A stretch of DNA of 32,000 nucleotides from Candidatus Baldrarchaeota archaeon (GTDB lineage Archaea > Asgardarchaeota > Baldrarchaeia > Baldrarchaeales > DXJG01), in contig DXJG01000005.1 in NCBI GenBank assembly GCA_019056805.1, positions 1-32,000 of the forward strand. The letters are read 5' to 3'. How positions within the stretch are numbered: the first letter of the stretch is position 1; each line of letters starts with the position of its first letter. The notes under the pieces are model-generated. The model did not search any database. It saw only the letters and a program-made list of their open reading frames with translations, and had not been told where the DNA came from. This document shows positions 1 to 32,000 of this stretch, piece after piece. The translations under genes and the position numbers were made by a program.

Positions 1-63
1 AATTCCTGGGCCGTCATGAATTGAGTATCTTTGTATGTTAAATATCAATCCTTTTATCGACAT
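1..63 (-). CDS. Glycyl-radical enzyme activating protein (radical SAM, PflA family), N-terminal 21 codons only; runs off the window
   Basis: Not in the ORF track. The reverse complement from ATG at 63 reads MSIKGLIFNIQRYSIHDGPGI, the typical start of GRE activases (GxIFxIQRxSIHDGPGIRT). It lies 64 nt downstream of the GRE on the same strand. Confidence 0.9.
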   Translation of the reverse strand, partial: MSIKGLIFNIQRYSIHDGPGI

Positions 64-127
64 TGATTTCCCCAACACTTCTATCAAACAAGCAAAAAAT
101 GAAAAGATATGAAGTTAAAGTTTGTTC

Positions 128-2503
128 CTAGTATACTTCTCCATGCGCTGTTCTACCTATGATGTCATCTTGCAAGTCTTTGCTTAGCTCTACAAAATAT
201 GCGCAATAACCTGATACTCTTACCAAAAGCCACCTGTATTTCTCTGGATATTTCTGCGCATCTAATAACATTTCTTTATTTACTACGTTAAACTGTATGT
301 GGGCGCAACCTAATTTAACAAAACTTCTTAGGAAATCTACAAATGCATCTATTTTATCTAAGGCTCCAGGTGTGAACATCATGTTAAGTATTGGAAAACC
401 TATTTTCGCCCAGTCTATTTTTGATAACGATTTTAATACTGCTGTTGGCCCGTTTCTATCTGTTCCGTGAGTAGGGGATATAGCGTCAGACAACGGTTCA
501 CCAGCTTTTCTTCCACTTGGAAGTGCTCCAACCACCTTGCCGAAGGGAACATTGGATCCTAGTGTTAGAAATGTTACATCTCTAGCTCCTCTTCCTCTAT
601 AATTCACTTCTGCAACTTTCTTGTATTCTTCGAAAAGCATTTCTGCAACTCTTTTTGCAACTGAATCCACGTAGTCATCGTCATTTCCCCATTTTGGTGC
701 TCTATTTATTAGCATTTGTCTTAATTCCTCTTTACCTTCAAAGTTCTTATCTAATGCATCAAGTAATTCTTCCATTGTGAGTATTTTTTCGTCATATACA
801 AATTTTTTAATTGTTGCAAGCGAATTTACCACATCTGGAAAACCTGCTATACATGGATGGGCGGAAAAATTGTAGCGTGCACCGCCTATTGTTCGATCTA
901 AGCCCTTTTCTATACAACCATCTATGAGTATGGAAGCAAAAGGTGTTGGAGCTAATTCTGCATGTATTTGTTCAAGTAGTATGAAGGCTATTTGAGCTGC
1001 TTGGAAAAAGTAGGCGCACTGTTTTCTAAATGCTTCAAAAAGCTCATTAAAAGTTCTAAATTTTCTTGGATCGCCGGTCTTGGGACCAAGTTGCTTTTTA
1101 CCATACTTCCAGTATCCATTATTTAATGCAAGTTCTAACATTCCAGCTAAATTATAGAAGCCATAATAGTTGTATGCCGCATCGCCTATCGGATCTGGTG
1201 TATCACAACCGCAAAAACTTGCTGTTCTAGCTTCTTCAAACGGAAGTCCGCGATTAAGGTGATGTTTAACCTCTAGGTCTCCGTTAAAGATCGATGGATG
1301 TCCAAGCCCAGCTCTTACGAGTTCAGCCACCTTATATAGGAAGTCTCTAGGCGTATCTTCGGTTAAATGAACTCTTAGAGAAGGGTTTTGTAGCTTTACT
1401 TCTAACATAGCGTCGATGCAAAGATATGAAAGCTCATTTATAATGTCTTTTCCATTCTTTGAACGGCCTCCAAGTTCGAAGTGGAAAGATCGATATCCAG
1501 TGTGGTATTTTGCTGCGGTGTGAGATTTTAGTGAATAGTTTAGCCATCCAAATTTAATAAATAGACATTCAAGTAGTTCTAGGGCATCTTCTTTTGTTAA
1601 TCTCCCCTCTTCTATATCTTTTTTGTAAAATGGATACATGTATTCGTCGAAGCGCCCTGTTGAATATCCAATTCCACCTTCCTCTATATAACTTGCAACA
1701 AAAACGAACCAAAATGATTGTAATGCTTCATGGAAATTTCTTGCGGGATTTGCTGACACCCAGCTACATATCTCGCTAATTTTTAATAGTTCTTCTTTTC
1801 GTTGAGGATCAGTTTCTTTTTCAGCAAGTTCACGTGCTAGATTTGCATATCTTTTAGCCCAGTTGATTACAGCATCAATACATATCAGTGCTGCCTCATA
1901 GAACTGTTTGACTGCCTCATGTGGAACTTTTGCCAGTTTTTCTTTTATTTCTTCCTTTATTCCATTTAGTCCTTTATGAAGTACTTTTGGGTTAAATATG
2001 ACGTGTCCTGGACCTGAGCTAGCAAATGCACCTAAATTTGCTAGCTCAGTGTCCTTGGGAGGATATTCAAAGGGGTTCATGAAAAATACTTCTCTAATTG
2101 CTGGAGATAATCGATTAAACATAACTTCGTGTAGTGTTTTTCCTCGCCAATAGGGGAAAACCTTTTCTCTTAACACTTTTTTAGTTGTTTCATCTACTTC
2201 GGTTGGCTCATATTTCCTTGTGGGAAGTTCATCTAATACTTTTTCTATCCAATGAGCAACATATTCAGGGTAAAGAGGCGTTCCAAGTGGCTCAGTTGTA
2301 GGGGAACCAACGATCAATTCACCATCATCAATTATGATCGGCATTTCTTCTAACACTTTTTTGAAAGCTTTTGCTCTTCTTATTATTTGGGGTTCCCCTT
2401 CGGTTTCTCTGTAACTTTCTGTCACTAACACAGCTCTTGTAGCATCAAGCTTAGGTTTAGCTGTCCAAACTTTCTCTACTAACTTTCTTACTCTATGTCG
2501 CAT
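128..2503 (-). CDS. Glycyl radical enzyme (PFL2/eliminase-like superfamily), substrate unknown, about 791 aa
   Basis: C-terminal glycyl loop LLVRVSGYCAYF (RVSGY at 206-220), Cys loop FCGCDTP (1199-1213), GRFDEYMYPFY, LPSGRKAGEPLSDAISP. Start moved from 2593 to ATG 2503, which follows a GGTGGTGA SD. Confidence 0.93.
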   Translation of the reverse strand: MRHRVRKLVEKVWTAKPKLDATRAVLVTESYRETEGEPQIIRRAKAFKKVLEEMPIIIDDGELIVGSPTTEPLGTPLYPEYVAHWIEKVLDELPTRKYEPTEVDETTKKVLREKVFPYWRGKTLHEVMFNRLSPAIREVFFMNPFEYPPKDTELANLGAFASSGPGHVIFNPKVLHKGLNGIKEEIKEKLAKVPHEAVKQFYEAALICIDAVINWAKRYANLARELAEKETDPQRKEELLKISEICSWVSANPARNFHEALQSFWFVFVASYIEEGGIGYSTGRFDEYMYPFYKKDIEEGRLTKEDALELLECLFIKFGWLNYSLKSHTAAKYHTGYRSFHFELGGRSKNGKDIINELSYLCIDAMLEVKLQNPSLRVHLTEDTPRDFLYKVAELVRAGLGHPSIFNGDLEVKHHLNRGLPFEEARTASFCGCDTPDPIGDAAYNYYGFYNLAGMLELALNNGYWKYGKKQLGPKTGDPRKFRTFNELFEAFRKQCAYFFQAAQIAFILLEQIHAELAPTPFASILIDGCIEKGLDRTIGGARYNFSAHPCIAGFPDVVNSLATIKKFVYDEKILTMEELLDALDKNFEGKEELRQMLINRAPKWGNDDDYVDSVAKRVAEMLFEEYKKVAEVNYRGRGARDVTFLTLGSNVPFGKVVGALPSGRKAGEPLSDAISPTHGTDRNGPTAVLKSLSKIDWAKIGFPILNMMFTPGALDKIDAFVDFLRSFVKLGCAHIQFNVVNKEMLLDAQKYPEKYRWLLVRVSGYCAYFVELSKDLQDDIIGRTAHGEVY

Positions 2504-2885
2504 AATCACCACCTGGAAGACAACTAAGAAATATAAATTATCGTTGTAAAAGTTAAAATTTTTCGACATGTCTAGATATAAAAAATCCGTCAATAAAGGA
2601 TGACTAAGGACGTATGATCGGGAGATTTTATTTTTAAAGTTAGTTTTTAAATTTGGGCTGTGGGATGATGTGTGATTTGAGGTTTTGTGTTGATTGGGAT
2701 ACGTTTAACCTGAAACATGTTAATTATTGACGTAGACCCTAGGTTCGATGCATACTTTGCTCTAAAAATCCTAACTAGTACAAGTACACCTGACTGTGAT
2801 CGTCAATTAGGAGGATTTTTAAATACAGCTACAAACTATGAGTCTTATAGGATTTTATCATATTGAAAAATGGAAAATAAAACAG

Positions 2886-4181
2886 TCATATGTCTTTTAG
2901 AACTTCTCTATAGCCTTCCATGTCAAAGAACCCGTTTCCCGACACGTTAAAAACTATGACTTTTTCTTTGTTTTCTCTTTTCGCTTTAAGTGCTTCGTCG
3001 ATTGCTGCTTTTACTGCATATGCTGATTCTAAAGCTACTAGGACTCCTTCTGTTTGCAAAAATATTTTTGCAGCTTCGAGTGCTTCTTTTTCATCCAAGG
3101 CTATAGCATCAATTATTCCTTCATGTCTTAACAGACTTAATGTTGGTGATGAACTACTGCTTCTAAGTCCTTCTGCCCTGATTAGTGGAAGTTTAGTTTC
3201 AACACCTAGCGTGTACATTTTCATTAGGGGTAATGTTCTTGAGGGCTCTACGAAATCATAGCGATATTCTCCCTTAATTAGTGTAGGAGCTGCAGATGTT
3301 TGAACAACTAGAAACTTGATATTTCCCAGTTTTCCATCTAAATAATCTTTTATGAACGGATACGCCAATCCAGGGAAATTGCTTCCAGTTCCGCCACATG
3401 AGAGAACAACATCTGGACTTTTGTCAATAATTTCAAGTTGTTTCTTCGTTTCTAAACCAATAATGGTATGATGCATTATTACATGATTCATTCTACTACC
3501 CCAAATAGCAACAGTGTCATCATTATTTAATGCAACCTCAAAAGTTTCAGCATATGCAGTGCCTAAACTTCCTGGATGCTCCGGGTTTTCTTCCAAATAT
3601 TTCTTCCCTATTTTAGTTGTTTCACTTGGTGATTCAATTACCTTGGCATTAAGCATCCGAGTGTATGAAGCTCTCTCGCGCTTCATGCGACAAGCATGTC
3701 TAACCCAAAAAATGGTACAATCGAGGCTAAACATTGCTGCAGCAAAAGCAACTGCACTTCCAACCTGACCCGCGCCGGTAGGTGCTACTACTCTTTTAAA
3801 CCCCTCTTTATACGCGTAATAAACCTGTGGAATCATCGAATTCATTTTAAAACTGCCAGTAGGTGCTAAATCTTCACGCTTATAATATATACGGGCAGGG
3901 GTATTTAGAAACTCTTCAAGTCTCTTAGCTCTGTATAAAGGCCTTGGCCTTCCTATATGAATGTATAATTCTCTAACCTTATCTGGTATCGATATCCATC
4001 TTTCCTTCGAAAATTCTAGTTCAAGTGATGTTTTTGTGAAAAGTTTTTTCATTAGTTCAACCCTTGACACTCCTTTTTCAGGTTCTTTGTAGGGTGGTAG
4101 AGGTTTTGGCAAATCTGGTAGAATATTATACCAGTGTTTTGGTAGCTCATCAACCGGAAGGAAAATATGATTGTTTTTCAA
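2886..4181 (-). CDS. TrpB2-like PLP-dependent enzyme (fold type II), divergent active site
   Basis: Colinear with TrpB2: LPKHWYNILPDLPKPLPP, PARIYYKREDLAPTGSFK (PLP Lys kept), TGAGQ, GSNF, HPGSLG, VIVFNVSGNG. Probable TTG start at 4181 after a GGAGGG SD. Confidence 0.88.
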   Translation of the reverse strand: MKNNHIFLPVDELPKHWYNILPDLPKPLPPYKEPEKGVSRVELMKKLFTKTSLELEFSKERWISIPDKVRELYIHIGRPRPLYRAKRLEEFLNTPARIYYKREDLAPTGSFKMNSMIPQVYYAYKEGFKRVVAPTGAGQVGSAVAFAAAMFSLDCTIFWVRHACRMKRERASYTRMLNAKVIESPSETTKIGKKYLEENPEHPGSLGTAYAETFEVALNNDDTVAIWGSRMNHVIMHHTIIGLETKKQLEIIDKSPDVVLSCGGTGSNFPGLAYPFIKDYLDGKLGNIKFLVVQTSAAPTLIKGEYRYDFVEPSRTLPLMKMYTLGVETKLPLIRAEGLRSSSSSPTLSLLRHEGIIDAIALDEKEALEAAKIFLQTEGVLVALESAYAVKAAIDEALKAKRENKEKVIVFNVSGNGFFDMEGYREVLKDI

Positions 4182-4206
4182 CGTTACAGCCCTCCTATAA
4201 ATTAGT

Positions 4207-4641
4207 TTAGGACATGAGTATTTTAACGCTATTGCCAATTTTTAAATTTAATTTACCTCCGGTACTCACTTCATCCGCCTTTAGAAGTAGAGTAATATGA
4301 TTTGGGGCATGTGTTGTATCGAAACCAGCAATTACACCGATAAGTCTATCACTAATGTATACTTCATCCCCAACAACAGCAACTCCCCCGTTTTTCACTT
4401 CCATGAAACCTATATAGCCAACATGATTCACAACTTTTCCGGGTGAAGCATCTTCTTCGTCGGTTATAGCAATTTCGCAAATAGAGTTCTTTGCAAGAGC
4501 CCTTGACATCGGGTCAATCAGTTTCATACCTCTTTCATCTATTATAATGTCAAGAATTGCAACTATTTCCCCTAAAATTTCTCTTTTCGCTATATATGGA
4601 CTCTTTTTAATTAATCCGGATTTGTATGGTTCTTTGCTCAT
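4207..4641 (-). CDS. Small beta-rich hypothetical protein, DUF6917-like
   Basis: Motifs GYIGFMEVKNGGVAVVGDEV and IAGFDTTHAPNH resemble DUF6917 as I recall the family. It ends 25 nt before the TrpB2-like start, which suggests an operon. Confidence 0.6.
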   Translation of the reverse strand: MSKEPYKSGLIKKSPYIAKREILGEIVAILDIIIDERGMKLIDPMSRALAKNSICEIAITDEEDASPGKVVNHVGYIGFMEVKNGGVAVVGDEVYISDRLIGVIAGFDTTHAPNHITLLLKADEVSTGGKLNLKIGNSVKILMS

Positions 4642-4782
4642 TTCTCATCACATCCTGAGGTTAACTCGTCAAACCAAATAATTGAAATTTTATATATTAT
4701 TAGATTTCATATTAACAATTATAACACTTTTATTTCTGGTGAAACAATAATATTGTAATACATAAATATCAAGGTGAGAAGA

Positions 4783-5253
4783 ATGGCTGGTCAAGAGAGA
4801 AGGATATGTGTAGACCCAGATTTTTTCGACCTAGAAATATATGCAATATATTATGCGATTTACGACCTTGTTGGAGAAGATACATGGAAGGTTGTATGGA
4901 AAGCTGGTGAAATAGTATATAATGAGATAAAAGATAAGATTGGAGCTGCAGACGCAAAGGACCCCTTTGAATCGCTTAAAAAATTGGCAGAATGGTTGAA
5001 AAAGGTGGGCTATATAGAAGATATCGAGGTACGTAAAGTGGCAGAGGACGAAATAGAGTACGTTATGCTCAATCCTATAATTACTTCAGGAGCAAAGAGA
5101 TTAATTCAAGAAGGCCGCGTTCCGGCGCATATTTCAACAGCTTTAATGTTTGCTGCGCTTAAACAATTTAATATGAAAGCAGAAATGGTAGGTGAACCTA
5201 AGTTTCTACCCGACGGCCGTGCTGTAGAGAGGTGGAAGTTGATCAAAATTTAA
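4783..5253 (+). CDS. V4R/HNOX-like small ligand-binding protein (no Cys motif, no HTH)
   Basis: Pattern WKAGEIVYNEI...LAEWLKKVGYIEDIEV...EIEYVM fits the V4R/TRAPP-like fold. ATG 4783 follows an AGGTGA SD. Confidence 0.5.
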   Translation: MAGQERRICVDPDFFDLEIYAIYYAIYDLVGEDTWKVVWKAGEIVYNEIKDKIGAADAKDPFESLKKLAEWLKKVGYIEDIEVRKVAEDEIEYVMLNPIITSGAKRLIQEGRVPAHISTALMFAALKQFNMKAEMVGEPKFLPDGRAVERWKLIKI

Positions 5254-5285
5254 GTAAAAAATAACTAATTGGGGAGGTGGATTCC

Positions 5286-6566
5286 TTGGTGGAAGTTGTA
5301 GTTGTTGGTGGAGGTTTTGGTGGTATTGGAGCAACTCTTGGCGCAATCAAAGCTGGCGCTAACGTAACTCTAATAGAGAGAACTGATATGTTGCTTGGAA
5401 CAGGATTAGTTGGTGGGATATTTCGGAACAATGGAAGATTTGTAGCCGCTGAAGAAGCTATCGCTATGGGAGCTGGCGAAATATTTGGGATAATGGATAG
5501 AATTGCTCGACATAAAAACATCGAATTTCCGAGGCATAAACATGCAAGTTTATATGATGTGTACAAAATCGAGCCAGAAGTTAGGAAATTTTTGGAAAAA
5601 ATCGGAGTAGAATTAAAGTTAGCAGCTAGAGTTAAGGATGTTGAAAAGGTCAATAACAGGATAGTTTCATTAAAATTAGATAATGGAGAAGAAATTAAGG
5701 GGAATGTTTTTGTAGATGCTACAGGAACTTCGGCTTTCCCTGGAAACTGTACAAGGTATGGTAATGGTTGTGCTATGTGTATTTTACGCTGCCATACATT
5801 TAAACCAAGGGTAAGTATTACGGAGAAAGCTGGGGTTAAGGAATATTATAGGGTAAGGGCAGATGGAACCCCGGGATCTATGAGTGGATCTTGTAAGATT
5901 TTTAAGGAAACGCTATCAAAGGAAATAAGGCACGAACTAGATAAAAGAGGGGTAGCAATAATTCCATTACCTAAGGAAATGGTTGATGAACATAAGTTAA
6001 AAATTAAGGCTTGTGTACAATATGCATATCCAGAATATATCGAAAACATTATATTACTGGATACAGGACCCGCTAAGCTTATGAGTTCTTACTTTCCACT
6101 GCATCTTCTCAGGAAAATACCTGGTTTTGAAGACGCTAGATACGAAGATCCTTTGGCTGGAGGAATGGGTAATTCAATAAGATTTATGGCAATGGCTCCT
6201 AGAGAAAACACGATGCAAGTTAAAGGCATTGGGAACCTCTTTGTGGCTGGAGAAAAGTCAGGTCCTCAGGTAGGGCACACGGAAGCTTTAACAACTGGTG
6301 TTTTGGCAGGTTATAATGCTGCATTAAAAGGAGCAGGAAAGGAATGTATAGAATTGCCTAGAAGCATAACAATAGGGGACTTTATAGCTTTTATAAATGA
6401 GGAGGTGCAGCGGGAAACTCCTATACCAAGAGGTTATACTTATTCTGGTGGGGTATACTTTGAAAGAATGAAAAAATTAGACTTATACACTATCGATGTA
6501 AAAGAGATCCAGAAGAGAGTAGAAGAAGCTGGAGTTAGTGGTATATTTGAAAAACGAGTTATATAA
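5286..6566 (+). CDS. GidA/TrmFO-like FAD-dependent oxidoreductase with Cx6Cx2Cx3C motif
   Basis: N-terminal Rossmann VVVVGGGFGG, FVDATG, and C-terminal NLFVAGEKSG...GVLAGYNAA as in GidA/TrmFO. Cys motif CTRYGNGCAMCILRC. TTG 5286 follows GGAGGTG (ORF track start 5277). Confidence 0.75.
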   Translation: MVEVVVVGGGFGGIGATLGAIKAGANVTLIERTDMLLGTGLVGGIFRNNGRFVAAEEAIAMGAGEIFGIMDRIARHKNIEFPRHKHASLYDVYKIEPEVRKFLEKIGVELKLAARVKDVEKVNNRIVSLKLDNGEEIKGNVFVDATGTSAFPGNCTRYGNGCAMCILRCHTFKPRVSITEKAGVKEYYRVRADGTPGSMSGSCKIFKETLSKEIRHELDKRGVAIIPLPKEMVDEHKLKIKACVQYAYPEYIENIILLDTGPAKLMSSYFPLHLLRKIPGFEDARYEDPLAGGMGNSIRFMAMAPRENTMQVKGIGNLFVAGEKSGPQVGHTEALTTGVLAGYNAALKGAGKECIELPRSITIGDFIAFINEEVQRETPIPRGYTYSGGVYFERMKKLDLYTIDVKEIQKRVEEAGVSGIFEKRVI

Positions 6567-6728
6567 TTCTTTTTTTATTACTACTTTTTAATGTCTACAA
6601 GGTTTTAGACAGAGTTAAATGAAAAATGTTTACAATTCCATCTTTATAATGTAAATAAAGACAATAACATTTATTAGTAAGAAGAAAAAAAGTAAAAAAA
6701 ATACTACTAAAAGCTTGGGGTATGTAAA

Positions 6729-8045
6729 ATGTCTGGGGAAAGGGAGGAAAAAATACCTCAGACATTTTGGGAATACCTTAAAGCTTGGGGACCCGGTATT
6801 GCAGCGGTATTAACTTGGGCTGGAGCTGGAGATCTCGTTGATTGCGCCGCAGCTGGTGCTAGCTATGGTTATGCCCTCATGTGGGCTCTAACAATTGCTC
6901 TACTTCTAAGAGGAGTTATAGTCTCTATAATGGCTAAATACGAACTTTGTAATCCCCACCGAGAAACCTTAATAGCAGCATACAAACGACTTGGAACCTG
7001 GGTTGCATGGATACTTATTGTTGCTTTCTTCTTCTATGCCCACATATACGGTGCATTTCTTCTAAAAGGTTCAGGAGTTGGACTATGGTTACTAAGCGGA
7101 AAAGCTGGAGGAGAATGGGGACTATTTGCCTGGTGTGTAGTACTAATGATAGTTGCAGTCCTCATATGGGGACAATGGGGACAAGGCAAATACAAGTACA
7201 TTGAATATCTGTTTAAAGTAACATTGGCCCTCATGACTATAACTTTCTTGGGAACAGCTGCAATTGCAATAGCAAGAAACCCCGCAGCCCTTGGAAAAAT
7301 GATTCTTGGAGCAATAGCCGTCGGCTGGATTCCACCAGGAGTTGGACCTTGGGAAGCAAGTTTCATGGCAGTTGCAACTATTGGAGCAATTGGAGGTTCA
7401 ATAGCGAACTTTCTCTATCCATATTTCATAAAAGGTAAAGGATGGACCGATGAAAGATACATAAAGGTACAAAGATTTGATCTGTGGCTTGCTATAATTG
7501 TTGTTATAATTTTGGATGCAGCAATTTGGACCGTAGGAGCAGAAATACTACATCCACAAGGTATTCATGTTACCTCGGTAGAAGACATAGCCTATGCATT
7601 GGTTCATATCGTCGGAACTGCCGGAGCAGTACTCGTATATGCAGGGTTATTCGTAACAGCTTATGATACATATATCGGTCTTGCTTGTGGTCTCTGTATG
7701 GGAGGTATCGACTCCATTCATCAAGTTATGCCAGAAAGAAAAGAGAAATACAAGAGTTACGAAAATGATCCATGGTACAGATATGCTATATACTATGCTT
7801 TGATAACGCCCATTATCTGGGCTTTACCAGGAATGCCAGGATTTATCTTCATGGTACTCTTCATGAATGCCCTCTCCGTCGTAATAATTCCAATAATTGC
7901 CATAGGACTTCTAATCATAGCCAACAAAGCAGAGTTCATAGGCGAGAAATATAAGAACAAGTGGTGGGAAAACCTATTATTGATTGTTATAGTGGCAATC
8001 GCGCTCTGGAGTACCTACCATTTAATAATGTCCTTCATTAAGTAG
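6729..8045 (+). CDS. Nramp-family (APC fold) transporter lacking the metal-binding DPGN motif
   Basis: About 11 hydrophobic segments. N-terminal WGPGIAAVLTWAGAGDLV...GASYGYALMW is the Nramp-like signature region, with GAGD in place of DPGN. Confidence 0.75.
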   Translation: MSGEREEKIPQTFWEYLKAWGPGIAAVLTWAGAGDLVDCAAAGASYGYALMWALTIALLLRGVIVSIMAKYELCNPHRETLIAAYKRLGTWVAWILIVAFFFYAHIYGAFLLKGSGVGLWLLSGKAGGEWGLFAWCVVLMIVAVLIWGQWGQGKYKYIEYLFKVTLALMTITFLGTAAIAIARNPAALGKMILGAIAVGWIPPGVGPWEASFMAVATIGAIGGSIANFLYPYFIKGKGWTDERYIKVQRFDLWLAIIVVIILDAAIWTVGAEILHPQGIHVTSVEDIAYALVHIVGTAGAVLVYAGLFVTAYDTYIGLACGLCMGGIDSIHQVMPERKEKYKSYENDPWYRYAIYYALITPIIWALPGMPGFIFMVLFMNALSVVIIPIIAIGLLIIANKAEFIGEKYKNKWWENLLLIVIVAIALWSTYHLIMSFIK

Positions 8046-8208
8046 CCACAGAGACGTAGAAGTCTGAAATCCTAAAACCTATTTTTTACTTTAAGTTTGA
8101 TATGACTCAGTTGATTAAACGTTTATCTGCCACGTTTTTATTTTGTAATTATTATTTAGCAAAAACTCTTTTGTATAATTAATTATGAATAGCAAATAAC
8201 ATAAAAAG

Positions 8209-9141
8209 GTGAGTAAGAAAATGTATAAAGTATTTGAAAGACATGATGTGAACCTTTTAGAGGGAGCTATTGACCTTCATGTACATTCTGCTCCGGACTT
8301 ATTTGCTAGATCACTGGATGCAATTGAATTAGCTAAACAAGCTACAACTGTAGGTATGCGTGCCATTGTCCTAAAATGTCACTTCTTTCCTACAGTATTT
8401 ACGGCTTATTTTGTTAGAAAGGCCGTAGAAAATAGTATAGATGTTTTTGGAGGAATCGTGCTTAATCATTATGTTGGAGGATTTAATCCTCATGCAGTTG
8501 AAGCATCAATAAAAGCTGGTGGGAAAATAGTTTGGATGCCAACTATCTCCGCCACAAATCACATTCACCATTATAAAAGTTTGAATAGGGAAGAATGGGG
8601 ACTAAAAAGTTTAAAGCTAAAAAGTAGAGGAATAGGATTATCGCCCATAAATAAAAAGGATGAAATTGCCCCGCAAGTGGAGGAAATTCTTAGCATAATA
8701 GCTGATACAAATACGATTCTCGCTACTGGTCATCTTTCTGTTCATGAAATTGAAATACTTGTAGAGGAAGCTAGAAATTTGGGAGTTAGAAAAATTCTTG
8801 TAAATCATCCAGCATTTAGAGTTGTAAATATGCCCGTTGAAAAACAAAAGGAACTGGCGAAGAGGGGAGCTTATATGGAACATGTTTTCTTACTTTTGAC
8901 TCCGATGTGGTATACCATGAATCCAAAGAACATGGTAAAAATGATAAAAGAAGTAGGAATTGACCATTCAATAATAGCCACCGATTTGGGACAAATACAT
9001 AATCCTTCACCAATTGAAGGTTTAAGAACCTTTATACAAATACTTTTAGAAAACGGCTTAAAACCACACGAGGTAAGAACTTTAGTGGCTGAAAACCCAG
9101 CCAACCTACTTGATATTGAAATAAAGAAGAATGAAAATTAA
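8209..9141 (+). CDS. Amidohydrolase-superfamily metallo-hydrolase, DUF6282-like
   Basis: Metal ligands in TIM-barrel order: IDLHVHS (HxH), LKCH, ATGH, VNHP, ATDLGQ. Confidence 0.75.
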   Translation: MSKKMYKVFERHDVNLLEGAIDLHVHSAPDLFARSLDAIELAKQATTVGMRAIVLKCHFFPTVFTAYFVRKAVENSIDVFGGIVLNHYVGGFNPHAVEASIKAGGKIVWMPTISATNHIHHYKSLNREEWGLKSLKLKSRGIGLSPINKKDEIAPQVEEILSIIADTNTILATGHLSVHEIEILVEEARNLGVRKILVNHPAFRVVNMPVEKQKELAKRGAYMEHVFLLLTPMWYTMNPKNMVKMIKEVGIDHSIIATDLGQIHNPSPIEGLRTFIQILLENGLKPHEVRTLVAENPANLLDIEIKKNEN

Positions 9142-9402
9142 CATTTTATGTATATCACTCTGTTCATTATGCAATAAAATATGCATGGTTATCATGATGT
9201 ATGTTAGTTAATGAATAAAAACTGTTACAAAATCCATATTGTTTAATGATGAAGCTTTGGTTTACTCTGATAAATTACTGATTTGTCATAGTAAAAAACA
9301 TTGCAAAACAGTTAATTTTTTATAAAATGTCGCTTGATATATTTTCGCCCAATAAAGAGTAGCTAGGTGTTGAAGTGTAAAAGTAAAGTGTGGTGAGGAT
9401 TC

Positions 9403-10197
9403 TTGCCTACAATTATAGTGCCATTTAAGCAGATAGTTGATATTAAAGAGATTAAGGTGGATCCCAGTACCCAAACACCAATAACGGTTGGAATTCCAAG
9501 AAAGATAAGTGATGTAGATAAAAATGCGTTAGAAGAAGCTATAAAAATAAAGGAAAAACATGGCGGGAAAATAATAGCTATCACTGTCGGTCCACCTGAA
9601 GCGAAAACAGCTCTTAGAGAAACATTAGCTATGGGTGTGGATGAAGCATATCTTCTAAGCGACCCTATATTTGAGGGCTCTGACACCCTGGCTACAGCAC
9701 GTATATTAGCAAAGACTATCGAGAAGCTAGGAGAATTTGACTTAATAATTTGTGGGGAAATGTCTCTTGACGGACTTGCGGCTCAAGTTGGTCCGAGGCT
9801 TGCAGAGCTTCTAGACGTACCTCAGATAACTTATGTCAGAAAGGTTACCGTAGAGGGGGATAAGGTAATTGCTGAGAAGGATTTAGAAGAGGAGTATGAA
9901 ATAGTGGAAGCTAAGATGCCGGTCCTTTTAACAGTGACACGAGAGATAAACGAACCCAGGATACCCTCGCTAAGAGATATTATGAAAGCATCAAGAAAAG
10001 AGATCAAAACATGGACAGCAAACGATATCGGAATATCAAAGGAAGACGTTGGATCTGAAGGATCAGCTGTACAGATACTTAAAGTTACAGTTCCAAAAGT
10101 GGAGAGAAAAGGCATTCTTGTAGAGGCTGAAACAGTTGAAGAAGCTGCAGAAGAAGTTGTAAAGATGATACTTAAGGAAGGAGTGTTAAGGAGGTAG
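9403..10197 (+). CDS. etfB: Electron transfer flavoprotein beta subunit (EtfB/FixA)
   Basis: KQIVD, DKNALEEAIKIKE, GSDTLATA, DGLAAQVGPRLAE, INEPRIPS. TTG start after a GGTGAGG SD. Confidence 0.93.
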   Translation: MPTIIVPFKQIVDIKEIKVDPSTQTPITVGIPRKISDVDKNALEEAIKIKEKHGGKIIAITVGPPEAKTALRETLAMGVDEAYLLSDPIFEGSDTLATARILAKTIEKLGEFDLIICGEMSLDGLAAQVGPRLAELLDVPQITYVRKVTVEGDKVIAEKDLEEEYEIVEAKMPVLLTVTREINEPRIPSLRDIMKASRKEIKTWTANDIGISKEDVGSEGSAVQILKVTVPKVERKGILVEAETVEEAAEEVVKMILKEGVLRR

Positions 10198-10201
10198 TGT
10201 C

Positions 10202-11176
10202 ATGAGTTCCAACGAATTTAAAGGAGTTATGGTCTTTTCTGAAAATTTTGAAATTCTCCTAGAATTGCTAGGAAAGGGAAGGGAACTTGCTGACAAACTT
10301 CAAGTAGAACTATCAGCAGTTCTTATGGGACATAACATTGATGAAGAGCGTGGAAAAGACCTTATAAAACATGGAGCTGACAAAGTATACATAGTTGACA
10401 ATCCTATTCTAGAACAATTTAATGCAGAACCTTACGCAGACGTTCTTTCAAAAATAGCTAGTGAATATAAGCCGGAAATAATTTTAATCGGTGCTACAAA
10501 AAGAGGTAAAGAACTTGCGCCAAGAGTTGCCACAAAGTTGAATACAGGATGCATGACTGAATGTACAAAACTAGACATTGATGAGGAACGCCGATTAGTG
10601 GTAACTCGATTAGTATATGGTGGTTCTTCTATAGCAACCGAATATTCTCGTGTAAAACCTCAGATAGCAACAGTTTCTCCACATACATTTGAAAAACTTG
10701 CACCTGAGGAGAGAAAGGGAGAAATAGTCAAATTTGAAGTCGAAGTAAAGGAGCCTAGAACTAAAGTCGTGGAAAGGAAAAAGAAGGAAATTGTCGGAGA
10801 AAGACTTGAAGAAGCTTCAGTGATTGTTGCAGGTGGAAGAGGAATAAGGAGTAAAGAAGATTTCAAGCTACTGGAAGAATTAGCAAAGGTTTTAAATGGA
10901 CAAGTCGGATGTACAAGGCCTATTGCGGCAGACTATGGCTGGTTTACAAATTGGATTGGTATTTCTGGTGTTAAAATAAAACCAAAACTCTACATAGCGG
11001 TAGGTATTTCAGGAGCTATCCAGCATACAGCAGGCATAATGGATTCAAAAATAATTGTAGCAATAAATAAGGATGAAGAGGCTCCAATATTCAAGGCAGC
11101 CGACTACGGAATAGTTGGAGATCTATACAAGATTGTACCTGCCCTTACAGAAGCTTTCAAAAAACTACTAAAATAA
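10202..11176 (+). CDS. etfA: Electron transfer flavoprotein alpha subunit (EtfA/FixB)
   Basis: [50 protein letters not shown]. Begins 4 nt after etfB. Confidence 0.95.
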
Positions 11177-11243
11177 CGTCACAATATATTTTCTTTTTGT
11201 TTTTGCTGTTTTTAAAAGAATAGATAAAAATAGAAAAAGGGAT

Positions 11244-12449
11244 TTACTTGTAGGGCACGTAGTCTCTCCCGAGCAGTTCTCTTGCTATGATTATTCTTTG
11301 AATGTTTAATCCTCCTTCGGCCCCAACGCAGTATGACATTATTCCTCTGAGTCCCATTTCAAGTGGGCATTCTTTTGTATATCCATAGGCGCCAAGCCAT
11401 ATCATTGCTTTCTCGAATGCTTCGAATGCGAGAGAAGGCCCTAGTAATTTAACTGCTGATATGAATTTTGAAACTTCAAGGGGACCAAAACGTCCAGTAG
11501 CATATTTTTCATTGACCATCCAAGCTGCCCTGTATACGAGTGATTTAAGTGCCTCGTTTAAGGCCCATATATCTGCCATTTCAAATTGTATTCCTTCGAA
11601 TTTCGCAAGAGGCCTTCCGAATAATATGCGTTGCTTTGTGTATTCCATTCCAATTTCAAGAGCACGTCGAGTTGCTCCTACAGCAGTTGCACCGATGAGG
11701 AGCCTAGCTAGGTCAAATCCTTCCATTGTATAGTAAAATCCTTTGTTTACTTCTCCGAGCACATATTCATCTGGTAATCTTACATCATTCATTACAAAAC
11801 CGCCGGTAGATATAGCCATTCTGCCCATATCTTCAAATCGTTTTGTAACTTCAACTCCTGGAGCGTCAATAGGTAAGAAGAATGCTGTCATACCTCTGTG
11901 ACCAAGTTTAGGATCTGTTCTTGCAATAATAAAGTATCCTCCTCCTAGTTTCTTTGCTTCCTCGGTACCACTTATGTATATTTTTTCACCATTGATTACC
12001 CATTCGTCGCCTTCTTTCTTGGCGGTTGTTTTAACTGATGCTATGTCGGAGCCTCCTCCGGGTTCTGTGGTTGCTATTCCAACAAATGCCTCTCCTCTTA
12101 CTGCTTTTTTGATATATTTTTCTCTAACTTCCTCGGAACAATATCTGTCAACGACATATCCCCATGAAGCTTCAACTAGGAAGAATACTGGAACTGCTAT
12201 ACTAATATCTGCATATCCTAATTCCTCTGCAGCTATGCATGCGGTTACCCAGTCAGCTCCAGTTCCACCATGTTCTTCGGGAATTGTCAATAAAAGTAAT
12301 CCTAGGTCTGCTAGACCCTTGATAACGTCCATGGGCATTTCTTCTTTTGTGTCCATTTCTCTAACTTTTTCTAAACTTAAATTTTTTTCACACCATTCCT
12401 TAACGGCTTGTCTAAATAATTCTTGCTCCTCTGTGAAAGAGAAATCCAT
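11244..12449 (-). CDS. Acyl-CoA dehydrogenase
   Basis: MDFSFTEEQ start (ATG 12449 after GGGGAGG), TEPGGGSD, WVINGEKIYIS, GAYGYTKE, catalytic region GAEG..IQRIIIARELL. Confidence 0.93.
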   Translation of the reverse strand: MDFSFTEEQELFRQAVKEWCEKNLSLEKVREMDTKEEMPMDVIKGLADLGLLLLTIPEEHGGTGADWVTACIAAEELGYADISIAVPVFFLVEASWGYVVDRYCSEEVREKYIKKAVRGEAFVGIATTEPGGGSDIASVKTTAKKEGDEWVINGEKIYISGTEEAKKLGGGYFIIARTDPKLGHRGMTAFFLPIDAPGVEVTKRFEDMGRMAISTGGFVMNDVRLPDEYVLGEVNKGFYYTMEGFDLARLLIGATAVGATRRALEIGMEYTKQRILFGRPLAKFEGIQFEMADIWALNEALKSLVYRAAWMVNEKYATGRFGPLEVSKFISAVKLLGPSLAFEAFEKAMIWLGAYGYTKECPLEMGLRGIMSYCVGAEGGLNIQRIIIARELLGRDYVPYK

Positions 12450-12850
12450 AATAAAACCTCCCCAAATTTTAATACTAATTGCTATAGCTAACTTACTCAT
12501 CTGGTCATAAAAAATTTACTAATTTCCCTTTTCCAATGAAACCTATACATAAATCAATGCCAACACGGTTAAGAAAATGTATCGAAATACCTTGCGTAAA
12601 TTATTTCAATGCCGCTATATTAACATTTGATTTGAAAGTAGAACCTAAATAGCGACAAAATATAGATTTATAATAACGAAATTAACAATACTGTCGGGAA
12701 AACGTCAGTAAAATTATTAAAAACATCTTAACTAGTAATTTATATGAAGTTTTACAACAGAAGTTTAAAGTCAAGTTTTACATACATAATTCAATCTGAA
12801 AAGTTTAAGTATGATAAATAATTTATTGAAATCGAATTCTCCGATGCTCT

Positions 12851-12979
12851 GCGGGGGTGGCCGAGCCAGGTCAAAGGTTGCTAAAGGCCGATTAAAGGCG
12901 CAGGACTGAGGCACCCTCTTTTAGGGCTCGAATCCTGTGGCGCAGGCCTGCGTGGGTTCAAATCCCACCCCCCGCACCA
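12851..12979 (+). tRNA. trnL: tRNA-Leu(GAG) with two introns: D-loop 21/22 (12875-12895, 21 nt) and anticodon loop, best fit 38/39 (12913-12932, 20 nt; a 37/38 reading would be 12912-12931)
   Basis: Acceptor GCGGGGG/CCCCCGC, discriminator A, encoded CCA, anticodon stem CAGGA/TCCTG, long variable arm, T-arm GTGGG-TTCAAAT-CCCAC. Both inserts fold into bulge-helix-loop-type splice motifs. Confidence 0.92.
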
Positions 12980-13344
12980 ACAATATAATTATTAGTATAT
13001 GTCCTAGGATTTTATATAAGATTTTAATCTATGAATTCGACTTTTGATCTTAACTTTCCATTTTTTAACATATTATTGCTGGTGCTTTTATATGCGAGTG
13101 AAATGAGGAATGTTTTATAATTTTGCAATGAATGTTTCGACAAAGTTATAAAATAATGTTGACATTGTTTTAGTAATCAGGGGTGTGAAATTGTACTTTA
13201 AAGCATTACTTGAAATCTGTATATGCCTAATAACTTCGGAGACACCGTATGATAGTAGTACTTAACACACATTCCAGGTTGAAAAGTACATAGAAGGGAA
13301 GTTCTTTAGCCCGTTTAGGTGTAAAAGGATGTCAGAGAATTTTT

Positions 13345-13905
13345 GTGAAAAAAGTAAAAATAACAAATTTAAGGGACATATTTAAACAATTACCAAAAAA
13401 TTTTATTCTCCTAGTTATAAGTTCCGTGGAGAACTATATTTCTGCCAATCTTGAAATTCTGCGAGTTTTGTTAAATGAAATGAAAATTTCTGGAGTTTAT
13501 ATTACAATCAATAGACCTTATGCCAGTTTATGCAAAATATTAAAACAGAATGGCATCAATATAGAAAAATTGTATTTTATAGATTGTGTTTCAAGTTTAG
13601 CTGGAATGCCGGTTGAAAAAACAGAAAAGTGCCGTTTTCTTAAAGGTCCATCCGCTCTCACAGACATCGGAATAGATCTTAGTGAACTCATGGAAGAAAT
13701 CAAGAAGCCGTGTTTCCTATTTCTAGATTCAATCTCAACTCTATTAACCTATAACAGTGCAGAAGCTGTTGTTTCATTTTCCCATCTGCTAATTACCAAG
13801 ATGAGACTTAAAGGACTAATGGGAGTTATCATCACTTTGGAAAAAGAATCTGAGCCTTATAAAATAATAACCCAATTTTGTGATAAAGTTATAGAGGTGA
13901 AATAA
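13345..13905 (+). CDS. Inactivated KaiC/RecA-superfamily ATPase domain protein
   Basis: Keeps GVYITINRP, LYFIDC, Walker B FLFLDSIS and FCDKVIEV. The Walker A position reads ISSVENYI, with no GxxGxGKT. Confidence 0.75.
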   Translation: MKKVKITNLRDIFKQLPKNFILLVISSVENYISANLEILRVLLNEMKISGVYITINRPYASLCKILKQNGINIEKLYFIDCVSSLAGMPVEKTEKCRFLKGPSALTDIGIDLSELMEEIKKPCFLFLDSISTLLTYNSAEAVVSFSHLLITKMRLKGLMGVIITLEKESEPYKIITQFCDKVIEVK

Positions 13906-14246
13906 TGTCTGAATGGAATGAACTAGGAAAGTTGGAAGAGATAAAAGCTCTTCTTGTACTGGATAAGGAAGGAAGAGAAGTCTATTCTAAAATACCCAAG
14001 AAATATGAGAAATTGAGAGAATGGGCTAAAGAATTTAATGAATTGATTAAGAATACGTTCAAGGAATTAAAAGCCGCTTCAAGACAAGTTACTATTGACT
14101 ATTTTAATGGCAAAATAGCAATCGTTCGTTGCTTGGAAGAACATGTCATTTTTTTAACCTCAGAATTAATCGATATGGAGAAGTTATGTAAAAAAATTAG
14201 AGAGATCGAGATTGCAAAAAAGATAGAAGATGTATTGAGGCTTTAA
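13905..14246 (+). CDS. Roadblock/LC7-like protein 1
   Basis: 113 aa with a roadblock-like pattern: helix, ALLVLDKEGREVYS hairpin, long helix, QVTIDYFNGKIAIVRC strands, terminal helix. The ATG overlaps the upstream stop. Confidence 0.65.
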   Translation: MSEWNELGKLEEIKALLVLDKEGREVYSKIPKKYEKLREWAKEFNELIKNTFKELKAASRQVTIDYFNGKIAIVRCLEEHVIFLTSELIDMEKLCKKIREIEIAKKIEDVLRL

Positions 14247-14247
14247 T

Positions 14248-14592
14248 ATGAGAACGAGATTTAAAAAAAGGATAGAAGATATAGAACCAATGGTAACTGC
14301 CTTTTTGCACGTTACAAAAGATGGAAAAGTACTCGAACAAACAAAATCGGAAAAAGCACCTAAAATCACAGCAAAGTTTCTATCTAATTCCGTAAAACTC
14401 GTAGAATTGGCGTGTGAACTTAGTTCTGAGTTTAATTTGGGTAGCCTCCAAACAATAAGTATGATGGGGAAAAAAGGAAAACTTGATTTGCATATCCTCC
14501 TACATCCCAGCTCACCAGATCTTTTTGGTATCATCTTTACTGAAAAGCCAAGCCTTGAGGAAAAAATTAAGAAAGCTTTCAAGGGGTTATAA
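14248..14592 (+). CDS. Roadblock/LC7-like protein 2
   Basis: 114 aa: AFLHVTKDGKVLE, helix, GSLQTISMMGKKGKLDLHIL (the G.l..i.i.g..g roadblock pattern). Starts 1 nt after the upstream stop. Confidence 0.65.
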   Translation: MRTRFKKRIEDIEPMVTAFLHVTKDGKVLEQTKSEKAPKITAKFLSNSVKLVELACELSSEFNLGSLQTISMMGKKGKLDLHILLHPSSPDLFGIIFTEKPSLEEKIKKAFKGL

Positions 14593-14594
14593 AA

Positions 14595-15229
14595 GTGACT
14601 CTACTTGAACAATGGCTATACTGGACACAAATCGCCTGTATAGTAATGTCAACTGTATTGACAGGGTTCATGGGGTATATATACCTCCTTAAAAGGGACC
14701 CCCCATTCTTATATGGGCTCTTGCTTGGTGTGTTGTTGCTATTAGAATAACTATTGGTTTATTTTTTCCATTCAGCTTTATAAGGGGCTTCATAAATGAT
14801 TTCCTAACCATAAGTCATGACTTGCTCTGGATCTTAGGATTAGCAGTGTTATTAGAAATGGGGAAAAAAGGAAAAGTGTATTTTCCTGTGCTATACCCCT
14901 CGACACATTCTATAATAAGTGCATTATCCTACTTTTACCTCGGTTCCAAAGTGTACGGAGCCATTGAAACCACGATTTTCGCTCATCCCATACTCCTGTT
15001 TATACTTTCTTGGTATTTTCACATATGTGCAAAAGTTACAAAAAACCTTGGTGCAAGAATTATCAGCATATCCTTCCTACTTTGGGCCTTTGACTACATA
15101 ATATTTGGAATACCATACTTTGGAATGGGAATAACAATCGCAGGAGCCATAGGCTGGTCCATCGGCCTTATCTTTAGAGTAACAATTTTCATAGGATTTT
15201 TAATGATGACAGTGAGAAAACAACATTAA
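14595..15229 (+). pseudogene. 7TM membrane protein (about 211 aa if joined) split by a -1 frameshift at the C6 run 14699-14704
   Basis: GTG 14595 opens a 51-aa hydrophobic ORF that stops at 14748-14750. The -1 frame is open from 14693 to 15229 (the ORF track shows only 14822-15229). The join at GAC CCC CCA gives YLLKRDPPILIWALAW and seven hydrophobic segments. Confidence 0.75.
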
Positions 15230-15818
15230 TGAAGTTCTGAAAAATAGTGCTTAGATAGGGATCTCTGCGAAACACCCAAAGCAACATTGGAATAGTTGGT
15301 CGCAGCTAAATTTAACATCAAAATCTTTAACTGTCCATGTCTTTAGGCGATGCAGCTTGGTTTGCCGACGACCTCCTATTCAAAATCGAAGTAGGCGGAA
15401 AAATCATGTAGGTACAATGCGGAAGATCCGATGTTTTTGAGAAGGATCCAGTAAATGGCTAAATTATACAAGGTTACTTATTTCTTCCATCTACGAAATA
15501 ATGCTAAAATAATACAACTTATTACTTAAATCAATGACAGATCATTCAGAAATTACAGTAGTAACTAGTAAAATTCTTGCGTCATAAGTATAATTAAAAG
15601 CACTTTCCAAAATTACTGGATACTCAAGACTTACCTTAGCTTATATTGCTGTATTTTTCTCCGTTCTCATGACACAATCACCCACACAGATTGAAAGTAG
15701 CTATTAAAAAATATAGTAAAAAAGGTATTTACAAAGTTTTTTGCTTAAAACATGCCAACAAAAATACGATACAATGAAAAATATACAATATAATGAAGAT
15801 AAATTTAAAAATCGTTAT

Positions 15819-15826
15819 TTTATAAT
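15819..15826 (+). promoter_or_regulatory. Candidate TATA box for the GC-rich micro-ORF island
   Basis: TTTATAAT with an A-rich BRE-like segment upstream, about 25 nt before the island. Motif-only evidence in AT-rich DNA. Confidence 0.3.
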
Positions 15827-15851
15827 ATTATAATGAGAAAATAAGATAGAA

Positions 15852-15924
15852 GATCCCACGGGGGGTGATCGCCATGTGGGTGACACCCCTCGTGACCACA
15901 TGGAGTGACAGACCACCTCCATAA
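15852..15924 (+). other. GC-rich structured island containing an SD and a 16-aa micro-ORF (15874-15924, MWVTPLVTTWSDRPPP)
   Basis: 44/70 G+C by my count in very AT-rich surroundings. 11-bp stem 15857-15867/15884-15894, perfect 8-bp complement 15872-15879/15896-15903, SD GGGGGTGAT 4 nt before the ATG, TATA-like TTTATAAT at 15819-15826. Confidence 0.55.
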
Positions 15925-16115
15925 AATGTTATTTTGATATCTATTTTTTAAGTAAAAAATACTCCTCATAAAACCGCTTTTCTAGGAATTTCTAATATTA
16001 AAATATCAACCGTTGCCTTGTCTTTTAATTTACATATTGTTATCTATTTCTTTCTGAAATTCTTAAAATGCGTTGATTTTTATATTTCTAGTTTAAAATT
16101 AAAAAGTTTGAAGAA

Positions 16116-16231
16116 TGGAGCCGCCGGCGGGATTTGAACCCGCGACCACCGGATTTCTCGCTTTCGTTACGCATTAAAGTTACGAGTCCGGCGCATTCGG
16201 CTATTTTTTCTACCAGCTGTGCTACGGCGGC
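16116..16231 (-). tRNA. trnT: tRNA-Thr(CGT) with two introns: D-arm 22/23 (16196-16209, 14 nt) and canonical 37/38 (16155-16180, 26 nt)
   Basis: Acceptor GCCGCCG/CGGCGGC, T discriminator plus CCA, D-stem GCAC/GTGC restored after splicing, anticodon stem CCGGA/TCCGG. Strict BHB at 37/38 (CUCG/CGAG with CUUU/AAAG). Confidence 0.93.
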
Positions 16232-16319
16232 TTTTCCTCGTTTTTTTAAAAAAATAGATAAAACTTAAAGTTTTCGATTGACATTTATAGTAAAAGGACT
16301 GGTCATGGTGGTGTTTTGT

Positions 16320-17312
16320 TTGAGAGTTAGGGACATTGGTGAACGGGGGTTAATTGAGAAAATCTTTGGGATCATTGATAAATGTGATAAGGCTGTCTTA
16401 CCCTTGGGGGATGATGCTGTAGGTTATCTTATTGACAATGGGTGTGTTTTGGTTGTTAATGTTGATATGCTTGTTTGGAGTACGGATGTTCCTCCTGGGA
16501 TGTCTTTTAGGCAGGTTGGACGGAAGATTGTTACGATGTGTGTTAGTGATGTTGCTGTTAAGGGTGCAAAACCACTTGGTATTCTTCTTTCTATCGGAAT
16601 ACCGAAAGATTTTCCGGTTAAAGATGTGGAGGAGATTGTTAGAGGTGTTAATGAAGGAAGTCGTGAATATGATACCTATTTGTTAGGTGGAGATACTAAT
16701 GAGTGTAATGAGGTTATTTTAGATGGAATAGCTTTTGGGATAGTTGATAGGGATTATTTGGTTACACGTAGTGGAGCGAATCCTGGAGATATCTTGGCTA
16801 TTACTGGATACTTTGGTTACACGGCTGCAGGACTTAAAATATTACTTGAAAATATGTCCGTTCCAACTGATATTAGGAAAAAGTTTCTAGAGACTGTTTA
16901 TAATCCTAGGGCAAAAGTAAAAGAAGCAATAGCATTGGCTAAAAGTAGAACATTAACGTCTAGCATTGATAGTAGTGATGGCCTTGCATGGTCATTATAT
17001 GAATTGGGTAAATCTAGTGGTGTTGGTTTTATCGTGGAAAACTTGCCAATCCCTGAGGAAGTTAAAAAATTTGCTGAAATTCACGACTTAGACCCTTATG
17101 ATCTAGCTTTATATGGCGGGGAAGAATTTGAGCTTGTAGTAACTGTTAAACCAGCTACGTGGGAAAAAGCTGTGGAAGCGGTTAAAAAGGTGGGAGGAAC
17201 CTTAATTAAGATGGGAAAAGTTACAAAAGATAAGAAAATCGTTCTTGTAGATAAAGACGGAGTTGAGAGGAAAATAGAGCCACGTGGATACGAACATTTC
17301 ATAGATAACTGA
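16320..17312 (+). CDS. thiL: Thiamine-monophosphate kinase
   Basis: IGERGLI, LGDDA, SDVAVKGAKP, LLGGDT, RSGANPGD, IDSSDGL, ALYGGEEFEL. Probable TTG start at 16320 (ORF track 16278). Confidence 0.92.
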   Translation: MRVRDIGERGLIEKIFGIIDKCDKAVLPLGDDAVGYLIDNGCVLVVNVDMLVWSTDVPPGMSFRQVGRKIVTMCVSDVAVKGAKPLGILLSIGIPKDFPVKDVEEIVRGVNEGSREYDTYLLGGDTNECNEVILDGIAFGIVDRDYLVTRSGANPGDILAITGYFGYTAAGLKILLENMSVPTDIRKKFLETVYNPRAKVKEAIALAKSRTLTSSIDSSDGLAWSLYELGKSSGVGFIVENLPIPEEVKKFAEIHDLDPYDLALYGGEEFELVVTVKPATWEKAVEAVKKVGGTLIKMGKVTKDKKIVLVDKDGVERKIEPRGYEHFIDN

Positions 17313-17325
17313 GGTGTGTAGAAGG

Positions 17326-19038
17326 GTGAAAGTAACCTTATTGGATGGATATGTAGATGAGCCTACGTGTCTCGGTGTACCCCCTTATATTTCTCCATAT
17401 GTAAGATATACTGCGGGAGCAATATGGGCGGCGAATTCATCAGCCCAGATAAAGTATTTTACTATTGATGAAGTTAGAGAAAGTAGCAAAGACTTTTATA
17501 AGACGGTGGAAACCTCTGATTTATTTATTGTGATTTTTGGTGTTGCTGTTCCCGGAAAATATTTGGGAGGAAAACCAGCAACTCCGAGGGAGATTTTTAA
17601 TTTAGCGTCGAGGATAGAAAATCCTGTTAAGGTTATTGGAGGTCCAGCTGCTAGATTTGGTAGTGGAGTTAGGGGTGGTATGGTTGTAAGGGATGTTTCT
17701 AAGTTTGAAGATGTTTTTGACTTAGTCGCTATAGGTGATTTGGAAGTAATTATTTATGATTTAATTTTGGAGAAATTAAGGGTAAATAAGGTAGATCCTA
17801 CGAGTACAAGAAAGTCTGCACATAGTATAGCTGAATATGCGATAAGAGGAGCAAAAATAGTTACACAACATCCGAGATATCCAAAGGTTATTTGTGAAAT
17901 TGAAACATACCGTGGATGTAGTCGAAAAATCACAGGTGGATGTTCTTTTTGTACTACTGCCGCATATTACGGGTTACCAGATTTTAGACCCGTAAAAGAC
18001 ATAGTGCTAGAAGTAGAGGCGATCTATAAGCATGGTGTAAAATATTTTAGGCTTGGTAATCAACCTGATCTTTTTGCATATCAAGCTAAGGGTGTTGGGG
18101 AATTAGAATTTCCAAGACCAAATCCAAGAGCGATCAAAAAATTGTATCAAGGTATTAGAACTGTTGCTCCTGACTGTTATTTATGGATGGATAATGCAAA
18201 TCCTGGTACAATTGCACATCACCCTGAGGAGTCTAGAGAAATAGCAAAAATCATAGTAACATATAATACACCAGGAGATGTTGCAGCATTCGGTATAGAG
18301 TCAGCAGACCCAGATGTAATAAAGTTAAACAATCTTAAGTGCACTCCGGAGGAGGCCATGAAAGCAATAGAGATAATATATGAAGTAGGAAAGGAAAGAG
18401 GATGGAATGGTCTGCCAAAGCTTCTTCCAGGACTAAATTTTGTTTTTGGGCTTATAGGGGAAACCGAAAAAACTTACGAATTAAATTACCTGTTTTTAAA
18501 AGAAGTTCTGGAAAGAGGTTTTCTTGTTCGTAGAATAAATCTGCGGCAGGTGCTTGTGTTTCCGGGTACAAGAATGTGGAAAGTGGGAACAAAAATTCTG
18601 AGAAGAAATTATCACCTTTTTAAGAAGTGGAGTCAAAAAATAAGGGATGAAATAGATATTCCAATGTTAAAAAGAGTAATTCCAGTGGGAACTGTTCTTA
18701 AAGAAGTTATAACGGAGAGACATTTTGGGAAAAGAACTTACGCAAGGCAATTAGGCACGTATCCAATAACCACAATAATCCCTGATGAAATGCCTCTAAA
18801 CATAACACTTAATGTAAAAATCATAGATCATCAAGCGAGATCAACGATTGTAGTACCCTATCCTCTTGACATAAACAAAGCATCAATAAGACTTCTTTCC
18901 GCAATCCCACAAATAGGGAGGAAGAGAGCAGCAAGAATAATAAAAAATAGACCAATCAAAAACCTACAACATCTCGAAGCCATTTTAGATAATAAAACAA
19001 TAGCAGAACACATATACAAAAACTACATAATACTATAG
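17326..19038 (+). CDS. Radical SAM protein with C-terminal helix-hairpin-helix (COG1031-like)
   Basis: LDGYVDEPTCLGVPPYISPY, EIETYRGC...GGCSFC (Cx7Cx2C), FRLGNQPD, DNANP, C-terminal IPQIGRKRAARI HhH. Probable GTG start at 17326 (ORF track 17314). Confidence 0.85.
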   Translation: MKVTLLDGYVDEPTCLGVPPYISPYVRYTAGAIWAANSSAQIKYFTIDEVRESSKDFYKTVETSDLFIVIFGVAVPGKYLGGKPATPREIFNLASRIENPVKVIGGPAARFGSGVRGGMVVRDVSKFEDVFDLVAIGDLEVIIYDLILEKLRVNKVDPTSTRKSAHSIAEYAIRGAKIVTQHPRYPKVICEIETYRGCSRKITGGCSFCTTAAYYGLPDFRPVKDIVLEVEAIYKHGVKYFRLGNQPDLFAYQAKGVGELEFPRPNPRAIKKLYQGIRTVAPDCYLWMDNANPGTIAHHPEESREIAKIIVTYNTPGDVAAFGIESADPDVIKLNNLKCTPEEAMKAIEIIYEVGKERGWNGLPKLLPGLNFVFGLIGETEKTYELNYLFLKEVLERGFLVRRINLRQVLVFPGTRMWKVGTKILRRNYHLFKKWSQKIRDEIDIPMLKRVIPVGTVLKEVITERHFGKRTYARQLGTYPITTIIPDEMPLNITLNVKIIDHQARSTIVVPYPLDINKASIRLLSAIPQIGRKRAARIIKNRPIKNLQHLEAILDNKTIAEHIYKNYIIL

Positions 19039-19047
19039 AGGGAAAAG

Positions 19048-19156
19048 TGGCGGGCCCGGTGGGATTCGAACCCACGACCACCGGCTATCTCCGGATAGCT
19101 TAGAAGGCCGGCGCCCTTTCAGGTTTTTGATTGTTATCCTGCTAGGCCACGGGCCC
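19048..19156 (-). tRNA. trnR: tRNA-Arg(TCT) with two introns: D-loop 20a/21 (19118-19135, 18 nt) and canonical 37/38 (19087-19100, 14 nt)
   Basis: Acceptor GGGCCCG/CGGGCCC, G discriminator plus CCA, anticodon stem CCGGC/GCCGG, central splice helices CAGG/CCUG and CUUC/GGAG. Confidence 0.93.
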
Positions 19157-19194
19157 GTTTTGGTTTAATGATTAGATATAATTTTGATTTATAT

Positions 19195-19860
19195 TTATGT
19201 TTCTAGTTTTATCAATTTTACTTTATCTTTTAGATATTTTTTAAAAATATATGCTGGTAGATCGAAAGTTTTTCCGACCTTGTCTATTATTATGGTGTCG
19301 CTTGTAGCTATTATTCCTGATGTTTGGGTTATTTCTTTGTCTGGATGTTTTGTTGTTTTTGCTGTTCCTTTGATGTTATTTTCTTCTAGAAGCTTTCTTA
19401 TTTTTGCTGCGAGTTCTCCGCTTTTGCTGATGGGTTGGTCTATTATGAAAATTGTTTCTGTTGGTTTTAGGTTTTTGATTGCTTGTATAATTAGGTTTAG
19501 AGCTTTTTGTGTTAGGTCTGTTACTTTGTACTTTCTGAATATTGCTGATATATCTCTTATATATCCGTCCTCTGCTTCAAGTATAATGTCATTTTTTAGC
19601 ATGGTTTCTATGGTTATTAAAACGTTGTAGCAATCTACTACTAATACATTGTTTTTGACTTCGTCTTCCTTTACTAGTTTTCTTTTTCTTTCGATGACTT
19701 CGTTTTCTGGAAATATTGTTCTGTAAAGTATATGTCTTTCTGTCTCACTTAGTAAATATTTTTCTCCTACAAATCTTAGTGCACTTTTTTTGTTATAGCC
19801 TCTTTCCAATAGGTATTTGTAATCTTTTGCTGCCTCAAGTATTTTTTCCTCTAATTTCAT
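19195..19860 (-). CDS. DUF434 / PIN-like domain protein (COG2454-like)
   Basis: YLLERGYNKKSALRFVGEKYLL, VVDCYNVLITIE, DGYIRD, IDQPISKSGELA, IATSDTIIID. Confidence 0.8.
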   Translation of the reverse strand: MKLEEKILEAAKDYKYLLERGYNKKSALRFVGEKYLLSETERHILYRTIFPENEVIERKRKLVKEDEVKNNVLVVDCYNVLITIETMLKNDIILEAEDGYIRDISAIFRKYKVTDLTQKALNLIIQAIKNLKPTETIFIIDQPISKSGELAAKIRKLLEENNIKGTAKTTKHPDKEITQTSGIIATSDTIIIDKVGKTFDLPAYIFKKYLKDKVKLIKLET

Positions 19861-19964
19861 TTTCTTCTCCTAATTATAAAATATAAGTGGAAAGTCTACT
19901 AGGTACTCTGAGATTCACTGTTTTAATTGTAGTTTCTTGAGATTTCGCTGTGCCCGTGTTCTGT

Positions 19965-20270
19965 TTATCCGAAGAGTGCTCCTAGTCCACCTACTTCTTC
20001 CTCTTCTTCCTCTTCCTTCTTCTCCTCTTTCTTCTCTTCTTTTACTTCTGCTGGTGCTGCTTCTGCTGGTGCTGGTGCAGCGGCGGCTACTGGTACAGCT
20101 GCGGTTTTTATTGCTTCATCTATGTTAACTTCTTCTAGGGCTGCAACAATAGCTTTTATTCTTGCTTCATCAATGTTTGCCCCAGCGGCTTCCAATATTT
20201 TCTTTAAATTTTCTTCTGTTATGGGTTTTCCAGCTTTATGGAGAAGCATAGAAGCATATATGTATTCCAA
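19965..20270 (-). CDS. rpl12: 50S ribosomal stalk protein P1/L12
   Basis: [21 protein letters not shown], Ala-rich hinge, acidic tail GLGALFG. TTG start at 20270 after GGAGGTGA. Confidence 0.97.
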
Positions 20271-20361
20271 ATTTTTCACCTCCAATTTATCCAAAGAGTG
20301 AGCCTAAACCAAGTTCTTCCTCTTCTTCCTCTTCCTTCTTCTCCTCTTTCTTCTCTTCTTT
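19995..20361. repeat. 48-nt perfect direct repeat (19995-20042 and 20314-20361) encoding the acidic tails of rpl12 and rpl10
   Basis: Identical 48-mer encoding [16 protein letters not shown], including mixed synonymous codons. Confidence 0.9.
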
Positions 20362-21303
20362 CTCTACCACATGTTCAACTGTTGGTTGAGGAGTAACACT
20401 AACTATATCACTCGGTAGTGCGTCAGGTTTTATTTCAAGTATTTTACTTGCAAGAGTAGTTGCCTCTGCGTGTACCTTTGCTAAGAGGTGAGGTATAGTT
20501 TCTTTAGTTGGTATAGACGCGTTTATTGCTAGGTTTATTGCTTCAAGATGTGCTCTTTGTAGCAATAGGGGTATGGTGTCAGGTGTTGGTATTGCTGCAT
20601 TTACTGCTAGATTGAACGCTTCAATGTGAGCTGTTTGTATTTGTTGTTTTATTTCTTCTGGATGTATTGTTAATTCTTCTTCAGTAAGTATGACTCCGTC
20701 ATCGTAGGCTGCGTGGAGGGTTAATCCTACTTCCATGGGCTCTATGCCAAGTCGAGAGAGGACTAATGCTAATTTTCTGGAGATTTTTTCTCCTTTCTTG
20801 CAGACAACGGTGTCTTTTGCTACCCACACCGATCCTGATTGTACTCTCGTAGGGATTCCTACTTCGTTTAGTTCGCTGATTACTGGTCCAGGTGGAAGCC
20901 CTGTATTTCCTTCAGGCACTATTATGTCGCTTTGTGCTATTTGACCTTCTTTTGCAGGTGCTTTTGCTTTGTTTTTCTCTAAGAATAAATTTATTTTTAT
21001 TGGATTTTCATTTGTAAATACGAATGCACATGAACCAGTAACATGATCTGCAAGTTTTTCAATACCTGGTTTGAATTTGCTGGCTTTATTTAGAGCTATT
21101 TTCATTAACGTGTTTTTAACCATTTTAATTAAAGCTCTTTCCCTTAACATATTTCTTAATCTTTGAACTTGAAGAGATCCAATGTTATCCATTGTTGTTA
21201 AAGCAATTACCTTATATTTTTTAATTAATTCGACTAATTCATTCACTATTTTAACTTTATGTTCGGGTACACGTCTTCCTTGTCTAGTAAGAACTACAGT
21301 CAT
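20287..21303 (-). CDS. rpl10: 50S ribosomal protein P0/L10
   Basis: [18 protein letters not shown], acidic tail GLGSLFG. Probable ATG start at 21303. Confidence 0.97.
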
Positions 21304-21330
21304 CTTGTTCACATCCCTTGTTAGGTTAGC

Positions 21331-21987
21331 TTACTTTAATTTTATGGGAACTGGTGGTCCCATCGTTGTTTTAACGTATATGCTTTTTATATTTTGCATG
21401 CCTTTTTCAAGTTTTTCAAGTAGAAAATCTAAGACTGCCTTTATATTTTCCGCTATTTTTTCATCTTCCATATCCTTTGTTCCGACTCTTGCGTGAATTA
21501 CTGGGTTATCTCTCATTCTAAGCCTAATTGTTCTTCTATATTGTTCTATGAGAGATTTTATATCGGCGGTGGGTGGAACAGGTTTTGGCATTTTTCCTCT
21601 CGGGCCTAAAACTGGACCCAAAGCCCTACCAACTAGAGGCATTAAATCTATTTGAGCAATAAAGAAATCGTATTGTTTAGCTAGTTTTTTCGCAGTTTTT
21701 CGATCAGATGTAAATTTTTCAAGATCTGATCTTGATAAAACCAAGTCTACTCCTTCATTTTTTGCTCTAACTTCGAGATCTCCACTAGCTATAACACATA
21801 TTTTTACAGGTTTATTTATAGGATGCGGAAGAACAAGTTCGGTATTTATTCTATTTTCGGGTTTTTTTAGATCTAAATTTTTGAAACTTATCGATATGTC
21901 TATTGATTCGTTAAAATTTCTTTCTTTTGATTTTTCCTTTGCTTCCTTTACAGCTTTAATTATTTTTTCAACATCTATGGACATCAT
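21331..21987 (-). CDS. rpl1: 50S ribosomal protein L1
   Basis: RNFNESIDI, LGPVLGPRGKMPKP, VKTTMGPP. Confidence 0.97.
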   Translation of the reverse strand: MMSIDVEKIIKAVKEAKEKSKERNFNESIDISISFKNLDLKKPENRINTELVLPHPINKPVKICVIASGDLEVRAKNEGVDLVLSRSDLEKFTSDRKTAKKLAKQYDFFIAQIDLMPLVGRALGPVLGPRGKMPKPVPPTADIKSLIEQYRRTIRLRMRDNPVIHARVGTKDMEDEKIAENIKAVLDFLLEKLEKGMQNIKSIYVKTTMGPPVPIKLK

Positions 21988-22104
21988 AAATCCCTCACAG
22001 TATCAAGTTAACGGAGGTAACATCAAATTATCATTAAATTAGTATCATTTATGAATTCAAAATGCTGGAGGAAGTTACAAAAAATCCAATATAAAGTTAA
22101 TGTT

Positions 22105-22593
22105 TTATTCTTCAGAAAGTAAGTGATCCCACTTACCTTCATCAATTTCTCTTTGTACTTCTCTAGGATCTTTCCCTTCTACTGTTACGCCCATGCTGAC
22201 ACAAGTACCAAGTACGGTTTTAACTGCGGCTTTAAGACTTTTTACAATTAAATCGCTCATTTTTGCTTTTGCAACTTTGATAACTTGCTCCATTTTTAGA
22301 TCTCCTACCTTATTTGATTTTGTATCGCCGCTTCCCTTTTCTTTACCGAGTTCTTTAAGTATTAGAGCACTTGTAGGGGGTACACCGACTTCGACCCAAA
22401 ATTCTTTGGTTTCTTCATCCACTGTTACCTTTACTGGGACTTTTAATCCTGCAAAATCTTTGGTGAGTTCGTTTATTTTTTGAACAACCATGTATAGATT
22501 TACACCGGTTGGCCCTAACATTGGTCCTAAAGGGGGTCCAGCACTAGCTTTACCGCCATCAACCAATACATCAACTGTAACTTTCTTTCCCAT
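22105..22593 (-). CDS. rpl11: 50S ribosomal protein L11
   Basis: [28 protein letters not shown]. Confidence 0.97.
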
Positions 22594-22604
22594 GATAAAT
22601 CACC

Positions 22605-23069
22605 TTATTCTTCTTTTTCTACAATTTTTACGAAATCTGCTCGAACTTTTATTGGAATTGGTACGGGTGATTCAAATAGTTCAACTACAACTTCTTCTTT
22701 TGATTCATCCACTCTAACTACTTTGGCCTTTTCTCCTTTGAACGGGCCTCCCGTTATTTCAACTATGTCTCCTTCGCTAACAGCTTCTAAAACTGGTTTT
22801 GGTGCAAGGAAATGTTCTATTTCTGATATGTCTATTTTTCCAGCTGGTTTGCTTCTGACATGGGGGAGGCCAGTAATTGCTTGCAGAACATCATATGGAG
22901 TTGCTGCTTCTATAAAAATGTATCCTTTAACTCCCTCTGGTACGAGAATGGATCTTACTCTTAAGTTACGTTTTTTTGCTCTTTCTTCAATTAGAGTTGC
23001 GACTACTTTTTCTTGACCAGTGGTTGTTCTTACTATGAAGATGCTTGATTTTATTTTTATCTCTGACAT
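22605..23069 (-). CDS. spt5: Transcription elongation factor Spt5/NusG
   Basis: VRTTTGQEKVVA, KGYIFIEA, KOW motif GDIVEITGGPFKGE. Confidence 0.96.
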   Translation of the reverse strand: MSEIKIKSSIFIVRTTTGQEKVVATLIEERAKKRNLRVRSILVPEGVKGYIFIEAATPYDVLQAITGLPHVRSKPAGKIDISEIEHFLAPKPVLEAVSEGDIVEITGGPFKGEKAKVVRVDESKEEVVVELFESPVPIPIKVRADFVKIVEKEE

Positions 23070-23083
23070 TTCTTCCCCTCATT

Positions 23084-23251
23084 TTATCGGAATAATAAAG
23101 CAAAAATTAATCTAATTATAAAAGCTATGAAACCTATAATTGCAATTCCAATTATAGATATTCTTATACTAAGTAAGAGTTCCTCCTTGCCAGGTTTTTT
23201 TGTAAGTTTTAATAATCTTTTCACATTTTTAAAAAAGGCTGATATATCCAT
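23084..23251 (-). CDS. secE: Protein translocase subunit SecE/Sec61-gamma (55 aa)
   Basis: Below the ORF-track cutoff. Manual translation MDISAFFKNVKRLLKLTKKPGKEELLLSIRISIIGIAIIGFIAFIIRLIFALLFR shows KP..EE plus one TM helix, in the usual position before spt5. Confidence 0.93.
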   Translation of the reverse strand: MDISAFFKNVKRLLKLTKKPGKEELLLSIRISIIGIAIIGFIAFIIRLIFALLFR

Positions 23252-23281
23252 TGTTTACACCTTTGATTGAATAGTTGTTAA

Positions 23282-24406
23282 CTAGTCTAATGATTCTATA
23301 CCGAAGTCAACATTTGTCCCTTTATTTTTTTCGAGTAGTACTTCGGCAAGATCATCTTCGGACTCTACAGCGTAGGGAGACTTTACACCGGAAATTATTA
23401 AGGTTATTCGAACAGCTCCTTTGAGCTCATTGTCAATTATTGCTCCCCAGATAATTTCTGCGTCAGATTCGAGTTTTGAGGCTATATTTTCAACTATAAT
23501 TTCAGCCTCACGTAGGGTTAAATCCTGACCACCGCCAATGTTTATTAATGCTCCTTTTGCTCCATTGATATCGACGTCTAGCAAAGGATTCTGTAAAGCC
23601 TTTTTTACTGCAATTTCTGCTCTGTTTTCTCCTTCCGCTTCACTCATGGAAATAAGAGCCAAACCGCCATCTTGCATAACTGCTTTAACATCCGCAAAGT
23701 CTAAGTTTACAAGTCCTGGCTTCGTAACGAGTTCAGCGATTCCTCTAACTCCTCTAATTAATATTTCGTCCGCTACCCTGAAAGCTTCAGCAATAGATAA
23801 GTTTGGAACCATTTCAGTTAGTTTCTCGTTCGGGATAACTATGACAGTGTCGCAAACATTTAAAAGATTTTTTAACCCCATCAGAGCGTTTTTCATACGC
23901 TTCCTACCTTCTATTCTGAAAGGTAAAGTACAAATACTAATTGTAAGTGCGCCTTGATCTTTTGCAGCTTCGGCTATAACGGGGGAAGCTCCTGTTCCTG
24001 TTCCTCCTCCTAAACCACATGTAATAAACACTAGATCAGCTGTCACTGCTTCTTTTATTTCTTCATAACTTTCTTTTGCTGCGGCTTCTCCTATGGCTGG
24101 ATTATTTCCAGCTCCTAATCCCCCAGTTAATTTTCTACCGATTAAGAGTTTATGGTGAGCATCTGTGTAGAGAAGGTCTTGGGCGTCGGTGTTTACAGCA
24201 AGTGTCTCTGCACCATCAATTCCAACTTCCATTAGCCTTGTTATAGCGTTGTTTCCCGCTCCCCCTACACCGACAACCAAGATTTTTGTTTTTGCCTCTT
24301 CTAATATTCTTTGAAGTTCCTCATCTACATATTTGGTATTGAAACGGGTTTTATTCTCAGAAATAAGTCTCTCTCTTTCCCTTATTTTTTCTATTATCTG
24401 CTCCAT
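23282..24406 (-). CDS. ftsZ: Cell division protein FtsZ (FtsZ1-type locus)
   Basis: [25 protein letters not shown], tubulin signature GGGTGTG, NLDFADV. Confidence 0.97.
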
Positions 24407-24564
24407 TCAATTCACCTACGTTGCATAAGTGATTTAATAAGCTTTTTACGCTTTGTATTTCGGGAATAATACCTAAAAATAATAGAGAAAGTTTAACATC
24501 TCTTAAAAACTTAGAAGCGTATTAAAACTGAAAACATAATTCAACTAAAATAATGAAAAGAAAA

Positions 24565-25497
24565 TTATAGTAAAAGGGCAAGTATCGCTTTTTGTGCATG
24601 TAAACGGTTTTCAGCTTGATCCCATACAACAGAATGTACTGGATCGTCAATAACTTCGTCCGTTACTTCTTGACCTCTGTGAGCTGGTAGGCAATGCATG
24701 AATATGTAGTTCTTTTTTGCATATTTTACTAGTTCTTTATTAACTTGGTATCTTTGGAAAGCTTTTATTTTTTCTTCTGCAATTTTTTCTTCGCCCATCG
24801 AAACAAATACATCAGTGTATATTACGTCTGCGTCTTTAACAGCTTCTTCGGGTGATTCGATAATTTCAACTTTGCTTCCGGTTTCCTGAGCGTTTTCCAT
24901 GGCCCGTTGGATGATTTCTTCTTTTGGTCTATAGTTTTTTGGTGTTGCAACCGATATATCCATACCCATTTTGGTGCATCCTATTAAAAGTGAATTACAA
25001 ACATTGTTTCCATCGCCGACAAAAGCTAATTTTAATCCTTTTAGTCTTGCTTTCTTTTCTAATATTGTGAGTAAGTCCGCAAGAATTTGACAAGGATGTG
25101 TTAGATCGCTTAAACCATTTATCACAGGTATATCAGCGTACTTTGCTAATTCTTCAAGATCTTTATGTGAAAATACTCTAGCCATTATGCCATCTACGTA
25201 CCTGCTAAGTACTCTTGCTGTATCTGCAATGGTTTCTCCACGTCCTAGTTGTAAATCGTCCCATCTAAGGTAAAGAGCACGGCCACCCAAGTCGCTCATA
25301 GCTATCTCGAAACTTACTCTTGTTCTAGTTGATGGTTTTTGAAATATCATTGCCAAAGTTTTCCCAAAAAGTAACGGTTCTATCTGTCCCCGCTTTCTAG
25401 CCCTTTTTAATTCCATAGCTGTATCAAGTAAAAATTTTAATTCCTCATAAGTGAAGTCTTGAAGTGTTAGAAAGTCCCTTCCCCTTAAATTAACCAT
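24565..25497 (-). CDS. argF: Ornithine carbamoyltransferase
   Basis: STRTRVSFE, HPCQILADL, TDVFVSMG, HCLPAHRG, QAENRLHAQKA. Confidence 0.96.
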   Translation of the reverse strand: MVNLRGRDFLTLQDFTYEELKFLLDTAMELKRARKRGQIEPLLFGKTLAMIFQKPSTRTRVSFEIAMSDLGGRALYLRWDDLQLGRGETIADTARVLSRYVDGIMARVFSHKDLEELAKYADIPVINGLSDLTHPCQILADLLTILEKKARLKGLKLAFVGDGNNVCNSLLIGCTKMGMDISVATPKNYRPKEEIIQRAMENAQETGSKVEIIESPEEAVKDADVIYTDVFVSMGEEKIAEEKIKAFQRYQVNKELVKYAKKNYIFMHCLPAHRGQEVTDEVIDDPVHSVVWDQAENRLHAQKAILALLL

Positions 25498-25515
25498 TTT
25501 AAAATCCTCCCTATT

Positions 25516-26427
25516 TTAATCAAATTTAGTTATTTTCTCTGTAAACCACTTAGGGTCAAAAGGTTTTAAATCTTCGTATCCTTGTCCTGTACCAATAAAT
25601 AGTATAGGTTTTCCAGTTATGTAAGAAATTGAGAGAGCTGCGCCTCCCTTTACATCTGCGTCAACTTTTGTTAATACGGACCCGCTAATTTCTACAGCTT
25701 CATTGAACTTTTCAGCCTGCACCAAAGCATCATTGCCAGCTAATGCGTCACCTACAAAAATCGTGAGATCAGGTTCAGCTACTCTTACTATTTTTTTCAT
25801 TTCATCCATTAAATTCTTATCTGTTTGCGCCCTACCAGCAGTATCGATTAAAACTACGTCAATGCCTCGAGCTTTAGCGTGATTAATAGCGTCAAATGCA
25901 ACAGCAGCAGCATCTGACCCGTATTTATGTTTTATAACACGAACGCCAATATTTTTAGCATGTTTTTCTAATTGCTCTATGGAACCAGCTCTAAAAGTAT
26001 CACTTGCAGCTAATACAACACTATAACCCTTTTTCTTCAGAAGATAAGCTAACTTAGCTATTGTCGTTGTTTTTCCAGTTCCATTAAAACCTACAAAAAC
26101 TATTACAGTAGGTTCTCCTCGCTTCTTTTTTTCCTCTATAATCTTAAAAACATCAATTTCTTCTTTGGGAGTTAATATTCCCATGATAGAATCTTTTATC
26201 GCATTGGCAACAACTTTTTTAGTATTTTCAAGTAAACCTACTTTTTGCCCTAGTAGAGATTTTTTAACGTCCTCAGCAATTTTTTCCGCAACTGGTAATG
26301 CTACATCACTACTAAGTAAGGCAAGTTTAAGATCCCATAAAGCATCCTCTAATCTCTTTTCTGTCAATGTTTTCTTGCTAATTTTTTCTGTAAAATTTTT
26401 TAGACTTTCCTTTAACTTCTCTAACAT
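25516..26427 (-). CDS. ftsY: SRP receptor FtsY
   Basis: [40 protein letters not shown]. Probable ATG start at 26427. Confidence 0.96.
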
Positions 26428-26449
26428 CAATGACACCTGAAAAATAGGT

Positions 26450-26875
26450 TTACTTGGTTCTCTGGCTTAATTGGTTTAATTGGTTTTGAATATTTTCAAG
26501 TTTAGTGACTATTTGGTCGAGTAGTTTTCTTCTTTCGGTTAAAACCTCTTGTACTTCTCCTAGTCTTTCTTCGAGTAGTTTTTGAGCGTCTTCTAAGGTT
26601 TTTTCAGCAGCAACGTCGGCGCCCAGATGAATTATGACTTTATCTGGATCTGTAAGTTTGGCTTTTATGAAGGTTCTTGACCCTACTGGAATAAGAATTT
26701 CTTCTCTTCCTTCGCCTTTGCGTATGTTTTCGATAGTAGTCATGGTGAGTGTTAACTGCTCTAAATATGAAGTTAAAACATTAATTTCTCTTTGTAGAGA
26801 TTCAGCCTGTGACCTAAACCAATTATATTCAAAAATCAGTCTTTGCATAACTTTTTCTGCGTTTTCTTTAGACAA
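26450..26875 (-). CDS. pfdA: Prefoldin alpha subunit
   Basis: Coiled coils flanking [16 protein letters not shown]...[13 protein letters not shown]; conserved gene context. Confidence 0.92.
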
Positions 26876-26889
26876 TGATAAAATCCCCC

Positions 26890-27132
26890 TTAATGTAGAC
26901 CTAAAATACTTCTAATTAAAACGGATTTAACTTCCTCTGGCTTGATCTCTTTAATTTCTAGTATTTTAATATCCTTTCTCTTTACTTTATGATTACTTCC
27001 AACCTCTGAAAGAGCTATTTCAAGAGCATCCTCTGGCTTTAATGCTCTTACCTCTTTAGAAAAACGTATTTTCATCAAATTTTTCTTATATTCCCCAATA
27101 ATCCTATATATTTTAACTTCCGAAGTCGTCAT
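26890..27132 (-). CDS. rpl18a: 50S ribosomal protein L18Ae/LX
   Basis: FSKEVRALKPEDALE..SEVGSNHKVKRKDIKI. Confidence 0.92.
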   Translation of the reverse strand: MTTSEVKIYRIIGEYKKNLMKIRFSKEVRALKPEDALEIALSEVGSNHKVKRKDIKILEIKEIKPEEVKSVLIRSILGLH

Positions 27133-27150
27133 CGTTATTCCCCCTTTAAG

Positions 27151-27816
27151 TTATACGTCTAATGCTCTTTCTATTCTTAAAAGTTCGGGACCTGTTGTTG
27201 GAAGCCCGGTAGCAGCACCATAGGAGTTTGCTATCATTCCAGCACCTACGAATGGTCCGCCATGATTTACAGTTCCAATGTCCACAGGAACTTTAAGTAC
27301 GGAACTGAGCCATTCTAGTTCTTCATCTGAAGCCATAGGATGAACAATAGCGCCTTTATTTGTAGCAACGCTCATAGAACCTACAAGTGGCAACCTATAA
27401 ATTTTACCGCATACCACTTCAACATCCAAAACATCTTCAATAACTTTAATAGCTTTTCGTTCAATCCCTGGATGCGCAACAACCCCTTTATCATTAGCTA
27501 AAATAATATTGCCCAGGGCTGTCATTTTACTTGGTACTCTTTCGACGACGACCCCAAGTTCTTTCTTTAAAAAATTAATTTCACTATCTAAGGTAAAATA
27601 AGGAACTAAAATTCCATTAGAATTTCCAACAGCGAAAACACCAATAATAGGGCTATCTGCAATTTTAGCTTTTAAAATAGGGACTTTAAATACATCTTCT
27701 AATTTTTCTAGGGTTTTTTGATGAAGATCGAAACGAACTAAAACATATTTATCGGTTGCAATAGCATAAACACCAAGATTTGGATTGCCGTTAAAATTTA
27801 TTCGGACGATAACCAA
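27151..27816 (-). CDS. eif6: Translation initiation factor 6 (aIF6)
   Basis: GNPNLGVY, GNIILANDKG, IGTVNHGGPFVGAG. Confidence 0.95.
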   Translation of the reverse strand: MVIVRINFNGNPNLGVYAIATDKYVLVRFDLHQKTLEKLEDVFKVPILKAKIADSPIIGVFAVGNSNGILVPYFTLDSEINFLKKELGVVVERVPSKMTALGNIILANDKGVVAHPGIERKAIKVIEDVLDVEVVCGKIYRLPLVGSMSVATNKGAIVHPMASDEELEWLSSVLKVPVDIGTVNHGGPFVGAGMIANSYGAATGLPTTGPELLRIERALDV

Positions 27817-27820
27817 GAAA

Positions 27821-28126
27821 TCACCTCTCCGCCAAGAAAACCTTAACAGTCCCCTCCCTATCTTTAACTACTCTCACTCTTATTTTGCGGGGAGGTGATT
27901 GAATACCTCTCTCCCAAATTTTCTCGTTAACTTCAGAATCAATAATAATTTTCTCGGGTTTCATGTGTCTTTCAATAAATTGTCTGAGAATTCGAATAGC
28001 TTTAGCTGCTCTTTTTTGCCTAGGTGTGTAGATGAATTTTTTAGCTAAGGGAATAACATATATTCGTTCTTCAACTATTTCTTCTGGAACTTCTTCTTTA
28101 CTTACTTCTTCCTCTTCTAATGCCAT
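27821..28126 (-). CDS. rpl31e: 50S ribosomal protein L31e
   Basis: ERIYVIPL, RAAKAI, NEKIWERGIQSPPRKIRV. Confidence 0.95.
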   Translation of the reverse strand: MALEEEEVSKEEVPEEIVEERIYVIPLAKKFIYTPRQKRAAKAIRILRQFIERHMKPEKIIIDSEVNEKIWERGIQSPPRKIRVRVVKDREGTVKVFLAER

Positions 28127-28139
28127 GAAGTATCCTCCT

Positions 28140-28295
28140 CTATGGTTTTATTTTTCTATTTCTCCAAGATCTTCTCTTAGGATGAGTACGAACTTTACCT
28201 TTAGTGCGAACAATAATCCATGTGGGAACACTTCTATTTTCTTTAAGAGCAGATGCAAGTCTAAGTTTTTTGCCTAAAGGTTTATTTCTAGCCAA
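28140..28295 (-). CDS. rpl39e: 50S ribosomal protein L39e (51 aa)
   Basis: Below the ORF-track cutoff. TTG-start translation [51 protein letters not shown]. Confidence 0.96.
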
Positions 28296-28306
28296 AGGTT
28301 TCACCC

Positions 28307-28654
28307 TCATCTAAATTTTATTTTCGTTTCTCTTCGTCCCCCTTGAACTCTTTTAAGGATTGTTTTAAATTGTTCATCTGTAAGAGGGATAGGAAGTCTT
28401 CCTGCTTGAGCTAATCTTATTAATTCTAATTCTAATCTTTCTGCAAATTCAGGTCTAACCATCTTTATACGAGCAAGCCTTTCTCTAGCCTCTGGGGACA
28501 GTATTCTTCTAAGTATAGCTTGTTTTTGTACTTCAAGCTGCCTTTTCATCTCTTCCCTTCTCTGCGCCTCCGCTATCTGTCTCTGCAATTCCAATAGTTT
28601 CCTTCTTTGTATCTCCTCTAGTTCTTCGTCCTCAGACAACAATACCATCTCCAA
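28307..28654 (-). CDS. PDCD5/TFAR19-like DNA-binding protein
   Basis: [40 protein letters not shown]. Exact start uncertain. Confidence 0.92.
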
Positions 28655-28659
28655 GATAA

Positions 28660-29112
28660 TTAATACTTCTTAAGTTCTGGTATTTCTTTTTGAAGTTTAA
28701 GCTTTACTTCATATGCCATCCTATCAAGGAAAGACCTACCAAGTGGAGTAAGTCTCCTGCCAGTTTTATCGACTTTTTCAACTAGTTTAGCTTCTTCCAA
28801 TTGTTGAAGAATCTTTCTAATAATTGTTCCACTGCCTTTTCTAAAATGTTCTGGTCTTACGCCTCTCTTTTTCCTGCCACCATACGCAGTTCTCAGTCTT
28901 GAAACACCAACTGGACCATGAACATAAAGCTTTCTTAAAACAGATGCACATCTAATATACCACCAATCGGGATCAGTAGGTGGATTTTCCTTGTGCACTC
29001 CGGTTTTAACGTATGATGCCCATTCTGGAGGCTTAATTTTGTCACTTTTCTTTAATTCTTCTGCTACTCTCTTAATTAACATATCTGCAGGAACATCGAA
29101 TACCGTTGCCAT
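28660..29112 (-). CDS. rps19e: 30S ribosomal protein S19e
   Basis: [37 protein letters not shown] start at 29112. Confidence 0.96.
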
Positions 29113-29173
29113 GCTTAATACTCTCCTAAACATTCGTACCAGAAGACGATAGTAACGCAGACATCAAATATAA

Positions 29174-29461
29174 TTATTCCTTAAAAACCTTTCTTCCAAC
29201 TAAAGGGGAAACAAGTATGAAATTTCTGCCTCTAACCTCAACAAGCTTCGCATTAACGAGCTCAGCAACTTTTCTAGCCAATTCAAATCTATCTCCATAA
29301 GATAAAGCGGAACGTAAAATCTTAACTTTAATTACACTCGTTATCTCAAGATTCTTCTTAATTTCCTTTATCAAACCCTCAGTAATACCAGCCTTTCCAA
29401 TTCTAATAGTCGCTGGTCCATGTCGAACCTTACTAATCAATGAATCAATCCTTTTCTGCAT
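29174..29461 (-). CDS. YhbY/CRM RNA-binding protein
   Basis: TIRIGKAGITEGLIKEIK, IKVKIL, VEVRGRNFIL; usual position between rnp4 and rps19e. Confidence 0.88.
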   Translation of the reverse strand: MQKRIDSLISKVRHGPATIRIGKAGITEGLIKEIKKNLEITSVIKVKILRSALSYGDRFELARKVAELVNAKLVEVRGRNFILVSPLVGRKVFKE

Positions 29462-29795
29462 TTCTACCACCCACCTTATACGGATAACGCATCTGCCTTC
29501 CACACTTCAAACATGTAACCACGACGTGAGGAAACCTATTTGTACGAAGCCTAACCCTACAATTAACACCTGGAACAAGGAAAGATTTACAATATTTACA
29601 AATTCTACGCTTCAACCACCAAGGAATTCTAACCCTACATTTCATACCAATTTTACGAGCTAGATCAACGTATCGTTGAGCTAAATCAGGATACTGCTTG
29701 TAGATTTTATCTGCCATTTCCAGTAGAAGCTCAATCCGTTGTCGAGCAATATCTTTAACAAGTAATTGATCCAACTTTCTCCTCAATAAACACAC
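29445..29795 (-). CDS. rnp4: RNase P protein component 4 (Rpp21)
   Basis: IARQRIELL, AQRYVDLA, CKYC and CLKC zinc ribbon, MRYPY. Confidence 0.93.
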   Translation of the reverse strand: MCLLRRKLDQLLVKDIARQRIELLLEMADKIYKQYPDLAQRYVDLARKIGMKCRVRIPWWLKRRICKYCKSFLVPGVNCRVRLRTNRFPHVVVTCLKCGRQMRYPYKVGGRNAEKD

Positions 29796-29907
29796 CTATA
29801 GGTAAAGTCTTGAAATATTAATATAACCATGTTGATACAAATTAGTCGCTAATCTCCATAATTATATTGAATTAGATACTTAATAACAAGGTTGTGGTGA
29901 AGACTAT

Positions 29908-30774
29908 ATGAAAAATTACGATGAGATTTTAAAATCATTCTATGAGGTGTTTGGATTTCCTGAAGACCCTCGATCAAAATTAGGGTCTCAAAGATATGAA
30001 AAAGCTATTAAAAAATTTCAAGTCATCGTGGAACATGAATGGTTTAAAAACCTTATTCAAAAGAAGGAAAAAATCAGAATTTTAGAGATATGTAGTGGAA
30101 TGGGCATTGGAGGAGTTGCCTTAGCCAAAGTTATAAGTGGAAAGAATATCAATGTAAATTTAATTCTTACGGATCTCCGAGACAACGCTCTTAAAGTAGC
30201 TAAAGAATGGGGATACAAAGAACTTGGAAAAGAAATACAAATAATCAAAGTTGATGCTAAAGAAATTCATACACTTAAAACAAAAGTTGATGTCATTTTA
30301 ATGTACGGTCTCTCTGCTCCACATTTCAGTCCATGGGACATGGTCCGTCTCTTAGCATCTGCAAGCGAAATCCTTGTAGATGATGGCCTCATGATTATGG
30401 AAGAAGGAGATAGAATCTATAGAATATTCTACCAGCGAGGCTACAAAGAAGTACTTCCTGAAAGAGTAGACGAGGAAAAAATGGTAATTTCGGCACATGT
30501 AGGCTATGATATGATAAAAGGAGTCTTTAACCGAGCAGTAATGGATTTGGTAAGTAGATCAAAACCAGTAATTCTAGAAGCTTATTTCTGGGGACTAGCA
30601 GAGCTGATGACATTTACATGGTTATTCTTCGAAGATATAGATTTTATAAAAGACCCAGAAGGAAATACTACACAAGGATTTATAATAGCGATAAAACCAC
30701 GACGAAAAATACCACCTAGCGCCCTTGTAAAAAATCCAAAAATCCTAAGAGATGTCAGAGAAAAAGAACACTAA
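29908..30774 (+). CDS. Class I SAM-dependent methyltransferase
   Basis: Motif I ILEICSGMGIGG, LTDLR, VDAKE, ILVDDGLMIMEE. Confidence 0.85.
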   Translation: MKNYDEILKSFYEVFGFPEDPRSKLGSQRYEKAIKKFQVIVEHEWFKNLIQKKEKIRILEICSGMGIGGVALAKVISGKNINVNLILTDLRDNALKVAKEWGYKELGKEIQIIKVDAKEIHTLKTKVDVILMYGLSAPHFSPWDMVRLLASASEILVDDGLMIMEEGDRIYRIFYQRGYKEVLPERVDEEKMVISAHVGYDMIKGVFNRAVMDLVSRSKPVILEAYFWGLAELMTFTWLFFEDIDFIKDPEGNTTQGFIIAIKPRRKIPPSALVKNPKILRDVREKEH

Positions 30775-30930
30775 AAATATATAGAACTCTAGTATTTCCC
30801 TTTTGTACTCCCAATAATATTCTTCTTCAAAAACTTTAATAATTAAAGTAGTTAAAAGTTGCTACAAATGGAAAAAGTAACCATATAAAATTTCTAAGAG
30901 TATTTTTACCCCTAAGGTATTCAGACCTTC

Positions 30931-31434
30931 TTATGATAATGATTCCGACTGATATCTTAAAATTACCTCACATACTTTATCACCCATACTTCTCCTTTTG
31001 GTGCAGTAATATTTGACGTTTTTATTTATTCCGTCTATCAATCCTATATCATATTTTTCAATTGAAGCACACATTTCCGGTGTCCAACCTTTCTTATCTT
31101 TCCACAAACATTTTGTCGCATGAATTATTATTTCATCGTTGTCTTCTTTTACTATGCGACTTTTTATCCCGAAAATACAATTCATAGCCATTAATGCAAC
31201 CGCGCATCCATGCAAATTTCTCTCTATTTTCAATACCTTAACAATTTCGTCTGCATGATTTACACCCCAATCGTACATTAGTTTCCCCAATTTTTTCTTA
31301 TCTTCCTTGTTTAGCATATTAAAAACATCTTTGAAAAGCCTGCCAACTCCGCTTGCACTTTTCTTCCATCTGATTCTTGCAGGTATCATATCATGCTTTA
31401 CCATGAATTCTATTAGTTTGCTTCTGAGTTTCAT
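30931..31434 (-). CDS. V4R / ATC-hydrolase-like small protein with conserved Cys
   Basis: HATKCLW, PEMCASIEKYDIGLIDGIN, RSMGDKVCEV (C...C...GD..C pattern). Probable ATG start at 31434 (ORF track 31518). Confidence 0.65.
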   Translation of the reverse strand: MKLRSKLIEFMVKHDMIPARIRWKKSASGVGRLFKDVFNMLNKEDKKKLGKLMYDWGVNHADEIVKVLKIERNLHGCAVALMAMNCIFGIKSRIVKEDNDEIIIHATKCLWKDKKGWTPEMCASIEKYDIGLIDGINKNVKYYCTKRRSMGDKVCEVILRYQSESLS

Positions 31435-31881
31435 CCCTTCATCTCCCATTTCTAAATTAATTTCGTAACTAATCGATAAATATCCTTTTATCCCGAAAAT
31501 ATCCATTTCTTCTAACAACTATTTTACGAAGTTTTGTTCGTTTTAATTTTTTATCTGGAGTTAAAAAGAAATGTTGTAAGTCAAATTAAAATACAAAATA
31601 TTATGACTAGAGAGTTAAAGAACTTTCGCAAAGAAAATATCAAATTAATAGGCAGCCTCACCGAAAAATATTCTTAACTTCAATTAAAAATAGATAAATA
31701 GATGAGAAAATCTGATTAGAGAAGCGATATATTACCAAACAAGGTTAACGTATTTTGTTTCAACTCAGATAGAAACTCAAACTCAATATTTTTTATTTTT
31801 CTTCTGCCAACAATAAGTTAACAGAATTATTTCAGTAAACTATTTAACCTTGTATTTCTGAAAACTACAAGGTGTAAAAAC

Positions 31882-32000
31882 ATGCTTATTTTCATATTGG
31901 CAGAATCATCGCTGGAAACGATACCACCAGAGTTAAGGCAATATAAGGCAATTAAACAACAAGCAATAAAGAGAAGAAAGCGGCCAGGAGAACTATTACT
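31882..32000 (+). CDS. nep1: Nep1/Emg1 SSU rRNA pseudouridine methyltransferase, N-terminal part; runs off the window
   Basis: MLIFILAESSLETIPPELRQYKAIKQQAIKRRKRPGELLL matches the archaeal Nep1 start (lILAEsaLE.vP...r.k.p..llLD). Confidence 0.82.
   Translation, partial: MLIFILAESSLETIPPELRQYKAIKQQAIKRRKRPGELL

Follow-up and report, generated by a model that had tools for sequence, protein, structure and literature searches.

The closest known relatives of the glycyl radical enzyme (GRE) that we describe here carry a CXE motif, whose glutamate stands two residues after the catalytic cysteine and binds or deprotonates a hydroxyl of the substrate. These relatives are the PFL2-type eliminases and isomerases (CutC, glycerol and propanediol dehydratases, HypD, IslA/IseG, HpsG, HplG and PflD/YbiW), which share fold and subfamily with our GRE and are its best sequence matches in the PDB (E 1e-188 to 1e-137). 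[quoted passage not shown] One of the latter, the PFL2 of Archaeoglobus fulgidus (PDB 2F3O), whose function is still debated, is not the nearest relative of our GRE (E 4e-143, rank 21) and stands apart from its clade.

Layout of the locus

The GRE is encoded near the start of contig DXJG01000005.1 of Candidatus Baldrarchaeota archaeon. The window is the whole stretch that was analysed, positions 1-32,000 (32,000 nucleotides), and the block considered here covers positions 1-12,449:

1-87, minus strand: first 29 codons of the gene for the radical-SAM enzyme that activates the GRE (activase); open-ended reading frame with the GRE-AE N-terminal motif
128-2503, minus strand: GRE of the PFL2 subfamily (PF02901, 678 bits; PF01228, 94 bits)
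2504-2885: 382-bp spacer between the GRE and TrpB2-like genes, from the reading-frame coordinates
2886-4181, minus strand: PLP enzyme derived from TrpB2, in the 'TGSFK' sub-clade (NF009057, 520 bits)
4207-4641, minus strand: DUF6917 protein (PF21891, 142 bits)
4642-4782: AT-rich divergent intergenic region of 141 bp, read directly from the sequence
4774 or 4783-5253, plus strand: stand-alone protein of V4R/Bet3/H-NOX fold, 156-159 aa (AF2 model)
5277-6566, plus strand: FAD flavoprotein resembling GidA, with a motif rich in Cys (PF01134, 98 bits)
6729-8045, plus strand: Nramp-superfamily transporter without the metal-binding residues (PF01566, 94.5 bits)
8209-9141, plus strand: DUF6282 protein, the last island gene (PF19799, 246 bits)
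9142-9304: island-specific spacer (blastn against G006, G007 and G008)
9403-10197, plus strand: EtfB, outside the island (Pfam and NCBIfam matches)
10202-11176, plus strand: EtfA, outside the island (Pfam and NCBIfam matches)
11244-12449, minus strand: acyl-CoA dehydrogenase (ACAD), convergent with etfA, outside the island (three ACAD domains)

An earlier note on this DNA had described two gene arms that diverge from an AT-rich gap, with a convergent ACAD gene; reading-frame coordinates and domain matches agree with the gene calls, and the gap itself, which contains TATA-like runs, was confirmed. The activase had also been identified correctly, but because the contig begins at base 1, the window holds a fragment of the gene, which matches positions 1-15 of TIGR02494. 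The C-terminal 104 residues were found at the start of another contig of the same genome (C17, 3-317), and a full-length activase of 303 aa follows a 96%-identical GRE on the metagenome contig L122.

The intergenic gaps of the right arm measure 23, 162, 163 and 261 bp, and the left arm too has a large gap, the spacer upstream of the GRE, of which L122 retains a 375-bp counterpart. This spacer, in which no Rfam family scored above threshold, is probably the site of the GRE-AE promoter, and the gaps of 160-380 bp in the island point to five or more transcription units.

An island within an older ETF module

In three genomes of the same genus (G006, G007 and G008), the hdrA-like, etfB, etfA and acd genes are contiguous, with 75-92% amino-acid identity. 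The EtfB and EtfA orthologues (86-91% identical) stand immediately after the hdrA-like gene in all three, and the ACAD orthologues (92% identical) keep their position in G006 and G007; the genus-conserved module consists of the HdrA-like flavoprotein, EtfB, EtfA, the convergent ACAD and divergent HdrC/B-like genes. ETF and ACAD thus predate the island as its neighbours and do not belong to it. The GRE, GidA-like, Nramp-like and DUF6917 genes were not found in these three genomes, and blastn homology with the sister species restarts at about position 9305. In the source genome, the hdrA-like gene (C17, 732-2099) lies beside the activase C-terminus, and on the independent contig L122 the GRE and activase are followed by a convergent hdrA-like gene.

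The island, of about 10-10.5 kb, lies between hdrA-like and etfB and runs from the activase through the GRE, TrpB2-variant and DUF6917 genes on one strand to the V4R/Bet3-fold, GidA-like, Nramp-like and DUF6282 genes on the other. It is specific to one species and inserted into an older ETF operon, and the block is therefore not one eleven-gene pathway. The earlier view of the genes as a single block holds for the eight that travel as one indel relative to the sister species, but not for the pre-existing ETF and ACAD genes; the ACAD gene is indeed convergent, but it belongs to the neighbouring module. Complete copies of the island occur elsewhere only in near-identical relatives (94-96%; L122 and L156), so that its unity is without an independent replicate. 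We read the block as a composite of a genus-conserved redox module and an accessory island, with the GRE and its activase as the likely functional core; with the proposals on substrate and chemistry given below included, we put the probability of this reading at about 0.5.

The GRE and the proteins encoded beside it

The GRE scores 692 bits on TIGR01774, against a cut-off of 678, and falls far below the cut-offs of all equivalog models, reaching 44-66% of those for the PFL2-type enzymes. It has the attributes of the superfamily, namely a PFL-like barrel with a glycyl radical domain, a catalytic cysteine and an adjacent radical-SAM activase, and its C-terminus (RVSGY-CAYFVE-L-SKDL-Q-DD-I-IG-R) agrees with the glycyl radical fingerprint RVxG[FWY]x6-8[FL]x4Qx2[IV]x2R (PMC13450708). 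With the PFL2-type enzymes it has in common this Gly loop, the position of the catalytic cysteine, the equivalent of His164 and a ferredoxin-domain activase. Unlike them, it has Thr in place of the CXE glutamate (Glu435 of glycerol dehydratase), an extra cysteine at -2, Ile/Gly for His281/Ser282, Tyr for Asp447 and a clade-specific insert of 10 aa.

We compared the GRE with its 120 best matches. Across these 121 sequences, the catalytic cysteine, which aligns with Cys433 of glycerol dehydratase, is invariant (121/121), and the window GRE falls in a monophyletic clade of seven (FastTree support 1.0). The Cys loop reads C-x-C-[V/D]-T-P in all seven (F-C-G-C-D-T-P in the window), with the second cysteine two residues upstream of the catalytic one and Thr where the 1,2-eliminases and isomerases have the CXE glutamate; C-x-E is found in 109 of the 121 sequences. 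Lacking this glutamate and carrying a second cysteine, the GRE fits no characterised class. The formate lyases PFL and TdcE have adjacent cysteines on the Cys loop, whereas the GRE has C-G-C; it scores 147 bits on TIGR01255 (cut-off 994) and 541 on PRK09983 (cut-off 1109), and its similarity to the PFL structure 1H16 is remote (133 bits). The loop of PflB, which we take to read C-C-V-S-P, resembles the V-[ST]-P that follows the cysteine in the GRE clade. Judged by its residues, the GRE is a rare type outside every characterised GRE class and the most notable part of the island.

The PLP enzyme, the third TrpB2 paralogue of the source genome, passes the TrpB2 family threshold (520 bits on NF009057, cut-off 366). 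It aligns over its full length with Sulfolobus TrpB2a (6HUL) and TrpB2i (4QYS; E 6e-125), and the overall motifs and the PLP lysine, in TGSFK, are common to them. It differs from these structures in that the indole-activating glutamate (equivalent to E104/E109) is Pro, so that T-E-T-G-A-G-Q-W-G of the solved TrpB2 aligns with A-P-T-G-A-G-Q-V-G; moreover, Phe replaces the His before the PLP lysine, GAGQWG becomes GAGQVG, RYHG becomes RSSS and SGHG becomes SGNG, and the enzyme belongs to a separate sub-clade. The catalytic glutamate is present in 116 of the 120 homologues listed and in the C6 paralogue of the same genome; the C9 paralogue did not align and thus stands outside this motif table.

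The transporter carries the Nramp domain along its whole length, as do Nramp/MntH and NRMT proteins, and a LeuT fold is therefore implied. All metal-coordinating positions differ from those of these proteins, and its PDB similarity is weak (E 5e-6); relative to DraNramp and EleNRMT (8E6I, 7QIA), DPGN in TM1 is GAGD, and MPH of the TM6 motif A-x-x-M-P-H is GGS. The claim that residues for specificity or catalysis are altered in all three, the GRE, the PLP enzyme and the transporter, is borne out by the Cys loop, the Glu-to-Pro change and the GAGD motif, and we agree that the gene set matches no characterised pathway.

The DUF6917 protein folds as a small all-beta barrel in its AF2 model (pLDDT 90), to which no structural match exceeded Z 4.4; the alignment shows that an H-x-P-N-H motif is conserved. 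The V4R-fold protein matches no Pfam family, the V4R sequence model included, even at E <= 1; its AF2 model (pLDDT 96) has the V4R/Bet3 (TRAPP)/H-NOX fold, with Foldseek returning Bet3, YslB and H-NOX (probability 1.0, TM 0.55-0.67, E 2.5e-5), and TRAPP and ATC_hydrolase clusters are among its neighbours in the atlas. We presume that it is a small-ligand binder. The DUF6282 protein, for which no solved homologue was found by sequence, is presumably of amidohydrolase type.

Gene neighbourhoods and proposed chemistry

We surveyed 159 GRE-seeded loci, 12 DUF6917 loci and the contexts of the GidA-like, TrpB2-variant and DUF6282 genes. For the earlier note, support would have come from finding the genes together repeatedly in unrelated organisms; near-identical copies aside, neither the set nor the other block genes were found alongside GRE homologues at any of 79 GTDB and 80 metagenome loci. 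What recurs outside the species is confined to sub-modules, in which GRE-AE is paired with a carboxylate transporter, the GRE with DUF6917 or with an Nramp-like gene, and the V4R-like gene with DUF6917. Contexts across the GRE clade are heterogeneous. TctCBA-GRE-AE is found in three lineages, one of which also has DUF6917, RidA, MR_MLE, PrpD, Aminotran_5 and an Asp/Glu racemase, while another such locus has ack, pta, ferredoxin and 2-oxoacid:ferredoxin oxidoreductase; GntR/FCD-GRE-AE occurs as well. At a sister-clade locus (L124), GntR, GRE, AE, an Nramp-like gene and TauE stand together, and the Nramp-like protein is 38% identical to that of the window over its full length, with GAGD in both, so that the Nramp-like gene is GRE-linked at two loci.

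Because the GRE clade adjoins TctABC, FCD-type GntR, DUF6917 and enzymes leading from amino acids to 2-oxoacids (racemase, PLP enzymes, RidA and enolase-superfamily enzymes), we infer that the GRE likely acts on the anion of an organic acid taken up from outside, which may derive from an amino acid. One clade member adjoins a transaldolase/FSA aldolase and a PfkB kinase, a context that points to a sugar phosphate and not to an amino-acid-derived acid. In the island, the Nramp-like protein would take the importer role that TctABC has elsewhere, and the TrpB2 variant, presumably incapable of indole activation, would act together with DUF6917 one step before or after the GRE, for example by a beta-elimination or beta-replacement that yields a 2-oxoacid. 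The V4R-like protein may serve as a ligand sensor or carrier. The activase would form the glycyl radical on the RVSGY loop, and this would generate a thiyl radical on the conserved cysteine of F-C-G-C-D-T-P, which would then attack the substrate.

The single most likely chemistry, to which we give about one chance in four, is PFL-like, the conversion of a 2-oxoacid to acyl-CoA and formate; the thiyl radical would add to the 2-oxoacid carbonyl, and the second cysteine could act as a relay or acyl carrier. The cysteine spacing (C-x-C versus C-C) and the low score on the PFL model given above both bear against it. The pyruvate-binding Arg of PFL also appears not to be conserved in the GRE, in an alignment with what we take to be the PflB sequence.

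It is also conceivable, if rather unlikely, that only the GRE and its activase form a unit; the remaining six genes would then be unrelated accessories that gathered in a variable region, and their proximity would carry no functional meaning. The large intergenic gaps are consistent with such a history, as are the nearest homologues of the individual genes, which come from differing lineages and contexts (identities of 60% for the GRE, 69% for the TrpB2 variant, 81% for the GidA-like and 63% for the DUF6917 protein), and the V4R-like and DUF6282 genes of G008, which lie on other contigs with different neighbours. DUF6917 elsewhere is mostly found without a GRE, in Opp-ABC/M19 dipeptidase/PrpD clusters, and the closest homologues of the TrpB2 variant show no GRE linkage. 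However, an independent lineage also pairs a GRE with DUF6917, and the sister clade pairs its GRE with an Nramp-like protein that has the same non-metal motif. Moreover, the divergent V4R-like and DUF6917 pair is retained in one other genome, G397 (75% and 63% identity), where it adjoins a PLP enzyme of Thr/Ser-dehydratase (beta-eliminase) type, and short gaps join DUF6917 to the TrpB2 variant (25 bp) and the V4R-like to the GidA-like gene (23 bp), all of which bears against this reading.

Very unlikely, in our judgement, is an organosulfonate system in which the Nramp-like protein serves as sulfonate importer, while the GRE, the TrpB2-derived enzyme or both cleave a C-S bond, such as that of a cysteate- or sulfolactate-like compound. 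The TauE sulfite exporter beside the homologous Nramp-like gene at L124 fits this proposal, as do those members of the TGSFK sub-clade that lie beside ComB (2-phosphosulfolactate phosphatase) and YeiH-like exporter genes (other relatives of the TrpB2 variant adjoin DUF917 genes), and TTT transporters are reported alongside known sulfonate GRE pathways. All known C-S-cleaving GREs, however, keep the CXE glutamate (PMC13450708) that the window clade lacks, the island has no TauE, sulfite reductase or sulfonate-specific genes, and the TctABC-linked clade members lie in carboxylate and amino-acid contexts, not in those of sulfur.

Least credible is the pathway proposed in the earlier note, in which all eleven genes import and degrade one amino-acid-like or heterocyclic compound and pass electrons to ETF: the genes are physically contiguous, and ACAD/ETF genes lie within 10 kb of some other GREs (L051, L053 and L056), but synteny largely refutes it, since the hdrA-like/etfBA/acd module that the island interrupts is intact in three congeners without the GRE, GidA-like, Nramp-like and DUF6917 genes, the full set occurs together in no other genome examined, and the GidA-like, DUF6282 and TrpB2-variant families are found in unrelated contexts elsewhere. 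Within the composite island, we would sooner count the GidA-like and DUF6282 genes among the passengers. The GidA-like family is widespread, with 55-65% identity in Bathyarchaeia and Firmicutes, and the DUF6282 orthologue of G008 (72%) lies in a different operon with D-glutamate-cyclase-like and fumarase-type genes.

Gene layout and landing site

C13, the contig whose first 32 kb make up the window, belongs to an archaeal assembly of 1.92 Mb in 18 contigs. The genes for aIF6, ribosomal proteins P0 and L1, FtsZ and FtsY lie elsewhere in the window, those for aIF6, P0, FtsZ and FtsY marking the host as an archaeon, and Bathyarchaeia are the source of the best named homologues. All of the genes called in the earlier note were reproduced in place by ORF calling and by Pfam and NCBIfam scans, as follows.

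Genes at the start of the window
1-87, minus: N-terminus (29 codons) of the activase, cut by the contig start
128-2503, minus: glycyl radical enzyme (GRE)
2886-4181, minus: TrpB-like PLP enzyme (Pfam/NCBIfam)
4207-4641, minus: DUF6917 protein
Divergent intergenic gap, 141 bp, AT-rich
Plus: 156-aa protein (V4R-like), without a Pfam match
Plus, next in order: GidA-like flavoprotein, Nramp-like transporter, DUF6282 protein, EtfB, EtfA
After EtfA, convergent: acyl-CoA dehydrogenase (ACAD)

The gaps of the right arm measure 23, 162, 163 and 261 bp, and a left-arm gap of 382 bp, absent from the earlier description, precedes the GRE. This spacer between the PLP enzyme and the GRE (2504-2885) is AT-rich and unusually long, and its counterpart in L122, an independent metagenome contig with a GRE 96% identical to that of the window, measures 375 bp. 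An Rfam scan of 1-13000, including the 382-bp spacer, gave no family at threshold, and ARAGORN reported no tRNA across the whole window; a weak tmRNA-clan Rfam match at 12851-12979 (18 bits) lies below threshold. The sequencing-run search retrieved matching DNA from subsurface and marine metagenomes, with no RNA run among those listed.

The earlier note had read positions 1-12449 as a single eleven-gene catabolic block with electrons passed to ETF, and comparison with three same-genus genomes reveals two histories within it. In the DNA search the match to these congeners was limited to etfB-etfA-acd (80-82% nucleotide identity), with homology beginning at about position 9305. Directly upstream of etfB in the congeners lies a gene for an HdrA-like FAD/Fe-S protein of 455 aa, and ahead of it come divergent HdrC/B-like genes together with a MiaB-like gene. 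Orthologues of all these genes (75-89% identical) are present in the genome under study near the start of another contig, C17, just after the last 104 residues of a GRE activase. On L122 the order is Nramp-like, GidA-like, V4R-like, DUF6917, PLP enzyme, GRE, full activase and a convergent hdrA-like gene. Because the start of C17 holds the activase C-terminus together with the hdrA-like orthologues, and L122 shows the same order, C13 joins C17, and the hdrA-like gene and etfB are separated by an insertion of about 10.5 kb that runs from the activase through DUF6282. Protein searches of the three congeners (genomes 82-91% complete) found none of the GRE, GidA-like, Nramp-like and DUF6917 genes; one congener, G008, has V4R-like (86%) and DUF6282 (72%) homologues on other contigs and with other neighbours. 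Since the hdrA-like gene, etfBA and acd adjoin in the congeners and are interrupted by the island in the window, ETF and ACAD are older neighbours at the landing site and lie outside the island. The proposed electron transfer to ETF is therefore withdrawn, and the contiguity of ETF and ACAD with the island marks where the island landed rather than a shared pathway.

The break of the assembly within the activase is due to a second GRE-activase paralogue, itself split across contig ends (G000 C14:31931-32050 and C18:1-317; loci L002 and L013). The nucleotide identity of the two paralogues is 82% over the N-terminal part and about 87% over the C-terminal part, and a thioredoxin-reductase-like flavoprotein and a radical-SAM/SPASM gene lie downstream of the second. 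As the assembly contains only one GRE, this second activase is without a partner.

Recurrence of the gene set in other genomes

Seeding with the GRE recovered 79 loci in GTDB species genomes (at most 43% identity) and at least 80 metagenome loci. The partner genes occur in none of the 79 GTDB loci and, among the metagenome matches listed, only on the near-identical contig L156, found in a scan that used the clade alignment as query; the other matches are unrelated GREs. A search of 5.8 billion proteins yielded discrete closer relatives of the GRE at 54-60% identity, plus one at 96%. On contigs of these closer relatives, a TctC-TctB-TctA-GRE-activase arrangement appears in three lineages. In one of them the upstream genes encode DUF6917, RidA, an enolase-superfamily enzyme, PrpD, an Aminotran_5 enzyme and an Asp/Glu racemase; another has ack, pta, ferredoxin and a 2-oxoacid:ferredoxin oxidoreductase. 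Further contexts are GntR/FCD-GRE-activase and transaldolase/FSA-PfkB-GRE, while a sister clade (48-49% identity) combines GntR/FCD, GRE, activase, an Nramp-like gene and TauE. The Nramp-like protein of the sister clade is 38% identical to that of the window over its full length, with a GAGD motif common to both; these GRE-linked proteins without metal ligands suggest a branch of the Nramp fold that carries non-metal cargo.

Because the GRE-seeded loci and the contexts of the other island genes show parts only, the full gene set does not recur; what recurs is the GRE-activase pair with an anion transporter, sometimes accompanied by DUF6917 or an Nramp-like gene. What thus survives of the earlier proposal is an accessory island that is real, deviant and centred on the GRE, and the conserved eleven-gene pathway goes the way of the ETF link, given that only sub-parts recur outside near-identical contigs. 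The loci surveyed contain no independent replicate of the island as a unit, and no similar stretch turned up in the other genomes scanned.

The GRE clade and its possible chemistry

Both domains that define the superfamily are present in the GRE, its Gly loop fits the fingerprint exactly, and it has the catalytic Cys as well as an activase, with which it forms a pair whose radical relay is intact. Its score exceeds the PFL2 subfamily cut-off by a small margin and stays far below all equivalog cut-offs. In a comparison of 121 sequences (the window's GRE and its best 120 matches), the canonical C-x-E is found in 109, and the window's GRE groups with six others in one clade with the loop C-[GA]-C-[VD]-T-P (FastTree support 1.0). 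Compared with glycerol dehydratase, the window's GRE keeps His164 but has Thr for Glu435, Ile/Gly for His281/Ser282 and Tyr for Asp447, and the same mapping places a 10-residue insert ahead of the His loop. According to the review of Imrich et al. [quoted passage not shown] Measured against that review, the deviations in the Cys loop and CXE mean that the C-x-C-[V/D]-T-P clade is outside every described GRE class. A clade that breaks both the two-Cys and the CXE rules and has an archaeal member is a defined target for new radical chemistry, and the soluble TctC binding protein and the FCD-type regulator in orthologous loci offer easy substrate handles.

Since TctABC, FCD-GntR and amino-acid-to-2-oxoacid neighbours recur, the substrate would be the anion of an organic acid that the cell imports, probably one of amino-acid origin. 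In this island the Nramp-like protein would act as the importer and the DUF6917/TrpB2-variant pair would supply a PLP step. The V4R-like protein may bind a ligand, and the GidA-like gene and the DUF6282 gene are likely passengers. We tentatively propose, with a probability of about 0.3, that the clade constitutes a new GRE reaction class, with an archaeal member of assignable role and a repurposed Nramp-fold transporter. Its enzymes would either transfer acyl groups as PFL-like lyases, on a 2-oxoacid that is neither pyruvate nor 2-oxobutyrate, or employ their Cys pair as an internal redox or relay couple. If this is true, archaeal PFL-like GREs would gain their first member with an assignable role, and the transporter that serves it would be of the Nramp fold, repurposed towards an organic anion.

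As to the reaction itself, our best single guess, though an unlikely one taken alone, is a PFL-like addition to the carbonyl of a 2-oxoacid with the second Cys as a relay; however, the Cys spacing differs from that of PFL, the similarity to PFL is remote, and no CoA site is evident. Alternatively, the GRE may be an eliminase with a relocated base, use a redox mechanism of the Cys pair, or act as a sulfonate lyase.

Families of the partner proteins

Alignment to solved TrpB2 structures confirmed the residues that the earlier note had listed for the PLP enzyme. A motif table of 120 homologues places it in a separate 'TGSFK' sub-clade (56-94% identity), in most members of which the catalytic Glu is retained; at this position the protein of the window carries Pro, and two others Cys or Tyr. 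The same genome encodes two further TrpB2 paralogues, one on C6 with canonical residues and one on C9 that did not align in the motif table. TGSFK relatives adjoin ComB and a YeiH-like exporter, or a DUF917 gene, and none of those examined has a GRE neighbour; the sub-clade represents TrpB2 recruited to non-tryptophan chemistry. On L239/L240 (metagenome and NCBI Bathyarchaeota contigs; genes 7980-12354), a TGSFK-type relative that keeps the Glu has a divergent EamA transporter on one side and, on the other, a YeiH-like (PF03601) membrane protein with ComB 2-phosphosulfolactate phosphatase, a context that hints at a role of the sub-clade in sulfonate or coenzyme-M-like chemistry.

Of 400 genomes of the phylum, 12 contain DUF6917, and most copies belong to a cluster of Opp-type ABC, C45 acyltransferase, M19 dipeptidase, PrpD, class-III aminotransferase and AstE genes. 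Because most copies sit in such GRE-free peptide-catabolism clusters, DUF6917 was rejected as a small subunit of the GRE. Around distant DUF6917 genes, loci L108-L117 (genomes G386, G383, G316, G362, G069, G384, G070 and G389) share a gene cluster, some 15 kb long and strongly conserved, with one or two C45 (AAT) acyltransferase-like genes and an AstE/AspA-like gene; it resembles a catabolic unit, so far undescribed, for peptides or acyl-amino acids. The AF2 model of DUF6917 is confident and predicts an all-beta barrel, and certain Glu, His and Asn residues of the protein are invariant. Foldseek (PDB, Swiss-Prot) and VIA-align wide returned only weak beta-barrel matches (Z at most 4.4), among them EF-Tu domain 2 and PTS IIA-gutA (Z 3.6), so that no function can be assigned from the fold.

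The same divergent pair of DUF6917 (63%) and V4R-like (75%) genes occurs in G397, a genome placed in the same phylum, next to a PLP enzyme of the Thr/Ser-dehydratase type. Locus L107 (G397:C69) carries, at 3076-3723, a type VI secretion Hcp-like gene; as G397 has an estimated contamination of 9%, this contig could be bacterial, which would bear on the source of the pair. The V4R-like call holds at the level of the predicted fold, in that the AF2 model (pLDDT 96) matches Bet3, YslB and H-NOX (TM 0.6-0.67). The family is rare (74 representatives among 1.84 billion proteins), and Pfam scans of its homologues gave no match, including for the 386-aa fusion P0362. In this fusion, the V4R-like domain (residues 230-379) follows a 230-residue N-terminal part without a Pfam match, a possible Rosetta-stone clue to the partner of the family.

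The GidA-like family is widespread, with 55-65% identity in Bathyarchaeia and Firmicutes, in contexts unrelated to GREs. In L127 (Thermosediminibacter oceani CP002131, 8001-11753), a 321-aa gene without a known family has a GidA-like paralogue on either side (59% and 55% identity to the protein of the window), and the position of these paralogues among housekeeping genes (ScpAB, PBP5, RluB) suggests a general cellular rather than a catabolic role for the family. For DUF6282, L151 (G008:C109, 1896-5525) contains an operon headed by this gene, whose further members encode a D-glutamate-cyclase-like protein and both subunits (alpha and beta) of an Fe-S hydro-lyase of the class-I fumarase or tartrate-dehydratase type; the operon provides a lead to DUF6282 function, perhaps on a lactam or an acidic amino acid.

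Follow-up and report, generated by a model that had tools for sequence, protein, structure and literature searches.

A glycyl radical enzyme of a rare clade in an Asgard archaeon, with a second cysteine and no glutamate in its cysteine loop

Background

The reaction of a glycyl radical enzyme (GRE), a kind of enzyme that is sensitive to oxygen, is predicted largely from its Cys loop, where CXE stands for eliminases, isomerases and HPAD, and CC for formate-lyases. The C-x-E motif is the mark of eliminases and isomerases, and its Glu hydrogen-bonds the substrate (PMC13450708); according to a review the motif is universal in the characterised members of both groups, and the loop Glu is essential in CutC (E491), HypD (E436) and IslA (E470). 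Herein we consider a GRE gene whose conserved C-x-C-x-T-P loop breaks both the CXE and the CC rule. It lies in a stretch of 32,000 nucleotides at the start of contig DXJG01000005.1 of Candidatus Baldrarchaeota archaeon, and this whole stretch is called the window. Which chemistry would such an enzyme perform, and is it of a new kind? The question bears on Asgard metabolism: of the Asgard genomes sampled, about 70% carry GREs, for which 2-oxoacid formate-lyase is a common annotation, yet a function is not known to have been proven for any PFL-like GRE from archaea.

The gene and its predicted fold

The gene and its two loops are located as follows.

128..2503, minus strand: GRE gene, 791 amino acids with PFL-like and Gly_radical domains, from a rare clade whose loop reads C-[G/A]-C-[V/D]-T-P
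1196..1219, minus strand: Cys loop S429-F-C431-G-C433-D434-T435-P436, with C433 as the thiyl-radical Cys, T435 where CXE has its Glu, and C431 as an extra, clade-invariant Cys
203..223, minus strand: glycine loop V-R-V-S-G765-Y-C767, the radical storage site, with RVSGY intact

The start codon is the ATG at 2503, with GGTGGTGA before it; the plus-strand reading of the same interval contains stops only, and the gene is thus assigned to the minus strand. The product scores 677.8 bits against the Pfam PFL-like domain (PF02901) and 93.6 bits against Gly_radical (PF01228), and it has the barrel with the C-terminal glycyl radical domain, the R-V-x-G-[FWY] fingerprint and the Cys-loop Cys by which the superfamily is recognised. 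In NCBIfam it passes the PFL2-3 subfamily cut-off narrowly (691 versus 678 bits) and reaches that of no equivalog, the best scores for the HypD/CutC/HpsG/HpfG/PflD equivalogs being 662.7 versus 1100, 617.5 versus 1050, 656.5 versus 1000 and 541.5 versus 1109. The AF2 model has a pLDDT of 94.8 and resembles glycerol dehydratase (GD), CutC and HypD with TM 0.94-0.95 at 35-38% identity. We regard it as very probable that the enzyme is a real and active GRE. A genome search for a second GRE found this single PFL-like gene, and the GRE is absent from three genomes of the same genus; this archaeon probably obtained it, along with genes beside it, by horizontal transfer.

A cysteine loop with two cysteines and no glutamate

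HMMER alignments with CutC (9f3w) and glycerol dehydratase (1r8w) match C433 with the catalytic Cys, D434 with Val and T435 with the Glu of CXE and place C431 at position -2, and the same register was obtained by MAFFT with 120 and then 268 homologues together with E. coli PflB, PflD and YbiW. The counterparts of C433 are GD C433, the catalytic Cys of CutC and PFL C419, in a column that is invariant among the 268 sequences, and in the AF2 model residues 432-434 form a turn between strands 429-431 and 435-437. Both alignments bear out the preliminary description of this locus, which had read the thiyl loop as S-F-C-G-C-D-T-P with Thr at the Glu position and a second Cys at -2, and the intact RVSGY that it reported is found at Gly765. 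It had also counted the Asp at +1 to the motif, and this part has to be given up, as the position is not invariant and is Val in four of the seven clade members.

The remaining motif is neither a product of chance nor a sequencing oddity, because the Cys at -2 and the Thr at +2 are kept in all seven members at 54-96% identity; with Thr at position 435 throughout, the clade stands outside the C-x-E eliminases and isomerases. The radical Gly765 is likewise kept, which separates the protein from aminoacyl radical enzymes, where Ala, Ser or Thr replaces this Gly, and C767 is invariant in the clade while 87% of other GREs have Ser there. Two neighbours in the homologue search, P0059 and P0117, carry RVSTY or RVATY in place of RVSGY.

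Further residues invariant in the clade are H334, E343, R377 and H379. The clade is very rare: of 5.8 billion clusters at 90% it accounts for seven, and of the 1.84 billion representatives at 50% for just one, none of its members was found in 300 other Asgard genomes, and a pattern-based scan of 185,579 species genomes with P0004 as query, which reaches close relatives only, found no member and only relatives of at most 36% identity. As only four or five independent lineages are represented, the word invariant carries limited weight. At the substrate-contact positions of solved homologues (GD H164/S282/F333/Y339/D447/Y640; HypD D278/S334/D339/F340; PFL R176/F327/W333/R435) the mapped residues are identical in all seven members, so that one function for the whole clade is likely as judged from the alignment.

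Placement among glycyl radical enzymes

In the trees, where the named anchors are E. coli PflB, PflD and YbiW together with sequences called HypD-like or CutC-like by best score, the clade has a support of 100 and lies deep within the eliminase-like radiation, apart from PflD and YbiW. Jointly with the Glu-less lineages P0008/9 (loop GCPAV) and P0123 (GCPHP), with which it has in common R377, a residue rare elsewhere, the support is 99-100. Moreover, none of ten nearest-neighbour cluster representatives reaches any NCBIfam equivalog cut-off. The loop Glu is missing in 56 of 268 near GRE cluster representatives (about 20%), where a variety of other residues replaces it, and likewise in the Asgard GRE clade with the loop SGCVT, which is a common one. 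Because Glu-less loops are thus common among uncharacterised GREs, the clade is one of many orphan lineages and not a unique anomaly.

These results bear on the earlier proposal of a new GRE class with different chemistry. Placement in a tree, by which it was to be checked, shows a fully supported clade of its own that does not group with any characterised GRE and has 35-38% identity to each of the solved eliminases and isomerases, and to this extent, as well as by the lack of an equivalog, the proposal stands; it was overstated in view of the other Glu-less lineages just described, and the difference in chemistry is something that we infer.

The activating enzyme and the gene neighbourhood

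The following features adjoin or accompany the GRE gene.

63..1, minus strand: first 21 codons of a GRE activating enzyme (radical SAM) with the N-terminal signature of GRE activases, the rest being cut off by the contig end
2886..4181, minus strand: TrpB2-like PLP enzyme, upstream of the GRE, with APTGAGQ for TETGAGQ (Glu lost) and with the His of GSHK lost
4207..4641, minus strand: gene of a DUF6917 protein, which opens the left arm; the clade member P0005 has a 50%-identical copy in its GRE locus
6729..8045, plus strand: Nramp-like transporter in the divergent arm, with a 38%-identical homologue after the GRE-activase pair of the Glu-less sister P0008

That an activase follows directly had been noticed before, and what the window holds of it are 21 codons after a gap of 64 nt, because the contig ends there. 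In the metagenome locus L015 a complete activase of 303 aa follows a 96%-identical GRE after 58 nt; it has CX3CX2C and two ferredoxin-like Cys clusters, and its first residues agree with the 21 of the window at 18 positions. A genome search found no complete activase in the source genome, where the gene is split across contig ends: contigs C17 and C18 both begin with an activase C-terminal half, and the rest was left unassembled because the genome has two activase paralogs of about 82% identity.

The order DUF6917, TrpB2-like enzyme, GRE and activase is found in the window and in its 96% twin L015, and the TrpB2-like protein, as part of this cluster, has likely been repurposed for beta-replacement or beta-elimination. 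In three clade loci the order is tctCBA-GRE-activase, to which one adds ack-ptb and a 2-oxoacid:ferredoxin oxidoreductase (OFOR) and another adds RidA, DUF6917, PrpD-like and MR/MLE genes; the oxidoreductase is present in the P0003 locus. The GRE of P0006 adjoins an FSA-like aldolase and a PfkB kinase, a TauE/SafE-family exporter follows the GRE of the sister P0008, and ACAD/ETF genes lie within the window. The contexts are heterogeneous, and no neighbourhood names a substrate. Taken together, the TctCBA and Nramp-like transporters, RidA, the TrpB2-like enzyme, the 2-oxoacid oxidoreductase and Ptb/kinase point to a small organic acid that leads into 2-oxoacid fermentation, with the Nramp-like protein as a candidate transporter of substrate or product.

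The TctC binding protein matched only generic TTT binding proteins in the PDB, the DUF6282 protein had no PDB matches, and DUF6917 in the ESM Atlas matched only DUF6917 clusters, mostly bacterial. Several clade loci have no DUF6917 gene, and among bacteria without GREs the family is common. The 382-nt gap upstream of the GRE gave no credible Rfam match to a riboswitch or conserved leader, and its conservation is poor even when compared with the 96% orthologue.

A proposed mechanism and its alternatives

The GRE probably differs from its relatives in chemistry, because its loop lacks the Glu of all characterised relatives and has a second Cys instead; judged from the sequence, we regard it as fairly probable that the reaction lies outside the CXE paradigm. 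Our preferred reading, which is held tentatively, is that the enzyme belongs to a very rare, uncharacterised clade with a Glu-less, two-thiol lyase or isomerase chemistry. The activase would install the radical on Gly765, from which it would move to Cys433, and the Cys433 thiyl would abstract hydrogen from its substrate, a small and anionic organic acid. For the uptake of this acid the TctCBA or Nramp-like transporters would serve, whose genes adjoin those of the clade and the sister clade. The bond-breaking or rearrangement step would then proceed without the loop Glu that characterised eliminases and isomerases use as base, and Cys431 (i-2) and Thr435 (i+2), with His167 and the clade-specific His334, may form a relay for protons or hydrogen atoms. 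The product or its precursor would join a 2-oxoacid fermentation in which the PLP beta-eliminase and RidA come first; the downstream steps would fall either to the 2-oxoacid:ferredoxin oxidoreductase with phosphotransacylase and kinase or to ACAD/ETF. A direct catalytic role of Cys431 is conceivable, though somewhat doubtful. Cys431 may not be catalytic, because the position is otherwise Val, Ile or Ser, so that the change is conservative, and the clade carries several other lineage-specific Cys substitutions; the Thr at +2 also occurs in other GRE clades without a second Cys, which counts against the two-thiol reading.

The alternative that survives best, rather unlikely as it is, takes the enzyme for a 1,2-eliminase or isomerase of the ordinary kind, with Cys431 as a neutral replacement. 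Its base would be His167/His334 or an acid at another site, or it could do without one if the leaving group is good, such as sulfite, phosphate or an amine. Its overall likeness to eliminases (35-38% identity, TM 0.94), the retention of the dehydratase His (GD H164) as His167, and the Glu-less loops with varied residues in about a fifth of the neighbouring GRE clusters agree with this; moreover the TauE/SafE-family exporter after P0008 suggests sulfite release, and the neighbours of one member, an FSA-like aldolase and a sugar kinase, are of the same kind as those of PflD and YbiW. One of the clade-specific acids E343, D441 and D642 could offer a carboxylate in place of the loop Glu, which would also count against the two-thiol reading; at none of the pocket-mapped positions was an enrichment of Asp or Glu seen in Glu-less over Glu-containing GREs, and the signals look phylogenetic. 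Against an ordinary eliminase speak the need for the Glu in every characterised eliminase or isomerase, the replacement of the hydroxyl-holding residues S282, Y339, D447 and Y640 of GD by Gly, Phe, Tyr and Phe, and the invariance of Cys431 and Cys767 across 54-96% identity.

An unlikely alternative is a convergent PFL/TdcE-like 2-oxoacid formate-lyase, in which the radical would pass from Cys433 to Cys431, Cys431 would add to the carbonyl of a 2-oxoacid, formate would leave, CoA would resolve the acyl-enzyme and the acyl-CoA would yield ATP. The clade loop C-A-C-V-T-P, as aligned, resembles A-C-C-V-S-P of E. coli PflB, and the clade neighbours, taken together, follow the plan of the tdc operon in E. 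coli, with a PALP-family enzyme, RidA, a transporter, and a phosphotransacylase with a kinase. The ACAD/ETF genes in the window fit as well, and the proposal of 2-oxoacid-formate lyases for Asgard archaea (PMC7015854) also counts for it. However, the second Cys is at -2 instead of -1, the arginines by which PFL binds pyruvate are not conserved, the score against the PFL equivalog (TIGR01255) is far below its cut-off (146.9 versus 994.2 bits), and the clade lies deep in the eliminase-like radiation; neither a formate channel nor a formate dehydrogenase was seen in any clade locus, and the P0003 locus already carries its 2-oxoacid:ferredoxin oxidoreductase.

Known radical chemistry that needs no base, be it the hydroalkylation by which X-succinate synthases act on an unsaturated acid or the removal of CO2 from a carboxylic acid by hydrogen-atom transfer, would agree with the Glu-less loop, with the aromatic-rich pocket mapped by homology (F340, F342, Y444, Y446, F449, F645) and with the carboxylate transporters adjoining clade genes; it is quite improbable in view of the low identity to BSS and MASS, the lack of beta/gamma subunit genes in any locus, decarboxylase equivalog scores far below cut-off, and a branch apart from both families. 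Finally, a decaying or non-catalytic homologue retained after horizontal transfer would suit the sole GRE of a genome when three genomes of the same genus lack it, but is very improbable given the intact frame, the conserved Gly and Cys motifs, the start of an adjacent activase, the high-confidence model, the 96% orthologue that keeps the same operon and the predicted pocket that is invariant in seven members.

The most far-reaching reading, which we consider rather doubtful, would make this the first GRE outside PFL/TdcE with a catalytic second loop Cys, with a reaction new to the eliminase-like radiation. The enzyme could then be a C-C lyase or a 2-oxoacid formate-lyase that arose by convergence, or it could isomerise or epimerise an organic acid through a two-thiol hydrogen-atom relay. 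It would also be the first PFL-like GRE of archaea to which a function can be assigned; for the Asgard lineage concerned, a life by 2-oxoacid fermentation has been proposed. The textbook view that only PFL and TdcE have two loop cysteines is contradicted by the clade loop itself, and the GRE and complete activase of the 96% orthologue form an expressible target for new radical chemistry.

Comparison with known systems

The closest lineages, the sisters P0008/9 and P0123, are Glu-less like the clade, and P0008 also has an Nramp-like neighbour; the Asgard SGCVT clade groups with HypD-like sequences and is unrelated to this clade within the family. None of them combines Cys at -2 with Thr at +2.

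Among characterised systems, the eliminases, namely B12-independent glycerol dehydratase (1r8w), 1,2-propanediol dehydratase (5i2g, 9rco), CutC (5fau, 9f3w), HypD (6vxc), IseG/IslA and HpsG, are the nearest with TM 0.91-0.95 and 35-38% identity. The GRE keeps their Cys at the loop tip, the His of the G-H motif (His167, equal to GD His164) and the glycine loop, and, to judge by the 96% orthologous locus, probably has in common with them a dedicated adjacent activase with a ferredoxin-like insert; it differs in the absence of the CXE Glu (Thr435), in the extra Cys at -2, in reaching no NCBIfam equivalog cut-off and in its archaeal host. The isomerases PflD, YbiW and HplG are 30-36% identical and keep CXE while the clade does not, and the FSA-like aldolase and sugar kinase beside P0006 recall E. 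coli ybiW beside fsaA.

X-succinate synthases have small Fe-S beta/gamma subunits, genes for which are found neither in the window nor in seven related loci, and the GRE is 29-30% identical to the alpha subunits of BSS and MASS. From the decarboxylases HPAD/IAD it is set apart by scores of 338 versus 1150 (NF033715) and 471 versus 1100 (NF033718).

PFL scores 133 bits with the GRE (1h16). Its two cysteines are adjacent (C418-C419) whereas C431-G-C433 has one residue between, and Arg176 and Arg435, which bind the 2-oxoacid carboxylate, are replaced by His167 and Phe449; nevertheless PFL and TdcE have in common with the GRE the glycine loop RVSGY, and the neighbours of the clade resemble the tdc operon.

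The glycyl radical enzyme gene and its activase

The glycyl radical enzyme (GRE) is encoded by a single open reading frame of 791 residues, starting from the ATG at 2503 with GGTGGTGA directly before it; the plus-strand reading of the same interval gives stops only. The features concerned are as follows.

1-63, minus strand: activase N-terminus, 21 codons, a typical GRE-activase start, ending at the contig end
128-2503, minus strand: GRE
203-223, minus strand: glycine loop, V-R-V-S-G765-Y-C
1196-1219, minus strand: Cys loop, S-F-C431-G-C433-D-T435-P
2504-2885: non-coding gap of 382 nt separating the GRE from the TrpB2-like gene
2886-4181, minus strand: TrpB2-like PLP enzyme

In Pfam the protein matches the full-length PFL-like domain (677.8 bits) and the glycyl radical domain (93.6 bits), while among NCBIfam models it barely passes the cut-off of the broad subfamily PFL2-3 (691.3 vs 678.2) and falls well short of all equivalogs (HypD 663/1100, HpsG 657/1000, CutC 618/1050, PflD 542/1109, PFL 147/994). 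No Rfam family matches the gap upstream of the gene, and its conservation is poor even when compared with L015, a metagenome locus carrying a 96%-identical GRE. The GRE is probably transcribed from a promoter of its own.

As for the activase, which the preliminary description placed directly after the GRE, the statement appears to be true, but little of the gene can be seen: the window starts where contig C13 (of an assembly of 1.92 Mb and 18 contigs) starts and covers 32 kb of it, and the 21 codons, which come after a 64-nt gap, run into that contig end. In L015, with the same order of DUF6917, TrpB2-like and GRE genes, a complete activase of 303 aa lies 58 nt downstream, bearing CX3CX2C and two ferredoxin-like cysteine clusters, and 18 of the 21 window residues match its start. 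A second activase start, about 82% identical, is found at the end of contig C14 (31931-32050), and C17 and C18 each begin with an activase C-terminal half. Evidently the assembly was broken at four contig ends by two activase paralogs of about 82% identity, against only one PFL-like GRE gene in the genome. The second activase has no adjoining GRE and has a BMP-family binding protein upstream; the C-terminal halves are followed by an HdrA-like or a thioredoxin-reductase-like gene.

A rare clade with a conserved Cys loop

Among 5.8 billion clusters at 90% identity, the closest to the GRE are a twin at 96% identity and five relatives at 54-60%, beyond which identity is at most 49%. When 1.84 billion representatives at 50% identity were scanned exhaustively with HMMER, the entire clade came down to a single one, scoring 1092 bits, and the next scores were 801 and then 688. 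The clade is supported at 100% in both FastTree and IQ-TREE (LG+C20), and both trees join it to two likewise uncharacterised Glu-less lineages, P0008/9 (GCPAV) and P0123 (GCPHP), with 99-100% support. With the clade member P0004 as query, a pattern scan covering 185,579 species at one genome each, which sees close relatives only, gave no match above 36% identity. Within the phylum, 213 of 300 further genomes carry GRE genes, none more than 43% identical to ours, and three genomes of the same genus (82-91% complete) have no match.

HMMER alignments to CutC (9f3w) and glycerol dehydratase (1r8w, whose chain numbering matches the C433, E435, H164 and D447 of the literature) place C433 on the catalytic Cys, D434 on Val, T435 on the Glu of the C-x-E (CXE) motif, and C431 at -2. 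The same reading comes from MAFFT, first on 120 and later on 268 homologues, and with E. coli PflB, PflD and YbiW from the K-12 record; since the two methods agree, the earlier observation of S-F-C-G-C-D-T-P with Thr at the Glu position and Cys at -2 is correct. All seven members carry C-[G/A]-C-[V/D]-T-P and RVSGYC, with Cys at -2, Thr at +2 and Cys767 invariant; the Asp at +1, stressed in the same description, is Val in four of them.

Genomic context and origin

In three clade loci the order is tctC-tctB-tctA-GRE-activase. One of these adds acetate/butyrate-kinase-like, phosphate-butyryltransferase-like, ferredoxin and four-subunit 2-oxoacid:ferredoxin oxidoreductase genes, and another adds a class-V aminotransferase, a PrpD-like protein, an MR/MLE enzyme, RidA and DUF6917, the last being 50% identical between two clade loci. 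A GntR/FCD regulator is found in one clade locus, and an FSA-like aldolase with a PfkB kinase in one. Both the window and its twin carry the TrpB2-like enzyme along with DUF6917, and their divergent arm encodes a V4R-like protein, a GidA-like flavoprotein, an Nramp-like transporter, DUF6282, EtfBA and acyl-CoA dehydrogenase. Altogether these contexts suggest the import of some small anionic compound and a tie to 2-oxoacid or acyl-CoA fermentation.

Compared with Sulfolobus TrpB2 (6hul_B), the TrpB2-like enzyme has GSFK for GSHK, VAPTGAGQVG for VTETGAGQWG, so that the catalytic Glu of the TETGAGQ motif is gone, GGTGSN for GGGSN and EGLRSSS for GGLRYHG; its tryptophan synthase function has probably been lost. 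The Nramp-like protein (6729-8045, plus strand) is 38% identical over its full length to one encoded at 4932-6221 of the P0008 locus L019, directly after the GRE-activase pair and together with a TauE-family exporter. This transporter subfamily, which recurs beside Glu-less GREs, likely moves an organic solute and not a metal.

Otherwise the window holds archaeal housekeeping genes (ribosomal L10/P0, L12, L1, L11 and S19e, Spt5, FtsZ, FtsY, prefoldin, eIF6) and has an even GC content of 0.32-0.39, and therefore the GRE is genuinely on an archaeal contig. It was probably acquired horizontally and ameliorated since, because the relatives' loci with TctCBA, Ptb and Ack suggest a bacterial source.

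Structure and active-site pocket

In superposition the AF2 model (pLDDT 94.8) matches every solved eliminase and isomerase with TM 0.91-0.95 at 30-38% identity, glycerol and propanediol dehydratases being nearest in identity (37-38%). A turn at 432-434 lies between strands 429-431 and 435-437, and hence Cys431 and Thr435 would be expected next to each other, on the face where eliminases have the Glu side chain. An analogy is offered by class I ribonucleotide reductase, whose finger loop carries N437, C439 and E441.

Table. Pocket positions mapped by homology, from the numbered 1r8w alignment, the HypD structure paper (PMC7077986) and an alignment with real PflB (GD, glycerol dehydratase)
GD H164, HypD H160, CutC D216, PFL R176: His167
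GD S282, HypD D278: Gly279
GD F333, HypD S334, PFL F327: His334, clade-specific
HypD D339: Ser339
GD Y339, HypD F340, PFL W333: Phe340
GD D447: Tyr446
PFL R435: Phe449
GD Y640: Phe645

All mapped positions, together with R377, H379, E343, D441 and D642, are identical in the seven members, and because of this pocket identity the clade is probably isofunctional. None of the known substrate-contacting positions carries an acidic residue, but E343, D441 or D642, three clade-specific acids, may supply a carboxylate to the Glu site from elsewhere.

Possible mechanism

The enzyme is very likely an active GRE using Gly765 and Cys433, and its chemistry rather probably departs from the CXE paradigm. Our preferred, still tentative, reading is a lyase- or isomerase-type reaction on an organic acid, in which Cys431/Thr435 with His167 and His334 would form a proton or hydrogen-atom relay in place of the Glu. 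It is doubtful that the enzyme is instead an ordinary eliminase, with Cys431 a neutral Val-to-Cys change and the base elsewhere or not needed. A convergent PFL/TdcE-like 2-oxoacid formate-lyase is unlikely: though the loop resembles C-C-V-S-P and the neighbours resemble the tdc operon, the cysteine spacing differs, the PFL arginines are missing and phylogeny weighs against it. Base-free hydroalkylation or decarboxylation is quite improbable; the protein also scores far short of the NCBIfam decarboxylase equivalog cut-offs. Finally, a dead gene is hardly credible, the glycine loop being intact as first claimed.

Comparison with other glycyl radical enzymes

According to a June 2026 review (PMC13450708), CXE with its substrate-hydrogen-bonded Glu is kept in all six eliminases of the C-O type, in those of the C-N and C-S types and in all three isomerases, and consequently the clade loop falls outside all characterised GRE classes; PFL-like GREs of characterised function are all bacterial (PMC13450708). 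The motif breaks a rule stated in the field, and its host is an Asgard archaeon. However, many orphan lineages deviate comparably, which tempers the weight of the clade. The "new GRE class" proposed initially is supported in part: the orphan clade has a loop variant that is conserved and its own, and is at most a candidate for a class.

The usual Asgard GREs have two sister forms, SGCVETG with CXE and SGCVT[I/V]S with Thr for Glu and a single Cys (L026-L036), and group with HypD-like sequences, distant from the clade; they are often annotated as 2-oxoacid formate-lyases despite having no PFL/TdcE two-cysteine motif. The sister clade P0008, with the loop V-G-C-P-A-V-Q-L-P-C and the conserved order GntR-GRE-activase-Nramp-like-TauE (L019-L021), is possibly a desulfonating GRE without the CXE Glu. 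In P0059, P0117, P0145 and P0190, RVSTY, RVATY or RVATW replaces the glycine fingerprint; these homologues are of the threonyl radical enzyme type described in PMC11528403, and P0059 also has a Glu-less GCITP loop. Glu at +2 gives way to T, S, H, D, Q, G, A, R or Y in 56 of the 268 closest sequences, most of which are representatives at 50% identity. Two other orphan lineages, P0158 and P0168, combine C-x-C with Glu (CSCAE, CGCSE), and therefore two-cysteine loops outside PFL and TdcE are not confined to this clade. Glu-less loops and extra cysteines are a recurring theme in the unexplored part of the GRE family, not a singularity.

Follow-up and report, generated by a model that had tools for sequence, protein, structure and literature searches.

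What does a natural TrpB2-like enzyme do once the glutamate that activates indole is gone? The question is raised by P0001, a TrpB2-like PLP enzyme of 431 aa encoded at 2886..4181 on the minus strand of the stretch of DNA analysed here (the window, 32,000 nucleotides of a Candidatus Baldrarchaeota contig). TrpB is among the most heavily engineered enzymes for non-canonical amino acids, and removal of this Glu is the key step by which its nucleophile is changed in the laboratory. P0001 represents a natural TrpB2 lineage in which the whole nucleophile pocket appears to have been rebuilt already, and the neighbouring genes link its sister branch to cysteate/sulfolactate metabolism. Both branches would offer new starting points for biocatalysts, and they would hint at unrecognised amino-acid or organosulfur steps in Bathyarchaeia-type sediment archaea. 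According to our best reading, P0001 is a neofunctionalised PLP enzyme that would catalyse a beta-elimination or a beta-replacement with a nucleophile other than indole; candidate substrates are proposed below.

Fold, family and active-site residues

In translation, the P0001 frame is open over 431 aa from a TTG start at 4181, which lies 9 nt past a GGAGG element; the same start has been called for one orthologue. The protein scores 520 bits against NF009057 (TrpB-like PLP-dependent enzyme, cut-off 366) and passes the TrpB2 model TIGR01415 as a borderline case (519.1 bits, cut-off 518.85). It stays below the cut-offs of the TrpB1 model TIGR00263 (trpB; 142.4 versus 392.45 bits), the TdcB/IlvA Ser/Thr dehydratase models (25–34 bits, with 32 versus 379 for TIGR01127 and 25 versus 453 for NF006389) and the ThrC-like cysteate synthase model TIGR03844 (21.5 versus 324.9 bits). 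Its top PDB match is Sulfolobus TrpB2 (6hul_B, 420 bits), with which the AlphaFold model (pLDDT 95.8) superimposes at TM scores of 0.93/0.97 and an rmsd of 1.3 Å (Foldseek), and the TrpB2 fold including its N-terminal extension is retained in the model. Identity amounts to 47% with 6hul_B (structure-based) and to 54% with the canonical copy of the same genome.

As a reference we used 99 canonical TrpB2 relatives, in which 144 positions are conserved to at least 95%. P0001 deviates at 27 of these 144 positions, mostly within active-site motifs, and all substitutions listed in the initial annotation were found at computed coordinates (minus strand throughout). In GSFK (residues 109–112, 3846..3857) the Schiff-base Lys112 is kept and His111 is replaced by Phe. 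The motif APTGAGQVG (residues 133–141, 3759..3785) retains the T-G-A-G-Q carboxylate loop, with Pro134 where the Glu that activates indole would stand (Salmonella E109, T. maritima E105) and Val140 in place of the Trp after GAGQ. The phosphate-binding loop GTGSN (residues 264–268, 3378..3392) carries Thr265, shared by P0001, P0004 and P0005, where other sequences have Gly. In EGLRSSS (residues 337–343, 3153..3173) the TrpB2 Arg340 is kept, followed by Ser341 and Ser342 in place of Tyr and His, and SGNG (residues 414–417, 2931..2942) keeps Ser414 and has Asn416 in place of His. The canonical residue is 100% conserved in the reference set at each of H111F, E134P, W140V, G265T, Y341S and H416N.

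Two other listed items are not signs of divergence. Both the EGL Glu and the ESAYA Tyr (residues 385–389, 3015..3029) belong to the lineage background and are non-diagnostic, since they are present in this lineage's canonical TrpB2: the own-genome paralogue P0003 carries AEGLRYHA and ESAYS, and ADGLRYH and ESSYA are common among canonical relatives. On the other hand, L227W, V230R, L231M, M174T and G270P had not been listed. The first three form WGSRM (3489..3503) beside a conserved Gly-Ser and are sub-branch-specific. Positions 227/230/231 read L/V/L in canonical sequences (98–100%), W/R/M in all four members of sub-branch b, to which P0001 belongs, and V/S/K in clade c, and a basic residue is gained at position 230 in sub-branch b and at 231 in branch c. 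These three residues are predicted to line the pocket; like the other putative pocket assignments in P0001, this is read from the alignment and from known TrpB structures.

Compared with Sulfolobus TrpB2, P0001 keeps the PLP Lys, the TGAGQ and GxGSN loops and the pyridine-N Ser, and by alignment it has lost none of the residues for PLP, the carboxylate or the leaving group. Invariant in our alignment A2 are K112, T135–G138, G141, S229, G264/G266, R340, E385 and G415/G417. The family Arg at the position of Asp305 in TrpB1 (R340) is common to TrpB2 and P0001; its function in TrpB2 has been described (bioRxiv 10.64898/2026.03.11.711232), and Arg340 of P0001 is predicted to bind the leaving group or a phosphate. 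What P0001 lacks relative to TrpB2 belongs to the nucleophile site: besides the Glu expected of a functional TrpB, the His before the Lys, the Trp and the Tyr that are invariant in canonical TrpB2 have given way to F111, V140 and S341, and Trp227 and Arg230 have been gained.

Could P0001 nevertheless be a tryptophan synthase that salvages indole and tolerates these substitutions? It passes the TrpB2 family models, every residue of the first half-reaction is kept, and the A190E variant of plant TSB-like shows that such sites are otherwise able to give some Trp (PMC12727527). However, the Glu, which is needed for indole activation, is present in all 99 canonical relatives, three more pocket residues are replaced, and two canonical TrpB2 genes of the stand-alone type, P0002 and P0003, are already present in the genome, which also answers the earlier question of a separate canonical trpB. 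We therefore regard Trp synthesis by P0001 as very improbable. A kept cofactor site combined with a rebuilt indole pocket points to a different amino-acid reaction. This agrees with the initial annotation, which had proposed a beta-replacement or beta-elimination enzyme other than tryptophan synthase and had stressed the role of the Glu, a role that is backed by the literature (PMC12727527, PMC12909874).

In the same genome (91% complete) trpA, trpC and trpD were not found, the best match to the trpA model TIGR00262 reaching 24 bits versus a cut-off of 102. The gene before P0002, searched for a ParB/Srx SerK-like protein, gave only weak HTH matches. Since the genome carries two TdcB/IlvA-like dehydratases, P0001 is no simple displacement of one of these.

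The GSFK clade and selection on its members

P0001 falls outside canonical TrpB2 in a separate clade, the GSFK clade, which is nested inside TrpB2 with a bootstrap of 100 (clade support 100/100; sub-branch b, 100/98). Clade-wide traits are the replacements of His by Phe, of Trp by Thr or Val, and of Tyr by Ser or Gly; Phe precedes the Lys in 22/22 GSFK-clade clusters having the motif. Equally conserved throughout are the PLP Lys, the phosphate and carboxylate loops, Arg340 and Ser414. Most changes in P0001 are inherited from this wider, Glu-keeping clade. At the Glu site, branch a and branch c both have E, but sub-branch b has Y, C, P and P. Within the GSFK clade the Glu is lost solely in sub-branch b, which is rare among the best 120 of roughly 6,800 family members that this reading covers; E occupies the site in 119 of 123 close sequences. 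From the P/C/Y variation in sub-branch b it follows that the constraint on the Glu site has been lost.

Many changes at otherwise invariant sites and a TIGR01415 cut-off that is barely reached might indicate a paralogue that is decaying into a pseudogene, a case that the initial annotation had itself considered. When P0001 is compared with its orthologue on contig L052 (94% identity), dN/dS is 0.038 at a dS of 0.80, and none of the 26 amino-acid differences lies in the altered motifs. Moreover, the derived motifs are unchanged in sub-branch b members at 60–69% identity. A dN/dS of about 0.04, the intact frame and the confident structural model together show that the gene is not decaying, which makes this explanation scarcely credible. 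The GSFK clade is uncharacterised, and the P0001 lineage is a natural, selected TrpB2 offshoot. No further P0001 orthologue was found at E ≤ 1e-152 among 400 same-phylum genomes, and same-genus genomes have canonical-type TrpB2 copies only. In a search of 50%-identity representatives the GSFK clade is merged into canonical clusters, so that its members are not countable there; what this search does bring out is how diverse the Glu site is more widely.

Gene neighbourhood

Directly upstream of the TrpB2-like gene lies a gene for a DUF6917 protein of 144 aa (4207..4641, minus strand; PF21891, 141.6 bits). Its end is separated from the TrpB2-like start by 25 nt with GGAGG in between, and the TrpB2-like gene is translationally coupled to it; the same gene order is found in L052, L154 and L155. 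The DUF6917 gene forms a divergent pair with a gene for a 159-aa protein (4774..5253, plus strand) that has no Pfam match but is 70–77% identical to DUF6917 neighbours in L065, L067 and L068, and other archaea have the two genes paired as well. In L065 and L067 the pair adjoins a carbamate kinase gene and the gene of a TdcB-like Ser/Thr dehydratase (344 bits). The DUF6917 model is moderate, with a pLDDT of 74.7 for one of five models; its fold had no Foldseek PDB match at E ≤ 0.001, and VIA-align gave a best Z of 4.8, to generic small beta-barrels.

The tight coupling to a small protein is consistent with P0001 being a non-catalytic pseudoenzyme or regulatory subunit that binds a partner such as DUF6917 or another enzyme, all the more as eudicot TrpB paralogues with Ala, Ser or Pro instead of the Glu are pseudoenzymes (PMC12727527). 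These plant TSB-like proteins are natural paralogues that have lost Trp synthesis (Glu to Ala; Ser or Pro in Solanaceae), derive from TrpB1 and act by activating TrpA (PMC12727527). The same Glu is replaced in P0001, but P0001 is of TrpB2 lineage and has many more pocket changes, and no trpA was found in its genome. In addition, a scaffold would not require the clade-wide retention of the PLP Lys, both loops, Arg340 and Ser414, and DUF6917 in other archaea also occurs without any TrpB2-like neighbour. A non-catalytic role is quite improbable.

Downstream, after 380 bp, follows a gene for a glycyl radical enzyme (128..2503, minus strand; 791 aa from an ATG at 2503) with the Cys loop F-C-G-C-D-T-P. 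As this gap contains a TATA-like element (2621–2651) that is conserved between the window and L052, the glycyl radical enzyme gene probably has its own promoter and a separate transcript. An Rfam scan of 2400–5000 returned sub-threshold chance matches only, hence no riboswitch in the gap. On the orthologous contig L052, an activase gene follows the glycyl radical enzyme. Its link to the TrpB2-like gene is seen only in near-identical genomes (94–96% identity), and its nearest relatives are without a TrpB2-like neighbour. The closest solved relatives are eliminases (CutC, glycerol dehydratase) and not PFL/TdcE, which leaves a TdcE-like keto-acid lyase as a weak lead only. ETF and acyl-CoA dehydrogenase genes are also present at the locus. 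Sequencing runs that carry this locus come from subsurface and marine sediments, and no RNA run is listed among them. The three sub-branch b members considered have three different upstream partners; the P0009 gene comes after a gene for a DapA-family pyruvate-dependent enzyme.

Proposed reaction and known systems

With a probability of roughly 45%, and thus tentatively, we propose that P0001 is a functional TrpB2-derived PLP enzyme that no longer makes Trp, has kept the first half-reaction and prefers elimination. PLP binding, the substrate class and the preference for elimination over replacement are predicted from sequence and model. In the first half-reaction, which has probably been preserved, Lys112-PLP would bind an L-amino acid whose beta-leaving group is a good one and probably an anion. 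The T-G-A-G-Q loop would hold the carboxylate and Arg340 the leaving group, and an aminoacrylate would be formed. Candidate substrates include the O-phospho-L-serine used by TrpB2 and sulfonates, for example L-cysteate. The second half-reaction would be altered, the indole subsite having been dismantled by the loss of the Glu, the changes of Trp to Val and Tyr to Ser, and the introduction of an Arg. In the preferred outcome, beta-elimination, the aminoacrylate would leave as pyruvate or another 2-oxo acid together with ammonium and the anion, and such an activity would serve a fermentative, catabolic locus.

In the tdc operon, a fold-type II PLP dehydratase (TdcB) is combined with a glycyl radical 2-oxo-acid lyase (TdcE). 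Like TdcB, P0001 is a PLP enzyme of fold type II, and its Lys lies in an S-F-K motif, which arose from the His-to-Phe change and is identical in the TdcB-like dehydratase of L067. Its gene also takes the place of the TdcB-like gene beside the DUF6917 pair of other archaea and has a glycyl radical enzyme gene adjacent to it. In contrast to these likenesses, P0001 is not a TdcB member by its model scores, and the glycyl radical enzyme of the window is nearest to eliminases, not to PFL or TdcE; the tdc analogy may serve as a lead only.

Against elimination stands the shielding of the aminoacrylate that is normal for the TrpB scaffold and that favours replacement. P0001 might be a beta-replacement synthase in which the aminoacrylate from Ser or O-phosphoserine reacts with a nucleophile that is small and polar or anionic, such as sulfite, sulfide, a thiol or an azole, to give a non-canonical amino acid. 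This would be the scaffold's native chemistry, and Arg230 could alternatively position an anionic nucleophile in an enlarged, more polar pocket; the basic residues gained at 230 in sub-branch b and 231 in branch c fit this picture. In engineered TrpB (Tm9D8 E105G, TmTyrS; Almhjell et al. 2024, cited in PMC12909874), Glu removal redirects the aminoacrylate to other nucleophiles, E105G shifting to phenol and naphthol. Those enzymes are laboratory products of TrpB1, whereas P0001 stems from a natural TrpB2 lineage with different accompanying changes.

Further support for replacement comes from branch c, which keeps the Glu and for which at least 11 loci show ComB-family and YeiH genes as neighbours; CysH and sulfolactate-dehydrogenase-like genes are further neighbours. 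In one bacterium the branch c gene directly follows that of the PAPS reductase CysH, a sulfite producer, a context compatible with the formation of cysteate from O-phosphoserine and sulfite. Branch c also adjoins a CuyB cysteate racemase gene (256 bits, cut-off 190), recalling the pairing of CuyA cysteate sulfo-lyase with CuyB (PMC11193023). The same branch c neighbourhood is part of the case for the preferred reading as well. In the literature we found no paper tying TrpB2-like proteins to cysteate synthase, the TrpB2 papers found dealing with canonical enzymes. For P0001 itself, the variable Glu site in sub-branch b (P/C/Y) argues that no dedicated catalytic residue took over, the sub-branch b contexts look catabolic rather than biosynthetic, and no nucleophile-supplying gene adjoins the gene in the window. 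Replacement by P0001 is possible, if somewhat unlikely. More speculative, and unlikely as a whole, is the wider idea that the GSFK clade represents a natural TrpB2 radiation from indole to anionic beta-substituted amino acids, with analogues of cysteate synthase and sulfo-lyase. Its Glu-less branch would then supply a lyase or synthase of a new sort with DUF6917 as its partner. This enzyme would pass its product to the glycyl radical enzyme with its atypical C-x-C loop, or take its substrate from it, and the two would belong to an anaerobic pathway in sediment archaea that has yet to be described.

The initial annotation had advised against the name trpB. This is justified for JGI records, in which relatives of P0001 are labelled 'tryptophan synthase beta chain', but NCBI models already avoid the name and use 'TrpB-like PLP-dependent enzyme'. 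Where pipelines apply the former label, they overstate the capacity for Trp biosynthesis or salvage. The annotation problem is broad, as about half of the TrpB2-like proteins that keep the Lys are without the Glu, counted over representatives of 50%-identity clusters.

A TrpB2 fold with an altered active site

The TrpB2-like gene (2886..4181, minus strand) can be translated in an intact frame of 431 codons. Its product, P0001, starts at a TTG; a GGAGG precedes this codon by 9 nt and the stop of the upstream gene by 25 nt, and the same start is called for the orthologue. P0001 scores 520 bits with NF009057 (cut-off 366) and 519.1 bits with TIGR01415 (cut-off 518.85), both named 'TrpB-like pyridoxal phosphate-dependent enzyme', and just 142 bits with the trpB model TIGR00263 (cut-off 392). 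Among solved structures, the Sulfolobus TrpB2 proteins 6hul_B, 4qys and 6hte are its best matches. An AlphaFold model from 47 input sequences has a mean pLDDT of 95.8 and superposes on 6hul_B with a TM of 0.93/0.97 and an rmsd of 1.3 A. By model score and fold, P0001 is a member of the TrpB2 superfamily.

P0001 was compared with 99 canonical TrpB2 sequences, its closest relatives within a collection of 5.8 billion proteins. Of the 144 positions with at least 95% conservation in this canonical set, 27 differ in P0001, and the changes cluster in known active-site motifs (H111F, T133A, E134P, W140V, L227W, V230R, L231M, G265T, Y341S, H416N). Residues 230 and 231, which we take to follow directly on Thr190 (Salmonella numbering), presumably line the nucleophile pocket. 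Every motif in the initial annotation was recovered in P0001, at the original or recomputed coordinates. Two of the listed substitutions, however, are not diagnostic: canonical TrpB2 of the lineage, including P0003 from the same genome, likewise has E for G in EGL and Y for H in ESAYA, so that both are lineage background. An alignment of 47 divergent and canonical members was used to score invariance. Schiff-base Lys112, the carboxylate loop T135-G-A-G-Q139, the phosphate loop (Gly264, Gly266, Ser-Asn), Arg340, Glu385 and Ser414-Gly-x-Gly are all unchanged throughout it. Arg340 is the TrpB2 replacement of TrpB1's Asp and contacts the phosphate of O-phosphoserine (bioRxiv 10.64898/2026.03.11.711232). 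Judged by its residues, P0001 does not fit the catalytic definition of a tryptophan synthase.

The orthologue (L052; also L154 and L155) shares 94% amino-acid and only 87% nucleotide identity with P0001 (dS 0.80, dN 0.030, dN/dS 0.038), and none of its 26 amino-acid differences falls in an altered motif. A decaying gene, which the initial annotation had named as a possible refutation, is for practical purposes ruled out, because dN/dS is 0.038 at a dS of 0.80 and the altered motifs are untouched in the orthologue.

The lost Glu, and tryptophan genes of the genome

The closest database proteins to P0001 form a distinct GSFK group. A careful IQ-TREE analysis, with which a quick tree agrees, places the whole clade inside TrpB2 (support 100/100, stem 0.34). 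Common to the clade are His to Phe, Trp to Thr/Val, Tyr to Ser/Gly, and replacement of the SGHG His by Met/Ser/Asn. Branch a (100/98; P0021, P0025, P0052) carries VSETGAG at the Glu site. Branch c (100/99; 17 clusters from Bathyarchaeia, Heimdallarchaeota and one bacterium) carries AVETGAGQTG, with GSSKNHV and SGMG as further motifs. The Glu is thus retained in both, and its loss is limited to branch b (100/98), where the site is Tyr, Cys, Pro and Pro. Branch b consists only of the window protein, its 94% orthologue, P0005 (69% identity) and P0009 (60%). No further member was found in 400 same-phylum genomes or in same-genus genomes, and a scan of species-representative genomes and JGI metagenomes returned only 94% orthologues plus branch c. 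Branch b is therefore a rare, Glu-less branch of an uncharacterised clade. As the site is invariant elsewhere and free to vary here, it has probably given up its role in catalysis, and selection of Pro for a new role seems unlikely. When clusters at 50% identity are each represented by one sequence, Glu is missing from the site in 29 of the 59 full-length, Lys-keeping TrpB2-like proteins (replaced by D 9, G 6, S 3, A 2, Q 2, others 1 each), and Phe precedes the Lys in 11. The TrpB2-like superfamily therefore holds large, unexamined functional diversity at the indole-activating site.

Trp formation strictly requires the Glu of TrpB, which activates indole via the indole N-H. The window genome (1.92 Mb, 91% complete) encodes two more stand-alone TrpB2 proteins with fully canonical motifs, P0002 (697 bits) and P0003 (607 bits; the two genes lie at G000 C9:589423-590679 and C6:145851-147116), so that tryptophan salvage from indole is covered by other genes. 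TrpB1, trpA, trpC and trpD were not found in this 91% complete assembly, which points to salvage of indole and no de novo synthesis of tryptophan. Since trpA was not found, a pseudoenzyme such as the plant TSB-like protein, which activates TrpA (PMC12727527), would have no partner here, and this role is improbable for P0001. Natural TrpB paralogues with Glu changed to Ala, Ser or Pro make no Trp (PMC12727527), and residual tryptophan synthase activity appears more improbable still. In a same-genus genome (G001 C13:21373-22602, L022), a canonical-type TrpB2 homologue with 53% identity to P0001 contains one in-frame TAG.

Neighbouring genes

On the minus strand, the order is DUF6917 (4207-4641), the TrpB2-like gene, a 380-bp gap, a glycyl radical enzyme gene (128-2503) and the contig end; in the orthologous contig an activase comes after the radical enzyme. 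Compared with contig L052, which is 87% identical, the gap is poorly conserved. Only a TATA-like A/T element (2621-2651, minus strand), which precedes the ATG of the radical enzyme by about 120-150 nt, is well conserved, and the radical enzyme would thus probably have its own archaeal promoter. Its glycyl motif RVSGY is intact, and its Cys loop is F-C-G-C-D-T-P rather than G-C-V-E-P, a C-x-C loop that lacks the Glu two positions past the Cys. The pattern F-C-[GA]-C-[DV]-T-P recurs in a small clade of five relatives (52-60% identity). The closest solved relatives are eliminases, e.g. CutC and glycerol dehydratase. The nearest member of this small clade adjoins genes for a Tct transporter, 2-oxoacid:ferredoxin oxidoreductase and PTA, with no TrpB2-like neighbour. 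As the adjacency is also confined to near-identical genomes, coupling of the two enzymes is weak.

DUF6917 is more closely tied to the TrpB2-like gene. It is paired divergently with a gene for a 159-aa protein that matches no known family (4774-5253; pair 4207-5253), and the pair recurs, with 62-77% identity, in Heimdallarchaeota and other archaea (L065:6400-7444; L067:6409-7435; L068:1346-2383). It is conserved between Bathyarchaeia-like and Heimdallarchaeota contigs, the partner having 156-165 aa and no Pfam match. In L065 and L067 the pair adjoins a carbamate kinase and a 325-aa TdcB-like Ser/Thr dehydratase (344 bits, S-F-K motif); L064 has a truncated PALP gene in the dehydratase's place, and in the window this place is taken by the TrpB2-like gene. 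Two TdcB/IlvA-like genes lie elsewhere in the window genome.

Predicted activity and sulfonate-linked relatives

With the Glu and indole-site residues lost, the cofactor site conserved and two canonical TrpB2 genes elsewhere in the genome, the original proposal of a beta-replacement or beta-elimination enzyme other than tryptophan synthase is supported. We put the probability that P0001 is functional, selected and not a tryptophan synthase at roughly 0.85. P0001 would still turn an amino acid that bears an anionic beta-leaving group into aminoacrylate, which would then be released as 2-oxo acid plus ammonium or take up a small non-indole nucleophile. We tentatively prefer beta-elimination because the Glu site is variable, S-F-K is dehydratase-like, the gene occupies the dehydratase-equivalent position and its neighbours look catabolic. 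Beta-replacement, a more doubtful outcome, is favoured by the habit of the scaffold, by Arg230 and by the CysH context of branch c. E105G TrpB variants accept phenols (PMC12909874).

Sulfonate-related genes consistently adjoin branch c genes (L048:10001-13352, L054:6829-10516, L056:7245-9308, L057:6761-9308, L163, L074, L075, L156-L162). The neighbours include a homologue of the cysteate racemase CuyB (256 bits, cut-off 190), the PAPS reductase CysH (226 bits, cut-off 154), and an L-sulfolactate-dehydrogenase-like gene with a YeiH 'sulfate exporter' and an aminotransferase. At least 11 loci have a divergent EamA transporter and a downstream ComB-family (2-phosphosulfolactate phosphatase) gene. 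The PLP enzyme usually found with CuyB is CuyA, a cysteate sulfo-lyase (PMC11193023). Given this pairing and these neighbours, branch c looks like a candidate TrpB2-derived cysteate synthase or sulfo-lyase, for which the phosphate-binding Arg of TrpB2 may have been pre-adapted to sulfonate. We found no paper tying TrpB2-like proteins to cysteate.

The two remaining branch b genes occupy other settings (L046:8955-11314 and L053:1422-3639). P0005, with Cys at the Glu site, lies 30 bp after a thiohydantoin-desulfurase-like DUF917 gene, and P0009, with Tyr, lies 29 bp after a DapA-family gene whose score exceeds the dapA cut-off.

Follow-up and report, generated by a model that had tools for sequence, protein, structure and literature searches.

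What would a compact set of archaeal genes do that joins an inactive KaiC-like protein to two roadblock proteins and a seven-helix (7TM) membrane protein, with no GTPase alongside? The locus that raises this question lies in the window analysed here, by which we mean the whole stretch of 32,000 nucleotides. The host is an Asgard archaeon with a genome of 1.92 Mb, in which an actin match scores 459 bits, and the datasets that match it best are subsurface and marine metagenomes, with no RNA dataset among those listed. Genome-wide, we counted ten Robl_LC7 matches, 12 Arf-family matches and at least four full KaiC-type ATPases. An earlier note on this DNA had proposed that the four genes encode a receptor, an adaptor and a pseudo-ATPase switch.

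The ORF coordinates bear out the tight coupling of the genes that the earlier note described: all four lie on the plus strand with intergenic gaps of -1, 1 and 2 nt (Table 1), and an SD-like GAGGTGA lies upstream of the RB1 gene. In comparisons with relatives the dN/dS is 0.09-0.25 for the four genes, where computable, with synonymous sites near saturation; therefore, these are not chance ORFs. The location between two tRNA genes also holds, with Rfam support for one and a reading of the sequence for the other. A run of ARAGORN detected neither of these tRNAs, because their introns hide them. The tRNA-Leu is 84% identical to the orthologous site in the congener G001.

Table 1. Features of the cassette and its flanking tRNA genes, in positions of the window
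Feature	Positions	Strand	Remarks
tRNA-Leu(GAG)	12851..12979	+	two introns (D arm, anticodon loop); read from sequence; left border of the insert
Gene 1, DUF7504-type inactive KaiC/RecA-like	13345..13905	+	186 aa, intact
Gene 2, roadblock-like protein 1 (RB1)	13905..14246	+	113 aa, intact; fold probable
Gene 3, roadblock protein 2 (RB2)	14248..14592	+	114 aa, intact
7TM gene (gene 4), 5' piece	14595..14750	+	helix 1, then out-of-frame codons until stop
7TM gene, 3' piece (helices 2-7)	14693..15229	+	-1 frame
Frameshift zone in the 7TM gene	14697..14712	+	one base short of intact relatives in DNA alignments
tRNA-Thr(CGT), right flank	16119..16231	-	two introns (D arm, anticodon loop); Rfam RF00005, 47.2 bits; anticodon read from sequence

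The absence of a GTPase from the operon, also claimed earlier, is confirmed: no small GTPase lies within four genes of the roadblock genes. A GTPase at this distance is the criterion for membership in the known class of MglA/MglB and conservon systems (PMC4316618), therefore the cassette falls outside it. Nor did we see a GTPase remnant between or beside the cassette genes. The neighbours encode an acyl-CoA dehydrogenase, an ETF, an AIRS-domain (ThiL-like) protein and a radical SAM protein. We saw no attachment-site repeat, integrase or transposase around the insert, a promoter and terminator scan gave chance-level results only, and sequence searches of PDB and NCBIfam with all four proteins returned no match.

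Two other elements share the space between the cassette and the tRNA-Thr. At 15864-15924 on the plus strand there is a 16-codon micro-ORF, with its ATG at 15874 preceded by the SD-like GGGGGTGATC. A 175-nt element surrounds it, with 76% identity in G001, where the frame, the length and both ends of the peptide are kept; among 31 genomes we found this element only in G000 and G001. Either a micro-peptide gene or a structured non-coding element could account for it. The stretch at 15260-15480, directly downstream of the cassette, is stop-rich, missing from the congener and without a match elsewhere in the genome, and may be another decayed gene remnant.

The first gene was thought to encode an inactive KaiC-like protein, perhaps of the DUF835 type. 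The motif evidence for inactivity stands and the family does not. The product passes the gathering cut-off of Pfam DUF7504 (PF24336; 34.6 bits against 27) and the cut-off of the KaiC ATPase model (29.5 bits), whereas DUF835 (PF05763) is rejected at 13.8 bits, below its cut-off of 33.1. We read the motifs from an alignment with five full KaiC-type ATPases. As the earlier note had it, Walker B (LFLDS) is retained and Walker A (GxxGxGKT) is replaced, the latter also in the copy at locus L012. Furthermore, Asn56-Arg57 stands at the place of the catalytic Glu pair (EE, after strand 2), and the product stops short of the C-terminal strands that bear the basic fingers. Gene 1 has a dN/dS of 0.11. It is best read as a catalytically dead KaiC-type protein which, judging by the loss of these motifs, would neither bind nor hydrolyse nucleotide. 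DUF7504-like proteins that have no roadblock neighbour retain the Asn-Arg motif as well.

Inactivated KaiC-like domains of archaea (iKaiC: DUF835, DUF7504 and MEDS) have been reported within archaeal response regulators (PMC5847659). Like gene 1, they have a RecA/KaiC core without Walker A and are tied to signalling genes. Gene 1 differs from them in being stand-alone, where they are fused to REC or PAS domains, and in having a roadblock protein as its predicted partner. Other arrangements of dead KaiC genes turned up in our searches. In another Asgard family (L002:126-3211 and L004:396-3440) a DUF7504-like protein is encoded with a full KaiC and a small helical protein, and the same operons encode two STAS-like proteins, RsbR/RsbS-like by eye. 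In a Thermoplasmatota genome that also has a 7TM gene, each stand-alone dead-KaiC gene (L049 and L051) adjoins a KaiC with Walker A.

Genes 2 and 3 were expected to encode two strongly divergent proteins of the roadblock fold. The divergence is clear: RB1 and RB2 share no significant similarity, both are far from the genome's own ten roadblocks, and neither matches Pfam PF03259 (Roadblock/LC7). For the fold, the evidence is firmer for RB2. Its AF2 model (pLDDT 73.6) runs helix-strand-strand-helix-three strands-helix and places a five-stranded sheet between one helix and two terminal helices, the arrangement that defines a roadblock. Foldseek puts MglC at the top (E 5.6e-5), followed by Ego3, Asgard roadblocks, MglB and Ragulator. 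In VIA the top rows are roadblocks, with a Z of 10.6 to a roadblock of MK-D1 (rmsd 2.7, 98 aligned) and longins within 1 Z. As modelled, RB2 has a roadblock fold. For RB1, the ESM Atlas features give 0.92 to a Roadblock/LC7 cluster, and a profile of the genome's own roadblocks scores 11.9 bits, above all 2000 shuffles, with an E of only 0.03 genome-wide. Within the modelled complex described below, RB1 and RB2 reach a pLDDT of 86-87. RB1 probably has the roadblock fold too.

A complex between the KaiC-like and roadblock proteins, as the earlier note suggested, is predicted by a three-chain ESMFold2 model of RB1, RB2 and gene 1, in which gene 1 was scored. The complex scores 0.84, and the best of three controls 0.00; the score mark is reached by 58 of 80 solved complexes and by 2 of 110 mismatched pairs, a rough guide for a three-chain job with custom alignments. 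The ESMFold2 runs share 100% of contacts, the partner pLDDT is at least 89, and replacing RB2 takes the score to 0.00. Nearly all of the contacts of gene 1 are with the strands and the strand 4-5 loop of RB2. On gene 1 the interface takes in residues 28-32, 56-68, 82-89 and 129-136, that is, the former P-loop, the former catalytic-Glu site (now Asn-Arg), residues 82-89 and the end of Walker B. Helix 2 of RB2 is absent from the confident contacts. MglA, by comparison, uses the helix 2 face of MglB.

Sequence searches found no solved relative for any chain, so it is less likely that the model merely reproduces a similar known complex. In a comparison of few relatives, conservation at the predicted interface does not exceed that of the remaining residues (Fisher p 0.10-0.84). 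Taken together, a single predictive model supports binding of the dead KaiC to RB2 through the beta-sheet of RB2. The pseudo-ATPase 'switch' of the earlier note is unsupported, with the nucleotide motifs lost and RB2 docked over that face in the model. A scaffold role for gene 1 would fit better with this placement of RB2 on the former nucleotide face. A literature search, which did not take in the main review on archaeal KaiC proteins, found no KaiC-roadblock complex.

How does this compare with better known roadblock systems? The roadblocks of Ragulator/Rag and of Asgard archaea have the three-helix roadblock fold, like RB2 (PMC10933270), and RB2 reaches a Z of about 9-10.6 to the MK-D1, Thor and LAMTOR2/3 chains. 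The presence of two distinct roadblocks next to each other is common to the cassette and the Ragulator/Rag heterodimers. The MglA-MglB(-MglC) systems and the conservons share the roadblock fold with the cassette, and MglC is the best Foldseek match (PMC4316618, PMC13343842). A membrane sensor and a roadblock in one operon is a further likeness to the actinobacterial conservons CvnABCD. Unlike MglA/MglB and the conservons, the cassette operon has no small GTPase, no histidine-kinase-like CvnA and no CvnC. It hosts two very divergent roadblocks, and an inactive ATPase where the MglA and conservon systems have a GTPase.

The fourth gene is broken. The region 14595-15229 is not one ORF: the first frame ends at 14750 after 51 aa, and the rest of the gene is in the -1 frame, open from 14693. 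In DNA alignments with L044, L047, L027 and L020, the intact relatives are one base longer near 14699-14712, and a run of six C (14699-14704) lies inside the frameshift zone. An assembly error is an unlikely cause, as the contigs of four sequencing runs (two possible source-sample runs and two from other studies) span the site with 0 gaps, though contigs drop rare variants. In columns where three intact relatives agree, the 7TM gene of the window has 7 private changes, compared with 10-25 in the intact relatives, hence the break is recent. We conclude that this is a young pseudogene next to three intact soluble genes. Read through with an X, the product is 211 aa long and has no cytoplasmic domain, so the earlier claim of a 7TM protein lacking an output domain survives, while that of an intact gene does not.

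The 7TM family has 16 relatives, mostly intact and about 210-230 aa long; the 7TM protein reaches no Pfam family. The AF2 model of an intact relative, P0009, has seven helices (pLDDT 92.5) and matches a designed GPCR-like fold at Z 16.9 and natural GPCRs at 13-14.7, among them class C, adhesion and taste GPCRs (Z 13-14, 6-14% identity). For helical bundles a Z near 13 may indicate merely a common arrangement, and the best Foldseek E is 0.016. The nearest Atlas models (TM 0.83, 0.82, 0.74 and 0.70) are domains of HisKA, GGDEF and HD proteins. P0014, one of the relatives, carries a fused HD domain and a distant member heads a multi-PAS protein; a search for longer fused forms gave one weak match only. 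These neighbours among input domains, along with the HD and PAS fusions, argue for a sensor role. HisKA_7TM (PF16927) and unnamed prokaryotic 7TM input domains have a seven-helix bundle as well, with a TM of 0.83 to a HisKA-protein domain and 0.66 to HisKA_7TM. The present family differs from them in being mostly stand-alone and without a Pfam match. The polar residues Arg51, Asp167 and Arg195, in helices 2, 6 and 7, are invariant and may line a pocket.

Members of this family are also found alone, without KaiC or roadblock neighbours (L020, L021, L022, L024, L030, L031 and L041), which implies that the family does not need these partners. An active KaiC with Walker A directly precedes an intact 7TM gene in L027, and a broken one precedes a remnant in L017. 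L027 (3781-5636) belongs to the actinobacterium Ca. Geothermocultor quzhuomuensis and packs three genes together: one for a winged-helix protein, one for a KaiC-type ATPase and a 7TM gene, the last two intact. This 7TM protein is 59% identical to that of the window, and the 47 other genomes searched from the class yielded no close copy. Among the 48 genomes searched in the class of G400, a single one gave a close 7TM copy. The tree of the 7TM family is mostly unresolved and too weak for us to name a donor or a direction of transfer.

Is the membrane protein nevertheless still made, or is it a receptor at all? The heptamer C CCC CCA fits the pattern X XXY YYZ in the first frame and L014 is broken at the same spot, so that -1 ribosomal frameshifting, or phase variation at the C6 run, might restore the product. 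Yet intact relatives have no such C run, L014 is two bases short and would need the opposite shift, and no C7 variant occurs in the contigs of the four runs, which can hide rare variants. C-rich heptamers are, moreover, poor slippery sites, and we regard recoding as very unlikely. An enzyme or a photoreceptor in place of a ligand receptor, i.e. a ceramidase/PAQR-like hydrolase or a rhodopsin, hardly deserves credence, despite the presence of ACER3 (Z 12.4), AdipoR and rhodopsins (Z about 11-12) in the fold lists. PAQR/ceramidase hydrolases are marked by a set of Zn-binding histidines that includes HxxxH in helix 7. Neither a helix 7 His nor HxxxH, the mark of this group (CREST), is found in any full-length row; the retinal-binding Lys that microbial rhodopsins carry in helix 7 is likewise absent, the invariant residue there being Arg195. 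The nearest Atlas models, again, are signalling input domains.

Conservation of the gene order across Asgard archaea, which the earlier note proposed to look for, was not seen in the genomes searched. The congener G001 has an empty site: there about 970 nt separate the two flanking tRNAs, compared with 3136 nt here, and the flanks align while the cassette is absent. Queries with the 7TM protein and RB2 found no close copy of the cassette in 400 Asgard genomes. Given the empty site and these 400 genomes, the cassette is not a vertical Asgard feature, unlike the Asgard roadblocks; it looks like a horizontal insert and was probably acquired horizontally here. In 41 relatives the KaiC-like query gave matches of at most 36% identity, with other contexts in the four loci that were read, and the 38 genomes searched in the phylum of G402 gave no RB2 match, in a search run without a positive control.

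Elsewhere the gene order is conserved, wholly or in parts; together with the folds and the predicted complex, all three checks by which the earlier note could have been refuted thus turned out on its side. In metagenomes, five other loci or locus pairs keep parts of it, at least two of them in different archaeal lineages. L014 has all four genes in order, each broken, and L013 has the first gene, broken as in L014. In L012, gene 1 is followed by RB1, within which the contig ends, and L044/L045 hosts RB1-RB2-7TM in open frames, with ATA at the expected start. In L046-L048, gene 1 and the 7TM gene are both broken and the roadblocks are deleted. On L017, a Thermoprotei contig, a broken KaiC that has Walker A is followed by a remnant of RB2-7TM. 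Among the loci found, we saw no fully intact four-gene copy on a single contig, and most copies are decayed. L012 and L044 stem from the same sample, and each carries the half of RB1 that the other lacks, both assemblies ending at RB1 residue 58. From this, and from their GC-rich flanks, the two are probably one locus. The GC3 of this cassette (0.31-0.47) differs from that of its host (0.70-0.78), which points to a horizontal gain in another lineage; the host ProRS is 48% identical to ours. In yet another organism a broken gene 1 lies just past a tRNA 3' end (L013:749-796), which hints at a preference of the cassette for insertion at tRNA ends.

Decay of this kind invites the view that the cassette is a GTPase-deleted relic of an archaeal operon of dead KaiC, MglA and roadblocks, a cargo decaying in every host. 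The KaiC-roadblock contact would then be inherited from a larger system, and the four-gene form would never have worked alone. In keeping with this, frameshifts or deletions occur in the window and in L013/L014, L017 and L046-L048, and roadblock genes orphaned through mglA loss have been described (PMC4316618). Set against it, the gene junctions are kept across copies, and together with the near-saturated synonymous sites and the dN/dS values given above this argues that the GTPase-less form was long under selection; the lack of any GTPase remnant also speaks against a deletion. We consider such a relic unlikely. Quite unlikely, in our judgement, is a working unit made up of the soluble trio of dead KaiC, RB1 and RB2, acting on a KaiC ATPase or small GTPase of the host, with the 7TM protein an optional passenger whose loss is harmless. 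That the three soluble genes are intact beside a broken 7TM gene, that the genome supplies KaiC-type ATPases and Arf-family proteins, and that the 7TM family is often alone would all agree with a trio of this kind. The break is young, though, and decay of the trio may still lie ahead; L046-L048 have lost the roadblocks while the KaiC and 7TM remnants stay adjacent.

We cautiously favour a sensing cassette, without a GTPase and free of kinases, that moves between archaea and has recently lost its receptor here; the broken receptor and the decay of most copies elsewhere count against this reading. Such a cassette would move among archaea of hot subsurface habitats. In its intact form the stand-alone seven-helix protein would sense a ligand or a membrane state and, having no output domain, would pass the signal on by contact to a soluble complex. 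This complex would consist of an RB1/RB2 heterodimer, a presumed pairing, and the dead KaiC in its predicted contact with RB2. The dead KaiC may act as a docking scaffold that holds RB2 on its former nucleotide face, with no nucleotide switch. Output would be in trans, most likely through an active KaiC-type ATPase, as L017 and L027 favour, or alternatively through a small GTPase on the free helix-2 face of the roadblock pair. More tentatively, the cassette could represent a G-protein-free pathway, from a sensor of GPCR fold to a roadblock heterodimer and on to an inactive KaiC bound on its former nucleotide site; we treat this more specific idea as possible and somewhat doubtful.

The novelty lies in the GTPase-less four-gene form and the specific predicted interface, while each part is of a known kind. 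The cassette is rare, is broken in this strain and says little on Asgard ancestry, which limits its significance. On the other hand, archaeal signalling genes commonly encode inactive KaiC-like domains, few of whose partners are known, and a cognate GTPase is missing for many roadblock genes. The cassette turns this into a specific prediction that involves three small soluble proteins: a dead KaiC on a roadblock beta-sheet, outside the helix-2 face that serves MglA-type GTPases. Another addition is a 7TM family, as yet without a name and mostly stand-alone, whose fold is GPCR-like. If the G-protein-free pathway exists, roadblocks would be direct partners of KaiC-type proteins, and there would be a physical link between the archaeal KaiC network and the roadblock/GTPase switches.

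Follow-up and report, generated by a model that had tools for sequence, protein, structure and literature searches.

In the 32,000-nucleotide stretch of DNA analyzed here (the window), what is the short GC-rich island that stands within a long AT-rich gap: a gene for a structured RNA, a very small coding frame, an RNA switch, or a feature with no function at all? The source genome, of the class Baldrarchaeia within the Asgard archaea, has a GC content of 35.5%. The gap measures 889 bp and extends from the end of an ORF at 15229, part of a four-gene module, to a tRNA gene at 16119. The core of the element occupies 66 nt of the + strand (15857-15922) and has a GC content of 62%, compared with 12-18% in its flanks. 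An initial annotation, made from the letters alone, had described such a GC-rich island in such a gap and had read in it an SD-like run, an ATG, and a 16-codon frame closing on RPPP-stop; both the composition and the letters are as it gave them. Across four DNA sequencing runs, one contig was identical over 15795-16017 and no variants were seen.

The element is present in a single copy in its own genome. The initial annotation had proposed a search for homologs, and this yielded six variants, all from Baldrarchaeia genomes or metagenome contigs. Searches by BLAST and with a covariance model seeded on the three copies found first recovered the element in three of five Baldrarchaeia species genomes. 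Two genomes without it, G002 and G003 (82-84% complete), also lack the neighboring thiL gene and are uninformative, the locus probably being unassembled. The covariance model returned no copy from 146 other Asgard genomes sampled, and a search of viral contigs gave zero matches to the element. A strict pattern scan of genome contigs produced only two matching records, both Candidatus Baldrarchaeota MAGs, while pattern scanning of metagenome contigs supplied five further loci, and walking from ThiL homologs added one more variant, L036, on a MAG contig. The six distinct sequences fall into approximately three deep lineages, namely the window, the G001 group (G001, L031, L032, and L036), and G004, and the element is conserved at 75-86% identity amid AT-rich flanks that cannot be aligned. 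ThiL of the window is 73% identical to its homolog in G001 and 49% identical to that in G004, a divergence at which neutral sites should be saturated. The latter homolog (L038, at G004:C56:110428-111420) contains one in-frame TAA, which a pseudogene, a sequencing error, or the presence of two genes could explain.

The genomic setting of the element varies among its relatives. The syntenic locus lacks the element on the related contigs L033 (ThiL 94% identical) and L035 (74%), even with search filters off. When L033:1900-3010 is set against 12850-16280 of the window, the KaiC-like/roadblock/7TM four-gene module and the element are both absent, and a PNPOx-like gene fills the place between the same two tRNA genes, so that the inter-tRNA segment is a variable spot. 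Wherever the element occurs, its downstream neighbor is convergent: tRNA-Thr in the window, G001, L031, L032, and L036, and a PaREP1/HEPN gene in G004. This arrangement bears out the earlier remark that the element is not a classical attenuator. The other neighbors in G004 are a P-type ATPase fragment and a saccharopine-dehydrogenase-like gene, and inspection of this neighborhood for functional linkage revealed no aIF5A or translation gene. The saccharopine-dehydrogenase-family gene of G004 lies on the same strand, approximately 1.5 kb upstream of the G004-type element (L028:11833-13032, - strand). Carboxy(nor)spermidine dehydrogenases, which act in polyamine synthesis, belong to the same family. 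No member of the family is found near the element in the window, and no link is claimed. Further tRNA genes at 12851-12979 (+) and approximately 19059-19160 (-) flank the region; they fall below the Rfam tRNA threshold and give only weak tmRNA-clan matches (18.3 and 12.6 bits, respectively). ARAGORN reported zero tRNAs across the whole window, presumably owing to multiple or non-canonical introns.

Sequence signals on both sides of the core suggest where a transcript might begin and end (Table 1). A TATA-like box had been placed about 25 nt upstream in the initial annotation. An A/T box does lie at 15826-15833, but it probably spans the start-site region; the TATA box that is conserved is the more distant one, about 50 nt upstream of the stem, and in each of the six variants it precedes the ATG by 66-70 nt. 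The motif A(T/C)GA(A/G)AAA follows approximately 28-30 nt past the TATA start and is likewise kept in every variant. Downstream of the frame, the T-run noted earlier is a T6 and is accompanied by a T4, and two such runs are found in all six variants at 3-14 nt and 16-26 nt past the stop position. The description of the island as a discrete conserved unit with promoter-like and terminator-like signals of its own thus applies to each of the six, and signals laid out in this way would suit an archaeal transcription unit that stands alone and measures approximately 100-115 nt.

Table 1. Features of the element and its immediate surroundings (positions in the window)
Feature	Position	Strand	Basis
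TATA box TTTAAAAA (TATAAATA in G004), purine-rich stretch AAGATA just before	15804-15811	+	Aligned, kept in 6/6 variants; putative promoter
Predicted start-site region and unstructured purine-rich 5' leader, about 20 nt	15834-15856	+	Conserved motif position; predicted start site
Hairpin 1: 11 bp, bulged A (15868), 5 bp, apical loop AUGUG (15874-15878)	15857-15894	+	MFE; folds in 6/6 variants
SD-like run GGGGGGTGATC, within 5' strand of hairpin 1	15860-15870	+	Anti-SD pairing
16-codon ORF MWVTPLVTTWSDRPPP, TAA at 15922-15924	15874-15924	+	Putative frame; translation unproven
Spacer between hairpins, ACCAC, 5 nt	15895-15899	+	Length constant, sequence variable
Hairpin 2: 8 bp, bulged C (15916), loop ACAGAC (15908-15913), invariant core GTGACAGACC (15905-15914)	15900-15922	+	MFE; conserved in 6/6 variants
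Oligo-T runs: T4 (15932-15935) and T6 (15944-15949); likely archaeal terminator	15932-15949	+	Predicted termination
Convergent intron-bearing tRNA (tRNA-Thr)	16119-16231	-	Rfam RF00005 match; missed by ARAGORN

The core folds far better than expected of its composition. Folding of the + strand gives z = -4.25, with none of 200 dinucleotide shuffles as good, compared with z = -1.2 for the - strand, and the many G-U pairs of the structure assign the element to the + strand. The 11-bp stem that the initial annotation had drawn over the SD-like run is present in the MFE structure and extends to about 16 bp, with 15857-15873 paired to 15879-15894. The SD-like run lies wholly within this stem, and the start codon provides the first three bases of the loop, of which the AUG is an invariant part while the following two bases vary in G004. 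Double-sided compensatory pairs in hairpin 1 (indexed on the ungapped 3' strand) include GU/UA/UG/GC, AU/UA/CG, CG/UA, and GC/AU. In the alignment, 91.5% of hairpin 1 cells are paired, falling to 42-53% when partners are slid. In the G001 group the spacer pairs with the leader, making hairpin 1 longer.

The second hairpin proposed in the initial annotation is also found in the MFE structure; the CACCTCC that it had read there as an anti-SD mimic is not conserved, its equivalents in other variants being CACCCCC, CACCACC, and CGCCTCC. Paired cells in hairpin 2 amount to 94.4%, and the pair 15904-15918 appears as AU, GC, or GU among the variants, with GA in G004. The core GTGACAGACC is invariant, and the loop and closing pairs of hairpin 2 are unchanged across family-level divergence, even at the third positions in the codons for Gly, Asp, and Arg. 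Because synonymous third positions are unchanged at such divergence, the loop of hairpin 2 is constrained as RNA sequence.

The RNAalifold consensus computed on a MAFFT alignment consists of the two hairpins and nothing else, with 92.4% of cells paired; displacing the partners by 1-3 columns lowers this to 42-53%. Column shuffles reached the observed paired percentage in 3 of 500 trials, the covariation score in 17 of 500, and the three double-sided pairs in 67 of 500, these being weak to modest covariation statistics drawn from six sequences and about three deep lineages. A terminal stem joining the purine-rich leader to the U-rich tail appears in the single-sequence fold and is absent from the consensus fold. 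Kissing between the loops (UGU of hairpin 1 with ACA of hairpin 2) was also considered and was set aside, as the loop of G004 is changed without compensation.

The known classes of RNA do not accommodate the element. In Rfam 15, zero matches fall on it at the gathering threshold, and permissive settings give only matches of E = 1.7-6.6 at 10-14 bits, against thresholds of 45-219. A tRNA, tRNA half, or tRNA-derived fragment was rejected, as ARAGORN finds nothing and the Rfam tRNA model matches only at 16119-16231. Neither CTGA nor TGATGA occurs on the + strand of 15853-15926, and GTGATC is replaced by GTGGTC in three variants, which disposes of a box C/D sRNA. An H/ACA sRNA is likewise excluded, since hairpin 1 is continuously paired (bulges of at most 1-3 nt) and contains no pseudouridylation pocket, K-turn, or tandem G-A pairs; the sole conserved ACA of the element is located within the loop of hairpin 2 and not 3' of a lower stem. 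On inspection of the six variants by eye, a K-turn, a T-loop, and a tRNA half were each rejected. A leader-peptide transcription attenuator was rejected for want of a same-strand gene downstream and of alternative folds of comparable stability. In a search for a trans target, the genome contained no second site complementary to GTGACAGACCACC at one mismatch or fewer, and a literature search for Baldrarchaeia small RNAs or a matching Asgard RNA found nothing. The suggestion in the initial annotation of a new ncRNA or small gene is in keeping with the lack of any match to an Rfam family, a tRNA, or a mobile element.

Judged from its sequence and that of its relatives, the element is a real small gene, conserved, restricted to one lineage, and folded at the level of the RNA, and it represents a new family. 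In kind it comes closest to the small GC-rich RNA genes known from thermophilic archaea with AT-rich genomes; should it be translated, the bacterial dual-function sRNAs would be the nearest counterpart. The archaeal genes were found by GC-content scanning in Methanocaldococcus and Pyrococcus (for example, HgcC/E/F/G in Rfam), and most of this class turned out to be H/ACA RNAs. The element resembles them in being a short GC-rich island with its own TATA box and oligo-T runs, stable hairpins, and tRNA neighbors; it differs in having no Rfam match and no H/ACA features and in carrying an SD-AUG-ORF module.

The explanation favored here, to which about an even chance may be assigned on these comparisons, is that the element is a stand-alone gene for a new structured small RNA specific to Baldrarchaeia. 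Transcription would probably begin about 28-30 nt past the TATA box and end at the two oligo-T runs, producing an RNA of approximately 100-115 nt with a single-stranded purine-rich leader, a 16-bp hairpin, a 5-nt spacer, and a hairpin with an ACAGAC loop. Selection would act on the RNA itself, keeping pairs through compensation and keeping the sequence of the loop. The likeliest mode of action may be that hairpin 2 and the SD-like strand of the structured RNA are recognized, whether by a protein or by the ribosome. The combination of SD, AUG, and 16-codon frame would have arisen incidentally from the G-rich strands of the stem, or else would be secondary and normally kept shut by hairpin 1. 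This reading is favored by the compensatory pairs, the invariant loop of hairpin 2, the loss of the stop codon in L036, and the locking of the SD in a stem. It is weakened by the anti-SD match at the preferred spacing, the invariant AUG, the frame free of indels, and the synonymous bias. Between an RNA that acts only as RNA and a frame that is translated, the odds are near even, and we slightly favor the former.

The alternative that survives best takes the element for a small structured mRNA with a translated micro-ORF, or for a dual-function RNA, and is a serious contender that nonetheless falls somewhat short of an even chance. According to this explanation the 30S subunit binds the SD once hairpin 1 opens (co-transcriptionally, by heat, or with a helper), and a 16-residue peptide with a slow, aIF5A-dependent W-G/S-D-R-P-P-P-stop end is made, the output being either the peptide or the stalled ribosome. 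The initiation signals are striking. With G-U pairs counted, the run GGGGGGTGATC pairs without a break over 11 nt of the 16S tail GAUCACCUCCU, a tail verified on the 16S gene of G004. (The MAG of the source genome, G000, is missing a recognizable 16S 3' end, as nothing in it matches the conserved motif GTCGTAACAAGGTA; its long ORFs are nevertheless preceded by a very clear SD signal, GGAGGTGAT, and SD-led initiation appears to be common in the lineage.) In the sequences that precede 1099 long ORFs, GGAGG is most frequent at -13/-12 and GGTG at -11 to -9. The GGTG of the element is found at -10, the spacing from the ATG that the genome prefers, in agreement with the SD placed 5-10 nt before the start codon in an SD-led gene. 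At least 10 anti-SD pairs occur in just 2 of the 1099 long ORFs, and at least 9 in none of 1668 random ATGs. The 11-nt match of the element ties for the longest genome-wide, and in a genome that uses SD-led initiation it is matched or exceeded by only 2 of the 1099. Across the variants the complementarity measures 8-11 nt, an A-to-G change retaining a G-U pair with the 16S tail. When the same genome was scanned as a whole, at least 9 anti-SD pairs in front of a TTG were also reached by G-rich strands of several tRNA genes. Since tRNA strands score in this way too, SD-likeness is far less improbable in a GC-rich structured RNA.

The frame itself gives similarly divided testimony. None of the six variants has lost the SD complementarity, the spacing, the AUG, the length of 16 codons, or the C-terminal W-(S/G)-D-R-P-P-P. 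The 51-nt frame contains no indels in any variant, several being found in the 5' strand of hairpin 1 and in both flanks. Six columns vary over the final seven codons and the stop, and the changes in four of them are synonymous or stop-to-stop, a bias confounded, with few lineages available, by structure-neutral changes from A-U to G-U in hairpin 2. The stop codon is retained in five of six variants, as TAA in four and as TGA in G004, the most distant. Against translation, the stop is lost in L036 (CAA), where the frame runs on through the T-runs for approximately 45 extra codons. Codons 2-9 do not encode a conserved peptide and change non-synonymously in ways that are RNA-compensatory, and the invariant synonymous sites in the loop of hairpin 2 are not explained by coding alone. 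The antisense frame over the element is likewise open in five of five variants tested, so openness of the frame alone means little. There is no downstream gene to regulate, and the contig of a close relative (L033) has no element at the same locus.

Access to the SD also speaks against the micro-ORF: the 16-bp GC-rich stem buries it in every variant, and in the folding model this stem still has a free energy of -8.6 to -10 kcal/mol at 85 C. The full pairing of the SD in a 5' hairpin, which would gate translation, recalls SD-sequestering RNA thermometers and type I toxin mRNAs. The stem of the element is far more stable than that of a thermometer (about -9 kcal/mol at 85 C), and its peptide is not of the hydrophobic membrane type seen in type I toxins, nor is there a heat-shock or toxin context. 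Dual-function bacterial sRNAs that carry a small ORF include SgrS/SgrT, RNAIII/hld, and SR1/SR1P. The element shares with them the form of a stand-alone structured small RNA with a ribosome-binding site and a very short frame; it differs in being archaeal, in having an ORF of 16 codons and no base-pairing target found, and in that its translation is only putative.

A more specific version of translation would make the element the first archaeal ribosome-arrest micro-ORF, an idea that must be considered improbable. The AUG in the hairpin loop would be translated, and a stall at W-G-D-R-P-P-P-stop would report the status of aIF5A (hypusine), polyamines, or Pro-tRNA, with the stalled complex or the remodeled RNA serving as the signal and no downstream cistron required. 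Pro-Pro-Pro and a C-terminal Pro before the stop slow peptide-bond formation and termination. Bacterial ribosomes are arrested by RAPP and RGPP motifs, the two named as effective arrest forms (PMC10951233, PMC12992588). R-x-P-P and Pro-stop are likewise known as stalling contexts (PMC10951233, PMC7897499). Like arrest peptides, the frame of the element has a variable N-terminus and a conserved W-x-D-R-P-P-P followed by a stop; its RPPP, invariant in the six variants, fits R-x-P-P without being one of the two forms named as effective. Unlike it, RAPP-type arrest peptides and attenuator leader peptides are bacterial or eukaryotic and are found upstream of a regulated gene on the same strand, a Sec/YidC gene in the RAPP type; moreover, one natural variant of the element has no stop, and stalling is putative.

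Explanations that deny the element a role as RNA are less probable still. A decaying remnant, a palindrome bound by protein at the DNA level, or a chance GC island could be envisaged, given that the syntenic locus of L033 and L035 has no element and that GGTGATCACC, in the 5' strand of hairpin 1 in G001 and L036 (window place 15864-15873), is a perfect 10-bp palindrome with a GATC core. Each of these would have to contend with 75-86% identity surviving among unalignable flanks, with conserved promoter and terminator signals, and with compensatory changes and many G-U pairs that work only as + strand RNA. Outside G001 and L036, the palindrome (in the window, GGTGATCGCC) depends on G-U pairs, which are impossible in DNA, and a non-functional or DNA-level feature is quite unlikely.

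The weakest candidate, retaining hardly any probability, is the bistable, pseudoknot-like switch of the initial annotation, or a leader-peptide attenuator, in which interleaved pairings (the hairpin 1 stem, CCATGTGG with CCACATGG, and hairpin 2) would alternate and translation of a leader would decide among them: CCATGTGG and CCACATGG are indeed complementary in the window, and the hairpins are built of similar strands (GGGGUGA and CACCCC types) that make a swap of partners conceivable, but the pairing of CCATGTGG with CCACATGG is peculiar to the letters of the window, is absent from the MFE structure, and shrinks to CCAT/ATGG (4 bp) in the other five variants, while the best folds that free hairpin 1 by barring its 3' strand from upstream pairing are 13.2-19.2 kcal/mol worse in all six, the consensus fold is two hairpins, the next gene is convergent, and no riboswitch family matches. 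A classical attenuator or riboswitch is excluded on the same fold evidence and because nothing follows on the same strand.

The structured small RNA thus stands as the preferred reading, with the translated frame as its principal competitor, and what the element means for the biology of Baldrarchaeia depends on which of the two applies. Asgard archaea are the closest prokaryotic relatives of eukaryotes, and to our knowledge almost nothing is known of their small RNAs and small ORFs. The narrow distribution of the element makes its present value moderate. It nevertheless constitutes a cleanly delimited conserved candidate, with putative promoter, two hairpins, and putative terminator contained in approximately 150 bp, and it could be synthesized directly. 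As a plain structured RNA, it would supply a new family for the annotation of Baldrarchaeia genomes. Should the frame be translated and ribosomes stall at RPPP-stop, archaea would have a first example of a sensing device based on a nascent peptide or linked to eIF5A, and the interest of the element would be wider.
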